From sequence record DRR723986_5155: DNA of 64,000 nt. One strand, 5' to 3'. The notes beneath the pieces are model-generated. The model saw only the letters and a list, made by a program, of their open reading frames with translations, did not search any database and had not been told where the DNA came from. A program made the position numbers and the translations under genes. Numbering within the stretch: the stretch's first letter is position 1; the number at the start of each line of letters is the position of its first letter. Of the stretch, positions 1-64,000 are shown in pieces.

Positions 1-30
1 ATTTGAACCGACGACCCCTTCACCCCCAGT
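1..30 (-). other. att site: 3' half of tRNA-Pro(GGG), truncated by the window edge
   Basis: Minus strand reads CTGGGGG TGAAG GGGTC GTCGG TTCAAAT (anticodon loop, 3' anticodon stem, variable loop, T arm). The 5' anticodon stem is CTAAA instead of the CTTCA needed to pair with TGAAG, and there is no D arm. The site lies just downstream of the integrase. Confidence 0.8.
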
Positions 31-156
31 TTAGTGCGCCCTCGCTAACGTATTGAGTTTTAGTGCCTGGAACGCTTCACCAATGTTCAAAAAACTCATG
101 TGTTCACTTCCCGTTCTTGTAAATTTGAACATGTGTTCATGGGCGCACTTCACAAG

Positions 157-1119
157 TCAGTATGACAAAGTGGCTGCCAGATTTCGCAAATGGTCAGGGC
201 TGAATTTGGCATAGACACGGCGCGTCACGTTGACGTCTCTGTGTCCCAGAAATTGTGCGATTTCTTCCATGCTGTGCCCATCTTCAGCCATCCAAACTGC
301 GGCGGTGTGACGAAACACATGTGGTGTGACGCCTGCAATGCCGGCTCGTTGCGCCGCGTTGCCCAATCCCCGGCGAATGTCTTTGACTGAGCCGCCTGCG
401 TATTCGATGACGTAGTCTGAAGTTCGAAGCACAAAGGCCCGTTTCAGCTCGTCTTGAACTTGCTCTGTCATTGGGACGATTGCCCGGCCCTTTCCAACGT
501 TTGTCGTCTTGAGTTGGATCTTGCCCCGTTCAAAATCCACGCGATCCCAAGTCAACTCCAAGACAGCGGAAACCCTTCCTGCCGTGGACAGCAGAAGGAT
601 CATAGCGAGAGAGATGTGTGGTGCGCTCGCAGATTTGAGAAGTTTCCGAAATTCCAGTCTCGTCAGATACCTATCTCGCGGTGCGCTTTCAGACGGGACC
701 TCGACAAAAGGAGCGCGCTCAATCAACCCGGTTTTCTCCGACCAGCGGAGGCAGCTCCGTAGGTGTTTGAGCTCCGTTGAGATGGTGCTTGGAGCTTTGC
801 CGGCCTCCTGTCTCTGATTGACATAGGCGCGGCAGTCTTTGACGGTTATCTGGTGGGGTTCATGGTTTCCGAAGAAGGGGCCCAGCGCCTTCCAATGGTA
901 GTACATATTGTTTGCGACCGGCTTGTCCGCCTTGTCGGCCTTGGCTTTCTCCCAAAGCTCCGACACTCTTGGATTTGGACTTTTGTCGATAGCACCATGG
1001 AGGTCACGGGCTACACGCTCTGCAACCTCGCGGTCTGACGTACCCGTTGAAATTCTACGGTACTTGTCTCCCTCTTTGAAGCTGATGCACCATTTTCCTC
1101 TGTATTTGATAAGCCGCAT
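157..1119 (-). CDS. int: Tyrosine recombinase / phage-type integrase
   Basis: Motifs TAGRVSA (R), HVFRHT (HxxR), LGH and VYAK (Y). Start taken at MRLIKYRG; ORF open from 1200. Confidence 0.95.
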   Translation of the reverse strand: MRLIKYRGKWCISFKEGDKYRRISTGTSDREVAERVARDLHGAIDKSPNPRVSELWEKAKADKADKPVANNMYYHWKALGPFFGNHEPHQITVKDCRAYVNQRQEAGKAPSTISTELKHLRSCLRWSEKTGLIERAPFVEVPSESAPRDRYLTRLEFRKLLKSASAPHISLAMILLLSTAGRVSAVLELTWDRVDFERGKIQLKTTNVGKGRAIVPMTEQVQDELKRAFVLRTSDYVIEYAGGSVKDIRRGLGNAAQRAGIAGVTPHVFRHTAAVWMAEDGHSMEEIAQFLGHRDVNVTRRVYAKFSPDHLRNLAATLSY

Positions 1120-1265
1120 CCTTCGTACTCCTCTACGAATTTTGATGGGATCCTGTACATTCGTCCGGTGCGAAAGTGCGCGAGCTCGCCGCGTTTGCAC
1201 ATCGCGCGGATGGTGTTGGTGGAAACGTGCCAGCGTTCAGCGAGTGTTTCAGGCGTATAGTTCAT
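1011..1265 (-). CDS. xis: Excisionase-like winged-helix (HTH_17-type) protein
   Basis: YTPETLAERWHVSTNTIRAMCKRGELAHFRTGRMYRI pattern; overlaps the integrase 5' end. Confidence 0.85.
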   Translation of the reverse strand: MNYTPETLAERWHVSTNTIRAMCKRGELAHFRTGRMYRIPSKFVEEYEGCGLSNTEENGASASKRETSTVEFQRVRQTARLQSV

Positions 1266-1560
1266 GTTAGCTCGATACCTCTTGCTCCGGGTATGCGATC
1301 CCGAATGACTGCAATTTAGCGTCGAGTTGATTTTGCTGTCTCGTATCTCGAGTGAGTAACTCCCGGAAGCCTGACAACTAATAGTGTGCCGTGCTCTTCA
1401 AGAGAAAGGTGAGGGTAATCTGGCTCTTCACCCTGAGGTGGGATCAGAAATGCATTTGGCTATCGTTCTGAGAAAAATTGATAAGAATACGTGCACGGAT
1501 AAGTATGACAGTTGGCAGACTATGCAGGAAGCCGCCAACAAATGATCTCCATACCTCCGG

Positions 1561-1851
1561 TCATACCGGTTTCGCCTCGGACTCGACCCTTGCTCGGAAA
1601 CTATCAGGCAAGGCATTCGGGGTCAGGACATCGACCTTCACGCCCAGCAACTCGCGGAGCTTGAAACGAATGGCCCCAATATCCATCAGCGTCGTTGCCG
1701 GCGTCGGATCGATCAAGATGTCGATGTCGCTTTCCTCGGTGTCGTCGCCACGCAAGACGGAGCCGAACACGCGAGCATTGGATGCCCGGTGCGACAAAAC
1801 GATATCCCTGATTTCCGCCCTGTGGGCGTTGAAGGCGTCCGATGGTTTCAT
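1561..1851 (-). CDS. Minimal nucleotidyltransferase (MNT, MntA-like antitoxin)
   Basis: VFGSVLRGDDTEESDIDILID (GS...DxD) and VDV motifs; ~96 aa. Confidence 0.9.
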   Translation of the reverse strand: MKPSDAFNAHRAEIRDIVLSHRASNARVFGSVLRGDDTEESDIDILIDPTPATTLMDIGAIRFKLRELLGVKVDVLTPNALPDSFRARVESEAKPV

Positions 1852-2270
1852 GCCGGTATTATCCCTTCTGTTCCCGGTTTCGTAAAGAACCACGTTCTGA
1901 TGCGCTCAATACGAAATCCAACCCTTGAGGACGGGAAAGACGTTAAGGCCGTCAGCTGGCGAAGCATGTCCAGAACGGTCATGTTGTGCTGGCGCCGCAG
2001 TATGTGGTCTAGATGGCGAGTTTTTCACGGCGTAAAACAGATTTGATAATAAAGTCAGTATGTTGTGAGTTTGCCAACTGGCAAACTTTTCCGGAGTCCG
2101 ACAATTACACCGGTATCGCATCGGCTTAATGACAGCATATTCCTGCCGGCTCCTGCTTTCGAAAAGAACTCCGTTTCGAAGCCCTCAACGCGAAAGGCAG
2201 CTCCGAAGAACTGCCTTTCGCTGCCCGAACGAGCCAAGGAGAGAACTCCCTCGAGCTGTTCGTTGTCGCT

Positions 2271-2588
2271 TTAGGCCCGAGCAGCCACGATACCCTGGGC
2301 CTTCGCCATACGCTTGCTGAATACCTCCGTCACGGCGTCCTCGATCAGGGACACTGTCGGCGCGTTGGTGCGGCGGTATTCCTCGCCTACCTTCCTCCAC
2401 TCAGCCTCTTGCTCTGGAGTTGCCGGCGTGTTGAGTGCCTCTTCCAGCTCGTACATCGCCTTCAGGCCGTTATCCATGAAGGCAATGATGCGCTTCTCAT
2501 CCCAGTCGAGGTATGCGTCCATCTCATCTGGCGTCAATTTCTTGAATTCATCCAGGGACAACTCGCGATCAAAGTGAATCTTAGTCAT
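2271..2588 (-). CDS. Hypothetical protein
   Basis: ORF with AAGGAG RBS before MTKIH; acidic, helical composition. Confidence 0.7.
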   Translation of the reverse strand: MTKIHFDRELSLDEFKKLTPDEMDAYLDWDEKRIIAFMDNGLKAMYELEEALNTPATPEQEAEWRKVGEEYRRTNAPTVSLIEDAVTEVFSKRMAKAQGIVAARA

Positions 2589-2664
2589 TGGTTCTGGTCT
2601 CCTTGTTACCTTCAATGATTATCCCACGGCCGATAACTGAGGACAAATCGCCGGCGAAAAAGGA

Positions 2665-4089
2665 TCAACGAAACCAGCCCCTCTTTTTTGGTTGCGGATT
2701 TTGTCCAGGAGGTGCCGGAGCCCTCGGTCCCGCCGGCCGCTTCGGAGGTTGTCTCTTCGGTGGCTGTTTTCCGAGCACGGTAGAACGAACTGTGCTGTCG
2801 CCCTGCTTGTCGTCGGCGCGTTGCTGGAGCCGCCGCGCTTTGTTTTGGATCTCCTGCTCCGCCGCATACTGGGTCCGGCCGATCATCTCGCCAAGCCATT
2901 CCGGTTTTGGCGCTCCCATCTCCGCATACAGGCGTTTAATGGCGACCTGCTGGCGAAGCATGTCCTGAGCGGTCATGCCCTTCTGGTGAGCGAGCTTGTT
3001 GCGATACCCTTCCGCAATACCTCTTTGCGCCTTGCTCATTCCGCCATTCTTCGCATTGAATTTCAGGATATCCTCAACTGCCTTCAATGGATTCCGCAAA
3101 GAGGTATTTTGAATTCGAGCCTGCCAATCTTGGGCACTTCTCGTCCTCGCAGCGGCCATGGATTGCAGCTTGCGGAAGCGGGCTAAGGCGGCCTGAACTT
3201 TCTGATCATCGCCAATTTTGCTTGCGACCTGAATGCGGGCAATCAACCTAGATTCCCGCTCCCGAACATACGCCTGCAACTTCCGCACATAATCGTCGAC
3301 CACCTGCTTCGCGAAGCCGTTGACCATGTCCTGGGCGCGATACTGGTTTTCGATGTCAGGCAGGATCGTCTTATATTCCTCGAATGCATCGTTCGCGAAC
3401 TTCTTCGCGTTGAAGATGCCTTTCTCGATGCTGTCATCGATGGCCGTCTGAAGGTTGTCGAACTGATGGGAGCCATCTCCCTTCAGGAAGTATTCGCCCC
3501 AAGCCAAACGGGCGTCGTCGGTACGGTTCTTGTACATGACCGCTTCACGAATGGCCGCCCGTTGCTCATTGGCATCGGGATCGTAAACATGCGGATCCGG
3601 TTCCGGGATGCCGGCGTCGGCAACCTGCCTGTCGAATTCCAGATCATCGTACGCCTTCATGACGTCCTCGGAGAGTCCGTTCATCGCGTGGTCGATCAGC
3701 GAATTCAGTTTCGCATTCTGGATGATTGACGCCACCCGCACCACCCGGTCGATATCTTCCGGCGTGTTCACGATAGTCTGCGATTCCGCAGGAATGAACG
3801 ACGGCGGCTGATAGCCGAATTCGTCGCCCATCATCCTTCGATGCGCGGCTGGATCAAAAGCTCGTCCAGTCACGTTGAAGCCGAGCTGCGCGCCCTGATC
3901 CATGTAGAACATCTGGTCCGGCATGAACTTTTGCGTCTTGCTGCGAACGACGTGCTCCGGGATCAGATCCGTTCCCTGGTCGGCGCCGATCTTCACACGG
4001 TTCGCCGCCTGGTGCTCACGAAGCGGTTTCATTTTGCCGTCGTAAGCAACCCGGTCACCAGTCAGTCGTGGGCGGTTGATATTCACCAT
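2665..4089 (-). CDS. Hypothetical 474-aa helical/coiled-coil protein with Pro-rich, basic C-terminus
   Basis: Long ORF, GAGG RBS, biased codon usage; no family recognised. Confidence 0.85.
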   Translation of the reverse strand: MVNINRPRLTGDRVAYDGKMKPLREHQAANRVKIGADQGTDLIPEHVVRSKTQKFMPDQMFYMDQGAQLGFNVTGRAFDPAAHRRMMGDEFGYQPPSFIPAESQTIVNTPEDIDRVVRVASIIQNAKLNSLIDHAMNGLSEDVMKAYDDLEFDRQVADAGIPEPDPHVYDPDANEQRAAIREAVMYKNRTDDARLAWGEYFLKGDGSHQFDNLQTAIDDSIEKGIFNAKKFANDAFEEYKTILPDIENQYRAQDMVNGFAKQVVDDYVRKLQAYVRERESRLIARIQVASKIGDDQKVQAALARFRKLQSMAAARTRSAQDWQARIQNTSLRNPLKAVEDILKFNAKNGGMSKAQRGIAEGYRNKLAHQKGMTAQDMLRQQVAIKRLYAEMGAPKPEWLGEMIGRTQYAAEQEIQNKARRLQQRADDKQGDSTVRSTVLGKQPPKRQPPKRPAGPRAPAPPGQNPQPKKRGWFR

Positions 4090-4457
4090 TGTCTTCGACC
4101 TCGAAATCAGTTGCCTCGAAGGTAGGACGAAGGACGGCGAAGGGCAGGAGGGAAACCGACGAAGCCGGGAGTTATCGCTATATTGACGATTCCGGAAATC
4201 GGGGTGGGCGAGCTATGTTGGCGGCCGATTTGTCGAGGCGAGATCGAGAATATTGCGTGAAAACAGTGACTTGCAAGTTTGCCAACTGTCAAACTTTGAA
4301 AATGGCTCGAAAGCGAAGGAGCGGTGAGCGGGATCAAATGGCCCGGGAACTGCTGAAAGCGATACCGGCTCATTGAGCGCGCTATTTTGCGGTAGATACC
4401 ATTCGCAAAAGGAGGCTAATCCCGAGCGGCAATTTTGAGTTCTGGAATGGCAGCAGC

Positions 4458-4973
4458 TCAATAGTCCGCCCAGTCCTTCACGACCTCCTTCTCCCTCGAG
4501 AAGCCCCTTGCGTCGCGAAGGCCACCGGACGGAGGACTTGTGGCGGCCGGGCGGTTGAATTCGGCGCTTTCCCGACGCGTCAGAACCTCTTCGAGGCTCG
4601 GCCGTCCAGCCCTGGTCGGAGCCGTGGCAACGACCACCTTCTTCTTCCGGCGATTGGCGAGGTAGGCATGGTATGCCGCCCCGCGCTTCCGGATCGGTTT
4701 CCCGATGATCTCTTCGGCGGCACGGAACAGCGCCGACGTTACCTTCCCGGTGATTTCTCCGGCTGCCCGGCGAAGGCGGTGCATGTAGACCTTCAAGGTG
4801 TCGGCGGTGACGTGGATGTCGAGCTTCGCCAGCGCGACCGCGATCTCGGCCCAGGTCCGATTGCTCTTCTGCTCAATGATGTCGTCGTACAGATCCGCGA
4901 TCCGATCGAGGGCGCTCGGCCCCTTCGGCGGCGCATCAAACGCGTCTGAGAGTTTCATCGTTGCTGTCGTCAT
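4458..4973 (-). CDS. Hypothetical DNA-binding protein (plasmid StbA/TraK-like HTH pattern)
   Basis: TWAEIAVALAKLDIHVTADTLKVYMHRLRR resembles the HTH of plasmid stability/relaxosome accessory proteins; family call tentative. Confidence 0.6.
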   Translation of the reverse strand: MTTATMKLSDAFDAPPKGPSALDRIADLYDDIIEQKSNRTWAEIAVALAKLDIHVTADTLKVYMHRLRRAAGEITGKVTSALFRAAEEIIGKPIRKRGAAYHAYLANRRKKKVVVATAPTRAGRPSLEEVLTRRESAEFNRPAATSPPSGGLRDARGFSREKEVVKDWADY

Positions 4974-5544
4974 TCCGGCACCATTTCGTCTTTATCGTCA
5001 TCATGAGAATCCATGTCGGCGCATCGAACAAGCCGCCGACGGAAATTCTCATCGGCTAGAAGCCGAACAACCATTTCAGGAAGCAAAGGCCGAACAGGGC
5101 GGCGACAATGCCGAGCGGCCAGAACTGGCAGAAGCGGCAGTTGTCCAGCTTCCGGTCGTTGCCGAGGTTGAGCTTGCCCCAGAACATTTTTGCGTGGTGA
5201 AGCGAACCGCTGATCTTTTCCCTTTCTTCGTTCTCCTGAAAACGTAGGTGCCGAAAATGCGAAACGCGACACCGAAAGCCGTTTAACTCCCGGTGCCGCG
5301 TTTTGATCGGGCACAGGTATTCCACACGACACAATAAACGGTGGGGTACGAAAAAGGACGGCATTGGGAGCTCCCTCATTGGATAGGCTACGCCGCGATG
5401 ACGGCCTCGGAATTCTCACCGACAGCTCCCTGTTTTCCGTTGCTAAAAACCCGATTGGTTATTGATGTCGCTGAAGGATGGCAATGCCTGACAGAGAGAA
5501 CAGGGAGAAGCAGCGTCAACGTGGACTTGGTTTCAAGTAGCGGT

Positions 5545-5943
5545 TCACAGGGCCTCCAGTTCCGGGAACCTTTGCCACTTGATGCCTCTGGATTCAATGG
5601 TGTGGCAACCCGGGGCATCTTGAACCGAACGCACGACCGTACCGTTGTCGATGACCATGCTGACAAACTGCTTGCCGATGTATGCTCCGAAGGAATTTTT
5701 CGCATTGAGAGAAATACAGCCGGCACGGCCTCCACGAGGAGCGTTGTCGAAGAAGTAGGTGATCTCGGCATCTCTGATTGAGTACGGATCCTTGAAGGTC
5801 TCCCTGACGTACTCGACGATAATTCGTCTTTCCTCCGGCGTTGCCGGTTTCGACGTCGCGACCATCTTGTCGACCTGCTCAGTGGTCACGCATCCCGACA
5901 CGGCCAACGCAAGCGCGGAAACGATCAAAAGTTTCTGTTTCAT
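5545..5943 (-). CDS. Putative lipoprotein
   Basis: MKQKLLIVSALALAVSGC lipobox signal; NAKNSFGAYIG motif. Confidence 0.85.
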   Translation of the reverse strand: MKQKLLIVSALALAVSGCVTTEQVDKMVATSKPATPEERRIIVEYVRETFKDPYSIRDAEITYFFDNAPRGGRAGCISLNAKNSFGAYIGKQFVSMVIDNGTVVRSVQDAPGCHTIESRGIKWQRFPELEAL

Positions 5944-6109
5944 ATTCAAATCAGCCCCCCTGAAATCGATAACTTCCGTTGGCATATCATTTTTTTGAAA
6001 CTGCGCTAGTGTTTCAAGGCAACTACTCTCGGTGGAAACGGCAACAACAATTTGGCTCGTCGTCTCGGACAGGTAAGGTGTTGCCAGGATAACGATGCGG
6101 GATCTCATC

Positions 6110-6763
6110 ATGTGCAATTTGTACTCCCACACATCGGCCCGACAGGCGGTCATTGATTTCACCCGGGCGATGAAGGTGGCCGACACGGTTGGGAACATGG
6201 AACCGCAAACGGGGATCTTCCCTGACTACGCGGCACCCATCGTCCGAAACATCGACGGCGAACGTCAGTTGTCAATGGCTCGCTGGGGAATGCCGTCTCC
6301 GGCCTTCACCCTCAAGGGTCGGAAGACCGACAGCGGCGTCACGAATGTTCGGAACACGAAGTCCCCGCATTGGCGGCGATGGCTCAGCCTCGAGCATCGA
6401 TGCGTCGTACCTTTCAACGCATTCTCGGAATACGAGACCGTGGACGGTAAGAAGTCGCCCGTTTGGTTTGCGATCGACGACGACCGACCGCTCGCTTTCT
6501 TCGCCGGAATCTGGACGTCCTGGACGAGTGTTCGTAAACTCAAGGAGGGGGAGGGGACGGCGGACCTGTTCGCGTTCCTGACGACGGAACCCAACAACAT
6601 CGTCTCCCCCATCCATCCGAAAGCGATGCCTGTGATCCTGACGGCCGAGGACGAGATCGAGACCAGGATGACGGCACCTTGGGACGAGGCCAAGGAGCTA
6701 CAGCGGCCGATGCCGGATGGCGTGCTGGAGATTGTCGCTCGGGGAGAGCGTTACGATGGCTGA
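6110..6763 (+). CDS. SOS response-associated peptidase (SRAP/YedK/HMCES family)
   Basis: N-terminal MCNLY (catalytic Cys2), RWG, RCVVP..F.E, IHPKAMPVIL. Confidence 0.95.
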   Translation: MCNLYSHTSARQAVIDFTRAMKVADTVGNMEPQTGIFPDYAAPIVRNIDGERQLSMARWGMPSPAFTLKGRKTDSGVTNVRNTKSPHWRRWLSLEHRCVVPFNAFSEYETVDGKKSPVWFAIDDDRPLAFFAGIWTSWTSVRKLKEGEGTADLFAFLTTEPNNIVSPIHPKAMPVILTAEDEIETRMTAPWDEAKELQRPMPDGVLEIVARGERYDG

Positions 6764-7523
6764 ATTCGTTGGCATCCTCGAAGACGCATCAAAATCTGCC
6801 AGATCCAGAAATCGCCTGACCCCAAGAAGTCAGATTTATCGAACCGTTTCGTTCGAAAGGTTGGTTGAGCTACTCACTTTCAAGAGAAACGTTCTCGTGC
6901 GGCCAAAATTGTGGGTGGACACCTTTGAGGATCTGCTCGGGAAGTCCACCCTTCGGATTGGCTCCAGTGGTCAACGTGCGACCTTCCGGACTGATCACAT
7001 CTACGGTCAATGCTGGACCCGAAACACCGTGTCGGACGCGATCTGGCAGATCTATTCGAATGGTACCGATGGCTTTCGTTTGCGAACACGGGTCGGCAGG
7101 CTCCTAGGATCGCTGAAGTCCCAGGTCGAGGAACCCAACATCAGTTGCTACATCGGGCGGGTGCATTATTTGAAGGACAAGGAACTCGTCCAATTCGGCA
7201 AGACGCATTTCACGGATTCCAACGCAAGCCCAAGTGAAGTGGTTGCCGGCGCATACTTGGCGAAGCGAAAGGCGTTCGAGCACGAAAAGGAAGTGCGGCT
7301 GATCTACCAGGCAAAGTCCGCGAAAAAAGAGGACGACCTCTTCAAATACTCCGTCGATCCGAATGAGCTGGTAAACCAGATCTTTGTCCATCCAATGGTT
7401 CCGTACGGGGATTTCACGAGGCTCAAGCGCGAAATTCGAAAAATGGGTTTCGAGGGACAAATCCGCAAATCAAAACTCTATGCCCCGCCCAAGGAATTTG
7501 AGTTTCAGTTCGGCTCGAAATGA
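6756..7523 (+). CDS. DUF2971-like protein
   Basis: CWT...AIWQIYS and KRKAFEHEKEVRLI motifs; overlaps the SRAP stop codon. Confidence 0.75.
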   Translation: MAEFVGILEDASKSARSRNRLTPRSQIYRTVSFERLVELLTFKRNVLVRPKLWVDTFEDLLGKSTLRIGSSGQRATFRTDHIYGQCWTRNTVSDAIWQIYSNGTDGFRLRTRVGRLLGSLKSQVEEPNISCYIGRVHYLKDKELVQFGKTHFTDSNASPSEVVAGAYLAKRKAFEHEKEVRLIYQAKSAKKEDDLFKYSVDPNELVNQIFVHPMVPYGDFTRLKREIRKMGFEGQIRKSKLYAPPKEFEFQFGSK

Positions 7524-8359
7524 AAGGTTCGGTGACAAGGCCGCTATGCAAGGTCGTTGCTCGCGTGCTTGATTTCATCACATCGAGGAGAAAACACGAA
7601 CCGATGAGAGACGACCAACGGAAGAGCGAACTACCGCAAAATCTTGATTCCTTGCACCGAGGAGAGGAGACCTTGCGGACGAAGGCAATGGGGGTCCTCA
7701 AGGAAAACGACAACCTCAAGGTCCATTTGGCTGTCGTGGAAGCCGCAATGGATATCGCCGACATTTTCAGGCAGTTCGAAACCGATGACGAAGACCTGAA
7801 GGTGCTCCAACTCATGGGAATGAGAACGTTCAACGCCTTCGGGGCGAGCTTGAAGCTGGCGTTGTCGGGATATCATCAGAACTCGGCCCTGATCTTGAGA
7901 GACGTGCTGGAGACGGTGTTTCTCGTAGATCTCTTCAGTCGCGACCATTCGTTGATCGAAGAGTGGAGGTTCGCGGACAAGAAGGCCATTAAGAGGAAAT
8001 TCTCTCCGTTCCAAGTCCGGGTCAAACTTGACGACCTGGACGGCTTCACTGAGAGAAAGCGTGCAGACCTGTATGAGCTATTTTCCGAGCTCGCCGGGCA
8101 TCCCACGATGAAATCCGCGTGGATGATGCGGCCGGACAAGAATGGCGACGCCGTTATTGGGCCATTCATGGAAGCAACTGCACTCGAAGCGGTCATCTCC
8201 GAAATGGGGCGCCTAGCAGTCCAGATTGGCGAAAAACTGATCACTTTCTTCCCACAGGACTGGGAAGCCGGGATTTATGCGCAAGCGGATTTCATCGAAA
8301 AGAAGCGGAAGTGGATTGAAACCTTTTTTCCGAATGCGGTTCGGCGAAAGCCTGCATGA
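7520..8359 (+). CDS. Hypothetical all-helical protein, DUF5677/HEPN-like (alternative start 7604)
   Basis: LILRDVLE and LYELFSELAGHP motifs. Confidence 0.65.
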   Translation: MKGSVTRPLCKVVARVLDFITSRRKHEPMRDDQRKSELPQNLDSLHRGEETLRTKAMGVLKENDNLKVHLAVVEAAMDIADIFRQFETDDEDLKVLQLMGMRTFNAFGASLKLALSGYHQNSALILRDVLETVFLVDLFSRDHSLIEEWRFADKKAIKRKFSPFQVRVKLDDLDGFTERKRADLYELFSELAGHPTMKSAWMMRPDKNGDAVIGPFMEATALEAVISEMGRLAVQIGEKLITFFPQDWEAGIYAQADFIEKKRKWIETFFPNAVRRKPA

Positions 8360-8426
8360 CCTGGACTACGTTCAAGATCGAAATCCGGCAGAGTTCAGGC
8401 CCCAAGACCGAGAACTATAGGACTTT

Positions 8427-9080
8427 ATGGAACAGGTTCTGACATCGGAAACTTCGTGGTGGTTTATCGCCGGATCTCTCGGTCTCGTTGTCGCGTTTTG
8501 CGTCAGTCGGGTCGTAAACTGGCACACGACAAAGAGCCGAGAGCTCGGAGACAACGTTATCCCCTTGCGCCGCCCGCGAAAGCGATCCGGGCATAGAGAA
8601 CGTAGAAAGCGGGCGACACCTCAATTCCCAACCTATGCGTCAGGTTTTGGTGTGCTCCTGGTCGTTGTCACCATCTCGCTCCTTTGGTCGGAAATCCGCT
8701 TTTTCGTTTTCCCTAGAATGCTAGAGGGAAGGGTCACGCACGTTCGCGACGGCGACACAGTCGAAGTTGATGGCACTGCGGTGCGACTGTCCGGGATCAA
8801 TTGTGATGAATTGGGAACATCGCTCGGTGAGCGGGCGAAGAGCGTTACCTCCAATTTGGTATCCGGGAGGGAACTAATTTGTCGATTGAATGGTGAGAAG
8901 ACGTATGACCGGGTTGTTGGGCGATGTGAGATGGCGGACGGTCGAGATCTCGGACGAGTTCTCATAGAACGGGGTGTCTGCGGTCGGTGCGCTGGTTTCG
9001 ACAAGCTGCGTTTCTATGCCGGAATTTCGTCGATACCTTTCCGGGGTTCCCAGCCTGATTATTGTTCGTGGATCTGGTGA
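8427..9080 (+). CDS. Membrane-anchored thermonuclease (SNase-like)
   Basis: Two hydrophobic segments followed by VRDGDTV..VRLSGINCDE..YDRVVG. Confidence 0.85.
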   Translation: MEQVLTSETSWWFIAGSLGLVVAFCVSRVVNWHTTKSRELGDNVIPLRRPRKRSGHRERRKRATPQFPTYASGFGVLLVVVTISLLWSEIRFFVFPRMLEGRVTHVRDGDTVEVDGTAVRLSGINCDELGTSLGERAKSVTSNLVSGRELICRLNGEKTYDRVVGRCEMADGRDLGRVLIERGVCGRCAGFDKLRFYAGISSIPFRGSQPDYCSWIW

Positions 9081-9168
9081 AAATGATGGTTTCCGCCGCC
9101 TGTCGGTTTGATGGCCTCTTCGAATCGCATCGACTGGCCGGACGGCCTCCAATCGACGTCGAAAATCC

Positions 9169-9193
9169 AACCTGTCGGAAATCCTGGCAGGTT
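9169..9193. repeat. Single copy of the 25-bp variable palindrome
   Basis: AACCTGTCGG AAATC CTGGCAGGTT; 22/25 identical to 13945-13969. Confidence 0.85.
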
Positions 9194-9359
9194 CGCCGCC
9201 TCCAAAAAACAGCCTCGCCTTCCGTCCTCTCTTCGGCCTCGATCTGTAAAACAGATACACCGAAGCCGACGGCGGATTTTTCCGCGAGCACAAGGTTTGC
9301 GATGTCTTAATCCGTTCTGATAGCTTCAGGTTGCATATTGCCATCACAAGGAATTTCGA

Positions 9360-9827
9360 ATGCGTTGGAAGCGGGGGCTTTTCCGCCTATGGGTCGTCAT
9401 ATCCGGACTTTGGGTCATCGGAGCCCTGATCATCGGTCTCGACGGAATCAGATTTCCGAAGGTGTATGGCCGCGTCGTCGATCTTCATCCGTCGTCGAAG
9501 ACGCACGAGTTCACGAACGAGACCGTTTACACCTGGAGTTCATCGACGCCGGCCGCTCCAGCTGGTTTCGAAAGGGCCACCTATGACTTCGATGGGACGA
9601 CGTACATCTTCCAGTTTCCGGAAGGATCCTTGCCAAGTTTCGAGGGATCCGATTGGATCAAGAGCGTTGCCGACGACGTTGAAGACGACAGGAAACAGCG
9701 GCTGTGGGATGCGCGTTTGGAACGCATTCTGGTAACGGCGGCTGGGGCCTTGATCCCGCCAGCTATCGTCCTCGCCATCGGTGCCGCCTTCGCATGGGCA
9801 TTCTCCGGCTTCAGTCGAAAGGACTAG
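9360..9827 (+). CDS. Hypothetical membrane protein (two TM segments)
   Basis: RGLFRLWVVISGLWV N-terminal TM; C-terminal TM ending WAFSGF. Confidence 0.8.
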   Translation: MRWKRGLFRLWVVISGLWVIGALIIGLDGIRFPKVYGRVVDLHPSSKTHEFTNETVYTWSSSTPAAPAGFERATYDFDGTTYIFQFPEGSLPSFEGSDWIKSVADDVEDDRKQRLWDARLERILVTAAGALIPPAIVLAIGAAFAWAFSGFSRKD

Positions 9828-9998
9828 GTGACGGAGACGGTTGCCAGTCGTCTGGAGCGCGATCTTTCGGAGCCGATGAAGAAGTCCACCGAGTGAAGTC
9901 CCACTTCCGGATCGGATCGGGATCCAACCAAGAGAGATCCCCTCTGGTTCGTTCGATCGCGATCTATAGCAATAGGTGAAGTTTAAAGGAGAGATCGA

Positions 9999-10757
9999 AT
10001 GCGTGATTTGGCGCAAGCAATTCCGGATGTGGATTTGATCCTGACCATGGAGCCAGAGGAGCTAGCGGCAAAATTGTTGTTTGTCTTACGCAGTCGCATC
10101 GACGGAGGACGTCGGCATGTTCATCTGGGGAATTGCCTAAATGAATTTGATAGCAGAGACACCTCCAACAGAACCGTTTTCCCGGCCGAACATGCGAAAG
10201 ACCTGAAGATCGCGTTGACTGAGGCTTGGTCATGGTTGGAGGCTCAAGGAATGCTTATTCCGGCCCCCGACCAAAACGGGCAGAACGGCTGGCGAATCTT
10301 TAGCCGAAGAGCAACGCGGTTTGCCGACGAAACCGAGTTCGCGAAATATGAAGTCTCTCGGCTCCTGCCGAAAGACGCGCTTCACCCACGCATTGCAGGA
10401 CGGGTTTGGTCAGCATTTATCCGCGGTGAATTCGATGCCGCTGTTTTTCAAGCTATGAAGGGCGTTGAGGTTTACGTCCGTGATGTGGGCGGGTTCGGTG
10501 ATGAGCTTATCGGTGTCAAACTGATGCAAGAGGCTTTCAAGACCGAAGACGGGGCATTGACCGACATGAACGCAGAAAAAGGAGAAAGGGTTGCGCGAAT
10601 GCAGCTCTTCATCGGAGCCATCGGCTCGTACAAGAATCCGAACTCGCATCGGGATGTCGACATGAGTGATCCGACGGAGGCATTGGAAATCATCCTGCTC
10701 GCAAATCACCTGATGAAAATCGTTGACGCACGAGCATCTGAAATCGCTCCAGGATAA
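9999..10757 (+). CDS. TIGR02391 / Ymh-like HEPN-related protein
   Basis: AVFQAMKGVEVYVR, GVKLMQEAF, LFIGAIGSYKNPNSHR. Confidence 0.85.
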   Translation: MRDLAQAIPDVDLILTMEPEELAAKLLFVLRSRIDGGRRHVHLGNCLNEFDSRDTSNRTVFPAEHAKDLKIALTEAWSWLEAQGMLIPAPDQNGQNGWRIFSRRATRFADETEFAKYEVSRLLPKDALHPRIAGRVWSAFIRGEFDAAVFQAMKGVEVYVRDVGGFGDELIGVKLMQEAFKTEDGALTDMNAEKGERVARMQLFIGAIGSYKNPNSHRDVDMSDPTEALEIILLANHLMKIVDARASEIAPG

Positions 10758-10810
10758 GTGAATAAGAGCCCACTAGGTGCCGATGAGAATTCGTTTGAGG
10801 AGGTAGAAAA

Positions 10811-11722
10811 TTGCAGAAGCAGTACCACCTGAATTCGTCGCCCATACCCTCAGGTTTCCGGATATTCTTTGACCGGGTCCCGGTCATGGGAGTGGCTCTT
10901 GATGGCCGAAAGGCCAGCGCCGCTGCTTTTTGCAAGGCGACCGGGCAGTCGTTGGTTCTTGTCCCCGATCCGACCGACAAACATGACCGGCACGCCATCA
11001 AGGTTTTTGGCGAATGGAAGGGCTGGTTTCGGCGGAAGCGTGAGTTCCTTGGATATGTCCCCGCCGAGACGGCGGCGGCCTTGGCACAGGCCGGAGTCGT
11101 CGATTATGTGCGCCCCCGGCTTCTCAAAACGTATTTGGGGTCGGACGGATTTGTCGAAATCGAATTCCAGGTCATCGGCCCCAAGGAGATGTACGAGAGC
11201 GTCTTTCCGAAGAAGCAGCCCCCTGCGGAAAATCTGACGGCCGAGGAAACGATCGCCCGGGACAACGTAGCCGTCGAGCGGTTGCGGTCTCTGGTCGAGT
11301 TCCTCGAAACAATGCCGAAAATGTCGTCGGACCAAATCGAGAAGCTTTCGAAAAAGCACCTTCGTGAAATCACGAGCCGGATGCTGGAGACTGGAGAGAG
11401 CCATGGCCAAGCGTCCGGCGGCCCAGCTTTTCTGAACGAGCCGGAAGACCAATTCCGCAATCACCTGAATTCGATTGATAACGACCTCGCGGCCCAGGTT
11501 GAAATCGTCGACGACAGCTGCCGGGGATATTTCGAAACCGGGGAGGTGCCGGCTCCATATTATGCTTGGCGGATTGCAATCATCCTCGGCAAGTCGAAGA
11601 AGGCGAACCTGGAACGCGAGTTCCTTGCCGCGTGGTGCAAGCATTTTTCGGACGGTGTTGGCGCTCGCTACGAAGAGCTTGTGAAGAGAGCCATCAAGAA
11701 GGGTGCAATTGTTTCCGATTGA
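10811..11722 (+). CDS. HIRAN-domain protein with an unknown C-terminal helical domain
   Basis: LVPDPTDKHDRHAIKVFG...LGYVP HIRAN motif; GAGGAGG RBS, TTG start. Confidence 0.8.
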   Translation: MQKQYHLNSSPIPSGFRIFFDRVPVMGVALDGRKASAAAFCKATGQSLVLVPDPTDKHDRHAIKVFGEWKGWFRRKREFLGYVPAETAAALAQAGVVDYVRPRLLKTYLGSDGFVEIEFQVIGPKEMYESVFPKKQPPAENLTAEETIARDNVAVERLRSLVEFLETMPKMSSDQIEKLSKKHLREITSRMLETGESHGQASGGPAFLNEPEDQFRNHLNSIDNDLAAQVEIVDDSCRGYFETGEVPAPYYAWRIAIILGKSKKANLEREFLAAWCKHFSDGVGARYEELVKRAIKKGAIVSD

Positions 11723-11769
11723 TCGGAAATTCGACGTCACGCCCCAGAATCGCGAACGGTAACCAAGGA

Positions 11770-12300
11770 TTATGCGTCGTCGACTCGCCAGGAGCTGTCG
11801 TCTCTTGGGAGCTTTCCCTCGGGGTCGTGGACGAGCACCTGATGGGGCAAGTCATCGGTCCAATCCCAGAGAACCAAGTTATGATGCTCCGGCTTCGCAT
11901 CGGCAGCGAATGACGGCACGAGAATTCCGGCCGCGCCGCCGTCGATCAGGGCATCCGCGATGTCCCATGTCGGCGGAATGGTTTCGTCGCCGGGGAGCGT
12001 CTTCCAGGCACCAGACATATCGGACACGTCGATCCCGAGGGTTTCACGCACATCGGCATCCGTGAGATCGACGATGTCCTCGCAATCCACGTTGTATTGA
12101 ACGAGCGTCAGCGGCGACATGCGGTTCGCGAAGCCCTGGGTCATTTCCGAGATCACGCCATCAAGGGACGAAGCCAGATAGAGGGCAGGGGTACCGACGG
12201 CATTCCAGCGGCCGCCATGAAGGCGAGCGCCTTCACCTGATGTGGCAGCCCACGACCATCGGGGATGATGTCCCCGATAATATGCCCCCTGAACTCGCAC
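11770..12300 (-). CDS. RES-domain toxin (NAD+ phosphorylase family)
   Basis: YR, GGRWN, LYLA..E, GILVPS, NLVLW motifs. Confidence 0.92.
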   Translation of the reverse strand: MRVQGAYYRGHHPRWSWAATSGEGARLHGGRWNAVGTPALYLASSLDGVISEMTQGFANRMSPLTLVQYNVDCEDIVDLTDADVRETLGIDVSDMSGAWKTLPGDETIPPTWDIADALIDGGAAGILVPSFAADAKPEHHNLVLWDWTDDLPHQVLVHDPEGKLPRDDSSWRVDDA

Positions 12301-12303
12301 CGA

Positions 12304-12825
12304 TTATGAGAAGGCGCCGGTCGCCACGGCATCCAGGTATTCGCGAACCTGTTCCGCGTTGCCCGTTTTTACCAACGATTCCGCAGTTCGATCACCGAAA
12401 GCGGGGATCGGGAAAGAGCGATACCATTTCCTGGCTTCATCTTCACCGCCAGCCCAGTCGGTCACGCGGGCAACGATTTCGTCGCCTTCCTGGCTGAAGT
12501 GCTGGACGGAGAGCTTCGCGGCTTCCGGTGTTTCGGCGATCATCACCACGCGCCGTCCGGATTTTCGAAGGAGACCCTTGCCAACGAGAACCTTACCGCC
12601 TTCAGCCTTGACCTTGTGGCCTTTCCGGATTGCCTCACGAACAAGCAAACGGCCACCGGGCCGGACGTCGACGACTTCGACGACCGAACCCACCATCTCC
12701 TTGCCGGATTTGACGACCCACTTCTGGGCGTGCTCGGAACGGCCGGATTTCGGTGTCACGATGGAGGTGGTGTCGCCAGCAGATCGGCGACGGCCTGAGG
12801 TCGTTTTGTCCTGTGCTTTCGCCAT
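12304..12825 (-). CDS. Xre/MbcA/ParS-type antitoxin (C-terminal toxin-binding domain)
   Basis: ARKWYRSFPIPAFGDRTAESLV..G..EQVREYLD; ends 3 bp upstream of the RES gene. Confidence 0.85.
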   Translation of the reverse strand: MAKAQDKTTSGRRRSAGDTTSIVTPKSGRSEHAQKWVVKSGKEMVGSVVEVVDVRPGGRLLVREAIRKGHKVKAEGGKVLVGKGLLRKSGRRVVMIAETPEAAKLSVQHFSQEGDEIVARVTDWAGGEDEARKWYRSFPIPAFGDRTAESLVKTGNAEQVREYLDAVATGAFS

Positions 12826-13298
12826 GGATGATCCTTCCTTTCACCCGATCATATGGTGATTTGCTAACAAATGCACCACAACCTGGACCCAGAGTGGGGG
12901 CGGGAACCGTCTGGAATTTCAGTGATGGCGGAACTACTCGGCATCCAATGCACGCATGAATTTCTCCGGGGAGTATTCGGCGGGATCCTCGGCCAGCCGT
13001 GCGTCGATGCGCTCGTTCCGGTATGCGTCGGCTTTTCCACCTGCGAAACACCTAGCGAGCCTTCTTTCGCTCTTGAGCGCATCAAAGAAGCTCGGTCCGC
13101 CGATTTGGAGATCCCAAACTGCCAGCAGTTTGCCCAGATCTGTTCAACCAGCAGGGTACCCGGAAATTTTCGAGGACGTACGACTATCATGGTTTGCAGT
13201 AATCTATCGTGTTCGGCCAGAAGGGTCAGCCCCAGGAAAACGTCTGAACGAAAAGGCGGTTGACGCCGCCTACACGGAGCAAAAAGTTATGTAAAGAG

Positions 13299-13616
13299 TC
13301 AGGGACGATACCCGATTATTTCTCCCTGCTTCACATAGACGTTTTGATATTCCGATCCTTTGACGGGCACTGCCATCTTGCAGGTGACAAAATATACGAC
13401 CTGCTTTTGCGTGGAGTGGGAGGGTGACATGCTGGCATTGCCGATGCTGACGCATCCGGGATGGTTTGCAGCCACAAATTGAATAGCATCGTTTAACCCA
13501 GACATCAGATGCTGCTGGTCGCTGGGGAGGTAGGCGGCTCCTGCGCTGACCACAGCTTCGGCATTTGCAAGTGCAGGGACAAGAAAAAAGGCGGAAGCGA
13601 CGATAATCGTCTTCAT
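13299..13616 (-). CDS. Hypothetical secreted protein
   Basis: Signal peptide MKTIIVASAFFLVPALANA; AGGAG RBS. Confidence 0.75.
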   Translation of the reverse strand: MKTIIVASAFFLVPALANAEAVVSAGAAYLPSDQQHLMSGLNDAIQFVAANHPGCVSIGNASMSPSHSTQKQVVYFVTCKMAVPVKGSEYQNVYVKQGEIIGYRP

Positions 13617-13907
13617 TGTAGTCTCCTAGTATCAATTGCAGCGACATATTTTACAATTAAAAGTTAAGTTGAAATGACTATGCTAACCCCGACTTTATGT
13701 ACCTCATATATTCCTTCATATCCGACGTTGTGTCCGCTGCCACGACGATCTCGCACCTGTAACAACGGTGACGACCTGATAGGAATTCTCCCTAGTTCGA
13801 TAAGACATCAAATAAGGAAGCCTGTGCCGCGTCTCTGGTCCCGCCTTCAAAAGGTCAAACGACTGCTTCCAGAGGTGTAAACAGCGATGAGAGGGGCGAC
13901 GTGATCC

Positions 13908-14233
13908 AACTATTCGAAATCTTCTCAATAGTTGCCCGACGTCGAACTTGTCGGAAATCCCGACAGGTTGCCAGATGTTCTCGCGCCGGGGAGATCGAGG
14001 CTGTCGCCATATACGAACCTATATGTGTGGAGGTAATATACGAGCGTATATAGGCTCCGCGAACTACCGAGGATTCCTCGGAGGTTGGACGAAGGGGCAA
14101 CTGTCCGGGAATTCCAGACGGTTAGACGGCGAGCAACTTCCAAGAAAACTTTGGAGGTTTGGTGTCGAGGACCAACGCGCAAGAAATCCTTGCAGGTTGA
14201 AGGACGGCAACTTGTGCAGAAAATGCACAGGTT
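13908..14233. repeat. Array of seven variable 25-bp palindromes (AAC-N7-N5-N7-GTT)
   Basis: Units start at 13908 (26 bp), 13945, 14062, 14099, 14135, 14174 and 14209; adjacent units are separated by 10-14 nt linkers. Confidence 0.9.
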
Positions 14234-14243
14234 CGATTTCGCC

Positions 14244-14276
14244 ATCAAAAAAGGCGGCCGGAGCCGCCTCTCTGAT
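14244..14276 (-). terminator. Intrinsic terminator-like hairpin closing the array
   Basis: AGGCGGC-cgga-GCCGCCT stem with a T-tract on the minus strand. Confidence 0.65.
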
Positions 14277-14697
14277 TTCGCGTTCGCCTGATTGAAACAG
14301 ACTTCCTAAACTTGGGTCAGCCAGATCCCTCTTGACAACGAAGTAAACAAACGCTGACAGCGCTTCCCATCCTATCGAAGCGTTCCGCCTCTTCGGACGC
14401 TGGATCCACGAGGCCCAGGATTGACATCCTTGTTCAGAGGCAAATCTCCAAAGCTTCGTAGAGCGCCTTCCATCGGTGTCGGCAGTCCTAACCGCTTGAT
14501 GATTTGGCCAAACCACTCCGTTCTGAGAACTGATTTTAGACGTTCCGGAATTCGATGGCGTAACCGTTTGTAGCTACACAGCACCCGTTCGGTAAGCTAG
14601 AGGTCTAAGGTTTCTGTCTTAGATACATTCTATCCGAACCGGAACGTCGGCATTCTTTGGTCTTGGTCAAACCCAATCCGCTATGTAGGCTTCCTGC

Positions 14698-15159
14698 TCA
14701 AGCCGACAGACTTTTGGTCGAACCGTGTGGAGCTCTGAAGCCGATCTGGACCCTATTCCAGAGATTGATCGCTCCGATCGCGAGCGACAGCCAAGCAATC
14801 TCAGATGGATTGAATGCTTCCTCAAGTACCGTCCAGTCTTCGTCAGGGGCGCCAGTTTTCTCAACGCGCGTCAACGCTTCAGTCCACGCGAGGGCCGCAC
14901 GTTCTCGAGCGGAATAGAGCGTGGAATCTCGCCAGCCCGCCAGAATATAAAGCCGTGCCGGGTCTTCGCCGTCTTTCAAGGCCTCGGACGTGTGGAGGTG
15001 GATGCAAAATGCACATCCATTGATCTGGGACGCCCGCAGCTTGACTAGGTGCAGCAGTTTCGCATCCAGTGGGCTATTCTTCAGTTGGGTCTCAAACTCG
15101 ATCAGTGGCTTGAAGCCTGGTTCGGCAAGCTTGAAATGATCTGTCATGCGTGGTGACAT
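14698..15159 (-). CDS. Carboxymuconolactone decarboxylase / AhpD-like protein
   Basis: LRASQINGCAFCIHLH. Confidence 0.92.
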   Translation of the reverse strand: MSPRMTDHFKLAEPGFKPLIEFETQLKNSPLDAKLLHLVKLRASQINGCAFCIHLHTSEALKDGEDPARLYILAGWRDSTLYSARERAALAWTEALTRVEKTGAPDEDWTVLEEAFNPSEIAWLSLAIGAINLWNRVQIGFRAPHGSTKSLSA

Positions 15160-15256
15160 GATTTTGCTCCGTTTCTTCTTACTGTTGGATTGGTTGCTGA
15201 CCGCGAAATAGACGCGTCCCTACTTGGGACTGCGGCTCGCGGGAAACGAAGGTGGA

Positions 15257-15655
15257 TCAATCGACCGGCATCACCACTGGATTGTCTTTCTCCTTGAGAA
15301 GAACGACGATGAATCGAGCCGGCTCGGAATCGCTTGCGTTTCGGCTGACCAGATGAATATCCGTTGGGCTTTCGTAGTAGGTGTCGCCAGGCAGCAGAGT
15401 TTTCGCTTCCTGCCCCTCGACCTGCATCACGATCGAGCCTTCGAGCAGGTAGACAAACGCGTGCGCGTCGTGTTTGTGGATCGGGGTTGAGCCACCGGGT
15501 GCATAATCGACGCTGATCATGAGAGCTTCTTTTCCCGGATAGTCCGGAAGCTCAGTGGAAAAGAGTGGCGTTACGGTGCCCTCTTCAGCCGATGCGGAAA
15601 ATACTGCGCAACCAGTGCACAAGGCGAGAGCTGTGAAGAGTAAGAGCTTTTTCAT
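15257..15655 (-). CDS. Secreted cupin-domain protein
   Basis: Signal peptide; PIHKHDAHAFVYLLEG and GDTYYESPTDIH. Confidence 0.9.
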   Translation of the reverse strand: MKKLLLFTALALCTGCAVFSASAEEGTVTPLFSTELPDYPGKEALMISVDYAPGGSTPIHKHDAHAFVYLLEGSIVMQVEGQEAKTLLPGDTYYESPTDIHLVSRNASDSEPARFIVVLLKEKDNPVVMPVD

Positions 15656-16077
15656 GGTATCGTCCCGCTGCGATGTAAGTCTTTCCAACAAGACCGTTAA
15701 AACTGAAAACGGAGCTTCGAGGCGGGTTGCCTCATCGCGCAACTTGGCAGTATCTGTTGAGTGCGATCGCTCGTTTGCCTGACGATGAGCAGCAGCTTGA
15801 TTGGGGGGATCCCTTTATCTTCGTCGTTGCTCGCGAATGTGCAGGCAAATAAACATTACTGATCAGCAATAGTTCGAGACCCATCGCCATTGCGCTGTTT
15901 CAATGCCTTTTGCGCATTGAAGTAAGTTTGTTGGCTAGGTCCTTGGAGACGGGGCAGCCACCAGCTTCGAAATTAATCGCTTGATAGGCGCAGGCACATC
16001 TCTTGTGCCCACCTCCGTCCTAAAAACTTCCGTTGCTCCCTTCCACTTAGGTCCAGGACTTAGAAGGAGTAATTGGA

Positions 16078-16827
16078 ATGCAAAGTCTGAAAGGAAAAGT
16101 GGCTGTTATTACGGGTGGTGGCAGCGGGATTGGAAAAGCGACGGCCAAGCTTTTTGCCGAGCAAGGGGCGCGAGTAGTCATAACTGGCCGGCGCAATGGC
16201 GTGCTCGATGAAGTCGCCAAAGAAATCGGCCACGGCGCGATGGGCATACAAGCGGATGTCGCTAGCCTTGAGGATCACAAGCGCGTCGCTCATGAAGTTG
16301 CAAGGTGGTTCGGCGGCGTGGACGTCTATTTCGCAAATGCTGGCATCATCAACATCAATCCGGCGGACAAGGTCTCGGAGCAAGAGTTCGAAGAGCACTT
16401 CGCGACGAATGCGAAGGGGACGTTCTTTGGCGTTCAGGCAACACTTCCGGTGATGCGCGACGGTGGAAGCATCATAGTGACAAGTTCCCTGGCGGCGACC
16501 AAGGTTCTGCCCAATCACACTCTATATGCGGGCACGAAGGCAGCCATTTCAGCGTTCGCACGTAATTGGGTGCTTGAACTCAAGGCCCGTCGAATCCGAG
16601 TGAATATTCTCAGCCCGGGACCGGTTGAAACCGAAATTCTGGAAAAGCTTGGGATTGCCGGCGAGGAAAGGTCGAACCTCCTGAAGTCAATGGAAGAACT
16701 GATCCCTGTCGGTCGAATGGGGAAACCGGAAGAACTCGCCCAGGCGGCACTCTTCTTGGCCTCCGATGCAAGCAGTTTCGTCAATGGTGTCGAGTTGCAT
16801 GCAGACGGCGGCATGGCACTGGTTTGA
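16078..16827 (+). CDS. Short-chain dehydrogenase/reductase
   Basis: TGGGSGIG, NAG, YAGTK. Confidence 0.95.
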   Translation: MQSLKGKVAVITGGGSGIGKATAKLFAEQGARVVITGRRNGVLDEVAKEIGHGAMGIQADVASLEDHKRVAHEVARWFGGVDVYFANAGIININPADKVSEQEFEEHFATNAKGTFFGVQATLPVMRDGGSIIVTSSLAATKVLPNHTLYAGTKAAISAFARNWVLELKARRIRVNILSPGPVETEILEKLGIAGEERSNLLKSMEELIPVGRMGKPEELAQAALFLASDASSFVNGVELHADGGMALV

Positions 16828-17258
16828 AAGGATTAGATGTGTCTGAGAGTACAAATCCCGAGATCGTGGCTTTTATCGATCGTTTGGCCGACGTTGGCAG
16901 CAACTACCGGATTTCTGAAATGGAACCGCTCTATACCGATGACCTTGGTTTTCTGGTGCTGACTCCGGACGGAGGTGTTCAGCGGTTCTCGAAGTCCCAG
17001 ATGCTGGACGAGTTCCAATCGCGACGCGACGCCGGCGAAGCACCGCTTTCCACGGAAAAGCGAATTCTACATATCGAGGAAAACGGTGTGGAAGCGACCG
17101 CGATCCTCTATCGGCGTATGAGCAGCATCGCGGATCCCGCACTCTACGAGCTTCGTCTGAGAAAAATTGAAGGTGCATGGAAGGTCTCGGGCGAAACCGT
17201 GGCTCCCTGGCCAGACTTGGCAAGTTCGCACGGCTTCCTTCCACCAAGGTCGAAATGA
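16824..17258 (+). CDS. NTF2/SnoaL-like protein
   Basis: Size and pattern (LRKIEGAWKV); translationally coupled to the SDR. Confidence 0.7.
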   Translation: MKGLDVSESTNPEIVAFIDRLADVGSNYRISEMEPLYTDDLGFLVLTPDGGVQRFSKSQMLDEFQSRRDAGEAPLSTEKRILHIEENGVEATAILYRRMSSIADPALYELRLRKIEGAWKVSGETVAPWPDLASSHGFLPPRSK

Positions 17259-17359
17259 CGATTTAAAAATCGGCGCCTCGCGTTATCGCGGGGCGCTTCA
17301 GGTTCGTCGGATCAGGTCTCCTCGTGTTCATTCCGGTCAGACAGTGTCGAAGCGTGATG

Positions 17360-18973
17360 TTAGGTGTTGTCGAGGTTTCCTGACGAAATTTTTGAGATGA
17401 TGATCTTCGAAACGACAAGGACCGGCGCTGCGACGCAGAAGAAAAATGCGATCGTCATGAATGCCGTGTCGAACGCGATGACGGAGGCCTGATACACCAA
17501 TTCCTGGCCAATCATTCGGATTGCTGCACGGCTGGCCGTGCTGGCTTCAACGCCGCGGGCAATTAGCAAGCTAGTGAGTGAGGCGAGCCGTTCCGAAACT
17601 TCAATCCTACCGGGCAGCAAATGGGATGCCAGTATGGTCTTGTTCAGGGCGGTTTGATTGTGGATCAGGGTCTCCAGAAATGCGACCCCCAGGAGGCCGC
17701 CCATTTGGCGGCCGACGTTGAAAAGAGCGACACCGTGAGCAGCAATTGAATTTGGTAGACCCACGAGCGTTATCAACGTTATCGACAGAAACAGGAATCC
17801 AAGTCCAAGTCCCCGCAGCAATATTGCAGGCATCATGTCCTGCGGGCCACTGTCTGCGTTTGAGCCGGACAGCATCCACATGGTGGTCATGAAGATCAGA
17901 ATACCAAATGGAACTGTGACAACGGGTGGGAGGTTGACTTTGCCAACCAGGAAAGCGGTCAGAAACAGACTGCAAACGAACATACCGGAACTTGGTAGCA
18001 GCAGCAGCCCGGCTTCCGTAGCAGTCATCTTTAGGATCGAAACAGCAAAGGACGGGATAACATAAGCGCTGCCGAATAATGCAAAACCTGCCGCGAAGCT
18101 TGCGAGGAAGCCGAAAGCAAAGTCCTGGTTCCTGAAGACGGATAAATCGAGGAGAGCAGTTGTGGCCTGAGAACGACCTTGATGAAGTGCGAAAAGAACC
18201 AGCGCAGAGCTGCCAAGCAATATCAGGTTCACTATGAACGGTTCCTCCAGCCAATCCCATCGATTGCCCTGGCCAAGAACGAACGTCAGGCAGAAAGCGG
18301 CCGCCCCAATTAAGGAAAAGCCGACCCAGTCGAACCCATTGCCTATCGAGGTGGTATCGTCCTCGATCCTCACGAGGGAGAGACACAAAGTGGAGACAAC
18401 GCCCGTGGGTACGATGAGCAGGAATACCCAGTCCCAGGAAAGCGTTTCAACGAGCCATCCTTGCACTGACGGTGCAAGAGTTGTTGGTGCGACCACTGCT
18501 CCCATCGCGAACACCGCCTGAATTATGGGCTGATCGTTCTTGTTGAAGGCCGTCAGCAGGATCGTCTGTCCGCACACAAGCACAACACCTCCTGTCATCC
18601 CCTGGAAAAGGCGCAAGGCGATTTGAAAGTCGAGGTCGCTGGTCAGGGCGGCCAAGCCACATGATATCGTCAAGATGCCGGTTGCCGCCCGAATGCATGT
18701 TTGCGCTGAAAGCCGGTACATCAGCCATGGCGACAACAGGAAGAAGGCTAATTTTGCAGCGGTGTAGCCTACGTTCAGCAGTGAAAACTCGTCGGACGTC
18801 GCATAGAGATCTCCAGACATGTCAAGTCGCGCGACGGACAAAACAGTCGACGCAATCGCTTCACAAAGCGCTGCAAGGACGATGCCGGTTACGAGAAGCA
18901 GCTTTGATATACGCTCTGAGGCACGCCGCCGCGATGCGGCTTTGCCGGTGTCGGCAAACGGAGCGAGGGTCAT
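17360..18973 (-). CDS. DHA2-family MFS efflux permease (EmrB-like)
   Basis: ~14 TM segments, RLFQG, WDWVF, RQMGG. Confidence 0.92.
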   Translation of the reverse strand: MTLAPFADTGKAASRRRASERISKLLLVTGIVLAALCEAIASTVLSVARLDMSGDLYATSDEFSLLNVGYTAAKLAFFLLSPWLMYRLSAQTCIRAATGILTISCGLAALTSDLDFQIALRLFQGMTGGVVLVCGQTILLTAFNKNDQPIIQAVFAMGAVVAPTTLAPSVQGWLVETLSWDWVFLLIVPTGVVSTLCLSLVRIEDDTTSIGNGFDWVGFSLIGAAAFCLTFVLGQGNRWDWLEEPFIVNLILLGSSALVLFALHQGRSQATTALLDLSVFRNQDFAFGFLASFAAGFALFGSAYVIPSFAVSILKMTATEAGLLLLPSSGMFVCSLFLTAFLVGKVNLPPVVTVPFGILIFMTTMWMLSGSNADSGPQDMMPAILLRGLGLGFLFLSITLITLVGLPNSIAAHGVALFNVGRQMGGLLGVAFLETLIHNQTALNKTILASHLLPGRIEVSERLASLTSLLIARGVEASTASRAAIRMIGQELVYQASVIAFDTAFMTIAFFFCVAAPVLVVSKIIISKISSGNLDNT

Positions 18974-20016
18974 GACGAGCCGCCGGTAGGGTCAGCCACT
19001 CGCACAGATACGCGAGCAGACAAGCCAGGGACAAGTCTGCCGATGAGTGGGTTGTCATTCAGTGTGATCTTTACTGGAATTCTTTGAACGACCCGCACGA
19101 AGTTTCCCGTCGCGTTGTCGGAAGGAATTAGGCTGAATGCCGTCCCTGTTCCCGGTGCCAGGCTCACGACTGTTCCCCTGATTTCTATATCGGGGTATCC
19201 ATCAACCCAAATCCTGGCTTCCTGTCCCGATCGAATCCTCCCCAGCTGTACTTCCTTGAAGTTCGCAATCAGCCAGATGTTTTCGATAGGTACGATGTCT
19301 AGCAGAGAAGCTCCCGTCGTCACGAAGCGGCCGACGCGTACCTGTCTATTGCCGACGACACCGTCAACCGGCGCGCGAACAATGGTATTATCGAGGTCTA
19401 TGCGGGCTAGGTCGCGACTTGCCTTTGCCTGCGCCAGAGAAGCTTCGGCGGCTTTCCTCTGTGCTGCGAGTACATCCAGTTTCTTTTCCGCGGCGCTCAG
19501 GGCCGCTTCCGAAGCCTTGACCGCGGAATTGGCCTGATTTTTTGCAGCTTCCGCCTGGTCCAATTGTGCTTTGCTTGCCGTTTTGGATTTAGCGAGACTG
19601 TCGTAGCGCCCAAAATTCTGCTTTGCCAGGGTTTGAGCCGCTTGAACCGACGCAAGCTGGGCTTTGGCCTGAACAATTGCTGCTTCCTGAAGCCCTCTTT
19701 CCGCATCCAGATTAGACAAGGCCGCCAATGCCGCCGCAACATTTGCGTCGGCTTGGGCAAGGCGGGCGCGATAATCGCGGTCATCGATACGGAACAGAAT
19801 ATCGCCTGTCTTGACGGCTTGGTTGTCGTTCACTCCGACGTCAGTGACGTAGCCTGATACCTTCGGGGCTAGGGAAGTGATGTCGGATCGAAAATAGGCA
19901 TTGTCAGTCGCTTCCTCGAAGCGACCCGTCCGCCACCAGTTCCATCCGGAATTACCAAGAAACAGGAGCAACCCCGCCAGAGCGGATATAACCAGGAATT
20001 TCAGGACTTTTCTCAT
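18970..20016 (-). CDS. HlyD/EmrA-like membrane fusion protein
   Basis: TDNAY, APKVSGYV, NATGNFVRVVQRIPV. Confidence 0.95.
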   Translation of the reverse strand: MRKVLKFLVISALAGLLLFLGNSGWNWWRTGRFEEATDNAYFRSDITSLAPKVSGYVTDVGVNDNQAVKTGDILFRIDDRDYRARLAQADANVAAALAALSNLDAERGLQEAAIVQAKAQLASVQAAQTLAKQNFGRYDSLAKSKTASKAQLDQAEAAKNQANSAVKASEAALSAAEKKLDVLAAQRKAAEASLAQAKASRDLARIDLDNTIVRAPVDGVVGNRQVRVGRFVTTGASLLDIVPIENIWLIANFKEVQLGRIRSGQEARIWVDGYPDIEIRGTVVSLAPGTGTAFSLIPSDNATGNFVRVVQRIPVKITLNDNPLIGRLVPGLSARVSVRVADPTGGSS

Positions 20017-20049
20017 GGCGTTTCCTTGGTACCAGCCATTACCATTGCG

Positions 20050-20082
20050 TTGACTGGTACGGTAACTTACCGTACCAGTCAA
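20050..20082. promoter_or_regulatory. TetR operator overlapping divergent promoters
   Basis: Perfect 16-1-16 palindrome TTGACTGGTACGGTAA-C-TTACCGTACCAGTCAA with TTGAC at both ends. Confidence 0.85.
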
Positions 20083-20105
20083 ATGCATTTTTCCCGGAGG
20101 TACTC

Positions 20106-20735
20106 ATGGCTGAGCATGCAGTTTCCCGTCGTTCGACAGCAAAACAGAGACGTTCCGCCATTTTAAAGGCCGCGGCGGATCTCTTCTTCGAACAGGGCTA
20201 TTCCACGACAAGCATTGATGCGATCATCGAACGTGTTGGTGGATCAAAACGTAACGTCTACAGTGAGTTCGGTAGCAAAGAGGGACTGTTTACCGCCTTG
20301 GTTACCGACACTGCCGACAGAGCATTGATTGCTCTGGAGCCTGATCGATCAGGTGAGCGTAGTCTTGGTGAAACACTTCGAGATTTTGGTCGGCAACTTC
20401 TCATCGTATACATGTCTCCCGCCTCAATAGGTGTTCTACGAACCATCATGGCGGAAGCCACAAGGTTTCCGGAACTTACACGGGCCTTTTACGAGACCGG
20501 ACCTGGCCGATCATCCGCGCGTCTCACCGAAGTGCTCGAGGCCGCAAGGTCAAGCGGTGAAATCACCGTTGCCGATTGTTCGAAGGCTGCTGACAACTTC
20601 ATGGGAATGCTCCGAGATAATCTGCATCTCCAGGTCATGCTCGGGCTAAAGCCGCCTCCCGACGACCGGGAAATCGATCTAATCGTTCAGACGGTCGTCG
20701 ATATCTTCCTGCACGGAGTATGTCGCCGCCAGTAG
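20106..20735 (+). CDS. TetR/AcrR-family regulator
   Basis: N-terminal TetR HTH; divergent from the efflux operon. Confidence 0.95.
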   Translation: MAEHAVSRRSTAKQRRSAILKAAADLFFEQGYSTTSIDAIIERVGGSKRNVYSEFGSKEGLFTALVTDTADRALIALEPDRSGERSLGETLRDFGRQLLIVYMSPASIGVLRTIMAEATRFPELTRAFYETGPGRSSARLTEVLEAARSSGEITVADCSKAADNFMGMLRDNLHLQVMLGLKPPPDDREIDLIVQTVVDIFLHGVCRRQ

Positions 20736-21247
20736 AAGTGCTCGCTCGTATGGCTTCCGAAGACTTCGACTTGGAGGAGTGGTTCTCTTCAGCGCTCCTG
20801 TGACATGGCGCGACTACATGTTCCAAAAACGATCTCCATCCACCTTGTCCAATCCGTCGCATCACTCCGCCAACATAGACCTTGAACGAAGGTAACGAAC
20901 ACCTATGCGCGTGTTCAGGTGACGTAAACCAGAAATTTAAAGCCCCTTATCAAATAGGTGCTGACGTTGAGCTGCGGTTCGTCTTTGCTATCTGAAGGTC
21001 TGCACCAGAGGCGTGGGTTTTGAGTTGTTGGACCGGTGTTCTGGAAAACAGATGATCTTTGGAGATTGGCAACGAATGGCTTGGGTTTCCTATGCCTAGG
21101 TACAGTCTGCCTCCAACGTTCGCCTGATCGAAGACCTCCCATTATCTGCGTAAATTCCTATCAAGTTGAAGGCCGGGTTTGGTTTCGCTGTTCTGCTAAC
21201 AGGGAGGCTCTAATGCCGCACGGAGCCTAAGAGAAATCTCCCATGGA

Positions 21248-21979
21248 GTGGCAAATACAGACCGCGGAACGGTAGTTCGGGCCAATCCTTTAGCGACGGT
21301 TAACGGGAGGGTCGTCGAACTGGACAATTTGAAGACGCTAATAAAGCTCGCTGAAGAGGGGCTTAACCTCCTGGAAGATGACCGTATTGAGCACCCGGTT
21401 TCAGAAATCCTGCCCGTTGCTGGGGAGGTAAAGGCTCCGATCAAACTTGCTCACGCGCTGCTGCCAAGGACGAAAATGAGTGCTGGAAACAACTCTCTTC
21501 CTACCGAACACATCAATATCACCACTTGTTTGATCGAGTTGCGTGATCTGGTGTCGCAAACTTGGGATCCCGGCATCAGGCTGGAACTCCAAATCAACGC
21601 AATTATCCCGCCGATCACTTGCAATCGTGTCGAATTCCAGAGTGCCGTACTCAGTCTTTTGCTCAACGCTGTTGAGGCGATGCCAAGTGGCGGCAAGATA
21701 CTACTAGCCGCGCGATTGATACAGCCGAGTGCTTCCACATTGGAATTGGAACTGCAAGTCATAGACAACGGACACGGTATGAGCCGCGAAACCCTTAGCC
21801 AGATTTTTGAGCCATTTTTTACGACGAAGACAAAAGGACTGGGCGGGTTGGGCCTGTGTCTGGTCAGGCGGTTCGCTGAAGGTCTGGGCGGCCGTTTGGA
21901 AATTGATTCCGTCCTTGGTCTTGGAACAACCGCCTCACTCATTTTTCCAATAGATCCAGACGTCAAGATTGCCCTTTGA
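21248..21979 (+). CDS. HATPase_c (histidine-kinase-like) protein without an evident H-box
   Basis: NAVEAM, DNGHG, FEPFFTTK, GLGL boxes. Confidence 0.8.
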   Translation: MANTDRGTVVRANPLATVNGRVVELDNLKTLIKLAEEGLNLLEDDRIEHPVSEILPVAGEVKAPIKLAHALLPRTKMSAGNNSLPTEHINITTCLIELRDLVSQTWDPGIRLELQINAIIPPITCNRVEFQSAVLSLLLNAVEAMPSGGKILLAARLIQPSASTLELELQVIDNGHGMSRETLSQIFEPFFTTKTKGLGGLGLCLVRRFAEGLGGRLEIDSVLGLGTTASLIFPIDPDVKIAL

Positions 21980-22041
21980 GACAGTTAGGATGAATTCCGC
22001 TTCGATTGTCGGGAAAATACAGTCGTTTCAGCTTGTGCTTC

Positions 22042-22070
22042 ATAACGCGGACAAATATAGTCCGTGTTAT
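22042..22070. promoter_or_regulatory. Probable autoregulatory operator of the Rrf2 regulator
   Basis: ATAACGCGGAC-N7-GTCCGTGTTAT inverted repeat abutting the start codon. Confidence 0.7.
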
Positions 22071-22608
22071 GGCGCATTTAACGGTTGGTGTTGAATACGG
22101 GCTGCATTGCCTGCTTTGGCTGATGATTTGTGAGGGGACTCCGATGAGCAGTCGGGACCTGGCTCAATTGCAGGACGTGTCGCCCACTTTCGTCGCGAAG
22201 ATATTTCCGAAACTTGAAAAAGCAGGAATTGTTCGAGCGAAGGAAGGGGTGCGGGGTGGATACCAGCTCGCTACCGCACCTGAAGCTATCAGCATTCTGG
22301 CAGTTGTTGATGCGATCGAAGGTAAGAAGCCGCTCTTCGAATGTCGTGAAGTCAGAAATCAGTGCGCGTTGTTCGGCAATTACGCTCCTGATTGGGCAAC
22401 AAGGGGGGTCTGTGCCATTCACGCAGTGATGCTCCGTGCAGAAGAAGCAATGCGCCGTGAGCTTGCGCGTCAATCTCTTGCTGATTTGGCCGCGGTTCTC
22501 GCGCTAAAGATGCCGCCCGAATTCACCGACGACGTTCGAGAATGGCTTGATGAACGGGTCGCTGCAAAGGGAAAAAAGACGGCGAAAGATGATCCAGCAC
22601 TTTGCTAA
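22069..22608 (+). CDS. Rrf2-family transcriptional regulator
   Basis: VEYGLHCL, GVRGGYQLA, VVDAIEG, Cys-rich C-terminal part. Confidence 0.93.
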   Translation: MAHLTVGVEYGLHCLLWLMICEGTPMSSRDLAQLQDVSPTFVAKIFPKLEKAGIVRAKEGVRGGYQLATAPEAISILAVVDAIEGKKPLFECREVRNQCALFGNYAPDWATRGVCAIHAVMLRAEEAMRRELARQSLADLAAVLALKMPPEFTDDVREWLDERVAAKGKKTAKDDPALC

Positions 22609-22721
22609 CGATCCGGCACTTTGCTCATGATGATACTACGTGAGTTAGTCGGATCCGTTAGCTGGCGAGATTGGGGGCAAAGTTAGAGACAGTTGGAAAT
22701 CTCCATATTGGAGGAAAACAA

Positions 22722-23378
22722 ATGGCAAGCCTTGATATTATTAAAGATACCGATCGTCCTCTGGTCCTGATCGTCGATGACGATAAAGAAGTAAGAAACT
22801 CGCTCCAGGAACTCATGCTTTCAGTAGGTCTTGAGGCGACCTGTTTTTCTTCGCCCCGCGAATTGCTGGATGCAAGTCTACCGGACCGACCAGGCTGCCT
22901 TGTACTTGATGTTCGAATGCCGGGTTCAAGCGGTCTTGACTTACAACTTCAACTTCTGGGGCAGGGGAATGCAAAGCCCGTCATCTTTTTGACAGGTCAT
23001 GGCGATATCCCGATGACCGTTCAGGCAATGAAAGCTGGTGCTATTGATTTCCTGACCAAGCCCGTTCGAGATCAAACCCTTCTCGATGCCGTTATCTCTG
23101 CAATTGAAAGTGACATTTCGCAGCGGGAGAGGGACAAGGCGACCAGGGAGCATCTGGACAGGTATGCAACCCTCACTCCTCGCGAGCGACAGGTCCTGAA
23201 AGAAGTTGCGCATGGACGTTTGAACAAACAGATCGCATTTGATTTCGGGATCAGCGAAATCACTGTGAAACTGCACAGAAGCAACGTCATGAAGAAAATG
23301 CAGACTATGTCGATCGGGGAGCTCATCCGGGCCTGGGACGCAATACCGGCGGAAGTTCGGGAAAACAATCATCTTTGA
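22722..23378 (+). CDS. FixJ/NodW-like response regulator (REC plus LuxR HTH)
   Basis: IVDDD, LDVRMPG, AMKAGAIDFLTKP, LTPRE, LNKQIA. Confidence 0.95.
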   Translation: MASLDIIKDTDRPLVLIVDDDKEVRNSLQELMLSVGLEATCFSSPRELLDASLPDRPGCLVLDVRMPGSSGLDLQLQLLGQGNAKPVIFLTGHGDIPMTVQAMKAGAIDFLTKPVRDQTLLDAVISAIESDISQRERDKATREHLDRYATLTPRERQVLKEVAHGRLNKQIAFDFGISEITVKLHRSNVMKKMQTMSIGELIRAWDAIPAEVRENNHL

Positions 23379-24361
23379 GGCGCAGAAGGTCTGCAAGCGC
23401 GTAGCGTGTCGCCGGGATACGTCCACGACGCTGCACTAATACAAATCAACCTGGTTGAATTCTTGGCGGTATTTCCCGAGCCATTCGGAGCTGTTGTCAT
23501 CCCGGCGTAGCAATCCATTCCGAAGTTCTCCCTGGAGCGGGTGAGCGGGCCACCAAGTCGACGCTTACAAGAGCACAGTCTATCGGGTTTTTAGTGCCCT
23601 CCAGGTCCGTTCGGCCTATGCGTTTCATTTCACCCACAACCGTTCGCATTATCCCAATAGCTACAAGCGATTTGGCTCGGGTTAGTTCGCGTTTGATCGA
23701 TTCGTCCTGACAATCGTATTGCCCAACCTGTACTCCGGTCTGATATGGCCGATGCCTTCGCCTGATAGTTAACCGATCCGAGATTTTGCATCCTCTTCCA
23801 TGACACGCACGCAGTCACGAGGAGAGCGCAAATGTCGGTCCTTATCAGGGTACTTGTCTTCGCTGCTACAGCCGCAGCTTCGGGAGACGGAGCAACGCAA
23901 CCCCTGGCCTCCAGTGGAAAGCAAGCCATTGTGCTGATGCTCGGCAACTTTGATGAGTGCGCATCTTGGAGGGAAGTTATCACAGCGAGCAATTGTTGCT
24001 TTTCCTTCCTATTCCGGCATCGGCTTTTCGTTGCCCTCCTTCGCTGGCGTAAACCGCAATTCGCTTAAGCAGGAGCAGGGCCATGGAAAACTGCAACAGA
24101 ACCACATGCGCTTCGTTTCACGAGTGTGCAGCTCGGCGTGGTGATGGAATTCATCCGCGTCTTCTCGAAGCATTGGTCAAAACCGGTACTGCGGCGGGTC
24201 CGACGGCTCAACCGGAGCAACGCGACAATAACGTCTCCCAGCTGGATGTTGGGTGCCGCGTGAAAACTTCCAAGCCACTCTGAAATATGAACTTTCTTAC
24301 GTTCGCGGCAATAATGACGCAAGCGCGGGAACATTACATACCCTCGACAGGAGAATTGAAA

Positions 24362-25117
24362 ATGAAAATCGTAGTAATCGGCGGAACCGGACTGATCGGG
24401 TCCAAGACGGTTGAACGTTTGCGCGGCGCTGGTCATGACGTAGTCGCTGCTTCTCCGAATTCTGGCATCAACACGTTCACCGGCGAGGGCCTCGATGAGG
24501 CACTTAAAGGTGTCAAAGTTGTTGTCGACCTCGCGAACTCACCTTCGTTCGAAGAAGGGGCTGCGATGGAATTCTTCGATGTCGCCGGTCGGAACCTTCT
24601 GGAGGCAGAGACCAGAGCAGGTGTGAAACACCATGTCGCGCTTTCCGTCGTTGGCACCGACAGGCTACAAGGAATGGGATACTTCAGAGCCAAACAGCAT
24701 CAGGAAGAGTTGATCAAGAACTTTGGTAAGCCCTACACGATTGTTCATTCGACACAATTCTACGAATTCATGGGAGCGATCGCGCAGTCGGGAACCGATG
24801 GCAATGAAGTTCGGCTGCCGTCGGCATCGCTTCAGCCAATTGCTGCGGACAACGTTGCCGACGCGATGGCGATGGTGGCACAAGACCACCCACTCAATGA
24901 CACTATGGAAATCGCCGGGCCGCAACGATCAGCCATGACCGACTTTGTTGCTAAATACCTGAAAGCAACGAACGATCCGCGCAAAGTCGTTGTCGATGAG
25001 ACCGCGCCTTACTTTGAAGTCCAGATCGACGATCGAACCCTGGTTCCGGCCGATGGAGCTCATATCGGACGCATCTGGTTTACGGAGTGGCTGAAGTCTT
25101 CGGCAGTCCGGAAGTGA
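24362..25117 (+). CDS. NmrA-like / atypical SDR NAD(P)-binding protein
   Basis: MKIVVIGGTGLIG, GYFRAK. Confidence 0.9.
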   Translation: MKIVVIGGTGLIGSKTVERLRGAGHDVVAASPNSGINTFTGEGLDEALKGVKVVVDLANSPSFEEGAAMEFFDVAGRNLLEAETRAGVKHHVALSVVGTDRLQGMGYFRAKQHQEELIKNFGKPYTIVHSTQFYEFMGAIAQSGTDGNEVRLPSASLQPIAADNVADAMAMVAQDHPLNDTMEIAGPQRSAMTDFVAKYLKATNDPRKVVVDETAPYFEVQIDDRTLVPADGAHIGRIWFTEWLKSSAVRK

Positions 25118-25285
25118 GAATTCCTTCGAGCACCAAATGACGCCGAGGAGGCGTTTGCTGTCGCAGACTCCCCAACAAATGACGTGATGCCGATCAGGAA
25201 AACCTGACCGGCTATCCGGTCGGTCGCGTGAAAAGTCGCGGCCGACCTAGATTCCCCTACGTCGGATTAACTCAAGGAATTCAAA

Positions 25286-25792
25286 ATGACCGAACAAGCA
25301 ACGTCTGGCGCTGCTAGCAGACGCGTGGACTACGCGGGGCAATCGACCGATCTCGTGAAGAAGCTCACCGAGTTACTTGTCGCAACGCGCGAAACCACAA
25401 TCGAGGAGTCCATTCGGGATTTGGTGAACGTACGCGCTGCTCAGGTGAACGGATGCACCTTCTGTCTCGACATGCACGTCAAGCAAGCCAAAATGCATGG
25501 TGAGAGTGAACTTCGTCTTTATCACCTTGCCTCCTGGCGCGACTCCAAGCTGTTTACACCACGTGAACGAGCGGCACTCGCATGGACAGAGATCCTCACA
25601 AAGCTGCCAGAGCAAGGAGTGCCGGACGCAATCTACGAGCGTGTTCGCACCCAGCTCTCGGAAAGAGAAATCTCAGACCTCGCATTTGTGGTTGTTGTGG
25701 CCAACGCCTGGAATCGACTGAACATTGGCTTCAAGCCTGTTCCAGGGTCTCTCGATGCTAAATTCGGCCTCGAAAAGGCCGACCTGAGTTGA
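25286..25792 (+). CDS. CMD/AhpD-like protein
   Basis: RAAQVNGCTFCLDMH. Confidence 0.92.
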   Translation: MTEQATSGAASRRVDYAGQSTDLVKKLTELLVATRETTIEESIRDLVNVRAAQVNGCTFCLDMHVKQAKMHGESELRLYHLASWRDSKLFTPRERAALAWTEILTKLPEQGVPDAIYERVRTQLSEREISDLAFVVVVANAWNRLNIGFKPVPGSLDAKFGLEKADLS

Positions 25793-25855
25793 GGCAATCG
25801 GATCGGTCGAGATTACCTGAAAACACGTAATTTAGACCGAACCCGGGAGGTCAAA

Positions 25856-26293
25856 ATGCAAATTGAACGGATTCTTTCCATGACCTTGGCGCGTCTGTCC
25901 GTGATGCACATCGACGCTTCCTTGCATGCGGTGGCGGAATTGTTGGCCAGACCTGGCACTGGTCTGGTGATTGTATGTGACGAACTTGATCAGATGGCGG
26001 GTGTACTCAGTAAATCGGATCTAGTTCGCCAGATGATCTACCCGAATCCCAACACGATTTCGATTGACAGGCTAATGACAAAGAACGTCATTTCCTGTCG
26101 ACCGGAAGATGATCTTTTCAAAGTCTGGGACATTATGACGGAGAGACGATTGCAGAATGTCCCGGTTCTGGGCTCGGGCAACCGCGCCGTTGGCGTGCTG
26201 GACGTGCGCGACGCCTTTAAAGTGCTTTTCGAGCACGAGCGTTTCCAAGAACAAATGCTAGCCAATTACATTGCAGGTATCGGCTACCTTTGA
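25856..26293 (+). CDS. CBS-domain protein
   Basis: Tandem CBS pattern (GVLSKSDLV, LMTKNVISCRPED, GVLDVRD). Confidence 0.9.
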   Translation: MQIERILSMTLARLSVMHIDASLHAVAELLARPGTGLVIVCDELDQMAGVLSKSDLVRQMIYPNPNTISIDRLMTKNVISCRPEDDLFKVWDIMTERRLQNVPVLGSGNRAVGVLDVRDAFKVLFEHERFQEQMLANYIAGIGYL

Positions 26294-26672
26294 GACCCTC
26301 CCTCGAACTGAATGTACAACGGGTCGCAGGCAACTGCCGGGATAGCTCCTGTACGAGTTGATCACGGTTGGTTGCGGCATAAGTGTTCGTCCGGTCCAAT
26401 GCATGACCAGCATCTCTAATACCGTCGCGAAGCAATTATTCTTTATTATGTGAGTGCCACATCGAGCCCTATTCTTCGGCACAGGTTTATTCATTATCCG
26501 ATCGGCGTATTCTGAGCACACTAGCGCCAGTCTCTTAAGACGCGGAACTGAAATAGGATTTCCAAAATGCACGGTGCTGCGGATTGTGAAAGAAACCGGA
26601 ACATCATCCGTTGAGAGTAGCGTCATGCCACATACGCATGCCGGCTGCACGGCGGATAGGAGCTGCGGACAA

Positions 26673-29246
26673 ATGACGGGAGCGTTTCCTCACTTCATCA
26701 GTTACCGGTCCTTAGTGATCATATCTATTTTTACTGGTGTCGTCGTCGCCGGACTTTCTGGCTCTCCTTACGGTTACCTGGCCCCGTTGTCAGCGATCTT
26801 CGTATTTACGAAAGACAGGCTCGTCGGGCTTATCTTCGCCAGTCTTGCTTTGGCTTTGGTATTCGCCCTCCTTATTGCGTGGAAGGTGGCAGATCTCCGC
26901 CAGATCGCACTGGTTTGGATGCTGTTCTGTTTATCAGCAATTTGCCTGGGTGCGATCATCACCATGAGTATTCCCATATTGGCTGCGCGCTGTTTTGATA
27001 GGCGAGCTTCGCCAAAACAGTCACAGGTTTTCTCGGAGGCCGTATTTGAAGGTGGGGCAGGGGCCGTGGATGCTGTCCACCCCGAAGATCGGGCAAATGT
27101 TGCTCAAGCGACTTCACGTGCATTTTGGAGCGGTGTTCCGCAAGTTATTGGCTATCGACATAGGCAGTCTGACGGCAGCTATCGCTGGACTGAACTGCGG
27201 GCCGAACCAGGATACCAAGTGGGTGTCGAAGTCAGTCCGCTTGTTCATTCGCCGGACGAAGAATGGACGGTGGCAGACAGCCTTGGAGAAACCAGCGAAG
27301 CGGTACGTGCCGCCCTCTTCGTTGAGAAGCTACACGGAGCGGCATTCGCTTTCGATGCTGCGGGCAAATTTACCTATGCGACACCCGTGGCTCAAACTTC
27401 CATATCCATGACACTCGAAGACCTGAATCGCCCTTTGGGAGGAGGGAATTTTCTGGAGGGAGGAGACATGGGCTGGAAACTGGGCGTTCATCCTGAAGAC
27501 TACGAGGCGGCAGCAACCCATCTACGCCAATGCATGCGGACGGGCGAGGATTTCAATCACGAATACCGGGTACTGCGGTCATCCGGAAAGTATGTCTGGC
27601 ACCGTTTCGCGATACGACCAACCAAGGATAACGACAATCGGATTACGGGTTGGTACGGGATAGGCTTCGACATCGACGTTTACAAGCAAACAGAGTCGGC
27701 TTTGCGTCAGCGCGAACAACAGCTGAATCAGCTTATCGATACTGTTCCTGCGTTGATCTGGAGCACTGCTTCGGACGGGACACCAGCATACGTGAACAAG
27801 CGGTTCACCGATGCTACCGGAGCGACCCTGCAAGATATCACCGCGTCCGATGGCTCTCCATCGCTAAGCGTGATCCATCCGGATTTTCGCGAAGCATCGA
27901 GGAAGGCACTATCCCGGTCATTTGCAACCGGGGAGCAGTACCACATGAGGTACTTGCAAAAACGTGCAGACGGATCCTATCGCTGGACTGAAACCAGAGC
28001 GGAACCATTGCGTGATGAGAAAGGCGATATTGTTCAGTGGTTTGGTGTGAGTGTCGATATTCATGACATGGTGGAGACACAAGAGGCGTTGCGGCGAAGC
28101 GAAAGGCATCGACAGCAACTTATCGAGACCTTGCCGGCGATGATCTATTGCGCCGACCCGGAGGGCAAACCCACATATCGAAGTCAGCAACTTCGGGGAT
28201 TTCTCGGCTTTAATCTCGCCGACATGGACGAAGAGGGCAAGCCGCGACTGGCTAGCACGCTTGAATCGATAATTCATCCGGACGATCTAGCTGCTGTCAA
28301 AGCGAAATATCATAGGTCCCTGACAACTGGAGAACCTTACACCTTCAAACATCGCTTAAAGCGCTATGATGGAGTGTTTCGTTGGGTTGAAACCCGCGCG
28401 GCTCCCATGCGGAATTCTGAAGGGCAAATCACGCAGTGGAACGGTATTTGTATCGACATAGATGACGTCGTACGGGCCCAGGAGGAATTACGGCTTGCAC
28501 AGGAAAATCTCGCTCGGGCGAGCCAAGCGGCGAGCTTGGCGGAACTCTCAGCGTCGATAGCACATGAAGTCAACCAGCCGTTGGCGGCGGTTATGAATTA
28601 TTCGAGCGCTTGTCAGCGTTGGCTGGACGCTGACCCGCCGAATATTGAGAGAGCACAAAAAACGGTAGAGCGCATTGTAACCAGCGCGAATACCGCTGCC
28701 GAAGTTGTTGGCCGCGTCCGAGCATTGTTCAGGCAATCGTCCGCTACGAAAACCTGTTCCTCGCTGACAAGTGTGGTCGAGGAAGTGCGCGAGTTGTTGT
28801 CAGAGGAAATCGTTCGCCGTCGTATTCGCCTGGAAGTCGACGTTGAAGCGGGCGTTTCGGTCGCGCTTTTCGACCGTATCCAAATCCAACAAGTACTGAT
28901 CAATCTAGCTCGTAATGGAATAGAAGCTATGGCCAACATTCCGAGCGAAGGTTTGCTGAGAATTGCAGTCAGGTCCGATGAAAATATGGTTCGCGTCGAG
29001 GTGAGTGACCAAGGACCCGGAATTCCGTTCCCGGAACGCATATTTGAGCCCTTCTTCACAACCAAGGAACAGGGCATGGGAATGGGACTGGCAATTTGCC
29101 GATCTATCGTTGAATCGCATGGAGGAAAGTTGTGGGTGGAGGAGAATAAACCTCGCGGGGCTACATTTCTGTTCACCTTGCCACTTGAACCTTTAATTGC
29201 CTCAGAAAGTCAAAACGGAAATGGGCTGGATAGGAACAGCAAATGA
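26673..29246 (+). CDS. Membrane multi-PAS sensor histidine kinase (NodV-like); start uncertain
   Basis: TM segments, repeated HPED/HPDD PAS/PAC motifs, IAHEVNQPL H-box, N/G1/F/G2 boxes. Confidence 0.93.
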   Translation: MTGAFPHFISYRSLVIISIFTGVVVAGLSGSPYGYLAPLSAIFVFTKDRLVGLIFASLALALVFALLIAWKVADLRQIALVWMLFCLSAICLGAIITMSIPILAARCFDRRASPKQSQVFSEAVFEGGAGAVDAVHPEDRANVAQATSRAFWSGVPQVIGYRHRQSDGSYRWTELRAEPGYQVGVEVSPLVHSPDEEWTVADSLGETSEAVRAALFVEKLHGAAFAFDAAGKFTYATPVAQTSISMTLEDLNRPLGGGNFLEGGDMGWKLGVHPEDYEAAATHLRQCMRTGEDFNHEYRVLRSSGKYVWHRFAIRPTKDNDNRITGWYGIGFDIDVYKQTESALRQREQQLNQLIDTVPALIWSTASDGTPAYVNKRFTDATGATLQDITASDGSPSLSVIHPDFREASRKALSRSFATGEQYHMRYLQKRADGSYRWTETRAEPLRDEKGDIVQWFGVSVDIHDMVETQEALRRSERHRQQLIETLPAMIYCADPEGKPTYRSQQLRGFLGFNLADMDEEGKPRLASTLESIIHPDDLAAVKAKYHRSLTTGEPYTFKHRLKRYDGVFRWVETRAAPMRNSEGQITQWNGICIDIDDVVRAQEELRLAQENLARASQAASLAELSASIAHEVNQPLAAVMNYSSACQRWLDADPPNIERAQKTVERIVTSANTAAEVVGRVRALFRQSSATKTCSSLTSVVEEVRELLSEEIVRRRIRLEVDVEAGVSVALFDRIQIQQVLINLARNGIEAMANIPSEGLLRIAVRSDENMVRVEVSDQGPGIPFPERIFEPFFTTKEQGMGMGLAICRSIVESHGGKLWVEENKPRGATFLFTLPLEPLIASESQNGNGLDRNSK

Positions 29247-29605
29247 GCAATCAAAGGCCGGTAGTGGCCATTGTCGATGATGATCCTCGCGTGCTTGAAT
29301 CACTCGAAGAACTGCTTGAATCCGCCGGCTACCAAACCAGCAGTTTCGCATCGGCAGACGCATTCATCGGTAACGGCCTGGGTGGAATCGATGTTCTTAT
29401 CACAGACATAGGAATACCTGGCGTCGATGGCTTTCAACTCCGTAAGTGGGTATTGGACAGGAAGCCTGATATGCCCGTATTCCTTATCACCGGCCGTCAC
29501 GAGATCGCGGATCGTAGTCAGGCACACGGCATAACCGGTCTATTTCGGAAACCTTACGAAGGTCAGTCATTGTTGGCTGCAATAGAGGCGGCTTTCGGAA
29601 AATGA
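29243..29605 (+). CDS. Single-domain response regulator
   Basis: IVDDD, ITDIGIPG, RKP; coupled to the kinase. Confidence 0.92.
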   Translation: MSNQRPVVAIVDDDPRVLESLEELLESAGYQTSSFASADAFIGNGLGGIDVLITDIGIPGVDGFQLRKWVLDRKPDMPVFLITGRHEIADRSQAHGITGLFRKPYEGQSLLAAIEAAFGK

Positions 29606-29866
29606 ATTATGCTTTCCTGCATGCAGTCGAAGCCGAGTGAATGCAGTTTCACAATAAGCGGAGTTTTCCTCCCACATTGACTAAGCGCGAAAGGTCGTTC
29701 CAATTACTATCGCTGCGTGTTTGATTGCATGAATGCACCGACCGGGACGAGCCTTTGCGCGTTGATTAAGGAACTGTTTTGACCCCATCCCGGTCGTAAA
29801 GCTGCAAGCAACCTTTTCATAAACACAGTGGCGCCGTCGCGGCTAAGCAACAGCGCCAGCGCGTTT

Positions 29867-30322
29867 TCAGGGCTGCGCCTTCACCGGAAGTCGGAATGGT
29901 GCGCCTAGACGATTGAAGGCGTTCATAGCTGCGATCGTGATTGTAAGGTCTACCAAATCTTTAGGCTCGAAAACTGCCGAGACAGCACCATAGGCTCGGT
30001 CAGAAGCGTGTGTCTCGCTGACAAGCGTCACCTCTTCGGCCCAGGCCAGCGCCGCGCGGTACTGTTCGGAGAAAAGATACGGCACCTCTTCCCATACCGG
30101 GACCAGAGCGACCTTGTCGGCTGCCATGGTCTTTCGCAGATCGCGGGTGTGCAGGTCGATACAATGTGCGCAGCCGTTGATCTGCGATACGCGCAGGAAC
30201 ACGAGATGGATAAGTTCCTCAGGCAAATTCGTGTTGTGTGTGACGTAGTGATGGACGCCGAAAAGGGCCTTGGCTCCAGCGGGTGCTACCTCGTACCAGT
30301 TGAGGCGCGTTGTCTCATTCAT
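29867..30322 (-). CDS. CMD/AhpD-like protein
   Basis: LRVSQINGCAHCIDLH; AGGAG RBS. Confidence 0.92.
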   Translation of the reverse strand: MNETTRLNWYEVAPAGAKALFGVHHYVTHNTNLPEELIHLVFLRVSQINGCAHCIDLHTRDLRKTMAADKVALVPVWEEVPYLFSEQYRAALAWAEEVTLVSETHASDRAYGAVSAVFEPKDLVDLTITIAAMNAFNRLGAPFRLPVKAQP

Positions 30323-30542
30323 GATGGTCTCCTGTGAGTTGCGCCAACAGCCGGCGCTGCTTGAATGACGACGCGGCGATGGGAGGCGTGACATCTCGAC
30401 ATGATTTTATTTTGGCGTGTGCCATGTCACACTTGCACGAACTCGCTCGTCCACGAGTCAGACGAGCGAGTGCGAGGAAAGTGGCATGTGGCACAACGGC
30501 AAGAACGCAACGGACCGGTCTCATGACATCCGTGAGGGGGGG

Positions 30543-31430
30543 ATGGCCAATGAAGCGAGCGCTTATGTGCCGCTTAGCGACCAAAGAACCGTAGAATTCG
30601 AACTGGATCGCAAACGCTTGCTGCGTCTGAGCTACCGGATGCTAGGGTCGGTCACGGAGGCGGAAGATGTCGTGCAGGATGCGTGGTTGCGTTGGGTACG
30701 CGTTGAAGACGAAGTTCGTACTCCGACCGCCTATCTCACTCGCATCGTCACCCGACTATGCCTTGATCGGATGAAGTCGGCGCGAGCGCGCCGCGAGATC
30801 TATGTCGGCCCATGGCTACCAGAGCCTTTGGTCGAGCCTCTTGATGCGCAAGAAGCCATTGCTGACGATGTCACTGTGACCCTGATGTTAGCGTTGGAGC
30901 GACTTTCGCCGCTAGAACGAGCGGCCTTCCTGCTCCACGATGTGTTCGACGTGGCGCTGACCGAGGTTGCGGTCGTGCTTCATCGTGAACCTGCCACCGT
31001 TCGGCAACTTGCTTCTCGCGCACGCAAGAATGTTCAGAATGCACGACAACGATACAGCGTCGGGGCGGCAGAGGCTCATGAAATTGCGCGCGCTTTTTTT
31101 GCTGCTTCGCGAGACGGCGATGTCTCCGCGCTTTCGGCGTTGCTCGCACGCGATGTCGAGATACATAGCGACGGCGGCGGCAAGGTGCTGGCGTTCCGAA
31201 AAGTCATCCGCGGCTTGGAGCGTGCTCTGCGACTCTTCGTTTCCGCCCAGCGAAAGACCGCGACTTCGCCCACCTTGCTGCGAACCGCAACTATTGACGG
31301 CCTGCCCGGGTATGTAAGCCTTGATTCAAATGGTGTCGTGCAAACAACAGCTCTCGGCATTCGCGACGGTAAGATTTTCGCGATCTATATAGTCAAGAAC
31401 CCGAATAAGCTGACGCATATTGACGTTTAA
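30543..31430 (+). CDS. ECF41 (SigJ-like) sigma factor with SnoaL extension
   Basis: YVGPWLPEP, DGGGK and NPNKL signature motifs; divergent from a CMD gene. Confidence 0.93.
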   Translation: MANEASAYVPLSDQRTVEFELDRKRLLRLSYRMLGSVTEAEDVVQDAWLRWVRVEDEVRTPTAYLTRIVTRLCLDRMKSARARREIYVGPWLPEPLVEPLDAQEAIADDVTVTLMLALERLSPLERAAFLLHDVFDVALTEVAVVLHREPATVRQLASRARKNVQNARQRYSVGAAEAHEIARAFFAASRDGDVSALSALLARDVEIHSDGGGKVLAFRKVIRGLERALRLFVSAQRKTATSPTLLRTATIDGLPGYVSLDSNGVVQTTALGIRDGKIFAIYIVKNPNKLTHIDV

Positions 31431-31474
31431 GGTCGCCGCTGCGGCCTTCGAGCGCCCGGCCGCACAGCGTTCAT

Positions 31475-32114
31475 CTAAGTGGTGTTCTCGGGCAACGGGC
31501 TTGGTTTCTGGCTGATCGGCCTAGGCCCAAGGCAACAGGTCGTTAAGCTGACTATTCGGCTGGCCATTGACGATTTTGGTGATGACGTCGGCCAGATAGG
31601 CAAGGGGCTCAACATCATTGAGCTTAGCCGTTTCGATGATCGAGGCGACGGTCGCCCAGTGTTCGGCCCCGGCGCCAGAGCCTGCAAACAAGGCGTTCTT
31701 CCGATTGAGGGCAATCTGCCGGATGGAACGCTCGATGGTATTGGAGTCGATCTCGATACGGCCGTCATCGATGAAACGGATCAATCCATCCCTGCGCGAG
31801 ATTGCACAACTTCGAGCGGCTTGCGAGCAAGTCGACGCCAGGTGAACAAATGCTGCGCGGTCAATCAGTAATGCTGCGCGACAGCGTAGACCGTCACGCC
31901 TCGCTCATAGCTCTCCGCGACGATCTCAGCTCTGCGCTCGCCGCTCCACTCGCGCCGTCGGCCGTTGCCCGTAAAAACTTCGATCCGGCGCACCGCCTCT
32001 TCATCACTGGATGTAAGCGTAAGCTGTGAAATCGACATATGTCCAAGCCCTCGTTCGGGTTCAACATCGTCAATCTCGCACTAATCCGGAAGGTGCGGTC
32101 AAAACACCGCTTAC
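31475..32114 (-). mobile_element. Internally deleted IS66-family remnant (tnpA 5' part with in-frame stop joined to tnpC 3' end)
   Basis: Ends GTAAGCGGTGTT (32114, minus strand) and CTAAGTGGTGTT (31475); RRREWS..IVAES..LFTWRR (TnpA); IDSNTIERSIR..GAEHWA..LLPW (TnpC). Confidence 0.9.
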
Positions 32115-32117
32115 GTT

Positions 32118-33014
32118 TCACATCTCAGCCAGAGATTTAGCTTCCTTCGCCATGTAGTCGCAAAACAGCCGTACACGGGTTGGGACAGTAAATCCAAATG
32201 CGTGCAGTGCATTAAAGCTTGCTTTGGGAAGCGGCATTGGAGGTGTCAATTCCACGAGTTTCCCTGACCGTAGTTCCTCGGCGACCAGACAACGAAGTAG
32301 CCAAGCAATTCCAAGACCTTCACTCGCAGCATGAATTAGAGCAGCGCCTGAATCTGCATTGACGCGACCCGAGGGTGTGAAACTGACACCATCTTGTGAG
32401 GTGAGCGACGAAAGCTGACCATTCCTCGAATAGCGGACAAACGGCAGCGTTCTCAGCGCTTCTACGGAGTCCGGCATGCCAGACCTGTCGATGAAAGAAG
32501 GGGAAGCGACGAGCACTGTTGGCAGTACCGCTAAACTGCGAACCATCAGGTCCTTTTCTGCGGGCTCTCCGACCCTGAGCACGACATCATAGTCCTCTCG
32601 AATGAGATCCACGTATCGATCGGTCAGACCAATGTCCAGATCTAATTGGGGATGGGTTTGAGCGAAGCGGCCGAATAGGCTGGGGAGCACCAGAGCAGCC
32701 ATGTCATGGGGCATGCTTATTCTTAGCCTGCCTGAGGGCTCAGTTTGTTCCGTTAACGCATCGTCACTTGAGTCGAGTTGTTTCAGAAGCGGGGCTACCC
32801 GATCAAAAAATGATTGACCGTCCTGCGTTAGTTTCAATGCGCGAGTTGAGCGAAGAAATAGACGAGTACCAAGCCGTTTTTCCAGTTTTGCGACGCTTTT
32901 GGAAACGGCTGATGGCGTCGTGTTAAGGGCTCGTGCGGCCGCACTAAATGAGCCTGCCTCGACCGTTCGCACAAAGGCCATCATGCCTGATGTCTCACCC
33001 AGCAGATTTGGCAC
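32118..33014 (-). CDS. LysR-family regulator
   Basis: FVRTVEAGSFSAAAR..SAVSKSVAKLE..LFLRSTR. Confidence 0.95.
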   Translation of the reverse strand: MPNLLGETSGMMAFVRTVEAGSFSAAARALNTTPSAVSKSVAKLEKRLGTRLFLRSTRALKLTQDGQSFFDRVAPLLKQLDSSDDALTEQTEPSGRLRISMPHDMAALVLPSLFGRFAQTHPQLDLDIGLTDRYVDLIREDYDVVLRVGEPAEKDLMVRSLAVLPTVLVASPSFIDRSGMPDSVEALRTLPFVRYSRNGQLSSLTSQDGVSFTPSGRVNADSGAALIHAASEGLGIAWLLRCLVAEELRSGKLVELTPPMPLPKASFNALHAFGFTVPTRVRLFCDYMAKEAKSLAEM

Positions 33015-33086
33015 GCGCCACTCCCAATGATTATTGTCGCACCGACGAGCGGCTCCGTTCATGGCCGACGTCGGAAGCAATCCCGA

Positions 33087-33983
33087 TCACGATGAAATTC
33101 GTCTCCATTCTCCGGGCGCCATGCCCGTGTGGCGTTTGAATGCTGCGCCGAACGCCGTCAGCGTGCCATATCCAAGTATTTCGGCTATCTCCGTGATCTG
33201 CATTTTCTGTTCACGAAGCATTGCCATTGCCTTTTCCATTTTCTGCTGACGCAGCCACTCGTGCGGCGTAAGCCCTGTGCTTTTTTTGAACGCCCGACAA
33301 AAATGGAAACGGGAGAGGTTTGCCGCATTGGCGAGAGAACCGAGCGAATGATCCGCGTCGTCTTCCGAGGAAAGTCGTTCCAGTGAATTTCTCAAGATGC
33401 TTGGAGACAGACCTCCTATGGCCTTCTCGAATTTGATCGTTGTGTTGCTGTGGTTTCTGATCAGCTGAATTCCGATCAGTGTTGCTAATTGTTGACGAAA
33501 CAGCTTTTCCGCAATTCCCTGTTCACTTAGGGATCTGTGCGCCATGAAAAGCAACGAGGCAGTTGCACTGTCCTGTTGGGCGGTACTCTCTACCAGCGGT
33601 CCAAGAAATGGGTAGCCGGCTTGGTCGGCCAGTTGTTCAAACATTTCCTGGGCCAAGTATAATTGAACGACATCCAGGGGGCCGTAAATATCCCAACGGG
33701 AACTGGAGCCGGCGGGGATAAATGTGACCCTGCCACGACGGGCTACACCCGAAACATACTCCCTCTCCGACTTTCGCTCGAACCTTTGCATCGCGCCGAG
33801 ATAGGTCATTACCACATGATCGGACATCGGTTTGACCACGTCGTGAACTGGGCCGTGCTGCCAGCGCGCGAGCCGCGTATTGAAGGCGTCGTCGATCCCA
33901 ACCGCCTCGATCGGAGATGTTCGAAGAACTCGTTTCATTTCGAGGTCAGCAGGTGACATTGACTCTGTCGATCGGTCATTCAT
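33087..33983 (-). CDS. AraC-family regulator
   Basis: LSRFHFCRAFKKSTGLTP..LGY..FGAAFKRHTG. Confidence 0.95.
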   Translation of the reverse strand: MNDRSTESMSPADLEMKRVLRTSPIEAVGIDDAFNTRLARWQHGPVHDVVKPMSDHVVMTYLGAMQRFERKSEREYVSGVARRGRVTFIPAGSSSRWDIYGPLDVVQLYLAQEMFEQLADQAGYPFLGPLVESTAQQDSATASLLFMAHRSLSEQGIAEKLFRQQLATLIGIQLIRNHSNTTIKFEKAIGGLSPSILRNSLERLSSEDDADHSLGSLANAANLSRFHFCRAFKKSTGLTPHEWLRQQKMEKAMAMLREQKMQITEIAEILGYGTLTAFGAAFKRHTGMAPGEWRRISS

Positions 33984-34408
33984 GTCATCACCCGGGGCAT
34001 GTTGTTGTTGATTAAGTGAAGGCCAACGTTGGGAGCCGCTTCGACCCCTCTTCGATGGTGTCATCCAGGGTTTCTGACAGATGGTGTCGCAGGCTGTGCC
34101 ACGTGCGAACCGTTTTTTGCGCCTTGCGTTTCAGTTGAAGGCGGCTGCGCGTAAGAAGTGAGGAGAAGAATTGTTGCGAGATATATCAAAGACATGACAT
34201 TTCCTTTCCCTAAGTCTTGTATTCAAGTCTTCGGGAAATAATGTATGCGTTTGACATTTTGAGTTTAATTGGCTTTGGGCATATCTGAACCTATCCTCCG
34301 GAAGAGGATGTGCAATCAAATAACCAAACTCACGCTGGCGTTTGGATTGAAGTCCACTCGTGCCGTTTGTGCAAAACCACGCGAAGGTTATGCAGGGCAG
34401 GACATAAC

Positions 34409-34440
34409 GTGATGGCCGGAAGATCCGGCCATCACTTTTT
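34409..34440. terminator. Intrinsic terminator hairpin
   Basis: GTGATGGCCGGA-aga-TCCGGCCATCAC-TTTTT at the hydrolase 3' end. Confidence 0.7.
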
Positions 34441-34443
34441 TCT

Positions 34444-35469
34444 TTATGACTGAATGAACTTCAGAAGATCCGGGTTGATTACGTTCGCGTGTGTCGTGCA
34501 CATGCCGTGAGGATATCCCGGGTAGGTCTGGAGAGTGGAGTTCTTCAGCAGCTTGTCGGACAAGATTGCGGAGTCCTCGATGGGCACGATCTGGTCGTCT
34601 TCGCCGTGCATCACCAGCGTTGGAACCGTGATCGACTTTAGGTCGTCCGTGAAATCAGTTTCGGAAAAGGCTTTGATGCCCAGATAATGGGCGTTTGCAG
34701 CACCCATCATGGCCTGGCGCCACCAGTTTCGAGCTATGATTTCCTGGAGTTTCACGTCGCTGCGGTTGAAGCCGTAGAATGGACCGCTTGCAAAATCATG
34801 ATAGAACTGCGCGCGATTAGCCGCGAGTTGTTCTCTCAATCCATCGAAGACTTCAATCGGGATCCCGCCCGGGTTGTTCGGCGTCTTGAGCATGATCGGC
34901 GGAACTGCCCCGATCAACACCAGTTTGGCAACCCGCCCCTGATCCTGGCCGTGTTTCGCCACGTAGTGTGCCGCTTCGCCACCACCGGTCGAGTGACCAA
35001 TGTGAATGACGTTTCGCAAATTCAGATGTTCAACCACAGCTGCTACATCGGCGGCATAATGGTTCATGTCATGGCCGTCGCTCACTTGGGTGGAGCGGCC
35101 GTGGCCGCGCCGGTCGTGAGCGATGACACGATATCCCTTGCTCAGGAAATAGAGCATCTGTGCATCCCAGTCATCTGAGCTGAGCGGCCAGCCGTGATGA
35201 AACATGATGGGTTGGGCGGACTTTGGCCCCCAATCCTTGTAGAAAATTTGAATTTTTTCACTCGTGGTCACGTAGTTCATCTCGTTCGTCCCTTCATTCA
35301 GATTTCCAATGATGGCTTGCGCGGCAACGTGCTCTAGTCCGGCCATCAGTATCGGTGCTGCAACGAGCGCCATCGTGATGTCTCTCCGTCGAAACAGAGG
35401 GCCTGCACGTGGTGGTTCGTCTTTGCCTGGTTGATTTGGAAATTGCTCTTCAATCACGGTTGTCTCCAT
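34444..35469 (-). CDS. Alpha/beta hydrolase, non-heme chloroperoxidase (Cpo-like), with N-terminal extension
   Basis: HHGWPLSSDDW, DRRGHGRS, GHSTGG, HGEDDQIVP, PHG. Confidence 0.93.
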   Translation of the reverse strand: METTVIEEQFPNQPGKDEPPRAGPLFRRRDITMALVAAPILMAGLEHVAAQAIIGNLNEGTNEMNYVTTSEKIQIFYKDWGPKSAQPIMFHHGWPLSSDDWDAQMLYFLSKGYRVIAHDRRGHGRSTQVSDGHDMNHYAADVAAVVEHLNLRNVIHIGHSTGGGEAAHYVAKHGQDQGRVAKLVLIGAVPPIMLKTPNNPGGIPIEVFDGLREQLAANRAQFYHDFASGPFYGFNRSDVKLQEIIARNWWRQAMMGAANAHYLGIKAFSETDFTDDLKSITVPTLVMHGEDDQIVPIEDSAILSDKLLKNSTLQTYPGYPHGMCTTHANVINPDLLKFIQS

Positions 35470-35610
35470 CGATTGATGCGTTCACGGCATTTTCGTACTG
35501 AAACGGCATCCTCGCTGACCCCGTGCGATTGCCGGAATTTCATCGAAATTGCTGTTCACGTACGTCCCTTGTTCCGGCAAATGTCCGTTGGCTATCAAAG
35601 GTGCAATGCG

Positions 35611-35745
35611 AAAAAAAAAGCCGCCTCCGGGGGAAGGAGGCGGCCAAGTCAGACGTTGCACTTGGCATCTCCAGGGGAGGGGCTGATGCCGGCTCAAGTA
35701 CGGTGCACGTCCTACGCATCACAGGGGAGGACTATAATGATGCGG
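35611..35745 (-). ncRNA. Putative sRNA with three stem-loops carrying CU-rich anti-SD loops (alpha-r14/cuckoo-like)
   Basis: Minus-strand hairpins GCATCA..CCTCCCC..TGATGC, GGCATC..CCCTCCCC..GATGCC and GCCGCCTCC-TTCCCCC-GGAGGCGGC followed by T9. Confidence 0.6.
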
Positions 35746-35995
35746 ATGACGTAAAGTTAGTGAAGGAGGCGCCGGAAGATAACCATACCTGAGTTTATGT
35801 CGTGTGCTGCATTCGGCTAGTTTTCGTTGAGAAGGGTGAGGAAAAAAATGGTCAAATGATCATTCTGTTGCATTTTGTTGAATTATCGCGAGATCAAACC
35901 CTCTAGGTTGCAAAAACGTGAAGATGCAAGCTTTGCGCAAGTTTGGGGTGTGATGTATTAGTTGTGAGAATCAGAGACCAGCATCGGATGTCATT

Positions 35996-36334
35996 ATGCA
36001 AATCGGTTCCAAGACAGGTTCTGTCTTTCAATTGCTAAAAAGCCAGACTGGAAAATCGGCAACAAACACCAATGGTTTTCAGGAGCAACTCGCGCAAAGC
36101 AATTTCGACCGAACCGACACCAATCGGGACGGATATGTCGACAGGTCGGAGTTTGTCACCGACAAGATGAAGCTGCGTGGCGATGGCTTTCAGCCAAGGC
36201 TCGAAGATGTCCTCAATGACTGGAACAGATTTGATGCCGACGGAAAAGGTCACCTGAGCGAAGACGAATTCAAATCGCGCTTCTCCTCGGTGCTGACTGT
36301 ATCAATGGGGCGTATCACCAATACGCTTCGATAG
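35996..36334 (+). CDS. EF-hand domain protein
   Basis: DTNRDGYVDRSEF and DADGKGHLSEDEF. Confidence 0.85.
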   Translation: MQIGSKTGSVFQLLKSQTGKSATNTNGFQEQLAQSNFDRTDTNRDGYVDRSEFVTDKMKLRGDGFQPRLEDVLNDWNRFDADGKGHLSEDEFKSRFSSVLTVSMGRITNTLR

Positions 36335-36438
36335 TGACCATCGCGCTGCGCGGCTGCGGCTTGGAGTTGATACCTACAGCCGCAGCATTGCGAGAAGCTC
36401 AACCCAGGCCAATTATTGATTAGCTTACGGTACCGATT

Positions 36439-37011
36439 TCAGAAATCTCTTCTTTCACTTTCAAGCACCTTAATGGCGATTTCTCGTATCCAGGATTGAT
36501 CGATTTCTGCATATGGGATCAGCAGTCGATAGTAGAATGCGCCAAAAAGGAGATCTAGAATGAGTTCGGCCTCTTTAACTGATCGTCCGTAACCCGTAAT
36601 CACCTCGATTCCTTCTTTTCTTCGAGGCTCGATCCAATTTTTCCAGAAAGCAGTGGCAATGTCCGGATCGGATTGCGCTGCTGCAATGAGATGACGAAGC
36701 AATTGTTTGCGGTTTTCCGTCAGAGAAACCGCAAAATCGGATAATGCCCGCGTCATTGTCTCCCGCAAGCTTGCGTCTTTTCGGTACCGAATAAGCGGAT
36801 CCAGATCTGATAGAAAGGCATCCATGATTGCAGAAGCCGCATTGGGCCATCGTCTGTAAATCGTGGTTTTCGCGACGCCCGCTTCCGTAGAAATCCCCTC
36901 AATCGTGACTCTTTCGGGTCCCAGTTCACTTGCAAGTTTGAGTGCGGCTTCACGGATTTTGTGTGTCGCCTGGTCGCTACGTTGCCGTCCGCTACGCTTT
37001 TTTGAAGTCAT
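36439..37011 (-). CDS. TetR-family regulator
   Basis: TIEGISTEAGVAKTTIYRRWP. Confidence 0.93.
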   Translation of the reverse strand: MTSKKRSGRQRSDQATHKIREAALKLASELGPERVTIEGISTEAGVAKTTIYRRWPNAASAIMDAFLSDLDPLIRYRKDASLRETMTRALSDFAVSLTENRKQLLRHLIAAAQSDPDIATAFWKNWIEPRRKEGIEVITGYGRSVKEAELILDLLFGAFYYRLLIPYAEIDQSWIREIAIKVLESERRDF

Positions 37012-37095
37012 TTAAATCCCGGCTTCCATTCACCTGCCGCGCCAGTTGCACACATGTACGAGATCCATGCAACGTCACAAAGGAGAGTTGACTAA

Positions 37096-37113
37096 ATACG
37101 ATACGTATCGTAT
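37096..37113. promoter_or_regulatory. TetR operator / promoter of the molybdoenzyme operon
   Basis: Perfect palindrome ATACGATACGTATCGTAT just after TTGACT. Confidence 0.8.
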
Positions 37114-37158
37114 CGATATTGTTATATCAAGGTTTGTGTTTCTCTTTGAGGTCAGCTC

Positions 37159-39267
37159 ATGATCGGACAGTCTGAGGTGAAATGGGACGCTCGCGCAAAA
37201 GCTGACGGCAGCTTTATGTATCCGTCAGATCTGGAGAGGCCTGACATGCTGCATGTCAGAGTCCTGCGGGCAAATCGACCCCATGCGAGAATCCTTGCCA
37301 TCGACACAGCCGTCGCCGAACTCGCGAAAGGTGTTGTGTGTGTCCTCACTCACAAGGACATCCCGGGCCTTAACGGCTTCGGCTTCATAGCTGCCGATCA
37401 ACCGGTGCTGTGTCACGACCGAGTTCGTTATGCGGGTGACGCCGTTGCCTTGGTCGCTGCGGAAAGCGATGAACAAGCGAAGGCTGCGTTGGATAAAATC
37501 GAGATAACCTATCTCGATTTACCTTCAGTTCTTTCTCCTAGAGCCGCGCTCGAACCGGATGCACCAAAGATCCATGCAAGCGGCAATCACTGTCACAAAA
37601 TTACTCTTGGTTTCGGTGACCTGCATGCGGCTATGCGGAGTTCAGACGTAACCGCTCGGATCTTCTGCGTCACGGGAAGACAGGAACACGCCTATCTCGA
37701 GCCGGAAGCTGGGATCTCATTCATCGATGATCGAAAGCGAATTTGTGTGATATGCGGAGGGCAGAACCCCCATGCTGATCAGCGACAACTCGCTGAAATT
37801 CTCGCAGTGCCCAAGGACCAGGTTTGGGTCAGCCATCCGCCGATGGGAGGAGCGTTCGGTGGTAAGGAAGACCTGAATGTGCAGCCATTTATCGCGCTCG
37901 TCACGCAAAGGACCGGACGGCCCGCGCGTATGGTCTACGATAGGAAGGAAAGCATTGCCTTTTCGGTTAAGCGCCATCGGTTTGAAATAGAGGTTGAAGT
38001 TGGCGCAACCGCCGCAGGGCGGTTGACAGGATTTCGAGCTGATTTCCTGGTCGACACTGGTGCCTATCTGACGCTTGGCCCTGCTGTCCTGACCCTTGCC
38101 GCCGAGCACGCTTCCGGTCCTTACAAATTCAAGGCCTCCCTTATCAGGGGGGATGTAGTACACACCAACACGTCCAATGCGTCCGCCTTTCGAGGCTTCG
38201 GTAATCCCCAAGCGATCCTGGGCATCGAGCAGGCAATGGATATGCTTGCCGACAAACTGGATATTGACCCAATCGACTTTCGTTGCCGGAACTTATTGGA
38301 CAAAGGCGACAGGGCAGGGGCGGGCCATGTTATGCGCTCCGGTGTGCCGTTAAAGGCGTTGGCGCAAAGGGCTTCGAAAAGCGCGCTTCTGAATAGTTGT
38401 GATGAGGAAGGTCGGCTAAAGACGGCGACCGGACTGGCGTTCGTTTGGCAGGGTTTCGGACTAGGAGCAGGCGCTGAACCCGGTTCGACGGTCAGGCTCA
38501 CACGAGATCAAGATGGCAATTTCACACTCGATGTTTCGCAACCGGACCTCGGTGAAGGTAATCTGACCGCATTCCTTCAAATTGCCGCTGACACCCTTGG
38601 CTGTGCCCTTCAGGACATCCGGCTCGAAAACGGTTCGACGGACCATGCGAACGCCTGGTCGACAAATGCATCCAGGTCACTGGCGGTTACAGGAAGTGCG
38701 GTGCTGAACGCGGCAAAGGCCATGAAGACCCGCATAGCGTCCGGGGAAAATGGTTTACTTGAAGAAACCGGCAATTTCACTCCGGATATGGATGAACCTC
38801 TGGAAATTGGTTTGCCACACGTGGGCTATGCCTACGGAATTCAGATTGTCCGTGTCGTTCTCGATGAGGTAACTGGCGAAGTCTCGGTGAAGGAGGTGGA
38901 AACCTATCTCGATCCGGGAACGGTCATTAACCCGGATGGCATTGAAGGACAAATCGAAGGCGGGTTCGCCCAGGGAATGGGCTTCGCACTAAGCGAAGAT
39001 CTGTTCCTTTGCGAAGGGAGGGTCCGCAATGACCGCTTCTCCAGTTACATTCTGCCGACCATCCGTGATGTTCCCTCTCGGATCCGTACTCAGTTCGTCA
39101 GCACGCCAGAGCCGTCAAATCCTTTGGGTGCACGGGGTATCGCTGAGATAGGAATTACCCCGGTTGCCGCGGCAATTGCTAATGGCCTGAGCCGGATAAC
39201 TGGTCTGCGTTACGAGCGTTTTCCGATTACACCCGAACAAATCCTGGAAGCTGAGGAAATCCGATGA
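37159..39267 (+). CDS. Xanthine dehydrogenase family molybdopterin-binding subunit
   Basis: HAYLEP, GGAFGGK, AFRGFG, GQIEGG, GIAE motifs. Confidence 0.93.
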   Translation: MIGQSEVKWDARAKADGSFMYPSDLERPDMLHVRVLRANRPHARILAIDTAVAELAKGVVCVLTHKDIPGLNGFGFIAADQPVLCHDRVRYAGDAVALVAAESDEQAKAALDKIEITYLDLPSVLSPRAALEPDAPKIHASGNHCHKITLGFGDLHAAMRSSDVTARIFCVTGRQEHAYLEPEAGISFIDDRKRICVICGGQNPHADQRQLAEILAVPKDQVWVSHPPMGGAFGGKEDLNVQPFIALVTQRTGRPARMVYDRKESIAFSVKRHRFEIEVEVGATAAGRLTGFRADFLVDTGAYLTLGPAVLTLAAEHASGPYKFKASLIRGDVVHTNTSNASAFRGFGNPQAILGIEQAMDMLADKLDIDPIDFRCRNLLDKGDRAGAGHVMRSGVPLKALAQRASKSALLNSCDEEGRLKTATGLAFVWQGFGLGAGAEPGSTVRLTRDQDGNFTLDVSQPDLGEGNLTAFLQIAADTLGCALQDIRLENGSTDHANAWSTNASRSLAVTGSAVLNAAKAMKTRIASGENGLLEETGNFTPDMDEPLEIGLPHVGYAYGIQIVRVVLDEVTGEVSVKEVETYLDPGTVINPDGIEGQIEGGFAQGMGFALSEDLFLCEGRVRNDRFSSYILPTIRDVPSRIRTQFVSTPEPSNPLGARGIAEIGITPVAAAIANGLSRITGLRYERFPITPEQILEAEEIR

Positions 39268-40562
39268 CCCTGCTAACCGTAAACGGCGACACGCACACCG
39301 TCGATGGCAACGGTCGCACGCTTCAAGATGTCCTGCATACCAACCTCGGCATGAAAGGCGCAAAGCTCGGCTGTGGTGAAGGCGAATGCGGCTCCTGTAC
39401 GGTCCTGATCGACGGTCGGGCAGTGTGCTCCTGCCTCCAGCTTGCCTCCCATTGCGAAGGCAAGGTGATTGAAACAGTCGAAGGTTTCGCCAAGACAGAA
39501 ATGGGGCAAGAGATTACCGAGGCACTTGCCTGTCACGGCGCTGTACAATGTGGATTTTGTACGCCAGGGTTTGTCATGTCCGCAGCCGGACACCTCCGCA
39601 CGACCGGAGAGGCGAACGATCTGGAAGCGGCACTTGAGGGCAATCTTTGCCGGTGCACCGGTTATTCGAAAATCCGCAAGGCGCTTTCCGGGGTGACACG
39701 TCATCCGGTAGTCTTACAAAAGAGACGGGGCCGGATGTCGCGCAACGAGGCTATTGCGCTTCTTCAGAACCAACCCGGTATTGTTCCGATCGCGGGTGGA
39801 ACCGATTTCCTCGTCAAGCACGAGGGACATCTGCCGCGGTTCGATTTTCTCGATCTTACTGCGATCGATGATCCGGTAATCTCCGGGATATCGGTGGCTG
39901 CTAAGACAGTATCGATCGGTGCACTTACGACATGGTCCGAGATCCAGTTCCACCCGGTTATCATCGAAAGGCTTCCTATCCTCCAGGCGGTTGCGGCCAC
40001 GTTGGGCGGCATGCAGATTCGAAACGTAGCGACCATCGGAGGCAATCTTGCAACGGCTTCGCCTGCCGGGGACAGTCTGCCAGCACTCCGAGCCCTCCGG
40101 GCGACTGTCCGCGTTGATGGTCCACAGGGAGAAAGATCTCTCCCAATAGCGGACTTTCTGGAGGGACCGGGCAAAACCGGGCTTCTTCCTGGAGAACTCA
40201 TCGTCCAGGTGGACATTCCGGCGCCGTCCGGCGACGTGAAGCAGTTCTTTCGGAAGGTTGGGCCGCGCCGCGCCCAGAGCATCGCCAAGATTTCGCTCGC
40301 ACTTCAGGCGAGGGTCGAGGAGGGAGAAATACAAGACATTGAAATCGCTTTTGGTGCAGTTGGACCAATTCCAATGGATTGCCCAAGGACGCGAAAACTG
40401 ATCCTAGAAAACTCGCTTTCTGAAGACCTCTATCCGGAGTTGAAGCGGCTGGTCCTAGAGGAAATTGCACCCATCGACGATTTCAGGTCGACCAAGGATT
40501 ATCGTCGCAACGTAGCTCCTAAGCTGCTTTGGCAGGCATTGAAGTACGTCTGCCAACACTGA
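39264..40562 (+). CDS. Fused 2Fe-2S and FAD-binding subunit (XdhA-like)
   Basis: GCGEGECGSC, QCGFCTPG, NLCRCTGY, then AGGTD and IRNVATIGGNL. Confidence 0.93.
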   Translation: MTLLTVNGDTHTVDGNGRTLQDVLHTNLGMKGAKLGCGEGECGSCTVLIDGRAVCSCLQLASHCEGKVIETVEGFAKTEMGQEITEALACHGAVQCGFCTPGFVMSAAGHLRTTGEANDLEAALEGNLCRCTGYSKIRKALSGVTRHPVVLQKRRGRMSRNEAIALLQNQPGIVPIAGGTDFLVKHEGHLPRFDFLDLTAIDDPVISGISVAAKTVSIGALTTWSEIQFHPVIIERLPILQAVAATLGGMQIRNVATIGGNLATASPAGDSLPALRALRATVRVDGPQGERSLPIADFLEGPGKTGLLPGELIVQVDIPAPSGDVKQFFRKVGPRRAQSIAKISLALQARVEEGEIQDIEIAFGAVGPIPMDCPRTRKLILENSLSEDLYPELKRLVLEEIAPIDDFRSTKDYRRNVAPKLLWQALKYVCQH

Positions 40563-40608
40563 TTTCAAGCTTTCCGGTGCCGTTAGCTCTTTTCCTGCCC
40601 TGAACTAC

Positions 40609-41568
40609 CTAGGATAGATCAGATCTGGTTATCTTGGCGCTGGCAAGCCATAGGTCTTCGGCGAGGCTCGGATCGACCGCAAAAGGCCTGACACCGAAAG
40701 GCCTTTCTGCTTCCAGTGAGGCTACGTCGCTGTCTTCGCAATACACACCACCAACTTCATCGAGAAGTTTACTCGTCGCGCACCATACCGTGGTTGCAGC
40801 TCCTTGTTGAAAGGACTTCATGTCACGTGCGGGGTCGATTACAGGGTTGCCGGTTTCGTCAATTGCGCCGAATGGCTCTATTTCGTCGCGGGTCAGGTGT
40901 CTTGCGAGGGGCCCTAGAATCGAGCCGGGATGGAGAGAAAAAGCCCGAACACCAGATTCTTTTCCGCGATTATCGAGAGCAACTGCAAAGAGTGCATTGG
41001 CTTGTTTCGACTGCCCGTAAGCGAGCCATTTGTCGTAGGGTCGGCGTTTAAATGCTAGATCGTCGAGGTCCAGACTGCCGAAGTGATGAGCCCTGGAAGA
41101 GACAACAATCACGCGGGCAGCATGCTTGGAAATCAGTAGTGGCCACAGCCGGATGGTCAGCCGGAAATGCCCTAGGTGATTGGTTGCGAACTGTCCTTCG
41201 TTCCCGGCAGCGTCACGAAACAGCGGGGAAGCCATAACTCCGGCATTGCAGATGAGCTGATCAATGGGGCGCCCTGAAGTCGCCAACTCATCAGTGAACC
41301 GGTCTACCGATTCAAAGTCCGTGAGGTCGAGCTGCTTTATTTCAACGCGCGGCATGCCGGCTAACGCAGTTCTAGCGGATTCAATATCACGAACCGCAGC
41401 TATGACTTCCGCGCCGCGCATCGAAAGGACGCGGGTAGTCTCAAGTCCCAGCCCTGAAGCTCCACCTGTGACAATGATTTTTTGCCCAGTGAGGTTGGCT
41501 CCACTGCTGACGTCTTGGGCCGTCGCCGCCGGTCCCCAGTTGGTTCCAAGGGGTGTTTGCAATGACAT
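40609..41568 (-). CDS. SDR oxidoreductase (retinol-DH-like)
   Basis: TGGASGLG, NAG, NHLGHF, YGQSK. Confidence 0.93.
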   Translation of the reverse strand: MSLQTPLGTNWGPAATAQDVSSGANLTGQKIIVTGGASGLGLETTRVLSMRGAEVIAAVRDIESARTALAGMPRVEIKQLDLTDFESVDRFTDELATSGRPIDQLICNAGVMASPLFRDAAGNEGQFATNHLGHFRLTIRLWPLLISKHAARVIVVSSRAHHFGSLDLDDLAFKRRPYDKWLAYGQSKQANALFAVALDNRGKESGVRAFSLHPGSILGPLARHLTRDEIEPFGAIDETGNPVIDPARDMKSFQQGAATTVWCATSKLLDEVGGVYCEDSDVASLEAERPFGVRPFAVDPSLAEDLWLASAKITRSDLS

Positions 41569-41664
41569 AGTGTGTTGTCTCCGATTGTGCGGTCCTTATC
41601 TGGCACTAATCGGTGGGATGAACTATCTTGGATTTACTCATTCTTTGTAGAGATCGTCCTAAAA

Positions 41665-42591
41665 ATGTCTATTGATCCGTTTTCCGAAATTCTGTACTTG
41701 ATCGATGCTCGCGGGGTCGTGTCGACCGGTTTGAAGGCGACCGGGCAGTGGTCAATGCAGGTCGGAAGTCAGGAGGGGTTGAAATTCAACGCAGTCCTCG
41801 AGGGAGAGTGCTGGCTCCAGGTGGAAAGTAACGAGCCAATTTTGCTCAGGAACGGTGATTGTTTTCTCCTGACACAGGGTTTTCCATTCGCAATGGCGAC
41901 GGACCTGTCCTTGAGCCCGCAATCTGCGGAAGAAGTCTTTAGTCGTTCGTCGGGACATTTCGCCAGGTTGGACGCGGGAGATGGCAATGAATTCTCCTGC
42001 ATTGGCGGGCGAATGCAGGCCGCAGACGGCCTCGATCTTCTGGTAGAGGCCCTGCCACGTCTGGTTCTGCTGCGCGAAGAGCATGCAGCCGCAGGCCGCG
42101 TCCGCTGGCTTCTTACAAGACTTGTCGATGAACTGGACCAGGACGCTCCAGGCAGTCGCGTTATGTCCAGTCAGATCATGCAGATGATCTTTGTCGAAAT
42201 GATCCGTGCTGTCCCGGCTTTTGAGACGGGAAGAGCGAGCTGGTTACAGGGGCTCTTTGACAGGCAAATCAGCAAGGCGTTGCAGCTCATCCATTCACAT
42301 CCTGCCAGAACCTGGCGACTCGAAGATCTGGCCTCGGCATGTAATATGTCCCGATCGCGCTTTTCAGCTCGGTTTCACGCGACCGTCGGAATGGCGCCGA
42401 TTGAATATGTTCTCAATTGGCGCATGGCATTGGCGCGGCGGGCGCTAAGGCGGGGGCAAGTGCCACTCTCGCAGATTGCCCGGGAAGTCGGCTACGCTTC
42501 AGAAAGCGCCTTTGGAGCGGCGTTCAAGCGCATACATGGTGCTTCACCGAAAAGATATGCCGCCAGCATTTTCAATCACACGACAATCTGA
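41665..42591 (+). CDS. AraC-family regulator (cupin N-terminal domain)
   Basis: DPFSE start; [21 protein letters not shown]. Confidence 0.93.
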
Positions 42592-43307
42592 TCCAAAAAA
42601 TCGCGAGTACGGTCATTTTTTGGGGCGGCGAAGAACTCGGATGGTGGAGCTGCCTCGACGATCTGGCCCGCATCCATGAAGATCACCCTGTCGGCAACGC
42701 GGCGCGCGAAACCCATTTCATGCGTGACAACGATCATCGTCATACCGTCTTCCGCCATGCTGATCATCGTATCCAGAACTTCCTTGATCATTTCCGGGTC
42801 GAGCGCCGACGTCGGCTCATCGAACAGCATGATCTTCGGTTCCATGCACAAAGCCCGGGCGATCGCAACGCGCTGCTGCTGACCTCCGGAAAGCTGACCC
42901 GGGTATTTCCCGGCTTGTTCCGGAATCCTAACGCGTTCCAGATAGGCACGCGCACGGTCCTCCGCGTCCCTGCGCTTCAATCCCCGAACCAGAATTTGCG
43001 GCAAAGCGCAATTCTCTAGAACGGTGAGATGCGGAAAGAGATTGAAGTGCTGGAATACCATTCCGACATCGCGGCGCACGCTATCCAGCTTCTTCAAGTC
43101 GTCATTAAGCTGAACTCCATTGACCAACACTGTGCCGGACTGATGCTGTTCGAGCCTGTTGAGGCAGCGGATCAGGGTGGATTTCCCGGAGCCGGACGGG
43201 CCGCAGACGACAATCCTCTCCCCGCTCTCCACGCTGAGGTCGATATCGCGAAGAACGTGGTAAGAGCCGTACCATTTGTTGAGAGCGGAGACGGTGATGG
43301 CTGTCAT
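42576..43307 (-). CDS. Amino-acid ABC transporter ATPase (AapP/BztD-like)
   Basis: [25 protein letters not shown]. Confidence 0.95.
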
Positions 43308-44386
43308 GAATGGCTCCTGTTTTTGACTGTCTCTTCCAGCCAGCGGGAATAGATCGAGATGGAGAAGCAGATCAGGAAGTAGATCGCCGCTACGAACAGA
43401 TAGGTTTCGGTGTAGGGCCCGGGCCAGGCAGGGTCCGTGGCTGCTGCGCGACCGGCACCGAGCATGTCGAACACGCCTACGATCATCACCAGGGAGGTGT
43501 TCTTCACCATGATGATGGCGGTGTTGGTCAGAGGTGGGATCACCTTCTGGATCGCCTGCGGCAGGATTATGTGCCAGACCGTCCGCCAGTAAGAAATGCC
43601 AAGGGCTTGAGCGGCCTCGCTCTGGCCTTTGTCCACTCCTTGCAGGCCGCCGCGGATAACTTCGGCAAGGTAGACGGCAGCAAACAAGGTCAACGCTGCC
43701 AGGGTGCGGCCGAGCTTGTCGATGGTCCAGCCTTGTGGCAGGAGCAAGGGCAGCAGGATCGAGGCGACGAATAGAACACCGACAAGCGGGAGGCCGCGAA
43801 CCAGTTCGATCAGGCCAACCGAAATCAATCGTGGAATCGGCAGGCTTGCTCTGCGTCCCAATGCCAGAAGCACGGCAAAGGGAAAGCCGAGGCCGAGTGA
43901 GACCACCGCCAGCAGAAGCGTAACCGGCAAGCCACCCCATTTGGAGGTGGGAACATATTCCAGACCGAGGAAGCTACCCTGCATGAGTGCCATCATTGCG
44001 ATGAGCGCCGCGCCCCATATGAGGATCAGGCGTCCGCCCCAGAGCCGGGGAAACAGCGACAACAGGACCATCGCCACGACCATGCCCATGACCAGGATCG
44101 GTCGCCAATGTTGCTCCGGCGGATAAATGCCGAAGAGGATCAGCCGCGCCTTGTCCTGGATATAGGACCAGCAAGCGCCGCCCTCGCGGCACGCATCGGC
44201 ACTGCCGGCCTGCCAAACGGCACCGAACGTTGCCCAGTTGAGCGCAGGGAGCATCGCGATGATAGCTGCCAGAACGAGCAGCGTGAGACATGTTGCAAGG
44301 ACATCCCCGAACAGCAGACGCCAGAAAGGTGTCGCTTTACGAATTGGAGGTGCCTTGGCCTCGATGGGGATGAAGTCGACCATGGT
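43304..44386 (-). CDS. Amino-acid ABC permease (AapM/BztC-like)
   Basis: [25 protein letters not shown]; start approximate. Confidence 0.92.
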
Positions 44387-44388
44387 CA

Positions 44389-45522
44389 TCAGCGCACCAC
44401 CAGTGCGACACGCGCATTGTACCAGTTCATGAACAGGGAAACGGAGAGGGAGACTGTCAGAAATACGGCGAGCATGATCAGGATGCTTTCAATTGCCTGT
44501 CCGCTCTGGTTGGTGATCGTACCGACGACGAGGCCGAGCTCCGGATAGCCAACGGCAAGTGCCAGGGTCGAATTCTTCACAGTGGACAAGTACTGGGAGG
44601 TGAGCGGGGGAATGATAACCCGCAGCGCCTGGGGAATGACGACATGTGCGAGAATTTGCCTCTCGGTCAGTCCCAGTGCCTGGCCGGCCTCCCACTGCCC
44701 CTTGGCAATGGCTTCAATTCCTCCGCGGATGATTTCGCCGATGAAGGCCGCCGTATAGAGAGTCAGTCCGATCATGAGCGCGGTAAACTCGGGGGATAGT
44801 TGTATCCCGCCTCGAAAGTTGAGTCCCGCCAGGACTGGCATGTCGATCCGAGGGGTGGCATCAAGCGACCAACTCAGGAAAAGTCCGGCACCAAGGGCGG
44901 CTGCGAATGGCCAGAAGAACCGTGGGTTGGACATAACACGGCGCCACCCCAGCATGGCGAACGCACCGGTGGCGGCGAAGGCAAGAAAGATCAAGGCGGA
45001 ACCGTCGAGCGCGATGGAAGGCAAAAAGACGCCCCTTTGCGACAGAAACACGCCGGGCAGCGGGTTGAGTGCGTCGCGCGCCGGCGGAAAAGCCGTGGTT
45101 GCCAGCGCATACCAGAAGAGCAGTTGCACGATCAGCGGCATGTTCCGCATCAGCGTCACGTAGCCGCCAGCCATGGCAGAGAGAACAGGATGGGAAGAGC
45201 GGCGTGCAAGCGCAACACCCAAACCCAGAACCGTTGCCAGCACGATCGCCATCAGAGATATGAAGACAGTGTTGCCGATGCCAACGACAAATGCCCAGCC
45301 AAAGCTGTCAGAAGGGTCGTAGGGCAGCAGGCTTTCCGAGATCGGAAACCGTGCCGGCCGCTCCAGAAACTCAAAACCGGTGCGTATGCCGCGCACTGCG
45401 AGGTTGGTTGTGGTGTTGCCTGCGATCCAGACAAGGAGGACGATCAGACCGCCCAAAAGGGCGATCTGAAAGAGCAGGTTGCGAAGCCAGGCGCTATACC
45501 AGAGCTGGGCGAACATCGTCAT
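44389..45522 (-). CDS. Amino-acid ABC permease (AapQ/BztB-like)
   Basis: RNMPLIVQL, GEIIRGG..GQWEAG, KNSTLA. Confidence 0.92.
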   Translation of the reverse strand: MTMFAQLWYSAWLRNLLFQIALLGGLIVLLVWIAGNTTTNLAVRGIRTGFEFLERPARFPISESLLPYDPSDSFGWAFVVGIGNTVFISLMAIVLATVLGLGVALARRSSHPVLSAMAGGYVTLMRNMPLIVQLLFWYALATTAFPPARDALNPLPGVFLSQRGVFLPSIALDGSALIFLAFAATGAFAMLGWRRVMSNPRFFWPFAAALGAGLFLSWSLDATPRIDMPVLAGLNFRGGIQLSPEFTALMIGLTLYTAAFIGEIIRGGIEAIAKGQWEAGQALGLTERQILAHVVIPQALRVIIPPLTSQYLSTVKNSTLALAVGYPELGLVVGTITNQSGQAIESILIMLAVFLTVSLSVSLFMNWYNARVALVVR

Positions 45523-45526
45523 TGCC

Positions 45527-46558
45527 TCACTGGAAAGCGAGCGGGAACATCAGACCGCCATTGCTGAAGAGGTGGTTGAAACCACGCTCCAGCTTGAGCA
45601 GGCTGCCGGAACCCAGATTACGCTCGAACATTTCGCCGTAATTGCCGAGCGCCTTCACGATCCGGTAAGCAAAATCTTCACTCAGCCCGAGAGCCTGTCC
45701 GTTGCCCGGATCCTGTCCGAGGAACCGGCGAACGCGCGGATCGCTGCTGTCTGCGAACTCATCAATGTTCTCCTGGGTGATACCGAACTGTTCTGCCGCG
45801 ACCATGGCCTGGATAGACCAGGTCACGATGTCCATCCACTGGTCATCGCCGTGGCGCACGGCAGGTGTCAGAGCGTCCATATAGCGGGTTGCGGGAAAGA
45901 TCAGATAGTCGTCCGGATTCGGAGCCTCGGTTGCACGGATCGAGGCAAGGCCTGCTGCGTCGGTGATCAGCGCATCGCAGCGGCCTGCAAAGAAGGCCTG
46001 GCGGGTGGCGGAGGTATTGTCGAAGATGACGACGTTCAGGCCGAGGTTGTGCTCGGTCGACACATCATTGACCACGACCTCGGTGGTGGAACCCGTTTGC
46101 ACGCAGACGGAAGCGCCCTGCATGTCCTCCACCCGCGTGATGCCGAGCGACTTCGGCATCAGGAAACCGGTGTATTCATAGTAGTTCGGTGTGGTGAAGT
46201 TGATACCGTTGCCATCGCGCTGCAACGTCCAGGTCAGCGTGCGCGGAAGGACGTCGATTTCACCGGTCTGGAGGGCAGGTATGCGTTGCTGACCCGTCAG
46301 GGGCACGAAGTCGACCGCATCCTTGTCGTCCAGTACCGCGACCGCCACCGCACGACAGGTTTCGACGTCCAGTCCACGCCAGTAGCCATTGCTGTCGGGC
46401 GCTCCAAAGCCAACCGCGCCCTGGCTGGAACCGCAGATCAAACGTCCGCGCTCCTTGACGGCCTCCAGCGTTGATTTCGACTGTGCGCCTACATTTCCTG
46501 GCAACATCGCCAGGGCGGTCACCGCAAGTCCCAAGGCGAGTCCTGATTTCAGTGTCAT
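45527..46558 (-). CDS. Amino-acid ABC substrate-binding protein (AapJ/BztA-like)
   Basis: Signal peptide; TLEAVKERGRLICG, GNYGEMFERN. Confidence 0.93.
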   Translation of the reverse strand: MTLKSGLALGLAVTALAMLPGNVGAQSKSTLEAVKERGRLICGSSQGAVGFGAPDSNGYWRGLDVETCRAVAVAVLDDKDAVDFVPLTGQQRIPALQTGEIDVLPRTLTWTLQRDGNGINFTTPNYYEYTGFLMPKSLGITRVEDMQGASVCVQTGSTTEVVVNDVSTEHNLGLNVVIFDNTSATRQAFFAGRCDALITDAAGLASIRATEAPNPDDYLIFPATRYMDALTPAVRHGDDQWMDIVTWSIQAMVAAEQFGITQENIDEFADSSDPRVRRFLGQDPGNGQALGLSEDFAYRIVKALGNYGEMFERNLGSGSLLKLERGFNHLFSNGGLMFPLAFQ

Positions 46559-46592
46559 TTTATTTTCCCTTCTGATTGGTGATTGGTCTCCG

Positions 46593-47771
46593 CTATGCTG
46601 CGGCTTCTTCTGGCTTTAGGAGGATGGAAAACAGGGCCTCGAGGTCACCCCACAGGTCGGTCTCGTCCTCGAGGCCGACATAGATCCGCAGGATCGTTCG
46701 CTCGTTGCGCGGATGGGGGACGGTTCGTTGGGTTTTGACACTCATCGGCGCTATGAGGCTGCGGGTGCCTCCCCAACTCGATCCGATGGCGAACACTTTC
46801 AATCGGTCGAGAGCTTCATCGAGGCGCGCCTCGGCGCTCGATGGCAGAACGACGCTGAACAGTCCGCTGGAGCCGGTGAAGTCCCGTTGCCAGACTTCAT
46901 GACCGGGACATTCGGGCATCGCCGGATGAAGGATCTCGCCAATACCCGGCATGTGCTTGAGGCGCTTCGCGAATTCCAGTGCGACGCGGCCCGCATGAGC
47001 AACGCGCACAGCCATGGTTTCGATGCCGCGCAGGGCGAGCGCTGCCTCATCCGGCGAAATGCCGAGGCCGAGCATGCGCATCGTGTCACGCAGGCGCCGC
47101 CGCAGGTCCAAGTCCGAAACCGTGACTGAACCAAGCAGAAGATCCGAATGGCCCCCAACGTATTTGGTCAGCGCCTGCATCGAAAAATCGACGCCATGGA
47201 CAAGCGGCTTGAACAGAAGAGGTGTTGCCCAGGTATTGTCGATGCCTGTCAGGATACCGTGACGCTTGGCGAGAGCCACGATCGCTGGAACATCCTGAAC
47301 CTCCATCGTGGTCGAACCGGGGCTTTCCATCCAGATCAGCTTGACGCTCGGATCGATCAGCTCCGCCAGATCGGCGCCGTCCGGGCGGTAGATCCTGAAA
47401 CCGATCCCGCGCGGGGCGAGAAAGTCCCGGCAGAGTCCGGCGACAGGTGGATAGGCGCTGTCTGAAATCAGAATGGTGTCACCCGGCATCAGCACCGTCA
47501 GCATGATCATGGCGATTGCCGCCTGGCCGGACGACATGAGAACTGTTCGCACCCCGCCTTCCAGGGCGGTCAGTTGCGCTTCCAGGGTGCGCGTCGTCGG
47601 CGTGCCGTGGAGGCCGTAGGAATAGCCGTCGAGATCTCTTTGACCACGCGAGGCATAGGCCTGCGCGGTTTCGAACAATATGGTCGAGGCGCGATGTGTG
47701 GGAACTGCCAGGCTGGCAAACCCGTCCTCGGAAACCTTGGGGTGGATTGTGCAAAGGGAAGCGTCTTGCAT
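46593..47771 (-). CDS. metC: Cystathionine beta-lyase-like PLP enzyme
   Basis: YGLHGTPT, ESPGS, DNTWATP, TKYVGGHSD, SWGG. Confidence 0.88.
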   Translation of the reverse strand: MQDASLCTIHPKVSEDGFASLAVPTHRASTILFETAQAYASRGQRDLDGYSYGLHGTPTTRTLEAQLTALEGGVRTVLMSSGQAAIAMIMLTVLMPGDTILISDSAYPPVAGLCRDFLAPRGIGFRIYRPDGADLAELIDPSVKLIWMESPGSTTMEVQDVPAIVALAKRHGILTGIDNTWATPLLFKPLVHGVDFSMQALTKYVGGHSDLLLGSVTVSDLDLRRRLRDTMRMLGLGISPDEAALALRGIETMAVRVAHAGRVALEFAKRLKHMPGIGEILHPAMPECPGHEVWQRDFTGSSGLFSVVLPSSAEARLDEALDRLKVFAIGSSWGGTRSLIAPMSVKTQRTVPHPRNERTILRIYVGLEDETDLWGDLEALFSILLKPEEAAA

Positions 47772-47872
47772 AAGATTTTCCTGATTGATGTATCGCTATG
47801 AAACGGAAGCGGGCCTAGAAAATCTACTGATCGATCGCTATAACTCTATGCGTTCAGGTAATAGGTTTGGCC

Positions 47873-48775
47873 ATGAATTTCCGTCATCTCGAAGCGTTCC
47901 ACACTGTGATGATTGCCGGATCGACGGTGCGCGCGGCAGAACTACTGCAAGTCACGCAACCGGCTGTCAGCCGAAGCATTGCGGACCTGGAGGCTTCGAT
48001 CGGCTTCGCGCTTTTTGATCGAGTGCGTGGGCGGCTCGTTCCGACCCCGGAAGGACAAATGTTCTTTCGCGAGGTGACTGCCAGCTATCGCGGACTTGAT
48101 CGGCTGCGAGCCGCGGCGGCTTCAATCCGTGACTACGGCTCTGGCGCATTGCGCATCGGTTCTCTGTCGGCAATGGGCTCTACGCTTGTCGCGCGCGCGA
48201 TCCAGCGGTTCCGGCTGGACAATCCTAAGATCAAGATCACCTTGCAGGTTACGAGTTCGGCTTCGATCCGCAATATGGTTGCGGACGGCAACCTGGACAT
48301 CGGCCTGGCCGCCGACGAGATCGACAAATCCGGCGTCGACGCGCAACTGTTTGTCAGCATTCCCGGTGTCATTGCTCTTGCGCCTGATCATCCGCTGACC
48401 GCAAAGCCCGTCCTTACACCTGCCGATATCGCCGCTTACCCGTTCATTGGTCTGGCACCGGAAGACAGGGCGCGCCACAGGCTGGACGCCGTGATGGCTG
48501 CGGCAGGCGAAAGCCTGAATATCGTTGTTGAAACGCCGAGTTCCAACACAATCTGCGCACTGGCGCTTAGCGGAGATGCAATTGGTCTGGTTAACCCGAT
48601 TTCAACGGAAGGGTTTTCCGAGCGCGGCCTGGTTCTGCGCTCTTTTGTCCCCGATGTTCCATTCCGAGCCTTGATCCTCTTCCGGCCAGACGCCCAAAAG
48701 GCCCGGTTGGTGCGCGCATTCGCAACAGTGCTCTACGATATGCGTAACAATATGAGTTTTCATGGCTCGCCTTAG
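47873..48775 (+). CDS. LysR-family regulator
   Basis: MNFRHLEAF..TQPAVSRSIADLE. Confidence 0.95.
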   Translation: MNFRHLEAFHTVMIAGSTVRAAELLQVTQPAVSRSIADLEASIGFALFDRVRGRLVPTPEGQMFFREVTASYRGLDRLRAAAASIRDYGSGALRIGSLSAMGSTLVARAIQRFRLDNPKIKITLQVTSSASIRNMVADGNLDIGLAADEIDKSGVDAQLFVSIPGVIALAPDHPLTAKPVLTPADIAAYPFIGLAPEDRARHRLDAVMAAAGESLNIVVETPSSNTICALALSGDAIGLVNPISTEGFSERGLVLRSFVPDVPFRALILFRPDAQKARLVRAFATVLYDMRNNMSFHGSP

Positions 48776-49123
48776 CCAGGCTATACGAAGACGGTAAGCC
48801 GTTGCTGTTCGAGCCTGTTCTTAAGTATGGCAGGTCTTAGACCTAGTGTGTGGCGACTAGAGACCTCCAGACGATGTATCTCTACGGACCGTTTCGCTCA
48901 TGATCTGGGCGTGATGAAGCTCAAACCTTATGAGGAAATTGCTGTGTGAATGTTGCCTCCATACGGGGAGCGACGCTTGTGCAGCGATCATCTGTCTTCT
49001 CAGACGAACGCTAAAATTTCCGATTTCTCATGAGCGAGCTTTCATTTCAGATCTCCAAACCTCCGGTACGAGATCGCCCACCAAACTATGCGTTGCGTAT
49101 GCGCACGCAAACGGAGACATCTT

Positions 49124-50059
49124 ATGAAACAGGAAACAAGTACCTCCTTTGAGAGCGTTAAACGCTCCGGCAGGTCGGGTACCGAAGAGTTGGTGCCGTC
49201 ACGCTACGCGCTGAACATCGGGGATATCGAGGTTCTGGTCGTCAGCGATGGTGTTCTGCCGCTACCAACCGAAATGTTGGGGCACAATGTGAAAGCATCC
49301 GACCGAGCAGCTTGGATGTCCGACATGTTTCTGCCGCCGGATTCTTTCGACTGGTCCCTCAACGTGGTCGTTGTCCGCAGCGGCGACCAGACGATCCTGG
49401 TCGATGCGGGCCTTGGCCTGGATCCTGATCTGAACCTGCCGAGAGCCGGGCAACTGATCAAACGCCTGGACGCAGTTGGCATCGACCTTGGTTCGGTCAC
49501 AGACGTGGTGCTCACCCATATGCATATGGACCATGTCGGCGGTCTCCTTGTCGAGGGTGTGAAAGACCGACTACGTCCGGACCTTCGGATCCACGTTGCG
49601 GCCGCCGAGGTGAAATTCTGGGAAGCACCCGACTTCACCCACGCTTTCATGCCACAGGGGTTCCCCGCAGCATTGACAGCAACTGCGAAGCGTTTTGCTG
49701 ACCTGTACCGTGAAAACCTTTGCCAATTCGACGAAAAATTCGAGGTTGCACCGGGCGTGGTAGCTCATCGCACCGGCGGACATACTCCGGGGCACAGTGT
49801 CGTTCGCCTTGCATCGGGCGATGATCGCCTGACGTTTGCCGGCGATGCCGTTTTCGCGGTCGGTTTCGATCACCCAGACTGGCATAATGGTTTCGAGCAT
49901 GATCCCGAGGAAGCGGCTCGCGTTCGCGTGCGTCTTTTGGATGAACTTGCCGGGTCTGGTGAACAGTTGGTGGCAACACACCTGCCATTTCCGTCTGTTG
50001 GCAGGGTTGCGAAAGACGGCGACACCTACAGGTGGGTGCCGGTCTTTTGGGATTACTGA
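49124..50059 (+). CDS. Metallo-beta-lactamase-fold hydrolase
   Basis: THMHMDHVGG, GHTPGH, GD, ATH. Confidence 0.93.
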   Translation: MKQETSTSFESVKRSGRSGTEELVPSRYALNIGDIEVLVVSDGVLPLPTEMLGHNVKASDRAAWMSDMFLPPDSFDWSLNVVVVRSGDQTILVDAGLGLDPDLNLPRAGQLIKRLDAVGIDLGSVTDVVLTHMHMDHVGGLLVEGVKDRLRPDLRIHVAAAEVKFWEAPDFTHAFMPQGFPAALTATAKRFADLYRENLCQFDEKFEVAPGVVAHRTGGHTPGHSVVRLASGDDRLTFAGDAVFAVGFDHPDWHNGFEHDPEEAARVRVRLLDELAGSGEQLVATHLPFPSVGRVAKDGDTYRWVPVFWDY

Positions 50060-50375
50060 TGATCCGCTGAAATGAGATCGGACCGGGTAGGATGAGCCGA
50101 CAGGCGGTGCCCGGTTCCTTCAGCGACGTTTCCGGCAAATCCGTTGATAACGGCAACCGTGATCGCTCGTGGCCCCATATGAAAGCAGCCCCCGGGTATT
50201 CGCTTCTGCTTTGCAGCCAGCGGCCCGGGGGTGTCGTAGCTTTGAAAGATCGTCAGACTTGGTGAAGAGCTTAATTATCTTCGTGAGAAACTGAAATCGG
50301 ACGATCTCGGAAAGGGTTCCTGACGCCTAACATGTATTCAGGTAGGCTTCGGCGTAAACGGAGATCCAGCCGGAC

Positions 50376-50927
50376 ATGCCCGACGACATCCAGACGCTTG
50401 CAGATTTCATCCGCTGGGAAGATCGCCAGCCGGATCGGCACGAGTTCGTCAACGGTGTCGTCATCGAGCGCGGAGGCTTCGTCGCCGTCCAGGCGGATAT
50501 CGCCGCCAATGTTCTGATCGCGTTGAAGACGAGATTGAAGAGCCATCGATGCCGGGCTTTCGGATCGGGAATTCGGATCCGGACACCCGAGACCGGGAGC
50601 CTTCGATATCCGGCCGCCTCCATCGATTGCGGTGAATTCCATCCCGATGCCAAGGATCCCGAGAAGCCGACCGTCGTTTTCGACGTCGTGTCCGCGAGCG
50701 CGGAGATCACGGATCTGGAACAGCGGCGACGAGACTACGGTTCGGTGCCGACCATTACCGACTACGTCGTCATCAGATACGACGTCGTTTCCGTCGAAAT
50801 CTGGCGACGAGCCGAGGATGGCACCCTTCGATGCCCGGGCGCGATCACAGATTTCAATTCCGTCATCGAACTTCCCGAGATCGGTGTCGAGATCCCGATG
50901 AAGGATGTCTACGACGGGGCGGGGTGA
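50376..50927 (+). CDS. Uma2 (DUF820) family endonuclease-fold protein, possibly inactive
   Basis: RHEFVNG, PTVVFDVVS pattern; the usual PD, E and K positions appear substituted (YPA, FD). Confidence 0.8.
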   Translation: MPDDIQTLADFIRWEDRQPDRHEFVNGVVIERGGFVAVQADIAANVLIALKTRLKSHRCRAFGSGIRIRTPETGSLRYPAASIDCGEFHPDAKDPEKPTVVFDVVSASAEITDLEQRRRDYGSVPTITDYVVIRYDVVSVEIWRRAEDGTLRCPGAITDFNSVIELPEIGVEIPMKDVYDGAG

Positions 50928-50955
50928 AGTCGTGATGTTGTCGGGCGAGGGCGGG

Positions 50956-50980
50956 AACGTGGAAGGAATTCCTCCACGTT
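50956..50980. repeat. Single copy of the 25-bp variable palindrome
   Basis: AACGTGGAAG GAATT CCTCCACGTT. Confidence 0.85.
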
Positions 50981-51288
50981 CAATTTCGCGACCCAACGTG
51001 TCAGAGATATTCAGGTTCACCGAAGTCTTGGTTTCTGAAGGGGGACATCTCCTGCAATGAGCCCATCGCATGACTGTTGGTAAGCAACCCGTTCGCCCAG
51101 ATACAACTAGGCTTTTCCACACAAAATCATGAAGTAACAGACAAAAGTGCCCCTCACTGCGTATTCAGCAATGAGTAGCAACGCTAATTTTTGAAGATCC
51201 GAAATTGCGTTCGCCTCGATAAAAAGTGGACGAACGCGGAACCATGTCAGGGAAGATTCTTTTTTGAGAAGGTGATTACTCGCAGCCG

Positions 51289-54200
51289 ATGACCGTTAGC
51301 GCTTCAACCCAGATTCCGAAGACATCAGATCCTTCTGTGTTTCAGCGGCAGTGCAAGGTGCTGTTTGAATGTGTACTCGGCGACCCTGGCGTACAGGAGT
51401 TTGGGTCGTCGGGTCAGGCGCAACACGGCATTGATATTCTCGGTAGGCGTAAATCGGTCGCACTCGATCACTGGGTCGGAATTCAATGCAAGCTAAAGGT
51501 CAAAGCCGAAAAGCTTCCCAAAATTACAGTCCGCGAGGAAGCTGAAAAAGCGCTAAAATTCGAACCGGCGCTGAAGGAGCTTATCATCGTTACAACAGCG
51601 TCCGATGACGCTGTGCTTCACAAGGAAGCGGCCGCATTTACCGATGAACAGGCTAAAGCTGGTAGGGATTTCCACGTCCAGGTTTGGGGTTGGGGCACCC
51701 TTGAAACTCATATATTGCAGTACGAAGCAGCGACCAACGCATTTTCACCGGATGCGTTTCCTCATCTTAAACGTCTCCAGCACGGTCAGGAAACCCTTTC
51801 AGAACAGGTCTTGACCGGTCACGCTGAAATCAAGGACGTGCTCAGCCGGATTGTGCATACGATGGTTCTTGCACATCCCCCGCCGCCGCCGGCGACCGAG
51901 TCTGACGGCTCAAGTCATGACACATGGCTCGACAAGCAGATTGACCAGTATCGAGATCTTATTGACGAAGGTAATTCCGCAGTCGCACTGAAAATGCTGG
52001 AAGCGCTGTGGGGTGAGCTATCCGATGACACGCCGGATCGTATTCGTTTCAGGGTCAGGGCGAACATTGCTGCATGCCGATTGCGATTTGGCGAGCAAGA
52101 AGAGGCGGGTGGTCTTTACCTGGAAGCATACGATTGGGCTCCTCAAGAACCAAAAGCCGCAGCTTTAAAGGTGCTAGGTTTGACGTTGCTCGGACGCCCG
52201 CAAGATGCCTATGATTTCGGGCTCTCGATGCTCGGAACAACAGCCGAAAAAAGTGCCCTCGTAGGCCATATGCTGATGGCGGCACGGGTCTTACCTGACC
52301 TAGAGGACGCCTTCGCGGTAATACCGGATGAAATTCAAGACGACGCTTTCATTGCCGTTGCGAAGGTTGACTATCTGCGGGCGCGCAACACACCCGAGAA
52401 ATGGCATGAACTCGCAATTAAAGCGCATGCCGATCACCCCGATGACAAGACCCTTGCTCGCTTTGCAGCCGAAGCGGCCATTGATGAGGGATGTCGGTGG
52501 TCGGACGAACACAGGCGAGGGCTCCTTCCTGTCGAGTTGGAAAAGAACGTTCGCGTAGCGATTGAAGCACTTTCGCCGCAGCTTGATGAGAACCTGAAAA
52601 AGCCGGATTCCGTCAGGTCGTTCGACGAGGCACTTTGCTCGAACCTTGCCACAGCATACCGGCTCTTGCGTGACCTGGATAAGGCAAGGGAAACGGTTCG
52701 AAGGGGACTTGCAATTGCACCTGACGACGAGGGGCTTCTGCAATATCTGGCAATGATTTCCCTCGAGGACGGAACCGCTGAAGAAGCCGCGAAATTGCTT
52801 GATCGGCTCCCGGATTCTCGGGATAAAGTTTTTGGCCAATTGCAGGTCTACGCAACTCGCGGAGCTTGGGGTGACATCCTCGCGTTGAGGGACGAAACGG
52901 AGATTTCTGAGTATTCAGAAGACGATCAAGCCTTTTTCGAGGCAATTGTGCTTCTGGCTCGGTTCCGGCTCGGCGAGGTTGCCGAGGCTAGTGCTGATGT
53001 CGATGCGCTGCTGGCGAAGTTTGGCGGTCAGCCCATTGTTCCCATTGTCTTGTACGAAATTGCCGCATCGCGGCAGGATACTGAATGGTCTGCTGCTCTT
53101 TATCTGGAGGCCAGAGAAAGGCAGGGGCATTTGAGCTTTGCGACACGGCTGATGCTCGCTCGTGTTGCGGAGTATGAAAACGATCCCGAGACCGTCATCG
53201 ATCTTCTGTACGGCCAGATCCCCGTCGGCCGAGATAGTGACGAGTTGCGGTGTTTGGCGCGGGCATTTGTCAACGCCCCACCACGTCAAGATGCAGTAGC
53301 CTTTGCCGAGCAGCTACCGGAGGAACTTAAGCACGAAGCCTTTTATGCCAGGGCGATAGGCAGCATCGACTTCAACCGCGGCGCGTTAGCGTGCGCAGAA
53401 GCGGCATTTAGAGAGGCGGTTGTGGCCGATCCTGCCGATGTGGTTGCCCACCTTGGCCTGATCAACACATTTCTGAGAATGGGCAGAAGGGATGAAGTTA
53501 CGGAGTATCTGCGTCCCCTGGATCTCTCTGCTCTCCAGGGGCCCGCTGAGCCGAAACTAGGGCTCGCTCAATTGCTGGTCCATTTCGGACGTGCTGAAGA
53601 TGGCCTTGCATACGGATACGATGTGGCGCAGCAAAACCGCAATAACGGCCGCGCCTGTCTGCTTTATGTTGGTCTAATTCTGCCGGAAACGACAGATCTG
53701 CGTATTCCCGAAATTGGCGAGGTGGTATCAGTCGATTGCTCGGTCGAGATCGAGCGTGGTGATGGGAATACGCGCAAAGTCACAATCGAAGCCGGTCCTG
53801 ATAGGCCTGACAGCGAACGCTATAATCCGGCGCATCCTTTCGCTCAGATTCTAATCGGGGCAAAGACCGGCGATATCGTCGTCTATAAGGCTGGGGGTGG
53901 TACACCGCAACGTTGGCGCATCCTTGGTTTCAAGCACAAGTACCTCGGTCTTCTTCACGACATCATGGAGACCTTTCCGGCACGATTTCCGGATATTGGA
54001 GGCTTATATGTTTTTGAATCGCCGAAAGGCGATGTCGAGCCGGTTCTGGAACAAGTCAAGTCAAGGTCCGAAACTGACGTCAGGATGTTCGACCTGCATG
54101 TAGCCGAGAGCTTCCCCCTTTGCTTGCTTGCGGCGCTGATGGGCCGTTCCACTATGGAGGTCGCGAGCCAGCTATCTTTGCGCAACGCATTAATTAAGAC

Positions 54201-55248
54201 ATGTGTCGGAACTCATGGTGAACGCGAGGCAGCTAGTGCGTTAATCGCCAGTGCGAAGGGAAAGGGTATCGTGCTCGATGCCTACACTGCTTGGTGCGTT
54301 TATTCGGCCGGTCATGTCACCACACTGAAGAAGATGTTCTCTCGTGTCGCGTTACCGCAGTCCGTCCTCGATCAGTTTCGTATCTGGCGCGAGAAATATG
54401 AAGGTCATGGCGATCGGTCGTTGATGACGGTTGGGTACAAGGATGGTGAGTTCTTTCGTGAGGAAGTTTCTCCTGAAGATCTGCGCAAGTCGGCCGAGGC
54501 AATTGATGAAGCGATCGAGACTCTCAACCGCGAGTGCGAGATCTTGCCGGCCGCTGCGCCTGCGTCGCCATCTCAGTTGGAGCGGGTCATAGTCGATGTT
54601 GCAGGCGCGGCGTGCCTGGACCCAGTCTATCTTGCCACCTCCGAAGATCTGTTGTTGCTCTCTGAGGACCTCCACTACCGCAACATCGCAAGGCAGCTTT
54701 ACCAGAGGGATGGGGTCTGGCTTCAGGCTGTCCTCTTGACCGCGATTGCTGACAGCGTGATTGACATGACTGTTTACTCCCGGTCGGTGGTCGATCTGTC
54801 TGCAAGGAAACACGATTACGTGACGGTGAATGCTACTGTTCTCAAGGCGATTTCTGAGCAGGATGATGACGAGAAGATGCCTTGGCTTTCGGCTACCCTT
54901 GCCTTCATCGGTAACAGTTCAGCAGATATCGCGTCACATTCAAAAGTCGGGTTAGATTTCCTCTTGCTAATTTGGCGAAGCGCCGGAATCTGCACTCTGC
55001 GCAAACAGCGGGCATGTGGCATGACCCTCGACCGGCTGACATCAATGTGGGCAAAGCAAGATAAGGTCGCGATCTTCTTGAATAAAATGATCTCCCAGAC
55101 CGGGCATCGTCCTCAATTGCAGAGCTATATCCGCGATTGGGCGCGCGGCCACTTCATCATTCTGGATCGGCCTGCGGCAGCAATTGAGCCACCCAAAAAG
55201 CCTAGCAGAAAGAAAAATCGGCAAAGCCGTTCAACGTTCAAACGGTGA
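51289..55248 (+). CDS. REase-TPR-GreA/B-C-PIN multidomain conflict protein
   Basis: N-terminal QHGIDI..GIQCK nuclease motif; helical repeats; HPFAQILIGAKTGDIV (GreA C-terminus-like); GIVLDAY..LLSED (PIN). Confidence 0.85.
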   Translation: MTVSASTQIPKTSDPSVFQRQCKVLFECVLGDPGVQEFGSSGQAQHGIDILGRRKSVALDHWVGIQCKLKVKAEKLPKITVREEAEKALKFEPALKELIIVTTASDDAVLHKEAAAFTDEQAKAGRDFHVQVWGWGTLETHILQYEAATNAFSPDAFPHLKRLQHGQETLSEQVLTGHAEIKDVLSRIVHTMVLAHPPPPPATESDGSSHDTWLDKQIDQYRDLIDEGNSAVALKMLEALWGELSDDTPDRIRFRVRANIAACRLRFGEQEEAGGLYLEAYDWAPQEPKAAALKVLGLTLLGRPQDAYDFGLSMLGTTAEKSALVGHMLMAARVLPDLEDAFAVIPDEIQDDAFIAVAKVDYLRARNTPEKWHELAIKAHADHPDDKTLARFAAEAAIDEGCRWSDEHRRGLLPVELEKNVRVAIEALSPQLDENLKKPDSVRSFDEALCSNLATAYRLLRDLDKARETVRRGLAIAPDDEGLLQYLAMISLEDGTAEEAAKLLDRLPDSRDKVFGQLQVYATRGAWGDILALRDETEISEYSEDDQAFFEAIVLLARFRLGEVAEASADVDALLAKFGGQPIVPIVLYEIAASRQDTEWSAALYLEARERQGHLSFATRLMLARVAEYENDPETVIDLLYGQIPVGRDSDELRCLARAFVNAPPRQDAVAFAEQLPEELKHEAFYARAIGSIDFNRGALACAEAAFREAVVADPADVVAHLGLINTFLRMGRRDEVTEYLRPLDLSALQGPAEPKLGLAQLLVHFGRAEDGLAYGYDVAQQNRNNGRACLLYVGLILPETTDLRIPEIGEVVSVDCSVEIERGDGNTRKVTIEAGPDRPDSERYNPAHPFAQILIGAKTGDIVVYKAGGGTPQRWRILGFKHKYLGLLHDIMETFPARFPDIGGLYVFESPKGDVEPVLEQVKSRSETDVRMFDLHVAESFPLCLLAALMGRSTMEVASQLSLRNALIKTCVGTHGEREAASALIASAKGKGIVLDAYTAWCVYSAGHVTTLKKMFSRVALPQSVLDQFRIWREKYEGHGDRSLMTVGYKDGEFFREEVSPEDLRKSAEAIDEAIETLNRECEILPAAAPASPSQLERVIVDVAGAACLDPVYLATSEDLLLLSEDLHYRNIARQLYQRDGVWLQAVLLTAIADSVIDMTVYSRSVVDLSARKHDYVTVNATVLKAISEQDDDEKMPWLSATLAFIGNSSADIASHSKVGLDFLLLIWRSAGICTLRKQRACGMTLDRLTSMWAKQDKVAIFLNKMISQTGHRPQLQSYIRDWARGHFIILDRPAAAIEPPKKPSRKKNRQSRSTFKR

Positions 55249-55416
55249 CGCACCTCCAACGCTCGTAAACTAGACTCATCAGATGGGCGATACCCTTTTC
55301 GGCTGGCGTCATTCATTATTTCCTTCCGTGTTCGATTGCTGTCCGGGGCGCCGACTGCGGACATCAAGTCACAACGAGAAGTCAGGAGTTACTCTCTCGA
55401 TTTCGGGCAAAAGAGC

Positions 55417-55516
55417 AACTTGGCGGTTTTCCAGCCGAGTTTAGGGTCGGCAACTCGTGCAAAATTTGCACAGGTTCGATACCGGCATCAAAGAGGGCCG
55501 ACGGAGCCCCCTTTGA
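55417..55516. repeat. Two-unit palindrome mini-array plus terminator-like hairpin
   Basis: Units at 55417 and 55452 with a 10-nt linker, then TCAAAGAGGGC..GCCCCCTTTGA. Confidence 0.85.
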
Positions 55517-55517
55517 G

Positions 55518-56096
55518 TTATCTGTCTGGATGATGCCACGACGCCGCTCTATTGTCGTCGTCGCGATCTCTCGGGACATACTGGATAGAAAGCGGATCCA
55601 GCTCTGATGTCGTCAGTTTGGCATTTACAATGCGCGCAGCGACCCCCGCCCGAAGCCATTTCTCGATGGCACCGACATTAAACCGTGGTCGCCGACCTCC
55701 CGGCTCGGGAGTGGCCGCCGTATGAAGGGCGGCAGCAATTTCTTCAATGCGATAGAGACCAGCCCGGTTCGGATGCGGCATCGTGCGTTTTTGCAGAGCT
55801 TGCCGTTTGATGTTCAGTTTCCCGGCGACGTCCGCCAGGCTAACGAGGTCAGGATGGACTTCCCGCAGTTTTGTTCCCTCCGGCAACGCTTTGATCAATG
55901 CGCGAGCCGTTTCAACAATCGCGGCTTCGGCTTCCTCGCCTTCGGTTTCCAGTTCTACGCCGAGAAGTCCGGCAACACCCGTGCCGACCAATGCGTCTTC
56001 AAAGCCAGCTTCGAAAACAGCATTGGAGAGATCAATCGGATCGTGATCACCCTCGGGGAGAGCAAATACGAGTTCAAACTCGAAAGTCTCAGCCAT
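55518..56096 (-). CDS. Putative HicB-like antitoxin / DNA-binding protein
   Basis: FEFELVF..VFEAGFEDAL N-terminal domain plus DLVSLADVAGKLNIKRQAL HTH; overlaps the upstream gene. Confidence 0.7.
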   Translation of the reverse strand: MAETFEFELVFALPEGDHDPIDLSNAVFEAGFEDALVGTGVAGLLGVELETEGEEAEAAIVETARALIKALPEGTKLREVHPDLVSLADVAGKLNIKRQALQKRTMPHPNRAGLYRIEEIAAALHTAATPEPGGRRPRFNVGAIEKWLRAGVAARIVNAKLTTSELDPLSIQYVPRDRDDDNRAASWHHPDR

Positions 56097-56355
56097 CTTC
56101 GTTGTCCTTGTCGTCTTCCAGATTGATGCACGAAAGCGCCTTCTGCCTTAAGCTCTTCGTGTGACGCTCCGGGTTCTTCGGTGTCGACCAGACGGACATC
56201 TGACAAAATGTCCCGCATCGGCATTCCTTGTCGTTCGCCGGACACCTGAGAATTCCCCACACATGACCCTTGCCTTTAACGACAACCCAGCCAAGCTCCT
56301 CGAGCTCGCAGAGAACTGCCTCGATTTCCTTCGATGTGTGCCGACTACGACTCAA
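56089..56355 (-). CDS. Putative HicA-like toxin
   Basis: KEIEAVL..LGWVVVKGKGHVWG..VWSTP; 88 aa. Confidence 0.7.
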   Translation of the reverse strand: MSRSRHTSKEIEAVLCELEELGWVVVKGKGHVWGILRCPANDKECRCGTFCQMSVWSTPKNPERHTKSLRQKALSCINLEDDKDNEDG

Positions 56356-56582
56356 GGTAAGAACGCCCTCTTATTTTGTCAAATGACAACTTAAAAATTT
56401 CCTACGCCAACGAAGGCAGAGCCGACAGAAAAATGATCAGCGGCCTCTCAAAAAGTAACCCCCCGGTTTTGAGCTCGGTCCGAAGACCGGTCGCCTGGGG
56501 GGTGTTGTTGATGTCAACGATAGTCGGACGGGGTTGAGAGCTCAATGATTTTCGGAAGGGCTGCAATTTTGACGCCTGGAAT

Positions 56583-57392
56583 TCAAATGGCGGTGTCGTC
56601 TCGACGACGAAGCAAATAAACGCTGACGGCGCTTGCCACCGTCACAACGAGTTCGGCCTCTTCGAATGCCGGATCCCGTCCTTCTTGAAGATGCCGGCCT
56701 TCTTGAGAGGTGAACCCCCAAAGTTTCTCAAGAGCGACGTCCATTGGTGGCGGCAGCTCAAGATGTTTGATGATTTTGCCGAGCGTTTGGTTGCTTCCAG
56801 CGACTTCACGGGCAACGCATTCAAGCGCTGCCATTGCGTGCTGGATGGCACCGGAAATATCCGCCTTCGGACGGCGGGAGATATCACGAAGAGCCTCATG
56901 GATCTCATTGGCAGCGGTTGGCGCTCCGGACCTCGCCATCACCTCTGTCGCGTGGCCTGTTGCCATGGCGAAGGCCTCGGAACCGCGGGCGACGAGAACG
57001 CCCTCCTTCATCTCCCAGCCGACGCCTTGCTCGCGAAATAGCTGGTTCAATTGTCCTTGAAACCGTTGCCGCGCCTCACCGTCGTAGTCACGCTCCCCAA
57101 TCTGCCGATACAATCGTTCTGCAAAGTCGTAGATTTTGTACCAAGGTGCGTCATCAATCAGCCCGGACACCTCGTGCTCAACATTGCTATCGGACCAATT
57201 CCTGGGGTCCGGACGCTTTAGCAACGCGGTGCAAAGAAGCTCTCGCATCCCCTTGGGGCCGAAGCCAGCGTCATATCCGAGCATTAAGATCCCATCGCGT
57301 ACCACTTCAGGCGCGTCCTCACGGATCGTTATCTCGGCATCAGGACCGCGATAGCCAAAGCGTTCAGAAAATGATCGGTTGGAGTCGTCCAT
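56583..57392 (-). CDS. AbiJ-like protein (AbiJ_NTD4-type N-terminus, HEPN-like C-terminus)
   Basis: SFSERFGY, WYKIYDFAE, ALECVAR..TLG..GRH. Confidence 0.75.
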   Translation of the reverse strand: MDDSNRSFSERFGYRGPDAEITIREDAPEVVRDGILMLGYDAGFGPKGMRELLCTALLKRPDPRNWSDSNVEHEVSGLIDDAPWYKIYDFAERLYRQIGERDYDGEARQRFQGQLNQLFREQGVGWEMKEGVLVARGSEAFAMATGHATEVMARSGAPTAANEIHEALRDISRRPKADISGAIQHAMAALECVAREVAGSNQTLGKIIKHLELPPPMDVALEKLWGFTSQEGRHLQEGRDPAFEEAELVVTVASAVSVYLLRRRDDTAI

Positions 57393-57470
57393 GACGTGTG
57401 TCTGACCTATGCCTCGAATTAACGTCCCAAGGAACGTTAGATCTAGCCTTTCCATTGCGGGCTGTCATCC

Positions 57471-57530
57471 AACCTGGCGGTTTCTCCGCCAAGTTCGATG
57501 ACGGCAACCTGGAAGGATCCTTTACAGGTT
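57471..57530. repeat. Two-unit palindrome mini-array
   Basis: AACCTGGCGG TTTCT CCGCCAAGTT, 10 nt, AACCTGGAAG GATCC TTTACAGGTT. Confidence 0.85.
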
Positions 57531-57573
57531 CGATTTCGCCCATTCCCGACCGGATGCCGATGAGGGGCAAACG

Positions 57574-58318
57574 ACGTCGGATTTCCGATGGACTTACGAT
57601 GGATTAACGCCCCGATGATCTCGAAAACCGAGGAAACGCCTGCGGTCGCGGCTGTTTCGGTTTCGATGGATTAACGTCGGATTTCCCTTGGATTAACGGG
57701 GTCGAGAGCCGTCCTTGATGTCAACAATATACGGCTGGGCCACGGATTTCGGGCGGTTGGGAGGCGCTATACGTGTTTCGCAGTTTCCGTATAGCTGGGG
57801 CGGCCGGAGATCGGCGGCTCATCTCATGCGACATCAAGCGAATTCCCCGGCGACGATCATCCTGGACGGCGGCGGATTCGATGTTTCGGTGGCGATGGAT
57901 TAACGCTGGATTTCCGATGGATTAACGGTTGGATTAACGTCGTGCATCCCTCGTAAGGCGAGGGTTCCCCTAGGTTTTTCGGCTTCTGTAGCTTGATGGA
58001 TTAACGTCGGATTGCCGATGGACTTTCTCCCGGAGAGCACGCCCTTCATGTCAACAATATACGGCTAAGCCACGGGTTTCGGGTGATTTCGCGGCTCCTG
58101 GTCGTAGCGGCCGGGCGGCGGCCAACGTCGAACCATTAGGAGATTCCGAATAGTTGCCCTCGACGGCGATGGATCCCTGTCGGATTTCCGATGGATAAAC
58201 GTCGAAATCGTTGACGCGATGAGGCAACGCCTTGGGTTTTCGATAGCGGTGGTTTGATGGATTAACGGTGGATCACCGTGATCGACGACGAAATCCCGTC
58301 CCCGATGTCAACAATATA
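57574..58318 (+). repeat. Iteron-like direct-repeat region
   Basis: TGGATTAACG core in 8 exact and several degenerate copies; 22-bp unit GATGGATTAACGTCGGATTTCC; ATGTCAACAATATA three times. Confidence 0.9.
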
Positions 58319-58689
58319 AGGCGGACGCACGCGTCGTTACGGGCGGCTCCGTCCGCCCGCCGGGTTTTCGGGCGCTCACGCTCGACGCCGAAACCCCAAA
58401 AACCGCAGAAGTCAGCGGTTTTCTGCTCCTTTGGAGCCATCTCAAGGTTGGAACCGACATCGATTGAAATCGCGGTAACTCCCGGAGGATGGGGAACCGT
58501 GGGTGCCCAACCGTCAACGAAAGAGCCAGATTTGAGGCCGCGCCTCCAACGGCACACCGACGCTTCGCTCTGGTGCACCGTTTCCGGCGAAGCTTCTAGG
58601 ATTTCGGACCCCCTGACGGGGGAATTGAAAGCGAAATCCATTCTTTGAAATCGACACATTCGGTCCGAGACCGGAATGGTGTTCTTGGA

Positions 58690-58865
58690 GGGGTGTATTG
58701 CTCAATAGCTTGGATCAGTGGTTGTGGAAAGCGCCCGGCGCTTTTTCGCAGTACACGTTACGCAGGTCCCCTGGGGTTTTCGTGGCCTTCGGCCCCGTTA
58801 GGAAGCCCGCCGTTGGCGGAATCCTGCCGTTGGCAGGGTGGCCACACACTGTCGTTTTGTGGCTT
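58690..58865. other. Candidate oriT region
   Basis: Non-coding and hairpin-rich (CCGCCGTTGGCGG, CCTGCCGTTGGCAGG, GCCACA..TGTGGC), upstream of the mob operon. Confidence 0.4.
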
Positions 58866-58921
58866 GCATCGCTTTCGCCGACGATTTCCTCCGAATTCGC
58901 ATTCCAGCAAAGGGGAAATCA

Positions 58922-59257
58922 ATGACACTGAATAGCCACCTCCAGAACTCCGTCTTTGGCTCCATCGGTCCGGTATCGGTAAAGACGGTCACCCGCGTTC
59001 AACCTGTCGAACGGAAACCTAAATCGCGGGTTGCCGGGTTCCTTCTGATCGACGGCACCTGGATCGAGTTTCCGACGACGGAAATGAAGCACGACATGTT
59101 CGCCGACATCGAAGAGCACGTTGAGCACTCAGTTCAGTTTGCGGACCTCCGCTCCACCATCGCTTTCCCTCGATATGAGCGCCAGACAGCCCGCTCCGGA
59201 AACTCGCTATCCGTCCATCCCCTGATCATTCTTTCCAACCCGAGGCTCTCTCGATGA
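58922..59257 (+). CDS. Hypothetical protein, first gene of the mob operon
   Basis: AGGGG RBS; ATGA overlap with the next gene. Confidence 0.65.
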   Translation: MTLNSHLQNSVFGSIGPVSVKTVTRVQPVERKPKSRVAGFLLIDGTWIEFPTTEMKHDMFADIEEHVEHSVQFADLRSTIAFPRYERQTARSGNSLSVHPLIILSNPRLSR

Positions 59258-59691
59258 CCGAACGACGCATTCGCATTCAGCTGTCCGAGCCAGCGATGGC
59301 CATCCTGGACAAAGAGACTGCAAAGCACCAGCAGGGTGATGTCATCTCGTCTGCCTTGTTGGCCTATGCCGACAACAATGAGCTTCGCGCCGTCGCCGAG
59401 CATCTTCGCGAGACGGCCGAGATCGCCATTGCCGATCGTGATGCCTGGAAGGCCCGGTACGAGGTCCTCGAGGCCGCCCTTCTGACACAGGCCCGTTTCG
59501 CCGCGTCCGTCGGTGCCGCCATCAACAAGAACGCCACGGTCTCGGCGATGGAGCGGGTTGCCCGCTACAACGAAGAGGACGAGGTGAGCGAAGACGATCT
59601 CCGCTACTTCAGCGAACAGGCGCAGGATCCGGAATACAATAAGAGCTGGGACGAACTCGTCAGCGAATCCGTGAAGGTCATCAGGGGATAA
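59254..59691 (+). CDS. Putative relaxosome accessory protein (RHH-like N-terminus plus coiled coil)
   Basis: RRIRIQLSEPAMAILD..GDVISSALLAY strand-helix-helix pattern; directly upstream of the relaxase. Confidence 0.65.
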   Translation: MTERRIRIQLSEPAMAILDKETAKHQQGDVISSALLAYADNNELRAVAEHLRETAEIAIADRDAWKARYEVLEAALLTQARFAASVGAAINKNATVSAMERVARYNEEDEVSEDDLRYFSEQAQDPEYNKSWDELVSESVKVIRG

Positions 59692-59697
59692 GCTACC

Positions 59698-62600
59698 GTG
59701 TTCAAATCCAAGCGCATCGTAGACATCTTCTATCACGTCAAAGCGAACCAGGTCAGTCAGGCTGAAGCCGGCGAGGCCTCGGTTCCCTATGACGTCATGA
59801 ACGAGCTTGATGATCCTCGCGATCAAACGCGAAAGGGTGCCAAGACACCCCGCAAGCCTCGCTACACTGATTACACGGCTGGAGACGACAGCGGCGAGTC
59901 CGTCGGTCGTGCTTTCCACTTGCAGCGCGACGACATCTCGAAGTCGTTCTTCTCCAACCCGGACGATCCCTTCCTTCTTCACGGAACGGTTCCCGATGCG
60001 CAGGTCATGATCGATCTCGCCGGGGCCGTTCATCCGCGCACGGGCGCGAAGCTCCGTAAGGACGTCAAAACGAAAAACGCGGACGGCACCCAGAAGAAGC
60101 AGACGGTGGCTTTCGACAGCCCGTTCTCGGCTCCGAAGTCGGTCAGCGTTCTCTGGGGTGTCGCGGATGCGCTCAACCGGGCGGGAGTGGATGTTCCCCA
60201 TGCCCGCGCCATCGAGAAGGCTCAGGAGTATGCCGTCGATGCCGCCATCAAGTGGATGTTCGATGAGGGACTGATCGTCTCCCGGAAGAACAATAAGGAC
60301 CGGAAGGGCAAGAACAAGACCGACGTCGTTCATGCCAATGAAGTCGCTGGAGCCATCTACGATCACAAGACGTCTCGTTCCGGCGACCCGCAGGTTCACA
60401 GCCACTGGGTGATGATGAACCTGTGCCGTCTGGAGAACGGGGATATCCGGACGCTCGATAACGTCCAGATGATCCGCTACCAGAAGACGATCTCCAACAT
60501 CTATCGCACCGCGCTCGCCGAACACCTGCGCGACAGCCTCGGCATTGAATTCGAGGGCGAGAAGGATTGGATCGAAATCGCCGGCATCGGGGCCGATCTG
60601 CGGAAGCAGTTCTCCAAGCGCCGCGAGGACATGGAGAAGGCCGCTCGCGAAAGAGGCTCGTCTCTCGAAAACAAGGGTTACGCCAGCCAGGTCGCTCTGG
60701 CCACTCGCGGAGACAAGGACGACATCCCACCGATCAGCGAGCTCGCTCCGTTGTGGCTCCAGCAGGTTCGTGAACTCGGGTACGACCCGGAGGAACTTCT
60801 TCAGAGCCTCGCTCCGAAAGCGAAGGAAGTTCGTGACGAGCGCGAAAAGCAGGAATTGACGCCGGAGAAAATGAAGACGGCGGCAATGGACGCGCTGACG
60901 GAGAACCTTGCTGTCTTCGAGGATCGCGAGCTGACCGCCGAGTTCACGAAGCTGTATCAGGCGAGCGGCGGCACGTTCGAGGATGCCATCAAGCAACTCG
61001 ACGACATGAAGAAGTCGGAAGAGATCGTGACGCTCGAGTTTGATCGGTATCACGACCCGATCCTGACGACACAGAACATCCTCGGAATGGAAGTCGAAAT
61101 CGTTGAGGTCTCGAAGAAGATGAAGGATCGCTACGAACCCTTCGTGGACGCGCACGTCGTCGAGACCTTCATTGCCGAAAAGCAGCGCGTGAATGGCGAG
61201 CCTGCTCTCAATGTTCTGGATGCCATGAACGCCGCCCTGGACGACATGGGCGTGAACGCCTTCGCGACGACGAAGGAGCGCCGACATTTCGGTCGCCTTC
61301 GGGAGTCCATGACCAAGAAGGGAGGCTTCAACCGGAAACAGCTCGACCGCGTGATCTTCTCTTTCGAGAACATCGCGAAGCGTCTCGGTGACGACGTTCC
61401 CGCTGAAGTCAACGAGACCATCAACGGCTTCCGCGAGCTTGCCGAGAACTGCCCGATGATGACGGCGGAGCAGGCTGACTTCGTTCGTCACCTTCTGGGG
61501 CGTGACGGGGTTTCTGTCGGCGAAGGTTCGGCCGGGGCGGGCAAGACCTACGCTCTGGAGACGGTCGCCAACATCATGCGGTCGCAGGGCAAGACGCCTT
61601 ACATCCTCGCGCCGTCATGGCGTGCGACCGACGTCGCCCGTATCGACACGAAGACCAAAGAGGAATTCGCTCGCGCCATCCAGGGGTTCATCAACCGCTA
61701 CAAGAAGGGTGAGATCCAGGTCGACGCGACCTTCGGCATCATCGTCGACGAAGCCGGGATGGTCGGCCACGAGAACATGCGCGACCTCCTGCGGATCGCG
61801 GATGAGACCGGAGCGCGGCTCATCCTGACGGGTGACCGTCGTCAGATCCAGCCGGTCGCCGCAGGGAATCCTCTCGTCCTGGTCGCCGACGTCGTTGACG
61901 CGAAGCGCATCGATCAGATCCGCCGCCAGAAATTCGCCTGGATGCGCGAGAACTCGACCAAGTTCGCTTCCGGGAACAAGGAGAAGGCCGTCGAGGCGCT
62001 CAAGGACTATGACGCCCGGGGCTTCTTCCAGTGGTTCGATAATTCGGACAAACTGATCGAGACCGCCGCCGCGGACTACGCGAAGATGGTCATGGAGAAC
62101 CCGAACGCTACGCTTCTTGCCATGCACCCCACCAACAGTGGCGTCCGCAAGTTCAATGAAAAAGCTCTGGACCTATTGAGGGAGATGGAAGTCGTCAGCC
62201 CCGCCAAGGACGATGTGTCAATGGAGGTTATCACACGAGGCGCCGAAGCTCAGACCATGGTCGTTGGTTTCGGAAAGGGGCATCGAATTATTCTTGGCGA
62301 GACGCTCGAACTCGACGGCGTTCGTTATGCGAACGGGCAAATCGCAACAATCATGAATGCTTGGCTCGACACAACGGGCGAGCCCTTCTTCGATCTACTC
62401 TTCGATGATGGAAAGCGCAGGATCTTCGCGTGGTCCGACTTCATTCGTCATCGCGAGCTGATGCACAAGAAGAAGGTCGAGAACGGCGACAAGGACATCG
62501 AACCCTTGCTGCCGAAGCTTCAGCACGCTTTCGCTACGACGGAAACGTCCGCGCAGGGCATGACTGTCGACTACTCCTTCATTCTGGATCCGCAGCACTC

Positions 62601-64000
62601 GTATGTCGCCGGCACACGCCATCGCTGGGGCGCGTTCTTCTACGGGAACTACGGCGCCGCTCACGACATCCTGATGTCGAAGAAGGGAGGTGCCATCAAG
62701 CTCTCCAATGACGGATCCATGGTCAACGAAAACGACGAGACCAATCCGAAGGAGGATCTCGTCATCCGTAAGGGCGAGGGCGGCGTCGAAATCTCCGATG
62801 CGGAGGTCAAGGCCGAAGCCTTCAAGATGATGACCCAGCATGGCCCGAAGTGGAATGCCGCCGACTCCTTCCAGTCGCCGAGCGAGTTCCTTGCATTCGC
62901 CTACGGCAAACTCAAGGAGAAGGCCAAGCAGGTGACGGAAGCCGTCGGGACCTCCCTAAAGGCGACCATCATCAACGCCTTCAACGAAACACTGGCCTCC
63001 GGCGAGCAGCCGATGCCCGACTTCACGTCGTCGGTCGCGGAAGCCATCGAGGACGTCGAGTTCGACAATGACAACGAGAGTGCACTTGAAAGCGAGGACG
63101 CTGACATGAAAGCTGGACAGCAGAAATCCGGTAAACAGAAGTGGGTCGGCGGGAAGCCTGAGCGCAGGCTCATCACTGAGAGCGAAACGAGGGAATTCGA
63201 ACGCCACAACATGCTCGACTTCGCATTCAATCGCCTCGGAGCCGACTGGAAGTACAAGGGTCGCGAGAAAGGCCGGAAGTCGCCCAAGTGGGGCGGTCAG
63301 GAGTACGAGCTTAAAATCAGCGGGGACAGCGTTGTCGTGAACCATCGCCGGGACGGCACCTGGTCGTTCTGGGTGCGTGGCGACAAGGCCGACGGCAACC
63401 GTCTCTGGAACCTCGCTGCTCGTTACCTCGGCATGTCCAAGATCGAAGCCATGCACGACCTCCGCAAGGAAGTCGGCACCTCGCCGGATCCCGTCGAGAT
63501 GGAGAGAATGGTCGTCGAGGGCAAGTTCAAGGACAGCGGCAAGGTCCCGGCCTTCAAGGAACAGCCGTTGCATGAGCAGCTGGAAGCGGCATGGCTGAAG
63601 GACTACCGAGGCTCGATTGAAGCTTGGGATGCGACGAACGACGAGGAAGTCGCAGACAAGGAGAAGGCGCTCTCCAAGTTCGACCGCGCCGTCCAGAAGT
63701 GGTCCTACCGTGAAAGCGGTATTTCGGACTATCTCCTGGAGCGTGGACTGACGGCGAAAACGCAGAAGCACTTCGCCGGCGACTTCAAGCTCGCGAACAA
63801 GAAGTATGACAAGCTGAAGTCCGATGGAAAAACCGTACCGGGCGAAGTGCTGTTCGGGCTTCGCGACCGGGCGAACAAGATCGTCGGCTATTTCATGAAG
63901 GGCCGCGAAGGCAAGGGCATGGCCTCCGATCTTTCCGGTGGTGCGCCGACCTTCATGGGATACCGTGGCGGCCGCAAGGGAGATAACGGAGAACGCGTCT
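59698..64000 (+). CDS. MOBF (TrwC/TraI-type) relaxase - SF1B helicase - primase-like fusion, over 1430 aa, truncated by the window end
   Basis: Translated by hand from GTG 59698: AFDSPFSAPKSVSVLW, HKTSRSGDPQVHSH, GSAGAGKT, IVDEAGM, GDRRQIQPV, SAQGMTVD, DYLLERGL..VLFGLRD..IVGY, all in one frame. Confidence 0.93.
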   Translation, partial: MFKSKRIVDIFYHVKANQVSQAEAGEASVPYDVMNELDDPRDQTRKGAKTPRKPRYTDYTAGDDSGESVGRAFHLQRDDISKSFFSNPDDPFLLHGTVPDAQVMIDLAGAVHPRTGAKLRKDVKTKNADGTQKKQTVAFDSPFSAPKSVSVLWGVADALNRAGVDVPHARAIEKAQEYAVDAAIKWMFDEGLIVSRKNNKDRKGKNKTDVVHANEVAGAIYDHKTSRSGDPQVHSHWVMMNLCRLENGDIRTLDNVQMIRYQKTISNIYRTALAEHLRDSLGIEFEGEKDWIEIAGIGADLRKQFSKRREDMEKAARERGSSLENKGYASQVALATRGDKDDIPPISELAPLWLQQVRELGYDPEELLQSLAPKAKEVRDEREKQELTPEKMKTAAMDALTENLAVFEDRELTAEFTKLYQASGGTFEDAIKQLDDMKKSEEIVTLEFDRYHDPILTTQNILGMEVEIVEVSKKMKDRYEPFVDAHVVETFIAEKQRVNGEPALNVLDAMNAALDDMGVNAFATTKERRHFGRLRESMTKKGGFNRKQLDRVIFSFENIAKRLGDDVPAEVNETINGFRELAENCPMMTAEQADFVRHLLGRDGVSVGEGSAGAGKTYALETVANIMRSQGKTPYILAPSWRATDVARIDTKTKEEFARAIQGFINRYKKGEIQVDATFGIIVDEAGMVGHENMRDLLRIADETGARLILTGDRRQIQPVAAGNPLVLVADVVDAKRIDQIRRQKFAWMRENSTKFASGNKEKAVEALKDYDARGFFQWFDNSDKLIETAAADYAKMVMENPNATLLAMHPTNSGVRKFNEKALDLLREMEVVSPAKDDVSMEVITRGAEAQTMVVGFGKGHRIILGETLELDGVRYANGQIATIMNAWLDTTGEPFFDLLFDDGKRRIFAWSDFIRHRELMHKKKVENGDKDIEPLLPKLQHAFATTETSAQGMTVDYSFILDPQHSYVAGTRHRWGAFFYGNYGAAHDILMSKKGGAIKLSNDGSMVNENDETNPKEDLVIRKGEGGVEISDAEVKAEAFKMMTQHGPKWNAADSFQSPSEFLAFAYGKLKEKAKQVTEAVGTSLKATIINAFNETLASGEQPMPDFTSSVAEAIEDVEFDNDNESALESEDADMKAGQQKSGKQKWVGGKPERRLITESETREFERHNMLDFAFNRLGADWKYKGREKGRKSPKWGGQEYELKISGDSVVVNHRRDGTWSFWVRGDKADGNRLWNLAARYLGMSKIEAMHDLRKEVGTSPDPVEMERMVVEGKFKDSGKVPAFKEQPLHEQLEAAWLKDYRGSIEAWDATNDEEVADKEKALSKFDRAVQKWSYRESGISDYLLERGLTAKTQKHFAGDFKLANKKYDKLKSDGKTVPGEVLFGLRDRANKIVGYFMKGREGKGMASDLSGGAPTFMGYRGGRKGDNGERV

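Follow-up and report, generated by a model that had tools for sequence, protein, structure and literature searches.

Why would a mobile DNA element carry a tight cluster of small palindromes that all share one shape while every one differs in sequence? This question was raised by a 64,000-nucleotide stretch of DNA (hereafter the window), in which seven AAC-N19/20-GTT palindromes lie within 13908–14233. A preliminary description made from the sequence alone had reported them as 25-bp units (one of 26 bp) in which only AAC...GTT, the length and a mostly A/T-rich 5-nt centre were fixed, with inner arms that differ yet co-vary to stay complementary. It proposed four possibilities: a library of hairpin RNAs or single-stranded DNA hairpins, a panel of binding or decoy sites for a protein family with variable specificity, donor templates, or recombination sites. 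We first evaluated whether the pattern exceeds chance, and then searched for related sites in other genomes.

A palindrome family on an integrative mobile element

The observation of a palindrome array was confirmed, and all seven units were found where they had been placed (Table 1). AAC-N19-GTT occurs 33 times in the window, against 13.6 ± 4.0 in 100 dinucleotide shuffles (largest 25; none of 100 reached 33). When at least 7 of 10 Watson-Crick arm pairs were required (lengths 24–27), 20 hits remained, against a mean of 3.7 and a maximum of 10 in 100 shuffles. About eight further units are dispersed outside the array. To evaluate covariation, we analyzed 18 units, 14 from the window and 4 from L001, the only close relative of the element that we found. 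Overall, 90% of stem cells pair, against 69.3 ± 2.2% in column shuffles (0 of 500 reached the observed value) and 25–47% when partners were slid, and 39 cells change on both sides, against 13.3 expected. This last count is biased upward, since the dispersed units were picked for palindromy; within the array alone, however, positions 7–9 still pair in 17 of 18 cells. Two points of the preliminary description required correction. The claim that only AAC...GTT is fixed is too strong, as G at position 10 (15 of 18 units), A at 12 (15 of 18), C at 16 (13 of 18), A at 21 (13 of 18) and G at 23 (18 of 18) are also strongly biased. In addition, the hairpin said to close the array as a terminator is real (14252–14269), but its conserved T-run lies on the minus strand, so that this reading is ambiguous as to strand.

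Table 1. Palindromic units and associated features of the window. Inner triplets are positions 8–10 of a unit; scores are bits for R1, a covariance model built from the 18 units.
Position	Strand	Feature	Inner triplet	R1 score	Remarks
13908..13933	+	Unit 0, 26-nt degenerate palindrome (7 Watson-Crick pairs of 10)		14-16	Same opening stretch kept in L001 at 6307-6327
13945..13969	+	Unit 1 (9 of 10 pairs)	CGG	34.5-36.7	Sister copy at 9169
14009..14057	.	Two unrelated AT-rich inverted repeats that interrupt the array			Absent from L001's short array
14062..14086	+	Unit 2	GAG	29.5	Degenerate relative at L001 2543
14099..14123	+	Unit 3	CGG	31.4	
14135..14159	+	Unit 4	AAG	30.2	
14174..14198	+	Unit 5	AAG	31.8	Differs from L001 6350 by one base
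14209..14233	+	Unit 6	GCA	31.1	Sister copy at 55452
14234..14270	-	Conserved linker plus G+C hairpin with a T-run on the minus strand ('terminator' part of the module)			Cargo begins just to its right; recurs at 55477-55515 and L001 6375-6410, degenerate copy after 9193; a related contig diverges from 14274 on
9169..9193	+	Single unit with a degenerate copy of the linker/hairpin module	CGG	33.1	
22044..22068	+	Weak, doubtful unit abutting the start codon of an Rrf2 regulator gene	No class seen in genes	23.6	
50956..51020	+	Unit plus a weak second unit 37 nt on	AAG (first unit)	31.4 and 10.8	About 300 nt upstream of the TPR-GreAB-C-PIN gene
55417..55515	+	Two units 35 nt apart plus a copy of the hairpin module	CGG, GCA		Between convergent genes at the right edge of the 41-kb cargo
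57471..57530	.	Two units (57471, 57506) 35 nt apart	CGG, AAG		Between the AbiJ-like gene start and the oriT-side repeats; this ~85-bp block is inverted relative to L001
58131..58155	.	Single unit inside the 1.5-kb repeat-rich non-coding region upstream of the relaxase operon			Orthologue at L001 8371, with one two-sided compensatory change

The window is an integrative conjugative or mobilisable element. It starts in a tRNA-like 3' fragment (a tRNA scan of the window detected no tRNA) next to a Xer-like tyrosine recombinase at 157–1200, and ends in a MobF/TrwC relaxase starting at 59698. Between these lie defence-type genes (PDC-S31, a Ymh/HEPN protein, a HIRAN protein, a RES/Xre pair, TPR-GreAB-C-PIN, and an AbiJ-like PDC-S32 gene) and about 35 kb of metabolic and regulatory cargo. 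The array itself sits in a 640-bp gap, and 'unit(s) plus linker plus hairpin' is a repeated module. L001 is a 25-kb contig binned with a Verrucomicrobiota MAG, detected through its relaxase (84% identity). It has a two-unit array only about 1.1 kb from its oriT-side pair, whereas in the window 41 kb of cargo lies between the array's hairpin and the second module. Further searches for relatives returned no near-identical DNA in the plasmid collection, only plasmid relaxases below 60% identity (the 30 rows listed were at most about 40%), one irrelevant metagenome locus at 25% identity, and no relaxase relative in 400 further Verrucomicrobiota genomes, so that variation of array content among strains is barely sampled here. 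Contigs aligned to the region from sequencing runs covered 13411–13655 and 13966–14340 only. In a related metagenome contig among these, the array part (13966–14233) showed 2 listed changes, against 9 in the 34 nt beyond the hairpin (14274–14307). The sequencing runs containing the element included no RNA run and two DNA runs with a small share.

The units matched no Rfam family at the gathering score over the whole window, and a search of 12–16 kb at E ≤ 10 returned only two chance-level rows. They are not coding repeats, since the periods of 35–39 nt are mixed in frame. Spread over the host chromosome had been named beforehand as a result that would count against the family; in G001, the one host-like genome that we scanned, every R1 match above 25 bits lies on the element's contig, and the best elsewhere reaches 18.7 bits (150 of 1155 candidates were scored). 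In viral contigs, an exact 31-mer from the conserved region gave no hits. A two-unit pattern gave 14 stretches, of which 2 (L033 and L035) are palindromic pairs, and a pattern including the flanks gave L035 only. L035 is a phage contig whose pair lies 25 nt before a tRNA-Met gene; it has no protein resembling the RhuM head described below and shares no protein with the window or L001. The three repeats of L033 share one sequence and look like ordinary operators. A possible link between the array's AT-rich repeats and the oriT-side repeats through a shared 7-mer was dropped because this 7-mer occurs 7 times in the window, about the chance expectation. Resemblances to LuxR, LexA, NtrC, ParB and dif sites were likewise set aside, as the spacing or the conserved bases do not fit their general consensus sequences.

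The palindrome in RhuM genes and the residue-triplet rule

Next, we searched 151 sampled Verrucomicrobiota genomes (the phylum of G001) with R1, which hit 47 of them at E ≤ 1e-3, usually at one place per genome and at up to 38 bits. We translated 13 sites in 10 of the 12 returned loci (one of the others, L050, repeats the site of L049). Of these, 7 lie in intact RhuM-like frames, 3 in heads cut off exactly at the palindrome, and 2 are free, the thirteenth being one of these free sites read on its other strand. The sites were near-perfect 25-bp palindromes of the same build, lying inside a conserved protein motif. A Pfam search placed the first position of the RhuM domain (PF13310; PADLOC candidate PDC-S05) on the palindrome, which sits where an N-terminal head joins the RhuM body. 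The palindrome was found in 12 of 12 RhuM matches from 5 genomes and in 37 of 37 sampled genes, all with at least 7 Watson-Crick pairs of 10, 36 with at least 8, and 21 perfect. It was also found in 6 of 6 RhuM genes on plasmids of Bacteroidota, Bacillota (2), Alpha- and Gammaproteobacteria and Campylobacterota, in the same codon phase. RhuM is frequent, being present in 139 of 401 sampled Verrucomicrobiota genomes, and is embedded in restriction and defence loci in many phyla.

The units of the window share the build of the gene copies, i.e., a 25-bp palindrome with 10-bp arms, a 5-nt A/T-rich centre and mostly AAC...GTT ends, as well as their immediate flanks (GC before AAC, CG after GTT), and R1, built from the units, finds the gene copies at 27–38 bits. 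By eye, and for the inner triplet only, 16 of the 18 units (window plus L001) fall in the 9 classes seen in 37 genes, against about 2.5 expected by chance, the exceptions being 22044 and 58131. Unlike the gene copies, however, the units do not lie at the first codons of a PF13310 domain behind a head, and are thus members of the site family but not of the gene. In the window, nine RhuM proteins searched by tblastn found nothing better than the units themselves (best E 0.17), and a profile of the head found nothing in six-frame translations of the window and L001 (best E 0.88, the array itself). A weak RhuM-like hit at L001 1677–1934 (E = 0.003) did not look like RhuM when its translations were read, and G001 has no PF13310 match at E ≤ 1e-40. 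The units do not appear to be remnants of whole RhuM genes either, since a nucleotide profile of the gene region aligns to them only from about 14 nt upstream to 12 nt downstream, and each repeat keeps only about 10 nt upstream and 2–5 nt downstream of the site.

The region upstream of the gene-borne palindrome encodes the head, for which an AlphaFold model (36 sequences, mean pLDDT 80.5) predicts strands, a helix-turn-helix and a beta-hairpin, the palindrome encoding the first strand of that hairpin. The best structural neighbours are DNA-binding winged-helix domains, namely pSK1 Par bound to centromere DNA (Z 6.6, rmsd 1.4 over 53 residues), the P1 ParA N-terminus (Z 6.5) and RacA (Z 5.2). 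These values are below 8 and may reflect only a common arrangement, and Foldseek gave no match at E ≤ 0.001. In the predicted recognition helix (the second helix, 48–60), the residue before the invariant His sorts without exception by the inner triplet of the palindrome: CGG/GGG with E (13 of 13), CGA with Y/H (5 of 5), AAG/CAG with M/L/Q/I (11 of 11), GCA with R (3 of 3), TCC with K (3 of 3), and GAG with L and GAA with V (one each). One CGA gene (L083) encodes the same eight residues as three CGG genes, so the tracked difference is synonymous DNA, which is evidence for DNA recognition and not a protein-protein contact. We next evaluated the contribution of descent: on a tree of the RhuM body the class changes 19 times among 36 rows, and in 7 of 7 independent pairs the residue follows the triplet (sign test p = 0.016). 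Seven pairs is a small number, however, and since head and palindrome lie about 60 nt apart and are inherited together, part of the rule could still be descent. Two genes, L089 and L096, have near-identical heads and an identical linker but differ in both helix and palindrome, and all five of the six outside-phylum genes that keep the His follow the same pairs (L–GAG, Q–AAG, K–TCC, R–GCA, E–CGG).

An inferred bank of operator-like sites and its rivals

Taken together, this suggests that the units are free-standing copies of what we call the RhuM junction palindrome, a symmetric site written into the codons of RhuM-family genes and most likely the binding site of the encoded head, bound as a dimer. 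In this view, different RhuM lineages have different head specificities and matching palindromes, which would explain why the units differ in sequence yet each stays symmetric, and the array, whose six 25-nt units are all in gene-sense orientation, would be a compact bank of seven operator-like sites of several specificities on an element that encodes no such head in the 64 kb seen. What the analysis itself establishes is the family identity of the units, the presence of the palindrome in every RhuM gene examined, the residue–triplet rule, and the absence of a cognate gene in the window and in L001. That the head binds the site is inferred, as is any action of the bank through binding, by titration or decoy, the RhuM-type proteins of whatever cell the element is in or enters, where each unit, folded as a hairpin on the transferred single strand, could offer a duplex half-site. 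The interpretation given in the preliminary description was therefore partly supported: of its four possibilities, a panel of binding or decoy sites fits best, whereas the covariation need not be taken as proof of an RNA or single-stranded DNA hairpin library, as symmetric operators of different co-evolved dimers give the same pattern. We estimate a probability of about 0.5 for this reading as a package. Membership of the units in this family is very likely and a protein-binding role for the family is likely, while a selected titration or decoy device is less likely than not.

Seven footprint-sized pieces of different classes, 10–14 nt apart, are hard to obtain from random decay of seven genes, which favours either selection for a bank of sites or a site-directed process. 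Two features nonetheless suggest relaxed constraint. No free unit in the window is a perfect palindrome (0 of 15, each with 7–9 of 10 pairs), in contrast to 21 of 37 in genes, and orthologous units differ from L001 about as much as the surrounding non-coding DNA does (1, 3, about 3–4, 7 and 8 changes in 25 nt). Also against this reading, the spacing of 35–39 bp is not in helical phase, the classes CGA and TCC are missing from the bank, and, with RhuM of unknown function and PDC-S05 only a candidate defence family, the benefit of a decoy is conjecture. The boldest form of this reading, in which a bank of operator mimics, one for each common specificity class, would soak up or misdirect RhuM in each cell the element enters, and in which each palindrome on the incoming single strand could offer a duplex half-site before the second strand is made, is not excluded but remains unlikely. 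If true, it would represent a DNA-level way to deal with a host protein family, whereas anti-defence is not known to take forms other than proteins or RNAs. More generally, a self-encoded operator within the wing of the head that would read it, with a simple residue-to-base rule holding across phyla, would provide a direct experimental handle on what RhuM binds and how it is controlled. Literature searches, as far as their listings show, found no paper linking RhuM with a palindrome, operator, inverted repeat or winged helix, and one paper lists RhuM only as a neighbour of programmed inversions (PMC9881135). New here are the residue–triplet rule, its replication across phyla, and the orphan bank of several classes on a mobile element.

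The best-surviving alternative, possible but less likely, is that the palindromes are hot spots or sites of exchange for defence and cargo cassettes, and that the array is a stack of joints left by repeated cassette turnover, with no function of its own. Units with the hairpin module sit at the edges of variable segments: homology between the window and L001 breaks about 50 nt left of the array, about 15 nt right of its hairpin, and at the oriT-side pair, and the 41 kb of cargo lies between two copies of 'unit + hairpin'. Between the same flanks there is 1 unit at 9169, 1 unit after the degenerate first unit in L001, and 7 in the array. The inverted ~85-bp block holds a pair, heads with their palindromes are reshuffled against RhuM bodies (the 19 changes in 36 rows), three heads end exactly at the palindrome, and in one genome (G120) a RhuM body is bracketed by two identical palindromes. 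The imperfection of the free units and the Xer-like integrase would also fit. However, random deletion would not leave seven footprint-sized pieces of different classes so closely spaced, no recombinase has been tied to the sites, palindromes of different classes share little homology for exchange, only 1 of 9 RhuM loci shows bracketing, and the residue–triplet rule points to reading of the site by a protein, which this model does not need. If the sites do mark cassette exchange, they bear on how defence islands are assembled.

Less likely still, the units could fold on the transferred or displaced single DNA strand, or in an RNA read from the plus strand, and serve as priming or processing signals or as a protein-sponge RNA ending at the hairpin. 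The 400-nt region folds far better than shuffles on both strands (z = −7.1 and −6.7), all array units share one orientation, five of the six 25-nt units have T-G at pair 4, the loops are A-rich on the plus strand, the units lie near oriT on the inferred leading-region side, and one orthologous unit shows a two-sided compensatory change. However, the common orientation and the T-G pair are also what the gene-sense copy has (a Thr codon on one side and a Gln/Val codon pair on the other), and wobble pairs favour the plus strand only 12 to 6 overall. A promoter scan detected no sigma-70-like site (against 1.1 expected), the conserved T-run is on the other strand, no Rfam family matched, one pair is inverted in the relative yet keeps its place, and the residue–triplet rule points to duplex recognition. 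Finally, selfish or mutational palindromes of the REP/MITE kind, kept symmetric by template switching (an established mutational route at quasi-palindromes) and occurring singly, in pairs and in a cluster mostly between genes as REP/BIME elements do, are very unlikely given the confinement of strong matches to the element's contig in G001, the lack of a Y1/HUH transposase among the roughly 66 window ORFs scanned with Pfam, and a main home at one fixed codon position of one gene family across phyla, which mobility does not explain.

Comparison with known systems

Among integron attC sites, REP/BIME elements, CRISPR and ToxI-type arrays, resemblances are limited by defining features. Integron attC sites also share little beyond AAC...GTT and their symmetry, mark cassette borders and go with a Xer/IntI-clade recombinase, but they are at least about 55 nt long, pair RYYY with RRRY outside the AAC/GTT triplets, have extrahelical bases and follow an ORF. 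Here, the units are 25 nt and 10–14 nt apart, the flanks do not pair (only 2 of 6 right flanks fit GTTRRRY), and the integrase scores 53 bits against a cut-off of 265 for integron integrase (TIGR02249). REP/BIME and SMAG-type palindromes moved by RAYT transposases are likewise imperfect, about 25 nt long, found singly, in pairs and in clusters, and have stems that differ between subfamilies, but they are spread across a genome and carry a GTAG/CGTC tag, whereas in the one genome scanned matches above 25 bits lie only on the element's contig, and the family's main home is a coding position of RhuM genes. ToxI-type (type III toxin-antitoxin) and CRISPR arrays share the period of about 36 nt, the hairpin after the array and the location among defence genes, but their repeats are near-identical and stand next to their protein genes. 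In the window the units all differ, the spacers are 10–14 nt (against about 30 nt in CRISPR) and share a motif, no cas family appeared in the Pfam scans, no credible ORF follows on the plus strand, and the next minus-strand gene is a 105-aa signal-peptide protein.

Intragenic or auxiliary operators of autoregulated winged-helix/MerR-like proteins (for example lac O2 inside lacZ) are also symmetric sites for a dimeric helix-turn-helix protein inside coding DNA, with specificity set by the recognition helix. In RhuM genes, the site is written into the predicted wing codons of the protein itself, at a fixed phase in every gene examined, and co-varies with the helix, and the window's copies have left the gene. 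Titration or handcuffing arrays, such as E. coli datA for DnaA, P1 incA and plasmid iterons for Rep, or F sopC for SopB, are compact, non-coding, regularly spaced clusters of short binding sites whose presumed effect comes from holding a protein. No ParA, ParB or Rep family appeared among the ORFs scanned, although the element runs on beyond the window. Those arrays repeat one site for one protein encoded nearby, whereas this putative bank holds sites of four inner-triplet classes, with no cognate protein gene found in the 64 kb or in the relative.

Non-coding DNA around the palindromic units and the relaxase operon

Upstream of the relaxase operon, a repeat-rich stretch carries eight direct copies of a 9-mer (GGATTAACG), often beside a 12-bp mini-palindrome whose core matches the centres of the 25-bp units, along with three copies of a ~13-mer. 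These repeats are retained in L001, the contig carrying a relative of the element, and look like relaxosome or replication protein sites. The adjoining stretch of non-coding DNA includes long segments identical to L001 (84% overall) and is much better conserved than its surroundings. No Rfam match was found for this region, which could hold oriT/nic, a promoter, or an RNA. At the opposite end of the window, the reverse strand reads like the T-arm part of a tRNA or tmRNA that runs off the window, and this is probably the attachment-site end of the element, next to the Xer-like integrase.

To the right of the hairpin that follows the array, a gap lacks any credible gene, and a related metagenome contig diverges sharply from position 14274 on (9 changes in 34 nt), which marks a cargo junction. 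A further short motif, of the TTCG-YG-TTCG type, recurs beside the modules of units and hairpin and before the TPR-GreAB-C-PIN gene, while in L001 it flanks the short array on both sides as a ~17-bp direct repeat.

Coordinates of the features in the window and in other loci.
Sequence	Coordinates	Feature
Window	1-50	tRNA- or tmRNA-like T-arm part, reverse strand
Window	14271-14291	TTCG-YG-TTCG-type motif
Window	14272-14697	430-bp gap without a credible gene
Window	14274-14307	Divergence from the related metagenome contig
Window	51197-51215	TTCG-YG-TTCG-type motif
Window	57550-58330	Repeat-rich non-coding stretch
Window	58330-58950	About 600 bp of conserved non-coding DNA
L001	~6255-6275 and 6410-6430	TTCG-YG-TTCG-type motif
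L035 (phage contig G402)	7898-7963	Pair of units
L056	364-1785	Two tandem head-plus-palindrome genes
L065 (G120 contig C44)	1503 and 2409	Two identical perfect palindromes

Palindromes and RhuM-type heads in other contexts

In L035, a 33.8-kb phage contig, a pair of units with the same flanks as in the window lies 25 nt upstream of a phage tRNA-Met gene, between convergent gene blocks, and no head-like protein is encoded on the contig. In locus L056, two tandem genes consist of a RhuM-type head plus the palindrome, followed by the same unrelated tail, which looks, when translated, like non-coding or tRNA-like DNA. The heads are cut or re-joined exactly at the site. In locus L065 (genome G120), a RhuM body is bracketed by two palindromes 906 nt apart, one in the gene and one just after it, an arrangement seen in 1 of the 9 loci examined. 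Finally, in the PADLOC results for loci L062 and L061, the RhuM head also matched models of a second candidate family, PDC-S23, over residues ~13-147 (to 219 in one row), and the same head, and perhaps the same site, is therefore joined to other bodies.

Follow-up and report, generated by a model that had tools for sequence, protein, structure and literature searches.

Putative free-standing RhuM boxes in a rhuM-less array near the border of a predicted defence island

The attC sites of integrons are imperfect palindromes of about 55 to 140 bp with the R-box RYYYAAC ... GTTRRRY. In type III toxin-antitoxin systems, ToxI consists of near-identical direct repeats of approx 34 to 37 nt, followed by a terminator and the gene of a ToxN/AbiQ-type toxin. 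Solitary CRISPR-repeat-like units on phages and plasmids act as RNA anti-CRISPRs. The REP elements connected with RAYT are short intergenic palindromes, often clustered and near-identical within one genome, and parS is a palindromic site inside the coding sequence of parB/spo0J, with copies elsewhere. Palindromes in coding sequence are described for mitochondrial genes of Nematomorpha (PMC6649704) and as Rickettsia palindromic elements.

In the DNA analysed here, a single stretch of 64,000 nt (sequence record DRR723986_5155, referred to as the window), six 25-bp palindromes with AAC..GTT ends are located at 13945 to 14233, and their recomputed coordinates agree with those claimed in an earlier note on this DNA. 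As in attC, the AAC/GTT ends are conserved while the middle varies, an internal stretch is unpaired, and boxes are found at the borders of single-gene cassettes, many of which contain defence genes. Unlike attC, the units are 25 bp long, their flanks deviate from RYYYAAC and GTTRRRY, and the same kind of box, termed RhuM box in the following, is also present in frame inside a protein gene, where its half-site follows a helix of the encoded protein. Short and often clustered intergenic palindromes are a trait shared with REP elements, from which the window units are set apart by differences in every stem, by the in-frame copies in genes and by the lack of matches to the Y1 transposase family among the 65 window ORFs. 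The likeness to parS lies in a palindromic site within the coding sequence of its putative reader family, with copies elsewhere; the RhuM box, however, has at least a dozen specificities, which vary with the recognition helix, is predicted to encode part of the DNA-binding module (the first wing strand of the structural model), and forms arrays which mix specificities and occur without the gene.

Like the repeats acting as RNA anti-CRISPRs, the free boxes are loose copies of a defence-system element carried by mobile elements, and by this analogy decoys would be the natural reading of the mixed-type arrays found on viral contigs. RNA anti-CRISPRs act as RNA on Cas proteins, whereas the RhuM box is a putative DNA site of a single-protein defence family. 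The palindromes of Nematomorpha and Rickettsia also represent palindromic DNA that is tolerated in coding sequence, with its symmetry apparently maintained. They are reportedly long, found in many unrelated genes and without a tie to a DNA-binding helix, whereas the RhuM box is a single short site at a fixed codon of one family and also exists as free copies on mobile DNA. A ToxI-like array, resembled in the unit spacing of 35 to 39 nt and in the terminator-like hairpin after the array, was rejected, as the units differ, for which reason Tandem Repeats Finder reports no array at 13945 to 14233, and as no ToxN/AbiQ-type family was found among the window ORFs.

Palindromic units of the window and their genomic setting

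The pattern AAC-N19-GTT is matched 33 times in the window (mean 13.6, largest value 25 in 100 shuffles), and 15 of the 33 matches possess at least 8 of 12 Watson-Crick arm pairs (mean 0.6, largest value 4 in 200 shuffles). Thirteen of these were accepted as units, six in the array and seven dispersed between defence genes (Table 1), while the doubtful matches at 22044 and 33553 were left out. With G-U counted, 91.5% of the pairing cells in the 13 units are paired compared to 71.4% after shuffling, a level reached by none of 500 shuffles; when the partners were slid by 1 to 3 columns as a control, pairing was 25 to 50%. Both sides are changed at 7 of the 10 pairs, so that the stems can be regarded as covarying. 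Between the two most similar units, 3 of 25 positions differ; for most pairs, the number is 6 or higher.

Typical flanks of the units are GGCAAC on the left and GTTCGAT or GTTGCC on the right. In line with the A-T...V-R/Q context described in the earlier note, GCAAC precedes six of the 13 units, and GTTCG or GTTCA follows six. All octapeptides quoted there were reproduced, among them the reverse readings and those of the copies at 50956, 55452 and 58131, and the linkers do break the frame (phases 1, 1, 2, 2, 2 and 1 for the six array units). An open frame at 14085 to 14291, common to three of the array units, is without similarity to RhuM. The right arm of unit 3 is restored at 14116 in a relative from a pond metagenome. 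Tails similar to the one behind the last array unit are also located after 55476 and 13797.

Table 1. Palindromic units and associated features of the window (mismatches to RhuM palindromes counted over the inner 19 nt; L-numbers denote fetched loci).
Feature	Position	Strand	Remarks
Dispersed unit	9169..9193	unstranded	type of 13945, 3 mismatches; flank GACGTCGAA common to both
Worn seventh unit and second tail copy	13773..13848	+	unit at 13773-13797, similar to the reverse complement of unit 2
Array unit 1	13945..13969	unstranded	GTCGG half-site; 1 mismatch to the reverse complement of the L455 RhuM palindrome
Array unit 2	14062..14086	unstranded	CCGAG half-site; 2 mismatches to the L143 RhuM palindrome (peptide TTEDSSVV there)
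Array unit 3	14099..14123	unstranded	TCCGG type, right arm worn; 3 mismatches to L421
Array unit 4	14135..14159	unstranded	TCCAA half-site; nearest sampled RhuM palindrome 5 mismatches off
Array unit 5	14174..14198	unstranded	GCAAG type; 3 mismatches to the reverse complement of the L155 palindrome
Array unit 6	14209..14233	unstranded	GTGCA type; 2 mismatches to L426, 4 to window unit 55452
Conserved tail CGAT..CATCAAA after the last unit	14234..14285	+	terminator-like hairpin 14252-14269 next
Dispersed unit	50956..50980	unstranded	upstream of the TPR-GreAB-C-PIN gene; stretch without family-supported gene
Unit pair (55417, 55452) and tail	55417..55476	unstranded	TGGCGG type, then GTGCA type; between the ends of the TPR-GreAB-C-PIN and PDC-M06B genes
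Unit pair (57471, 57506)	57471..57530	unstranded	TGGCGG type, then GGAAG/TAAAG hybrid; begins 16 nt upstream of the AbiJ-like PDC-S32 start
Dispersed unit	58131..58155	unstranded	TTAGG/TTCGG type; 3 mismatches to L452

The start of the window reads like a piece of a tRNA T-arm and is followed by a tyrosine recombinase gene (157 to 1200, PF00589) approx 13 kb away from the array; a tRNA gene search of the window gave no result. Several candidate defence genes are located before the array, encoding an SRAP protein, PDC-S31/DUF2971, a Ymh-type HEPN protein, a HIRAN protein and a RES-Xre pair. In three public runs, contigs align with the window solely from position 14705 rightwards, which puts the end of a variable island at about 14.3 to 14.7 kb and the array at its edge. 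Judged from these matches, the array is located approx 0.4 to 0.8 kb inside the border of a predicted integrase-bearing defence island. The region from 15 to 50 kb harbors ordinary regulatory and metabolic genes and none of the accepted units. A second defence stretch (50 to 58 kb) encodes the TPR-GreAB-C-PIN protein, PDC-M06B and the AbiJ-like PDC-S32, and the remaining units are found in its intergenic gaps. That no RhuM gene is visible in the window, as stated in the earlier note, holds for all 65 ORFs of at least 90 aa, none of which is matched by PF13310. With a profile made from 43 RhuM proteins, the sole match among 1800 six-frame pieces was the palindrome peptide (E = 5.8), and neither a RhuM gene nor a relic was detected in the 64 kb with either search. 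An Rfam search of the window revealed no family, and a promoter scan no sigma-70-like promoter near the arrays.

The palindrome within rhuM genes and the helix next to it

RhuM loci were fetched from species-representative genomes of three phylum samples. PF13310 matches were obtained in 57 of the 301 genomes of the Pseudomonadota sample, in 42 of 151 genomes of the phylum sample of the Chitinophaga locus and in 22 of 151 of that of the Apilactobacillus locus. The earlier note had described RhuM-family proteins as carrying a variable, palindrome-encoded octapeptide, and this premise was borne out in 102 of 102 genes, each with a palindrome of 25 to 29 bp at one fixed codon. The peptides named there were encountered as ATIRKFRIVQ in L452, STCAKFAQVQ in L466 and ATCKDFLQVR in L155. 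All 43 delimitable Pseudomonadota frames have 9 to 12 of 12 arm pairs at this site (12 pairs in 7 genes, 11 in 17, 10 in 11 and 9 in 8). Counted from the VWLTQ motif, the palindrome is centred on the third base of codon 39, with an unchanged phase in all 43 frames, and 36 of the 43 genes have no better 25-nt palindrome anywhere in their sequence. In the Bacteroidota and Bacillota samples, 59 of 60 loci have a frame covering the region. Here, the best palindrome of the N-region is the box site in 58 genes, the exception (L431) having 9 of 12 arm pairs at the box site; 24 of the 59 genes have 12 arm pairs, 22 have 11, 11 have 10 and 2 have 9.

The RhuM box has A(A/G)(C/T) at its ends, followed inwards by two loosely paired positions, a half-site of 5 bp and a centre of 5 nt. 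It exists in two main forms, AAC..GTT with the peptide [AS]-T-x6-V-[RQ] and AGT..ACT with the peptide [AS]-V-x6-T-[AG]. In every rhuM gene examined, it is positioned at the junction of an N-terminal winged-helix-like module (N-module) and the Pfam RhuM domain; position 1 of the PF13310 profile aligns to residue 60 of the fragment, the exact start of the box peptide. One gene (L159) contains three in-frame boxes, and broken rhuM genes exist as well (L167, L169 and L170).

The comparison of these palindromic segments with the window units, suggested in the earlier note, revealed the same set of palindrome types. Pairing as a function of the distance from the centre is alike in the 13 units and the 43 genes, being high at distances 3 to 7 and 10 to 12, lower at 1 to 2 and 8 to 9, and at background level beyond 12. 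Over the inner 19 nt, eight of the 13 units have a counterpart among 101 gene palindromes that differs by no more than 3 mismatches, in some cases from another phylum, a proximity seen in 0.5% of 2000 random palindromes of like composition; the other five are 5 to 8 mismatches away from any sampled gene palindrome. A strict box signature is passed by six window units, by 113 boxes in 111 RhuM loci and by one sequence in shuffles. The position in frame at the junction of N-module and PF13310 is confined to the genes, and the window units stand free. On these sequence comparisons, the window units are best described as putative free-standing copies of the RhuM-type box. Genes with the DUF1016_N domain (YhcG) also contain a palindrome, the best one lying 150 to 290 nt into the match in about 19 of the 30 loci fetched. 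Since these palindromes (AATT/GATT-type ends) differ from the window units in ends and cores, the YhcG/DUF1016 type was ruled out and the units are assigned to the RhuM type.

Taking the 5 bp at distances 3 to 7 as the half-site and the eight residues before an invariant His as the helix, 101 genes were grouped into about a dozen recurrent half-site types, each present in two or three of the phylum samples and each paired with its own motif in the eight residues. Helix identity is 0.63 in 232 cross-phylum pairs with the same half-site and 0.23 in 3072 pairs with different half-sites. The corresponding values are 0.51 and 0.48 for the rest of the N-module, and 0.20 and 0.19 for the C part (120 residues after the box). 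The identity of the residue directly preceding the His goes with the final three bases of the half-site: Glu is found with CGG in 22 of 24 cases, Lys with GCA (13) and TCC (7), Leu with AAG (16) and GAG (9), Arg with GCA (7) and Tyr with CGA (8). The helix is encoded 15 to 22 codons upstream of the box with which it covaries.

In an AlphaFold2 model of the N-module (43-sequence alignment, pLDDT 84.5), two helices are followed by a beta-hairpin, the eight residues before the His being part of the second helix and the box-encoded octapeptide forming the first hairpin strand. The best fold match of the model was the N-domain of baculovirus Orf22 (Z 7.6), followed by Mbp1/APSES (Z 5.8) and the winged helices of ParA, Par, MerR and Xis (Z 4 to 6). 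These matches to DNA-binding domains of the winged-helix/APSES type, with Z 5.4 to 7.6 for the best of them, are suggestive, all of them being below Z 8, a level which unrelated models reach. Foldseek with the N-module model gave nothing at E ≤0.001, a PDB sequence search with RhuM gave only weak matches to ribosomal S9, and the single-sequence AlphaFold2 model of the full RhuM protein was not usable (pLDDT 38). Because the covariation with the half-site is limited to the eight residues and does not extend to the rest of the protein, the RhuM N-module most likely has its cognate duplex site in the box, which would be bound by the helix before the His. The link between helix and half-site could partly reflect the inheritance of N-module and box as one block of approx 60 nt. 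Recognition is favoured over such co-inheritance, since solely the helix and not its surroundings follows the box.

Free boxes on mobile DNA and at gene ends

The 16-nt core of unit 2 was detected in at least 117 viral loci with at least 119 matches. Among the 119 matches listed, 27 have AAC..GTT ends, with AGC..GCT or AGT..ACT in many of the others. One lies in a RhuM frame and 118 are free. For 26 matches, another palindrome, most often of the TCAAG type, is located no more than 120 nt away. The GTGCA-type box was found in 20 viral loci, 7 times in RhuM frames and 13 times free. Mixed-type arrays are present on the viral contigs L254, L482, L492 and L500, the latter three with free GTGCA-type boxes in arrays of three or four types. 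The surroundings of viral boxes vary, with genes for integrase, terminase, portal, primase or methyltransferase next to them.

In the Pseudomonadota sample, the CCGAG core is present in 16 of 301 genomes. Three of the matches are located in RhuM genes; the other 13, in which the AAC..GTT ends are absent, were discarded as chance-like matches in GC-rich coding DNA. Since no free AAC..GTT box or array of the CCGAG type was found in the 301 genomes, arrays of this type are rare in chromosomes, and free boxes seem, on the sequences compared, to be a feature of mobile DNA. A scan of genome contigs for a three-unit pattern yielded at least 119 loci, almost all of them ordinary tandem repeats; the only comparable array of different palindromes among the matches listed was that of a Gemmatales MAG (L063). 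The scan of metagenome contigs with the array tail (117 loci) was rejected as noise, as no box array preceded any of the matches and one of the 117 was preceded by AAC-N19-GTT with 8 of 12 arm pairs. In BLAST searches, the island and the array gave nothing against plasmids and unit-sized matches alone against phages (E ≥0.3); a viral box array gave two 28-nt matches against phages.

Around rhuM genes, the density of free boxes is 0.24 per kb within 150 nt of the ends of RhuM frames (8 in 33 kb) and 0.02 per kb further out (6 in 243 kb), with 0 in shuffles. L130 has an identical box 6 to 7 nt behind its stop codon, and in L444 an identical box is part of an N-module fragment downstream of the gene. 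Boxes of other types are located on both sides of L461, and the box situated 40 nt after the stop codon in L468 is one base off window unit 13945. The identities of N-module and C part are nearly uncoupled (r = 0.165), and the box core correlates with the N-module (partial r = 0.43) and with the C part (0.30; permutation p about 0.0005).

Bracketing boxes in the window are of the same type and orientation. The units at 9169 and 13945 (3 mismatches) enclose 9.2 to 13.9 kb with the HEPN/Ymh, HIRAN and RES-Xre genes, and those at 55417 and 57471, which differ by 5 mismatches and each open a pair, enclose the genes of PDC-M06B and PDC-S32. The same tail follows the units at 14209 and 55452, which differ by 4 mismatches. 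One pond-metagenome contig carries units 2 to 5 at 87% identity, followed by the tail which comes after 55476 in the window, and on a second one a near copy of the 58131 unit precedes a 13945-type unit. As the window units have other neighbours on these contigs, units appear to be reshuffled between elements. Few cases speak for joints, namely two bracketing pairs in the window and, over 111 loci, 8 free boxes close to gene ends.

Possible roles of the array and rival explanations

We consider it probable that the units are free RhuM boxes, which a dimer of the N-terminal module most likely recognises in duplex form, and that the array represents six sites of at least five specificities without a rhuM gene of its own. 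The helix ending in the invariant His would contact the half-site, and RhuM-type domains supplied in trans would bind the boxes of the array. The array might thereby serve for docking or as a decoy, capturing defence proteins of the RhuM type with several specificities. Alternatively, its boxes might be joints or landing pads for the exchange of defence cassettes and RhuM modules. Capture and joint roles are rated about equally likely, and they would be compatible if the bound protein promotes exchange.

A reader protein would be dispensable if the boxes were pure recombination sites, defined by their structure as attC is and used by a recombinase or by template switching at hairpins, the array being a set of joints without cassettes. 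The conserved ends, the variable middle and the internal bubble are compatible with such sites, and so are the boxes at gene ends and around cassettes, the mosaic of units between related elements, the tyrosine recombinase at 157 to 1200 and the location of arrays on viral contigs near integrases or at module borders. A purely structural site, however, would not require a half-site that follows the helix of the neighbouring N-module. Across phyla, the types remain discrete and stable instead of drifting freely, the 25-bp units with their flanks are off the attC R-box consensus, and no crossover product was observed. Pure recombination sites are therefore judged unlikely, if the least unlikely of the four rivals weighed here. 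Less probable still are relics, i.e. functionless last pieces of decayed or replaced rhuM genes, the palindromes of which resist decay or are re-perfected by template switching. The GCAAC and GTTCG flanks beside some units do resemble Ala-Thr and Val-Arg codons, broken rhuM genes exist (see above), and in L489 the box seems to be followed by what is left of a truncated rhuM-like gene; isolated free boxes at other places may be relics. In the array, the flanks are without similarity to rhuM (within the range of shuffles) and without a profile match, and six units of different types at such close spacing leave no room for gene remnants. The conservation of four units in the pond-metagenome relative and the recurrence of mixed arrays on unrelated viral contigs also speak against relics.

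Of the two readings offered in the earlier note, a donor library for rhuM and a set of targets or decoys, the former is not sustained and is given very little probability. Its units would be silent cassettes, gene-converted into the palindrome of a rhuM gene elsewhere and thereby changing the octapeptide. The match between the units and the types used inside rhuM genes would suit this, as would the in-frame multiplication of the box in L159. No rhuM gene is present in the window, however, and the 60 nt on each side of the arrays are no nearer to the coding flanks of 52 rhuM genes than shuffles are, so that at most about 5 nt of shared flank would be available for copying. Silent donor cassettes of the pilS type were rejected on the same two observations. 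The same boxes and arrays are moreover found on viral contigs without rhuM, and because the box covaries with the upstream helix, a swap of the box alone would break the match between them. The target or decoy reading fits better, as it agrees with a box that is predicted to be a protein-binding site. Similarly remote is the idea that the array is transcribed into RNA hairpins acting as small RNA, 5' leader, stabiliser or antitoxin-like repeat. The covariation and the 5-nt centre are compatible with hairpins, a terminator-like hairpin follows the array on the + strand, and pairs of units occur just upstream of gene starts (57471/57506 in the window, also L233 and L256). Among the arm mismatches of the 43 in-gene boxes, however, no G-T bias was seen (GT 17, AC 10, AG 16), and without an excess of G-U over A-C an RNA or single-strand hairpin is not favoured. 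There is neither an Rfam family nor a promoter-like site near the arrays, orientation and context of the units vary, and the correspondence between helix and half-site points to a protein that reads bases.

For boxes read by RhuM, the capture role is attractive, since a RhuM-domain protein reportedly protects E. coli B: according to the accessible text of a preprint (10.1101/2024.09.26.614923), the RhuM-domain protein PDC-S05 reduced the plating of T7, T5 and T4 on this host. As no cognate box is known in T7, T5 and T4, boxes on the invader would not be needed as a trigger. In the accessible portions of two further sources, RhuM is often found in restriction operons (PMC3710099, PMC9881135), is predicted to be a toxin-like partner of restriction and PrrC systems (PMC3710099) and is enriched beside inversion-targeted genes (PMC9881135). 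A more far-reaching version, according to which RhuM reads the palindrome that encodes its own wing in its own gene, phages and islands carry mixed box arrays as DNA decoys, and the array of the window is a broad-spectrum RhuM sponge, is put forward as a speculation with a modest chance of being right as a whole.

In the openly accessible articles searched, no published description of the palindrome, of the helix/half-site code or of the arrays was found. New here are the correspondence between residues and bases, the higher density of free boxes near gene ends, the mixed viral arrays and the putative rhuM-less six-type array at the island border. RhuM (PF13310, PADLOC PDC-S05) is widespread in all three phylum samples, and a palindrome kept inside the coding sequence of every family member across phyla is an unusual constraint on a protein. 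The code of eight residues and 5 bp provides a direct handle on RhuM recognition, together with natural specificity variants. If the free arrays are joints, they would explain the in-frame shuffling of defence cassettes and RhuM modules. If they are decoys, they would represent a new form of counter-defence, which consists of DNA sites alone and is invisible to gene-based annotation.

Genes adjacent to palindromes and the left edge of the window

At the left end of the window, the minus strand reads like a tRNA T-arm whose gene is truncated by the window boundary, and this piece adjoins a tyrosine recombinase gene. No complete tRNA was found by ARAGORN.

The gene encoding the TPR-GreAB-C-PIN protein carries boxes, i.e. 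25-bp palindromic sites as found inside rhuM genes, at both sides (50956 and 55417/55452). A doubtful AAC..GTT candidate lies in an Rrf2-family gene, 38 nt after the beginning of the gene's longest open frame. Its core resembles no RhuM type, and the palindrome is possibly the regulator's own operator or a product of chance.

Coordinates of the features described in this section and below
Feature	Location	Position	Strand	Description
T-arm-like piece	window	1-30	minus	
Tyrosine recombinase	window	157-1200		
AT-rich palindromes	window	14009-14051		two, 16 nt each, 27 nt apart
Rrf2-family gene	window	22006-22608		longest open frame
AAC..GTT palindrome	window	22044-22068		9/12 pairs
TPR-GreAB-C-PIN protein	window	51289-55248		1319 aa; TPR repeats, GreA/GreB C-terminal-like domain and PIN domain of TPR-GreAB-C-PIN system
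Repeats	window	57550-58330		three, each approx. 260-330 bp
Palindrome array	L063	7730-7990		
RhuM gene	L159	1499-1987	minus	

Other repeats and palindromes in the window

The three repeats are flanked by the box pair 57471-57530 and box 58131. Each contains clusters of a TGGATTAACG-like 11-bp motif with 11 bp spacing, followed by a conserved ATGTCAACAATATA(C/A)GGC stretch. The repeats matched no gene family; they resemble an iteron array, a regulatory array or genes for small RNAs. The AT-rich palindromes, ATATACGAACCTATAT and ATATACGAGCGTATAT, lie within the six-unit box array at 13945-14233, with units 1 and 2 on either side, and differ in kind from the boxes.

Palindromes in other loci and genes

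The contig L063, from a Gemmatales MAG, has an array in which five or more palindromes of different sequence, most of them perfect, share GGCAAC..GTTGCC ends and are spaced 32-80 nt apart. A small Cys-rich ORF lies upstream of this array, and the genome, which is incomplete, gave no match to PF13310. YhcG/DUF1016 genes (loci L501-L530) harbor their own in-frame palindrome, which has AATT/GATT ends and encodes an IVQQ.VAQ.PW-like peptide. In about 19 of the 30 DUF1016_N loci, this palindrome ranks as the best one present. The RhuM gene of L159, a locus outside the window, contains three in-frame boxes with intervals of 4 and 8 codons, encoding the peptides SVVANFATTE, ATVAKFTTVQ and SVVAKFATTA; boxes are thus able to multiply inside the gene.
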